DNA of 13,394 bases, from IMG/VR virus record IMGVR_UViG_3300029305_011610, positions 1-13,394 of that record. One strand, given 5' to 3'. A model generated the notes under the pieces. It was not told the DNA's origin, did no database searches, and worked only from the letters and a program-made list of their open reading frames with translations. Shown piece after piece: positions 1 to 13,394 of the stretch (position 1 is the first letter of the stretch; each line of letters begins with the position of its first letter). The position numbers and the translations under genes were made by a program. The stretch comes from a virus (Duplodnaviria > Heunggongvirae > Uroviricota > Caudoviricetes).

Positions 1-192
1 TCACAGGAGATATGTCTTGCCTGTATACGTAGTTATCCACCCATCAAGAGCCTCTTTGGATACATAAATACGATCATTTATCTTAAGGGAAGGAAACCCT
101 GCTGACTTCATCAGCGCGTACGCCTGGTTTTTACCCATCCCGAACATGAATTGTATATCTTTTACGGTCAGTAACTTATTTAATTGTTCCAT
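1..192 (-). CDS. Excisionase-like / MerR-type helix-turn-helix DNA-binding protein (63 aa)
   Basis: LLTVKDIQFMFGMGKNQAYALMKSAGFPSLKINDRIYVSKEALDGWI fits the HTH_17/Xis pattern (LT.+E/D...G.....Y.L...G.FP..+IG.+..+.+..L..W). AGGAG SD lies 6 nt before the ATG. Confidence 0.75.
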   Translation of the reverse strand: MEQLNKLLTVKDIQFMFGMGKNQAYALMKSAGFPSLKINDRIYVSKEALDGWITTYTGKTYLL

Positions 193-203
193 TAATTACT
201 CCT

Positions 204-233
204 AAGAATAGAATAGCCCTTATACAGGGCTAT
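204..233 (-). terminator. Probable intrinsic terminator/attenuator between dut and the excisionase-like gene
   Basis: Perfect 8-bp inverted repeat ATAGCCCT (213-220) / AGGGCTAT (226-233) with a 5-nt loop, 3 nt after the dut stop. It is followed on the minus strand by an imperfect U-tract, TCTATTCTT. Confidence 0.5.
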
Positions 234-236
234 GGG

Positions 237-698
237 TTAACGCCCTGTATGACCGAAGCCTCCCTCGCCTCGTTCTGTATTATTAAGATCATCAACTTCA
301 AAGAAGTCAGCACTGTAGAATGGTACAAAAACCATCTGTGCAATTCTTGAACCTGGGAGAACAACCTGAGTATGCTCAGTGTCATTATGCAGCGCAACAG
401 CAATTTCCCCACGGAAATCTGGATCGATTACGCCAACACAGTTCGCAGGACGAAGACCTTGCTTGGAGGCAAGACCGCTTCGTGCAAATAGAAGTCCAAC
501 AACTCCTTCTGGTATTTCCATTGAAATCCCCGTGCCAATCATTCGAGATTCGTGTGGGCAAATAATCAGTTCCTCGGGCTCACCGGGAAGATTCGTATCC
601 TTATATCCATAAGCATACATATCATATCCTGCCGCACTTGCAGACCCTTTTGTTGGGATTAATGCATCATTATATACTTTTTTGATGTTAATTTTCAT
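237..698 (-). CDS. dut: Trimeric dUTP diphosphatase (153 aa)
   Basis: All five dUTPase motifs are present: AGYDM, ARSGLA, GVIDPDFRGEI, RIAQMV, RGEGGFGHTG. AAGGAGG SD. Confidence 0.97.
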   Translation of the reverse strand: MKINIKKVYNDALIPTKGSASAAGYDMYAYGYKDTNLPGEPEELIICPHESRMIGTGISMEIPEGVVGLLFARSGLASKQGLRPANCVGVIDPDFRGEIAVALHNDTEHTQVVLPGSRIAQMVFVPFYSADFFEVDDLNNTERGEGGFGHTGR

Positions 699-707
699 AG
701 TGCCTCC

Positions 708-1172
708 TTACTTAACGCGAATCCAATGGTCGTCTTCGTTGCATCTATCCCAGACACTGGGAAACAAATTGTTGGGGTTATTATCGCATTTAACAACTGT
801 GCCGACAGGAAGGAAAGCTTCAGACATACTCATTATGAAAGCATTCGCCATTTCGTCTTCAATACTTGGAGCGCCATTACAAGTGCAGTTGTCATCTTCA
901 CAGTCGCATTTGCACTCTTGTTCGCTTTCAGCACACTCACATTCGTCCTCGCAGTCACATGTGCTACGCTCAGCCGCCTCTCTAATAATATCGTCTGCTG
1001 CAATATCTGCGGCGTCTCTATACTGTCTATATGCTAGCATCACATCGACGGCATAATCTAGGTCGAATTCATCGTCATTCTCAAAGAGATAGTATCGAAG
1101 TTCGTTTTCCAGAAGAGTTTCAACAATTTTAAACTGATTGTAACTAAAATTCATATCAATGTCTCTTTTCAT
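708..1172 (-). CDS. Hypothetical acidic protein with a Cys-rich CxC linker (154 aa)
   Basis: Fills the gap between the MTase and dut on the coding strand. AGGAG SD 8 nt before the ATG. No family recognised. Confidence 0.8.
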   Translation of the reverse strand: MKRDIDMNFSYNQFKIVETLLENELRYYLFENDDEFDLDYAVDVMLAYRQYRDAADIAADDIIREAAERSTCDCEDECECAESEQECKCDCEDDNCTCNGAPSIEDEMANAFIMSMSEAFLPVGTVVKCDNNPNNLFPSVWDRCNEDDHWIRVK

Positions 1173-1191
1173 TTTTCATTCTCCTATTATG

Positions 1192-2358
1192 TTATTTATC
1201 CCATACGATGTACCATCCAGTCTTAGCACCTCCCCCTCCAGCCTCAGCCTTCAGGGTTCTTGCGATGGTAGCATCGTAGATTCTATTTGCGTCACCGTTA
1301 TAGCCACAAATATATCCTATCTGATTCAAACTAATATGCCTGTTGCAATCCCCGTTATCAGAATCGTCCGACATATTATTAGGATTTAGTTTGGATAGCG
1401 CCTTTTCAAATGCACCTATGCCGCTAAAAAATGAGCCCACCTGTAAATCATCAAACAGGGTGGGCATTTCCCGATATAAGTTCTCTAAGATATGTAGTAT
1501 CACATCTACGACAACGCTATTCCCGGCCATCTTGTATAGCTGTGTGTTAGCTCTGTCTCTACCGTCATAGATGTTATGAATTAATGCATTTCTCGCTCGG
1601 TTAAAATCATCATCATCAAAACCGAAGAGCCTCCATGATTCTAGCGGAGTTAGCTTTCGTATACCTGTACCTGCAACTGTACCGTCTCGGATATTCTCCA
1701 TCAGCTCAATCGATGCATCTTCATTAAGGTAATATCGCTTATCAACGCCGTGATCCAGCATGTCATAGAGCATTCGGTGTAATGGTCTCGGATTTGGGAA
1801 TTTAAATGTTCCGCTATCTAAGTCCTTTCGAATAATCACACAATAAACCCGTTCTCTGGATTGAGGGATTCCGTGATCCATTGAATTGATTACATTCCAA
1901 TACACATTATATCCATATTCCTCTAACTCAGATATAAAGGCATCAAAGGTTGGTTTGAACTTATTGCTCGTAATTCCTCTTACATTTTCGTAAATAGCAA
2001 ATCGTGGCATCCTCTCTTTTAATATTCTAAGCCACTCGACGAGCAAAGAAGAGCGACTCTTCTCAATCAGAGAAGAGCCGCATTCCGGACAAATATTTCG
2101 TTTTGAATGATGAATCAGGATCGGGTTATACTCGAAACCGCACTCTATACAAGACCAAGCCGCGCCGTTTTTCTTGCCGGCAATAGAAAAGTCCTGACAT
2201 GGTGAGCCGCCTAGCATCACATTGAAATCAGGCAGTTCTTTTTCATCTACTAGGTTAATGTCTCCTATGTTTTTAGTGCAAGATACATTATGTATAGCGC
2301 AATATGCTTCCGAAGCGTGCTTATCTATTTCGCAAAATAAAACTAAGTCGTAGTCTAT
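1192..2358 (-). CDS. DNA (cytosine-5)-methyltransferase, circularly permuted (388 aa from an ATA start; the ORF track starts late at 2220)
   Basis: Motifs: II FCEID, III GDI, IV GGSPCQDFS, V SSLL, VI ENV, VIII QSRERVY, IX RKLTPLESWRLFGF, X LYKMAGNSVVVDV, then I FFSGIGAF. The frame is open upstream of 2220 (IDYDLVLFCEIDKHASEAYCAIHNVSCTKNIGDINLVDEKELPDFN) back to an in-frame TGA at 2373-2371. Confidence 0.92.
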   Translation of the reverse strand: MDYDLVLFCEIDKHASEAYCAIHNVSCTKNIGDINLVDEKELPDFNVMLGGSPCQDFSIAGKKNGAAWSCIECGFEYNPILIHHSKRNICPECGSSLIEKSRSSLLVEWLRILKERMPRFAIYENVRGITSNKFKPTFDAFISELEEYGYNVYWNVINSMDHGIPQSRERVYCVIIRKDLDSGTFKFPNPRPLHRMLYDMLDHGVDKRYYLNEDASIELMENIRDGTVAGTGIRKLTPLESWRLFGFDDDDFNRARNALIHNIYDGRDRANTQLYKMAGNSVVVDVILHILENLYREMPTLFDDLQVGSFFSGIGAFEKALSKLNPNNMSDDSDNGDCNRHISLNQIGYICGYNGDANRIYDATIARTLKAEAGGGGAKTGWYIVWDK

Positions 2359-2936
2359 ACAACCACCTCCTCACAGAGTAGATCAGGATAATGAGCCATG
2401 ATTAAATCAGCTTGAGGAGCAAATTCACCAAAATACTCTAATTCCCACTTAAGCCTTTGTAAAACAGCATCTTCACGACTTCTAAAAGTCTTTTCAATAT
2501 GTTTATTGTTTCCAAGATATATTTGTGCTCTCCATGAATTAATACATCTCGTGTCTTTTCTTACGCCAATAACGCCATTATTCTTTGCAATCGGTCTATT
2601 CCTAGAATTCCTGCAGTTTTCACGATGTGTACACGTTCGTAAGTTTGACCCCGTGTTATTAAGGGGATCCCCGTCAATGTGGTCAACCATCAAACCATCT
2701 AAACATATTCCTTTAAGTCTCAACACCATCCTGTGCATTGATTCACACCCTTGAGCTTGTGTAGTTCTGATATACCCTGCGCTCATGTGTTGCCAATGAT
2801 ACATTTTAAATATGTCTAAGTATTCTGTATCGAATTTTGCAGTCACAATCTCCCCGTTCTGCTTGTGTATTTCGAGATATGAATAATTCTCATCCGAATA
2901 AAACACGTTTGCACATCTTCTATGCAATCCTCTCAT
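2355..2936 (-). CDS. Free-standing HNH endonuclease with C-terminal AP2-like DNA-binding domain (193 aa)
   Basis: VDHIDGDPLNNTGSNLRTCTHRENCRN is an HNH_3/HNN motif. GVIGV...WRAQIYL...KTFRSREDAVLQRLKWELEYFGEFA is an AP2-like domain. Start placed at the ATG overlapping the upstream stop (ATGA); the GTG at 2966 is an alternative. Confidence 0.9.
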   Translation of the reverse strand: MRGLHRRCANVFYSDENYSYLEIHKQNGEIVTAKFDTEYLDIFKMYHWQHMSAGYIRTTQAQGCESMHRMVLRLKGICLDGLMVDHIDGDPLNNTGSNLRTCTHRENCRNSRNRPIAKNNGVIGVRKDTRCINSWRAQIYLGNNKHIEKTFRSREDAVLQRLKWELEYFGEFAPQADLIMAHYPDLLCEEVVV

Positions 2937-3127
2937 CTTGTCGCAATCCAAAGGCCGCAGTGGCACATTCCTTCTTGATTGTTTTCAATCTGTTCTCTAA
3001 ATTCTTTACACATACATTTTGTATCTGCGTTCTTGACAATTACGCACGGGCAATAATTACCATTTTCTTTTAATCTTGCTTTTATAATTTCAACATGTTC
3101 TTTATCTGGATTTAAAATTACTTTCAT
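2933..3127 (-). CDS. Ferredoxin:thioredoxin reductase catalytic (beta) chain-like [4Fe-4S] protein, minimal (64 aa)
   Basis: CPC...CMC...CHC triplets match the CPC/CPC/CHC signature of FTR catalytic subunits. TAATG coupling to nrdG. Confidence 0.85.
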   Translation of the reverse strand: MKVILNPDKEHVEIIKARLKENGNYCPCVIVKNADTKCMCKEFREQIENNQEGMCHCGLWIATR

Positions 3128-3612
3128 TATGATATCCTCTCTGCGTATTGATTATCTGATACTAAATAAACACCAAGCACATCGTCGTAGTGAGCTTCTT
3201 GGCTAGGGTAATACCTGCCGAACTTAACAACAATGTTTTGGAACATACTTAACATTGCTATTTTCCCTTCTATTTCTGACTTGTTATAACCTGTGTAAAT
3301 TACAACATCATCGTCACATCCATATTCGATTCTCAGTTTACTGATTAACGAAAACAATTCCCCATATTGATCCATTGGTTCAAGGCCGCCGAATACAATC
3401 GCCGATGTGATGGGGTTGTGTAAATACCGATTTATGATTTCCTCATCAGAAACTTCGTGGGTGGCAGTATTTTGCCACCCACTATTTTGACATATTGAGT
3501 TATCTAGCCCTTGTTCTCGCCAACATTTACCGTTACAGGAAATCGTGCCTATGAACATAGATGATTTTTTGTAATTTACAAAGTCTTCATCAGCTATTGT
3601 TTTTATTCTCAT
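3127..3612 (-). CDS. nrdG: Anaerobic ribonucleotide reductase activating enzyme (radical SAM; 161 aa)
   Basis: Directly follows nrdD. Motifs: EDFVNYKK, C-x3-C-x10-C, IVFGGLEP, VIYTGY, VKFGRY, LVSDNQYA. Confidence 0.9.
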   Translation of the reverse strand: MRIKTIADEDFVNYKKSSMFIGTISCNGKCWREQGLDNSICQNSGWQNTATHEVSDEEIINRYLHNPITSAIVFGGLEPMDQYGELFSLISKLRIEYGCDDDVVIYTGYNKSEIEGKIAMLSMFQNIVVKFGRYYPSQEAHYDDVLGVYLVSDNQYAERIS

Positions 3613-5528
3613 TATTCGTTCAGCATCTCCGCATATTCATACCACTGACGTGTAGTAAACTCATTGAATCTATCCTTAGAATAAGATCGAGTCGGCACAA
3701 GATATCCTACAATTCTTTGATAGGTATCAAATACCGGTTCGCCACAAGTCGGGCAATGATCCGTTCCTACAAATCCATGATGGTTCTTGCACTCGTTTAT
3801 TCTCGTATTAAATGCAAAGTAAATAACACCAGATTGAGCGATTTTATTGAGCATATCCCATGCTGCATCTGTAGTTGGGAAATTAGAGTCAATATTCAAA
3901 TGCAAGATTGCACCGCCAGAGCACTTAACATCAAGAACAGAAGCAACCCTCAGTTTTTCTTGGATTGTACATTTCTCAGACAATGGAATCCACTGATTAG
4001 AGTAAATACTCTTCTCGTTATTGTCATAAATCACATTATCCTTCTGGCAGAGAATCACAGCTGCTCGTTCTGCAGGTACGCTTTCAATATTAAAACTGTA
4101 TTCGTCTGTAAAGTTATCTTTTACGCTGTTAAGGATTTCAAAAATTTTGCTTGCAAATTCAATACCCTCGTCAGTGTAATATACATAACCGAACTCATCT
4201 CTTCTCGTATATCCAAACGCCTCGATTACCTCATAAAGACCTAATATGCCCATGGTACAGTACTGCTTATCGATTTCAATGCCTCCATCTTGATAGTTAG
4301 GCAATAACCCCTTCTCTACATTTCTTTGAATGATATGACGAACAACATCTAGTGTCTTACAGCACAGTTCTGCACGCTTTTTGAGCAGTGCAAGATATTT
4401 CTTCTCGTCACAGTTTGTTTCGTAGGCAATACGCATCAGGTTAATTGTATTTACCTTAACAGAGCCAATTGAGAGAGCTGTACCACCAATAGAATTGATA
4501 AACGCATTTAGCTTCTCAGTGGAGGATAGCAAGCGACAACAATTACTTAGCGTGCTCACATCGCCACTCACAAAGAAGTTGCTATCATTCCATTTCGTAT
4601 TATGATCTGAACACCAACGAGCGAATTCCTCGTCAACAAACTCCTTATCTTTATATAATAGAGAGTACGTAAGCACAGGGAAAGTGAATAGATTTTCGTT
4701 TCTCACCTCAGACACAACTTCCATAAAAGTCTTCTGGTGTTCTATGATTCCTTCCACTTCATCGATAGCAAAAGAACCATCCGGGAATTGAAGCCCACCA
4801 AACAAAGATTCGATGTAATTTCTGTCGAAGATAGAAACATTTACGAAAGCGGTTTGATCGATTCTCATAAATGGCTGATTTAATCGATAAATTAGCTTCT
4901 GGAAGCTTTGTCTTAAATAGTAGTCAGGATCTTTAATGAAGTACCCTTCTTCACAGTCTTTCTTCCAGAAGTAGTATGTCCAAATCAGTACATTGGGGAT
5001 GCCTACAGCTCCAGAAGATCTATTGCTCATATAGCTAATATACTCAATTACATCATCAAGGAATGTAGTGAGATGTTTTGGAGGCTGATTATTATAATTT
5101 TTCAAGAAAAAGAGCCCTTCTGTTGCGAGTCGACTAAGGTCGTATGCATAGCAGTAGGGCAAGTATGTAGTACTAGGCGCATCATGTAGGTAAAATGCAC
5201 CACTATATTCAGCGTCTAGCCATTCTTTTGCAGTTCTGAGGTTATATCGCTTCTTCAGTTCATAAAATATTTTATTAAACGCAAAGAGCTTGTCGTGAGA
5301 CTTACCCTTTTCGCTCAGCATACTCCGAATGTCCTTATTGGATGCATTTGCATTCGCATCAATCGTAACATCGGCAACGTTTTTATCTACAAAGTTATCG
5401 ATAAAGTCCGAGAAGTTTAGTTGTGATTCATGAAAACCGTTTAAATATTCGAAATCTTCTCCGTATCTTTCCATGACACTATGTATGGACTTTTCGAAGT
5501 CTTTGCTTACCTTGATTGGAATGTTCAT
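3612..5528 (-). CDS. nrdD: Class III (anaerobic) ribonucleoside-triphosphate reductase, no ATP-cone (638 aa)
   Basis: YLHD, PYC, FTFPV, finger loop NCCRL, ESVPAE, SGGAILH, zinc site (ECKNHH...CPTCG) and glycyl-radical loop RIVGYL. AAGGAGG SD. Confidence 0.97.
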   Translation of the reverse strand: MNIPIKVSKDFEKSIHSVMERYGEDFEYLNGFHESQLNFSDFIDNFVDKNVADVTIDANANASNKDIRSMLSEKGKSHDKLFAFNKIFYELKKRYNLRTAKEWLDAEYSGAFYLHDAPSTTYLPYCYAYDLSRLATEGLFFLKNYNNQPPKHLTTFLDDVIEYISYMSNRSSGAVGIPNVLIWTYYFWKKDCEEGYFIKDPDYYLRQSFQKLIYRLNQPFMRIDQTAFVNVSIFDRNYIESLFGGLQFPDGSFAIDEVEGIIEHQKTFMEVVSEVRNENLFTFPVLTYSLLYKDKEFVDEEFARWCSDHNTKWNDSNFFVSGDVSTLSNCCRLLSSTEKLNAFINSIGGTALSIGSVKVNTINLMRIAYETNCDEKKYLALLKKRAELCCKTLDVVRHIIQRNVEKGLLPNYQDGGIEIDKQYCTMGILGLYEVIEAFGYTRRDEFGYVYYTDEGIEFASKIFEILNSVKDNFTDEYSFNIESVPAERAAVILCQKDNVIYDNNEKSIYSNQWIPLSEKCTIQEKLRVASVLDVKCSGGAILHLNIDSNFPTTDAAWDMLNKIAQSGVIYFAFNTRINECKNHHGFVGTDHCPTCGEPVFDTYQRIVGYLVPTRSYSKDRFNEFTTRQWYEYAEMLNE

Positions 5529-5539
5529 ATATCCCCTCC

Positions 5540-5740
5540 TTATTGTTCATTAATCCAGTCAGATGCTGGTTTAAAATCAAGAAGCTTTCCGTCCACACAC
5601 AGAACGGGTACTTGCGTAATGCCGATTTGAAGCATTTCTTCCACAGAATCATTGACCGAATACACAATTTTCTTTGCATCTAACTTTTTCTTTAGAACAT
5701 TACATTTCGGACATCCAGTTGAATACAAAACTACACTCAT
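5540..5740 (-). CDS. Glutaredoxin/NrdH-like redoxin (66 aa)
   Basis: LYSTGCPKCNVLKKKL (CxxC) and TQVPVL (cis-Pro motif). AAGGAG SD 8 nt before ATG 5740; ATG 5746 (TGATG overlap) is an alternative start. Confidence 0.88.
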   Translation of the reverse strand: MSVVLYSTGCPKCNVLKKKLDAKKIVYSVNDSVEEMLQIGITQVPVLCVDGKLLDFKPASDWINEQ

Positions 5741-5745
5741 ACGCA

Positions 5746-6414
5746 TCACTCCTTAAAATAAGTCTCTACAAACGCTGTAGAACAAACTGTTTTTACAATC
5801 AAATCCATATACTCTGGTGATAGTCCCTTAGCCTTTTCAATAAACTCTTCCAGTTCATCATTGTAAGACAGCGTGCAAATCTCGAATGCAATATCATCCC
5901 AATCATCAACTCTATAAATGCCGTGAGCTTCGCAATCAAAAACTGCATTATGAGGGGCGCTCATAAGAAGTTTTACATAATCACCGTCGATCAAATTATG
6001 AGGAGCGTCATCAATTAACACATCTCCTTTAATCATTTGCTTTTTCTGAGCAATAATTACATTCTTCCATGTTAAATACGGAAAGTGTCTAAACAGCGCT
6101 CTGTTCATTTTTTCTTTTAATGTTCCTAAGCCAGAGGCAGTTACTATGTACACCTCGTGTCCCTGTTCAATCATCCATTTCACAGCATGAACTGCTCCTT
6201 GCTTTGGACGAACTCTATCCCAGAAATTTGGATCCTTCAATGGAGCATGCACTTGTTCCTTAGTCAAAGTTGGATAGAACTTTTCAACGCTCCATTCATT
6301 AATATCTTCATGGCTCACACTAGTTCCATGCCATTCGTTCAGACATCCGACCCATTCTTTGAGCATATTTGTAAGCGTGTCATCAAAATCGATTAGAATC
6401 TTAAGTTTCTTCAT
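5746..6414 (-). CDS. 5'(3')-deoxyribonucleotidase, NT5C/HAD family (222 aa)
   Basis: ILIDFDDTL (HAD motif I), YIVTAS, K...W, KKQMIKGDVLIDDAPHN, APHN, RVDDW. Confidence 0.88.
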   Translation of the reverse strand: MKKLKILIDFDDTLTNMLKEWVGCLNEWHGTSVSHEDINEWSVEKFYPTLTKEQVHAPLKDPNFWDRVRPKQGAVHAVKWMIEQGHEVYIVTASGLGTLKEKMNRALFRHFPYLTWKNVIIAQKKQMIKGDVLIDDAPHNLIDGDYVKLLMSAPHNAVFDCEAHGIYRVDDWDDIAFEICTLSYNDELEEFIEKAKGLSPEYMDLIVKTVCSTAFVETYFKE

Positions 6415-6422
6415 AATCCTCC

Positions 6423-7250
6423 TTAATCAAGTAAATCTGCCATAGCAGCCGTTTCGCTTCTTTCTGTCTTTAGTAACTGAACATATCCAAATCTAGGGTG
6501 TCCTTTAAGCTTTTCTAGAGCAATCTTCATGCCGCTATTATTCTTAAACACATCCATATCGGTCTGTCTGCAATCGCCATTAATCCACAAGGCGGACCCT
6601 TCCCCTATTCTGCCAAGCAGTAGTTGGAAATGTTCTTTGGTCATGTTCTCCGCTTCGGAGCAATAGACAATTGAGTTTTTGATATCACGCCCTCGAATGA
6701 AACCCAAATGTGCGATTTCAACTTTCCCACTATCAATCAACTCTTGTAAACAGTCTGTCCCGCCAACGTGATCGCAGAGCACCATTGCATATGGCATTAG
6801 TTTATCGTTGTGAGACCCCGGCAGATGTCCAATTGGCTTTGAGTCTTTAACCTCAATGTTGTTTCGAATATATACGATTTTATCAAAGACGCCTTTTTCT
6901 AACAATTCTATTGCCGCAGAGCACATCAGATAGTCCTTACCGGTGCCATACTTACCCGCTAGCATCTTGACGGTTACGTCGTTATCAAACAGCATATCGA
7001 TAGCCAGTCGTTGTTGGACATTTCTCGGCTTCACCTTACCACTATGTCTGCTTTCAATTTTTCTTTGGCGAACAGTAATGTAAGAACTACCATCCCACTT
7101 CATGCAGTCAATAACATCGTTTTCTTGATTACGCATGATTATGTATTCGTTTTGAACGCAGCCATAAACATTTTCTGATGGATTACTATAAACATTTGCC
7201 AGCTCTTCATCAGTCATAACAATGTCTTTAAAACCTAAGTATTCCTCCAT
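6423..7250 (-). CDS. phoH: PhoH-family ATPase-like protein (275 aa)
   Basis: KPRNVQQRLA (Q motif), GKYGTGKD, IGHLPG...KLMPY, FIRGRDI, SEAENMT, LLGRIGEGS, GDCRQTD. Confidence 0.9.
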   Translation of the reverse strand: MEEYLGFKDIVMTDEELANVYSNPSENVYGCVQNEYIIMRNQENDVIDCMKWDGSSYITVRQRKIESRHSGKVKPRNVQQRLAIDMLFDNDVTVKMLAGKYGTGKDYLMCSAAIELLEKGVFDKIVYIRNNIEVKDSKPIGHLPGSHNDKLMPYAMVLCDHVGGTDCLQELIDSGKVEIAHLGFIRGRDIKNSIVYCSEAENMTKEHFQLLLGRIGEGSALWINGDCRQTDMDVFKNNSGMKIALEKLKGHPRFGYVQLLKTERSETAAMADLLD

Positions 7251-7259
7251 CTGGCCTCC

Positions 7260-7898
7260 TTAAATTACGGCATCAATGTCACAGTCTACGCCAATAATGT
7301 AGTCGGTAATGCCTTTTTCTTTTGCTTCGTCTGCAAACATATACCATTCAACACGAAGCTTAGAGTTATATTCATCTTCTTGAATATATGTTTTTTCAAG
7401 AACATAACTCTTAATTCTCTCTTCTACTCTACGATTAAATTCCATTTGGTCTTGAGCTTTTGCGCCGGAATTCCATACCATACTTGATCCATCATGCATC
7501 AGATATTTGGAATTCTTGAATGCATATCTTTTATGACCGCACAGACCGATGAGAAAACCCATAGAATACTGATTACCCATGTTAATTGTATAAACAGGAG
7601 TTTTGCTTGACTCAATGACATCGATTAGCTCGAAACCTGCGTCCACTTCGCCTCCGTTAGATGCGATATACAGCTTGATAGGCATTCTTTCTTCGACAGG
7701 AATGCCCATATCGTCAGAGTTAAACTGCATAATAACTCGTGCAAGTTCTGCAACAGAAGTCTGAGAGACATCCATATTCAGGAATAATTTTCTCTGCTTT
7801 AAATCTTGTAGATAGAACAGTTCTTGAACCAAGCCAGACTCTAGCAGTAGTGTATCCATGTCGATTTCGATGTCAAAATATCCTCTCTTGTTACTCAT
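7260..7898 (-). CDS. clpP: ClpP-family protease subunit (212 aa)
   Basis: RKLFL, PIKLYIASNGGEVDAG, nucleophile YSMG, KR...NSKYLMHDG (catalytic His), EWYMFADEAKEKGITDYII. Confidence 0.88.
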   Translation of the reverse strand: MSNKRGYFDIEIDMDTLLLESGLVQELFYLQDLKQRKLFLNMDVSQTSVAELARVIMQFNSDDMGIPVEERMPIKLYIASNGGEVDAGFELIDVIESSKTPVYTINMGNQYSMGFLIGLCGHKRYAFKNSKYLMHDGSSMVWNSGAKAQDQMEFNRRVEERIKSYVLEKTYIQEDEYNSKLRVEWYMFADEAKEKGITDYIIGVDCDIDAVI

Positions 7899-8427
7899 TT
7901 AAATACTCCTTGATGAATGAAATTACTTTTTCATTAAGCTCGCAAAGTCCTTTGTCGTTCTTAATGATATAGTCAAAAAGATAGCCGTCTAGAGCCGTTT
8001 CACTTTCATGAGCTTGTTGCTCTGGAGTTAAAACACTCTCATAACCATCTCGGTTGACACGTAGTCTAATGACTTCCACGTCTTCACATGATTCCCATCT
8101 ATAGATTTCATTAGGAAATCTCACATCAGGAATCAAGACATAGTCCCACTGGTCTTGGAATGAAGTCACAACCCCAATCACATAATCGACCCAAAAATTA
8201 GGGTATTTATTTCTTATGTAATCAGTTCCGACTTTCTGAAGCAATGTACGCCCATTATTATCCTTCACTCCATTCCACTTAAAGAACGCCTTGCAAGTGT
8301 ATTTGACCAAGTCTCCGTAGTGAGTCACGAGTACTTTCTCGCCATGCTCATATAGATATTGTTCCATACATCTCGCAACTGTGTCTTTACCATGTCTGGC
8401 TTTACCAGAAATTAGTACAACTTTCAT
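7891..8427 (-). CDS. Deoxynucleoside monophosphate kinase-like P-loop protein (178 aa)
   Basis: ISGKARHGKDT P-loop, RTLLQKVGTD, IPDVRFPNE and HESETALD are typical of phage dNMP kinases. Confidence 0.8.
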   Translation of the reverse strand: MKVVLISGKARHGKDTVARCMEQYLYEHGEKVLVTHYGDLVKYTCKAFFKWNGVKDNNGRTLLQKVGTDYIRNKYPNFWVDYVIGVVTSFQDQWDYVLIPDVRFPNEIYRWESCEDVEVIRLRVNRDGYESVLTPEQQAHESETALDGYLFDYIIKNDKGLCELNEKVISFIKEYLNE

Positions 8428-8434
8428 TTACACC

Positions 8435-8920
8435 TCACGTAACCATGCGTTTGTATACGCAAAACTCATATTTAATTCCGTCGCAAACCATCGGTCCTGC
8501 GGATTCTACACATCTCCACTTCCAATCCTTATCTAGATTGGGAAAGTAAGCATCTGATTCTGGAGTTGCATGAATTTTCGTAACATACACCTCATCAATG
8601 AAATTAAAGAACTGTTCGAATACACTGGCTCCGCCAATAACATAGCAATCGTCATAATGTCTGCTATGTACAAGTGCTGCTCCAACATTCTTTGCAATCA
8701 TCGCATCTTCAATCTCAACATCTTTTCTTGTCATAACGATGTTATGTCGACCTTTTAGCGGCTTCCCGCCCGGAAAATCCTCAAGAGTCTTTCTGCCTAC
8801 GATTACAGCATTGCCCATCGTAAGTTCTTTAAATCGCTTTCTATCTTCGGGAAGAACCAACGGCTGTGTCCCGTTGGCTCCAATCCCCCAATCTTCATAA
8901 ACTGCTACGATAGCCTTTAT
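8435..8920 (-). CDS. folA: Dihydrofolate reductase (161 aa from an ATA start; the ORF track starts late at 8860)
   Basis: IKAIVAVYEDWGIG, LPEDRKRFKELT, VIVGRKT, PLKGRHNIV, IGGASVF, DAYFP. An in-frame TAG at 8938-8936 excludes any upstream ATG. Confidence 0.93.
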   Translation of the reverse strand: MKAIVAVYEDWGIGANGTQPLVLPEDRKRFKELTMGNAVIVGRKTLEDFPGGKPLKGRHNIVMTRKDVEIEDAMIAKNVGAALVHSRHYDDCYVIGGASVFEQFFNFIDEVYVTKIHATPESDAYFPNLDKDWKWRCVESAGPMVCDGIKYEFCVYKRMVT

Positions 8921-8949
8921 GAAATCACCTTCTCTCTATAATAGTTTTA

Positions 8950-9783
8950 TCAGACAGCAATAGGAATCTTCTTATCCAACTCTGTATACTGATAACCCTC
9001 CAGAGAGAAACTGTTTTTTGTAAACTTATAGAAATCGTCGATAGAAGTATCCATGCTAAACTTGGGTGCTTCGTACTGAGGATTGTTGATAATCTCTTCA
9101 ATTACAGGAACGTGGCGGTCATAAATGTGCGCGTCTGCAATTACATGAATCAGTTCGCCGGGTTCATAACCGCATACATGAGCCAGCATATATGTCAACA
9201 CCGCATACTGAACAACATTCCAGTTGTTAGCTGCCAGCATATCTTGGCTTCTCTGATTAAGAATCGCATTCAGCTTATTTCCTTCTACGTTAAATGTCAT
9301 GGAGTATGCGCAAGGATATAGCGCCATCTCATGCAGATCGGCATGATTAAAAATGTTAGTCATTATTCTGCGGGATGCAGGATTGTTCTTAAGATCGTAA
9401 ATCACACGATCTACTTGGTCGAACTCGCCTTCCGCGTACTTATGCTTTACTCCCAGCTGATAGCCATATGCCTTGCCAATAGAACCATTTTCGTCCGCCC
9501 ATTGATCCCAAACATGACTGCTCAAATCAGCAATATTATTGGACTTCTTTTGCCAGATCCATAGCATTTCATCAATAGCACTCTTCCAGAAGGTTCTGCG
9601 GATGGTTAGGATTGGGAATTCCTTTTGCAGGTCGTAACGATTTACAATACCAAATTTCTTCACGGTATGCGCAGGAGCACCGTCATCTTCCCACTTAGGG
9701 CGAACCTCTAGGTCAGTATCCCAAACACCATGTTCGAGGATATCCTTACAATTCTGGATAAATACCTTATCTGCGTAACTCAA
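8950..9783 (-). CDS. thyA: Thymidylate synthase ThyA (277 aa)
   Basis: YDLQKEFP, EMLW, WDQW, GKAYGYQ, SRRIM, catalytic PC, QRSQD, DAHIYDRH. TTG start (or the adjacent in-frame ATA) after GGAGG. Confidence 0.97.
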   Translation of the reverse strand: MSYADKVFIQNCKDILEHGVWDTDLEVRPKWEDDGAPAHTVKKFGIVNRYDLQKEFPILTIRRTFWKSAIDEMLWIWQKKSNNIADLSSHVWDQWADENGSIGKAYGYQLGVKHKYAEGEFDQVDRVIYDLKNNPASRRIMTNIFNHADLHEMALYPCAYSMTFNVEGNKLNAILNQRSQDMLAANNWNVVQYAVLTYMLAHVCGYEPGELIHVIADAHIYDRHVPVIEEIINNPQYEAPKFSMDTSIDDFYKFTKNSFSLEGYQYTELDKKIPIAV

Positions 9784-9798
9784 TATGCTTGTCCTCCG

Positions 9799-10143
9799 TT
9801 ATTTATTAGTTTTGATATGTATATTAGAGAGTAAAACGCTTACTCTTTTTTTGAGCTTCATCCATGCCACTCTGATGGAATTTCCAATAGATTCGATAAG
9901 ATACATTAACATCTCGTCTTCGTCCTCTTCAGACGTATCATATTCAATCTCCAAAATCGGTGAATAATAACAACTATCAATTATATCTGTCATACAATCA
10001 CAGCACAGCCGCAGATGGAGTTCGTTGCCATCGTAAGCTGTGCCGTAACCAAGGAGAGTATGTATTTGAAAGTTTTCTTCGTAATCCCAGATATTGAATT
10101 CTTTGCCACATAAATTGCAGCAGCAGTATAAATTATTTTTCAT
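9799..10143 (-). CDS. Hypothetical protein with a putative zinc-binding CxxC...CxxC domain (114 aa; the ORF is open to 10254)
   Basis: CNLC...CCDC. AGGAG SD 8 nt before ATG 10143. The upstream ATG 10254 has only GAGGT at 12 nt. Confidence 0.7.
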   Translation of the reverse strand: MKNNLYCCCNLCGKEFNIWDYEENFQIHTLLGYGTAYDGNELHLRLCCDCMTDIIDSCYYSPILEIEYDTSEEDEDEMLMYLIESIGNSIRVAWMKLKKRVSVLLSNIHIKTNK

Positions 10144-10286
10144 TTTTGCTTCTCCTAATGATTTCACTAACTCATCGAAGAAATTAAAATCATAAAAGTT
10201 ATCTTCTATTTCATCCAATGAGTAGCACGAACTGAATGCCAATTTTTTGTTCATATGTTTCTTGTTACCTCAGATGTGATATGAAA

Positions 10287-10976
10287 TCACGTTTTCATTT
10301 CCGCTAAACTTTTGATATATTCGTCCAGCGCCTCTGATTCTTTTAATTCTTCTGCAGCTCCCTCTTCGTCCGGAATGCGGAAAACATAGTACGGTTCGTG
10401 TGTATCCCCGAAATTATGAATGGCAGCGAAATCATAGGTGTTTACAGTATCGTTCATGATACCAACATTATTAAAGGTATCAATAATTCTGTTAAGGTCC
10501 GTCTGTGTTAAATCTCTTTGTGTTGGAATTGCCCATTCGTCGGTGCGAAGAGTTGCGTCGTCTGCATAGTCGATAAACCAGTCTGTCGTAGTTGCATTTG
10601 CCACGTTACGTACTGTGTGAGCATAACGATCCGTATTTATGCCTAGAGTATATCTGTTTAGGTCATTGTACAACTCATCACATAAAACCAAGTTGGCAAT
10701 TCTCTGAAGTCTAAGATTTGTACTGTAATAATCATGCTGACAAACAACAATCTCATTACCATTATCACCTACAAACCTAGCAATTACAGTTTGTGTAATC
10801 CCGTCTACTCTTCGAATGCACTCATAGCCCTCTAATTGTCTTTCTAATATCTCGGTAATTTCCGACCTATGTCTTTCGTCTTGAGGAATGATAACGCCGA
10901 TGAACAGCTCTTCTCCTCTGAACTTTCTCAGAGCACGGTCTATCCATTCCTCATTTATTCTTCTTATATCTGGCAT
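10287..10976 (-). CDS. Hypothetical protein (229 aa)
   Basis: Long ORF on the coding strand. AAAGGA SD 7 nt before an ATG that overlaps the dnaE stop (TGATG). No family recognised. Confidence 0.75.
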   Translation of the reverse strand: MPDIRRINEEWIDRALRKFRGEELFIGVIIPQDERHRSEITEILERQLEGYECIRRVDGITQTVIARFVGDNGNEIVVCQHDYYSTNLRLQRIANLVLCDELYNDLNRYTLGINTDRYAHTVRNVANATTTDWFIDYADDATLRTDEWAIPTQRDLTQTDLNRIIDTFNNVGIMNDTVNTYDFAAIHNFGDTHEPYYVFRIPDEEGAAEELKESEALDEYIKSLAEMKT

Positions 10977-13393
10977 CAAATAATCCTTTCGTATTCGAGG
11001 AGATTAAAATATTCTCCGTTGCGTTTATGCTTCTTACAAAAAATTATGTCATTCTTGGATATTGGATTTTTGTTGTATTCGCGGTTATTGACCGTGAATC
11101 GGCTTTCAATCCCACTTCCAAGAGATTTTGTAAATACGCTATAGCCAAACTGTTGTCCGGTTGTTCGATTGTGAAGTGGTGTTACATCTGTCACATACAG
11201 TTTCCTTCGATCTTCTTCCTTACCAGATACATAACCGATATATCCCATCACATCATGAAAATTTCGTACTTTGTCGATATCGCTTAAGTCCGGCATTTGA
11301 ACGGCCTTTATCGCATCTTCGCATTCTTGCATGATTGACTTAACATCAAGCAATGTGTAGCTCTTAGAAATCCCGCCTGACTTAGTAACCCCAACTGAAT
11401 AATTTTTGATTATGTCTTCGAAATGAGTGCCATCAACAAGCGATTTTTTAATTTTTTTCGCTTGACCTTTATTGAATGTCTCATAAAACAAATCTACAAT
11501 TCGTAACAACTCACGTTGATTGCCAAACTCGGAAAAGAAATCTAACTTTATAAGAATGTCTAACTGGCGTGTGTTAATACTTGTCTTCTCATCCAAATCT
11601 ACTAGAAGATCGATAAACCTGTCGTATTTATTCTCCTGTGCAAGTTCGTATAATTCGTCAGCCAATTTAGCACTCATGTATTTGATTGATGACAAACCTT
11701 TTGCAATAATGCAGCGCTCTTTATCAAAGAAGTACCTGTCCCTCGAAAGCCCCCACTTGGGCATCGTAACAGCTATTCTTCGCTTAGCTGCATACTTAGC
11801 AATTTCTGCAGTCTTATCTTGGTTGTCGCTAAAGATATTCAACGCAGAAGTCAAAAACTCAAGAGGATAATAGTATCGAAGATAACCACATATATACCCG
11901 ATTGCACTATAACTATCTGAATGGTTCCAACTAAATGCATAGTCACTAGCGTCAAGGATCACTTGGATAAAAGGCTCAATGATTTCTTCACACCGCTCTG
12001 GAGTTAACCCATAATGTTCTGAAGAATATGTAACAAATCGTGACTTAATTTCTGGAATCAGTTGTTCTGTCCCTTTCTTCTTTGCAATGCCACGTCTAAC
12101 TGTATCTGACTCTGCGTTTGTGTACCCACAAAATTTTACAAGGAACTGCATGATGGTTTCCTGCATTGCAATTCTCCCAGCTTCTGGCGCCAAGAAATCA
12201 TTTAGCTCATCAAAACCATTATCATAGAACTCTCCACGTGCAACACTATCCCTAAAACTGGCGCAAGCAGGACGGATAAGGCCATTGCCAAATGACATCC
12301 ATTTCATCATCGAGAAATTCGGGACTTTACTACGCGCAATCTCCAGAGTCATATCTGACATAAATTGTCTAATATACGCCTGCGCAGAATTGCTTTCCCA
12401 TTGAAAAATCAGTGTAGTATCATCGCGAATGCTCCTCCAAACATCCATATCGTCCATATCCGTGTTGTCTGGAGTTAATCGATCAATGCCAAGCTTTTTG
12501 CACGTATCATTAATAACACCGATGTTATCAAGTCCAAGTACGTCGAGCTTAACATAGAACAAATCATCGAGTTCTTTCATGTTCACCATCGAGACTGGAT
12601 AGTCAGATGTTGAAATTGAACAAGTACCGATTGTTTCTTCGATTGGAAGGTCACTAATCAAAACACCGCTCGGATGTGTGCCAATGGAAACTATAGTTCC
12701 ATTTACAATGTCCACATATTTGAAGACTTCTGGCCACTTTTTTCGAGCTTTCTCCTCTTGTGTATCGAGCATTTTACTTATCTCATTAGAAAGTTGGATA
12801 TAGTTAATATCCTCTCTTTCCTTATATAACGCTCTACATACATCTCGAACAGCACCCTTCAGCGCTATAGTATTAAATGTAATGATTTCTGCAGATTTAA
12901 TTGACGGCAAATTTAACCGGTCTTTCAGCAGAAACTCTTTAACTTTGTCACGATCTTTGCTTGAATAGTCAGTATCAATATCTGCATTTGTTACACGAGA
13001 AGGGTTCATAAAGCGGAAAAAGTTAAGCCCGAACTTCATGCTATCCATCTGTGTAATTCCCAACAGATACGCTATCATACTGCCAGACACCGAACCACGA
13101 CCGTAACCGCATTGTATACCATTTTCGCGCTCCCATTCGCGAAGATATGTCTGCAAAAGCATAAAGTCAATTGATTGTGTTGCTTTGTATACCTCAAACT
13201 CTTCATCAACCACTTTTCTAAGAGCCTCTTCGCCATGTCTTTCTACTGCATACGGATGAGTACTGATGGCATTTTCGATCTTATCTCGGAATGTTTCCTC
13301 AGGGTTACTGTAAATGTGAGGATATTTTGTACCCTTATCTAACTCAAATCCTTCTATCATGTCGGCCATTCTGTTTGTATTTTCTATAGCCTC
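10976..13393 (-). CDS. dnaE: DNA polymerase III alpha subunit (family C, DnaE-like); 5' end lies beyond the window
   Basis: GRGSVSGSMIAYLLGIT, RFMNPSR, catalytic ADIDTD, HPSG, KLDVLGL, IFQWES, QE, YAFSWNHS, YLRYYYPLEF, GLSSIK. The frame stays open to the window edge (EAIENTNR-MAD..., the usual end of the PHP domain), so ATG 13369 is probably internal. Confidence 0.95.
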   Translation of the reverse strand, partial: EAIENTNRMADMIEGFELDKGTKYPHIYSNPEETFRDKIENAISTHPYAVERHGEEALRKVVDEEFEVYKATQSIDFMLLQTYLREWERENGIQCGYGRGSVSGSMIAYLLGITQMDSMKFGLNFFRFMNPSRVTNADIDTDYSSKDRDKVKEFLLKDRLNLPSIKSAEIITFNTIALKGAVRDVCRALYKEREDINYIQLSNEISKMLDTQEEKARKKWPEVFKYVDIVNGTIVSIGTHPSGVLISDLPIEETIGTCSISTSDYPVSMVNMKELDDLFYVKLDVLGLDNIGVINDTCKKLGIDRLTPDNTDMDDMDVWRSIRDDTTLIFQWESNSAQAYIRQFMSDMTLEIARSKVPNFSMMKWMSFGNGLIRPACASFRDSVARGEFYDNGFDELNDFLAPEAGRIAMQETIMQFLVKFCGYTNAESDTVRRGIAKKKGTEQLIPEIKSRFVTYSSEHYGLTPERCEEIIEPFIQVILDASDYAFSWNHSDSYSAIGYICGYLRYYYPLEFLTSALNIFSDNQDKTAEIAKYAAKRRIAVTMPKWGLSRDRYFFDKERCIIAKGLSSIKYMSAKLADELYELAQENKYDRFIDLLVDLDEKTSINTRQLDILIKLDFFSEFGNQRELLRIVDLFYETFNKGQAKKIKKSLVDGTHFEDIIKNYSVGVTKSGGISKSYTLLDVKSIMQECEDAIKAVQMPDLSDIDKVRNFHDVMGYIGYVSGKEEDRRKLYVTDVTPLHNRTTGQQFGYSVFTKSLGSGIESRFTVNNREYNKNPISKNDIIFCKKHKRNGEYFNLLEYERII

Positions 13394-13394
13394 C

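Follow-up and report, generated by a model that had tools for sequence, protein, structure and literature searches.

How far can the parts of a C5-cytosine methyltransferase be moved along the polypeptide without destroying the enzyme? Among the classes of DNA methyltransferases, that of the C5 enzymes is considered the most uniform. This question is raised by a gut-phage gene on the minus strand of an IMG/VR provirus record of 122,929 bp, of which the first 13.4 kb (13,394 nucleotides, hereafter the window) were analysed. In the protein that it encodes, and in a large family of proteins from gut Clostridia, motif I is located C-terminally and not at the start. We demonstrate the motif order, its conservation, the purifying selection and the agreement of independent assemblies; catalysis, target site, start codon and biological role are inferred, and the fold is predicted. 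With a probability of roughly 0.75, we consider the protein a functional, phage-encoded orphan C5-methyltransferase belonging to a large permuted family of gut Clostridia and phages. It is a conserved C5-methyltransferase with a new natural topology and is probably active, for which no activity, methylation-motif or RNA evidence is available.

Gene neighbourhood

The minus strand of the window is a nucleotide-metabolism and replication module, of which the methyltransferase gene is a part:

Minus strand: genes for DNA polymerase III alpha, ThyA, DHFR, dNMP kinase, ClpP, PhoH and NT5C
Minus strand, further neighbours: glutaredoxin, NrdD, NrdG, a small FeThRed_B-like ORF, an HNH_3 gene and the methyltransferase gene
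2355..2966, minus strand: HNH_3 homing-endonuclease gene (PF13392 and phrog_99), directly upstream of the methyltransferase gene
1195..2358, minus strand: whole coding sequence of the rearranged C5-cytosine methyltransferase, 388 aa, with the stop codon TAA at 1194-1192
Minus strand, beyond the methyltransferase gene: an acidic Cys-rich ORF, dUTPase and an HTH_17 excisionase-like gene

The HNH_3 gene is context and lies outside the enzyme. A syntenic phage contig (L005) runs on into an integrase. Near-identical DNA is present in sequencing runs of 13 studies, on animal faeces and on sheep metagenomes, with no RNA run among those listed. Positions 1000-3200 of the window had no megablast match among GenBank phages, and the best phage relatives found by tblastn were only ~35% identical to the methyltransferase. 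Two-piece tblastn matches in phages resembling Deep Blue were rejected as relatives, as they are adjacent, separate methyltransferase genes with a different architecture.

Order of the conserved motifs

Translation of 2370-1192 on the minus strand gives a single open frame directly after TGA 2373-2371. A preliminary description of the locus had claimed that the protein begins at motif II, that no FxGxG precedes it and that the frame is closed by this TGA, all of which the translation confirms. The motifs run II-III-IV-(Zn ribbon)-V-VI-VIII-IX-X and then I. Their positions are as follows, with residue 1 being the ATA codon at 2358-2356:

2323..2337, minus strand: motif II FCEID, residues 8-12, the first conserved motif
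Residues 32-34, minus strand: motif III GDI
2185..2211, minus strand: motif IV GGSPCQDFS, residues 50-58, with the catalytic Cys54
2080..2151, minus strand: Zn ribbon CxxC...CxxC (C70, C73, C90, C93), residues 70-93, in the catalytic loop between motifs IV and V
Residues 124-126, minus strand: motif VI ENV
1849..1866, minus strand: motif VIII PQSRER, residues 165-170, with P165, Q166, R168 and R170 invariant
1666..1848, minus strand: shortened VIII-IX variable region, 63 aa, without a recognition module
1618..1659, minus strand: motif IX RKLTPLE..GF, residues 234-247, RKLTPLESWRLFGF
1501..1542, minus strand: motif X AGNSVVV (residues 278-284), QLYKMAGNSVVVDV
1447..1467, minus strand: X-I junction MPTLFDD, starting at Met298; M298, P299, L301 and F302 are each conserved to 90% or more
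1396..1446, minus strand: motif I unit LQVGSFFSGIGAFEKAL, residues 305-321, with strand LQVGSF, FSGIG loop and helix AFEKAL
1336..1395, minus strand: acidic Asn-rich linker SKLNPNNMSDDSDNGDCNRH, variable in length and sequence among homologues, pLDDT ~72
1195..1335, minus strand: putative C-terminal M.HhaI-like target recognition domain (TRD) ISLNQIGYICGYNGDANRIYDATIARTLKAEAGGGGAKTGWYIVWDK, supported by phmmer, a dN/dS of 0.075 and docking as a separate chain

The motif I unit thus occupies exactly the coordinates first proposed for it. It does follow motif X; the spacing of about 20 aa that had been given needs correction, as the FxGxG glycines lie ~31 residues past the GN of motif X, and the motif X helix ends only ~8 residues short of the motif I strand.

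Profile searches describe the same arrangement. PF00145 matched with 187 bits (cut-off 22) in three pieces, covering profile positions 22-83, 83-207 and 268-323, and profile positions 1-21, which correspond to motif I, are absent at the N-terminus. TIGR00675 matched with 202 bits (cut-off 100.65) in an alignment that begins at profile position 21. The Zn-ribbon region gave weak matches to Pfam zinc-ribbon and HypA profiles. The catalytic residues P53-C54-Q55, E124-N125-V126 and Q166/R168/R170 are present and vary little or not at all among 81 homologues. The AdoMet-binding residues are also present, namely E10 of FCEID, G279-N280 and, in the C-terminal motif I, F311-S-G313-I-G315.

Four known layouts do not accommodate this protein. 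It does not have the canonical linear order from I to X with the TRD between VIII and IX; since linear order is the typical layout of these enzymes and not their chemistry, we keep the protein in the C5-methyltransferase superfamily as a topological variant. The type H layout (zeta, class F) places IX-X before I-VIII, whereas this protein starts at II and carries IX-X after VIII. A split enzyme of two subunits, such as M.AquI, is ruled out by one uninterrupted frame in the window, in four sequencing runs and in the homologues. The multispecific enzymes of the SPR/phi3T type hold tandem TRDs between VIII and IX, where the window protein has 63 aa without a module, its single TRD being C-terminal.

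A large family with the same order

The enzyme had been presented as unusual. The rearrangement is real, but the enzyme does not stand alone, being one member of a large family: motif I comes after motif X in all of the 120 best homologues (45-82% identical), and none of these is canonical. The best homologues begin at motif II and include NCBI/UniRef entries, among them proteins of Ruminococcus gnavus (511 aa) and Coprococcus (576 aa), which end just past SFFSGIGAFE.AL and are named DNA (cytosine-5-)-methyltransferase by NCBI. A scan of species-representative genomes gave 518 or more places that encode relatives; most of these are in gut Clostridia, and Dysosmobacter, Dorea, Blautia and Faecalimonas are among the genera found. 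One relative (P0098) shows the order IX-X-I-II..VIII. Across 81 sequences, S309, F311, S312, G313, I314, G315, A316 and E318 of motif I are invariant, and so are the four cysteines of the Zn ribbon, which in its position between motifs IV and V is a hallmark of the rearranged family.

Predicted fold and the X-I junction

AlphaFold2 modelled the protein with a pLDDT of 88.5 and a pTM of 0.90, and the strand (305-310) and helix (316-323) of the C-terminal motif I were predicted with a pLDDT of 94-98. VIA-align superposed model residues 1-300 on M.HhaI 31-324 (Z 22.6, rmsd 2.4 Å, 244 residues); model residue 1 corresponds to residue 31 of M.HhaI and residue 36 of M.MpeI. From the model we infer that the C-terminal strand-helix stands for M.HhaI 1-30, that is, for beta-1, the FxGxG loop and alpha-A. 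This occupancy of the beta-1 slot is deduced from the confidence values and from the fact that M.HhaI 1-30 remains uncovered, and not from measured contacts. In the family as a whole, the chain would begin with beta-2 (motif II), run through motif X and only then form beta-1, the FxGxG loop and alpha-A (motif I), and the C-terminal motif I is predicted to return to the centre of the Rossmann sheet, beside the motif X helix. Foldseek searches of the PDB and of AFDB clusters returned only canonical C5-methyltransferases or fragments, because sequential aligners are blind to permuted parts.

The consensus of the junction, ...LY.A-MPYLFDDL.VGSFFSGIG, contains a Met conserved in at least 90% of the sequences. 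Judged from this consensus, the junction looks as if a former N-terminus had been joined to a C-terminus, and Met298 would be the relic of an ancestral start. The idea of permutation by duplication, put forward at the outset, is compatible with this, as a junction with a nearly invariant Met fits a model of duplication and truncation; it remains an inference.

A nearly invariant Met298, followed by what looks like a canonical methyltransferase N-terminus, also allows the possibility that motif I and the TRD tail are produced from an internal start at Met298 and act in trans, or that the enzyme is a domain-swapped obligate dimer. Fragments of split C5-methyltransferases are indeed able to complement one another (PMC5944983), and the linker is long and flexible. 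However, the X-I junction is in frame and free of stop codons in the window and in 120 of the 120 best homologues, no clear Shine-Dalgarno site precedes the Met298 codon in the window, and the monomer is modelled with confidence along its whole length (pTM 0.90). Supply in trans or domain swapping is therefore improbable, though no other alternative survives the evidence better.

A recognition domain at the C-terminus

Motif I is not the only part that has changed its place. By phmmer, residues 350-385 resemble the recognition hairpins 231-267 of M.HhaI, and in terms of M.HhaI the protein reads [31-224][271-327][1-30][linker][225-270]. As the TRD hairpins also follow motif I, the rearrangement is not a simple circular permutation. 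Of the circular permutation first suggested, the cut between motifs I and II stands, while pure circularity has to be given up, the TRD having moved behind motif I and the normal VIII-IX module having been lost.

The loss can be located by comparison with L005, against which the window gene shows a clean in-frame deletion of 27 codons between T226 and V227 (nt 1681/1680). The deletion removes a module of the CITxxYxKG type, which L005 has in addition to a tail TRD. Another relative (P0021) has the same TRD module in the canonical VIII-IX position and no tail. A minimal VIII-IX region of 63-64 aa is found in three clade members (the window protein, P0007 and P0095), none of which has lost the tail TRD; in the tail-less members P0010 and P0012 the region is longer, with 96 and 114 aa. 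The tail-TRD proteins, together with these two tail-less members, form one side of a split from the main family that is supported at 100/99. The tail-TRD subclade is small, since among 1.8 billion representatives (50% clustering) the tail profile was matched over its full length in a single stretch only ~18 times, and many of these matches are fragments. Some tails (P0005, P0008 and P0029) contain two or three consecutive TRD-like modules, and some, classified by eye, carry ALKA or NLTA where the TL-type motif is expected.

When the tail (338-388) was folded as a separate chain, it docked with a score of 0.80, against 0.01 for the best control. Of 80 solved complexes, 58 attain the mark used for docking, and of 110 mismatched pairs, 2 do. 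Three runs agreed in at least 91% of contacts, and the pLDDT of the partner was at least 75. In the docked model, T368/L369 touch Q166-E169 of motif VIII, and W382-I384 pair with R233-T236 of the motif IX strand, so that the tail is predicted to sit in the canonical TRD seat. This is a sign of likeness and not a proof, because M.HhaI-like structures have been solved and the result may reflect a memory of them.

We propose that in the subclade of the window phage, M.HhaI-type TRD hairpins are carried on an acidic linker past motif I, and that this singly tethered tail may dock into the usual seat between motifs VIII and IX. The remaining internal module of the variable region would have been deleted in the window phage; thus, the tail TRD would be its only recognition element. 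We know of no experimental precedent for a singly tethered TRD acting in cis. Whether C5-methyltransferases are workable with beta-1/alpha-A and the TRD both at the C-terminus, the TRD being a singly tethered docking cassette in a non-circular rearrangement, is for us an evenly balanced question. As for the specificity, the tail keeps the equivalents of R240 and T250-L251 of M.HhaI; those of Q237, E239 and Y254 are changed, and the target site thus need not be GCGC.

Translation start, selection and assembly

The beginning of the gene requires separate consideration:

2363..2370, minus strand: Shine-Dalgarno site GGAGGTGG, 4-7 nt upstream of ATA
2356..2358, minus strand: inferred start codon ATA, overlapping the stop codon TAG (2357-2355) of the upstream HNH gene

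No ATG, GTG or TTG exists between TGA 2373-2371 and GTG 2220. The start at position 2358 given in the preliminary description is supported as a position, because homologues place their start Met opposite this ATA (MDFNLALFCE, MNYKTALFCE); the codon itself is non-canonical. The identical arrangement of Shine-Dalgarno site and ATA is kept in L005, and the ATA is unchanged in contigs from four runs. Behind a GGAGG at the same position, ATC is found in L010, ATT in L012, and TTG or ATG in other relatives. We infer that the ATA serves as the start codon; initiation there may be coupled to the end of HNH translation. Since there is no canonical start codon, expression could be very low, for which there is no RNA evidence. 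In the proposed course, translation would begin at ATA 2358-2356, which has a strong Shine-Dalgarno site before it, and would probably be weak; the enzyme may then methylate a short, still unidentified site in the phage DNA and thereby protect it from host restriction.

Compared with L005, whose protein is 82% identical and whose synonymous sites are near saturation, dN/dS is 0.054 for codons 1-46 (the stretch before the first canonical start, GTG 2220), 0.047 for the core, 0.082 for the junction and motif I and 0.075 for the tail TRD. By this measure the gene is under purifying selection in every part. In contigs from four runs of as many studies, the start, X-I junction, short variable region and tail are all present without indels or joints. 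One of these contigs, 26 kb long and from a sheep-metagenome variant, differs by 17 substitutions, of which 16 fall in the gene (9 of these 16 synonymous), and has no indels.

These data bear on the possibility of a decaying relic, in which the start codon and the internal TRD have been lost and the protein is no longer expressed or active. The absence of ATG, GTG and TTG ahead of GTG 2220, the 27-codon deletion relative to L005 and the HNH gene inserted immediately upstream are what would be expected of such a gene. Yet dN/dS is ~0.05 across the gene, codons 1-46 included, and the Shine-Dalgarno site and ATA have been retained in L005 despite near-saturated synonymous divergence, while other lineages have ATC and ATT behind GGAGG. 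The frame is intact in four independent runs and in the diverged variant; the deletion is in frame, and the tail TRD is kept in the two other lineages whose VIII-IX region is just as short. Decay is thus disfavoured and, in our estimate, slightly less probable still than action in trans, with the activity of the enzyme itself being inferred only.

It could also be imagined that the methyltransferase is fused to the HNH gene by a frameshift, or is an exon spliced around it, with its true N-terminus further upstream. The HNH stop codon overlaps the ATA (ATAG), and HNH genes are often borne on introns. But no motif I is encoded upstream, where the neighbours are the FeThRed_B-like ORF and NrdG, and no slippery site lies between TGA 2373-2371 and the ATA. 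Relatives without the HNH gene (L009, L010 and L012) start at the same position. In L009, the methyltransferase directly follows the FeThRed_B-like ORF, with an ATG start and the N-terminus MDFNLALFCE 20 nt past that preceding gene; the N-terminus at motif II is thus native, and the HNH gene in the window is a later insertion. An intron or intein around the HNH gene was dropped on these grounds, that is, for want of an upstream motif I and in view of the start shared by HNH-less relatives, and we regard any such fusion or splicing as very unlikely.

Loss of an N-terminal motif I through an assembly or annotation error, which the preliminary description had named as a refutation, or the wrong joining of a tail from a neighbouring methyltransferase gene (some phages, such as Bacillus phage Deep Blue, do have tandem C5-methyltransferase genes) can hardly be entertained, as the four runs of four studies span start, junction and tail without a joint, the same motif order recurs in the homologues and in many other independent assemblies, and no second piece matching PF00145 occurs anywhere in the 122,929-bp record.

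Comparison with known methyltransferases

In a survey of 20,677 REBASE entries, motif X preceded motif I in 27 enzymes, all of them with cuts in the variable region (type H), from which Slaska-Kiss et al. (2018) concluded that intact two domains are favoured in nature and that other permutation patterns seemingly do not occur naturally (PMC5944983). A topology classification of 2025 assigns the m5C enzymes to classes C and F only. We found no description of a natural C5-methyltransferase cut between motifs I and II in the open-access literature, to which our search was limited, so that the earlier view of the enzyme as an undescribed candidate holds against these three sources. A paper on phage MT/TET glycosylation uses the word permutation in an unrelated sense.

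The best canonical match is M.HhaI (PDB 1hmy, 1fjx and others), with which the window protein has all catalytic and AdoMet motifs in common. It differs in that the equivalent of M.HhaI 1-30 is placed after motif X, the equivalent of 225-270 comes last and a Zn ribbon is present in the catalytic loop. Plant DRM2, which is not closely related, is a natural eukaryotic C5-methyltransferase with a covalent X-I link and a cut between motifs V and VI. The natural permutants M.BssHII, M.Alw26I, M2.Eco31I, M.Esp3I and M2.BsaI (type H; zeta, class F) likewise have X and I covalently linked, and for them, as for the window protein, tandem duplication and truncation are presumed to be the origin. Their cut lies in the variable region, with IX-X before I-VIII (PMC5944983; 10.1101/2023.12.13.571470), whereas that of the window protein lies between I and II and is accompanied by a relocated TRD. 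A cut distinct from those of M.BssHII and M.Alw26I had been proposed from the start, and homologues, selection and predicted structure all support it.

The engineered permutants cp35 M.MpeI and cp33 M.SssI, laboratory constructs that were active in vivo, have their new N-terminus at about the same structural position as the window protein, with the TRD left in place (PMC5944983). The methyltransferases of Bacillus phages SPR, phi3T and SPbeta resemble the window family in being phage-encoded and in having modular, exchangeable TRDs. They are canonical I-X proteins with the TRD array set between motifs VIII and IX; in the window family, by contrast, the array hangs at the C-terminus, after motif I.

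A widespread natural family with the I/II cut implies that a second C5-methyltransferase topology is viable in vivo, in agreement with the active engineered permutant. The subclade with the C-terminal TRD suggests that one covalent tether suffices for a recognition domain, which matters for the evolution of specificity, for designing split or targeted methyltransferases and for automatic annotation, and should interest specialists in methyltransferases and phage defence. If the docking-cassette arrangement is true, specificity would become exchangeable at the gene's 3' end through the arrays in P0005, P0008 and P0029, which would open a new route to phage methyltransferases with several specificities. 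For annotation, the consequences are that gene callers mis-start genes of this family and that profile models report its members as fragments. Finally, one relative without a TRD (in L094) has stand-alone TRD-like mini-ORFs beside it, a hint that recognition might in some cases be supplied in trans.

Inferred start codons of the methyltransferase clade

In several lineages of the clade to which the window C5-cytosine methyltransferase (MTase) belongs, non-canonical AUH codons occupy the homologous start position.

Inferred MTase start codons, each with GGAGG 5-7 nt before it
Window, 2356-2358: ATA
L005 (syntenic phage contig), 3861-3863: ATA
L010 (locus with a relative), about 3098-3100: ATC
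L012 (locus with a relative), about 2975-2977: ATT

Because of these AUH starts, database proteins of the clade are mis-started: the database start of P0003 is an internal ATG, that of P0004 is a TTG, and that of P0006 falls within the upstream gene. The P0006 start sits in an uncalled reading frame 5' of the L010 MTase (L010 2719-3070), which is the end of an N6-adenine-MTase-like protein with an NPPF motif.

Target-recognition modules in relatives

In the L094 stretch 893-2560, P0098, a member of the same Zn-ribbon family of permuted C5-MTases, has the motif order IX-X-I-II..VIII, and its C-terminal end carries no target-recognition domain (TRD). Three small ORFs in different frames lie 3' of its gene.

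Small ORFs with TRD-like peptides, L094
2114-2230
2227-2394
2372-2560

The TRD-like peptides from these ORFs include GIAPTIKAVTYKDP and ICPCIPASTYKDP; the ORFs may represent TRDs encoded on their own, or else a variable region that has been frameshifted. In the homologues P0005, P0008 and P0029, the C-terminal tails continue past motif I with a series of two or three distinct TRD-like modules (CPTLRAQTHGNPP; a module like the M.HhaI recognition hairpins; IKQATKQGF...CPTLTAQ), a layout similar to that of the TRD arrays in the multispecific MTases of Bacillus phages.

Neighbouring genes

Genes near the window MTase
708-1172, minus: acidic ORF, 154 aa, with a dense Cys/Glu/Asp run, CDCEDECECAESEQECKCDCEDDNCTC
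2355-2966, minus: free-standing HNH_3 gene, an insertion, for a homing endonuclease whose C-terminal part is AP2-like
2933-3127, minus: ferredoxin-thioredoxin-reductase-beta-like Cys-rich protein, 64 aa (PF02943, phrog_38239)
5540-5749: glutaredoxin

The inserted HNH_3 gene separates the FeThRed_B-like ORF from the MTase, its TAG overlapping the MTase ATA; L005 carries this gene and L009, another locus with a relative, lacks it. The acidic ORF has no family in Pfam or PHROG, and a 184-aa gene lies at the matching place in L005. The ferredoxin-thioredoxin-reductase-beta-like gene adjoins NrdG and NrdD; together with the glutaredoxin, its product may form a phage redox chain serving the anaerobic reductase.
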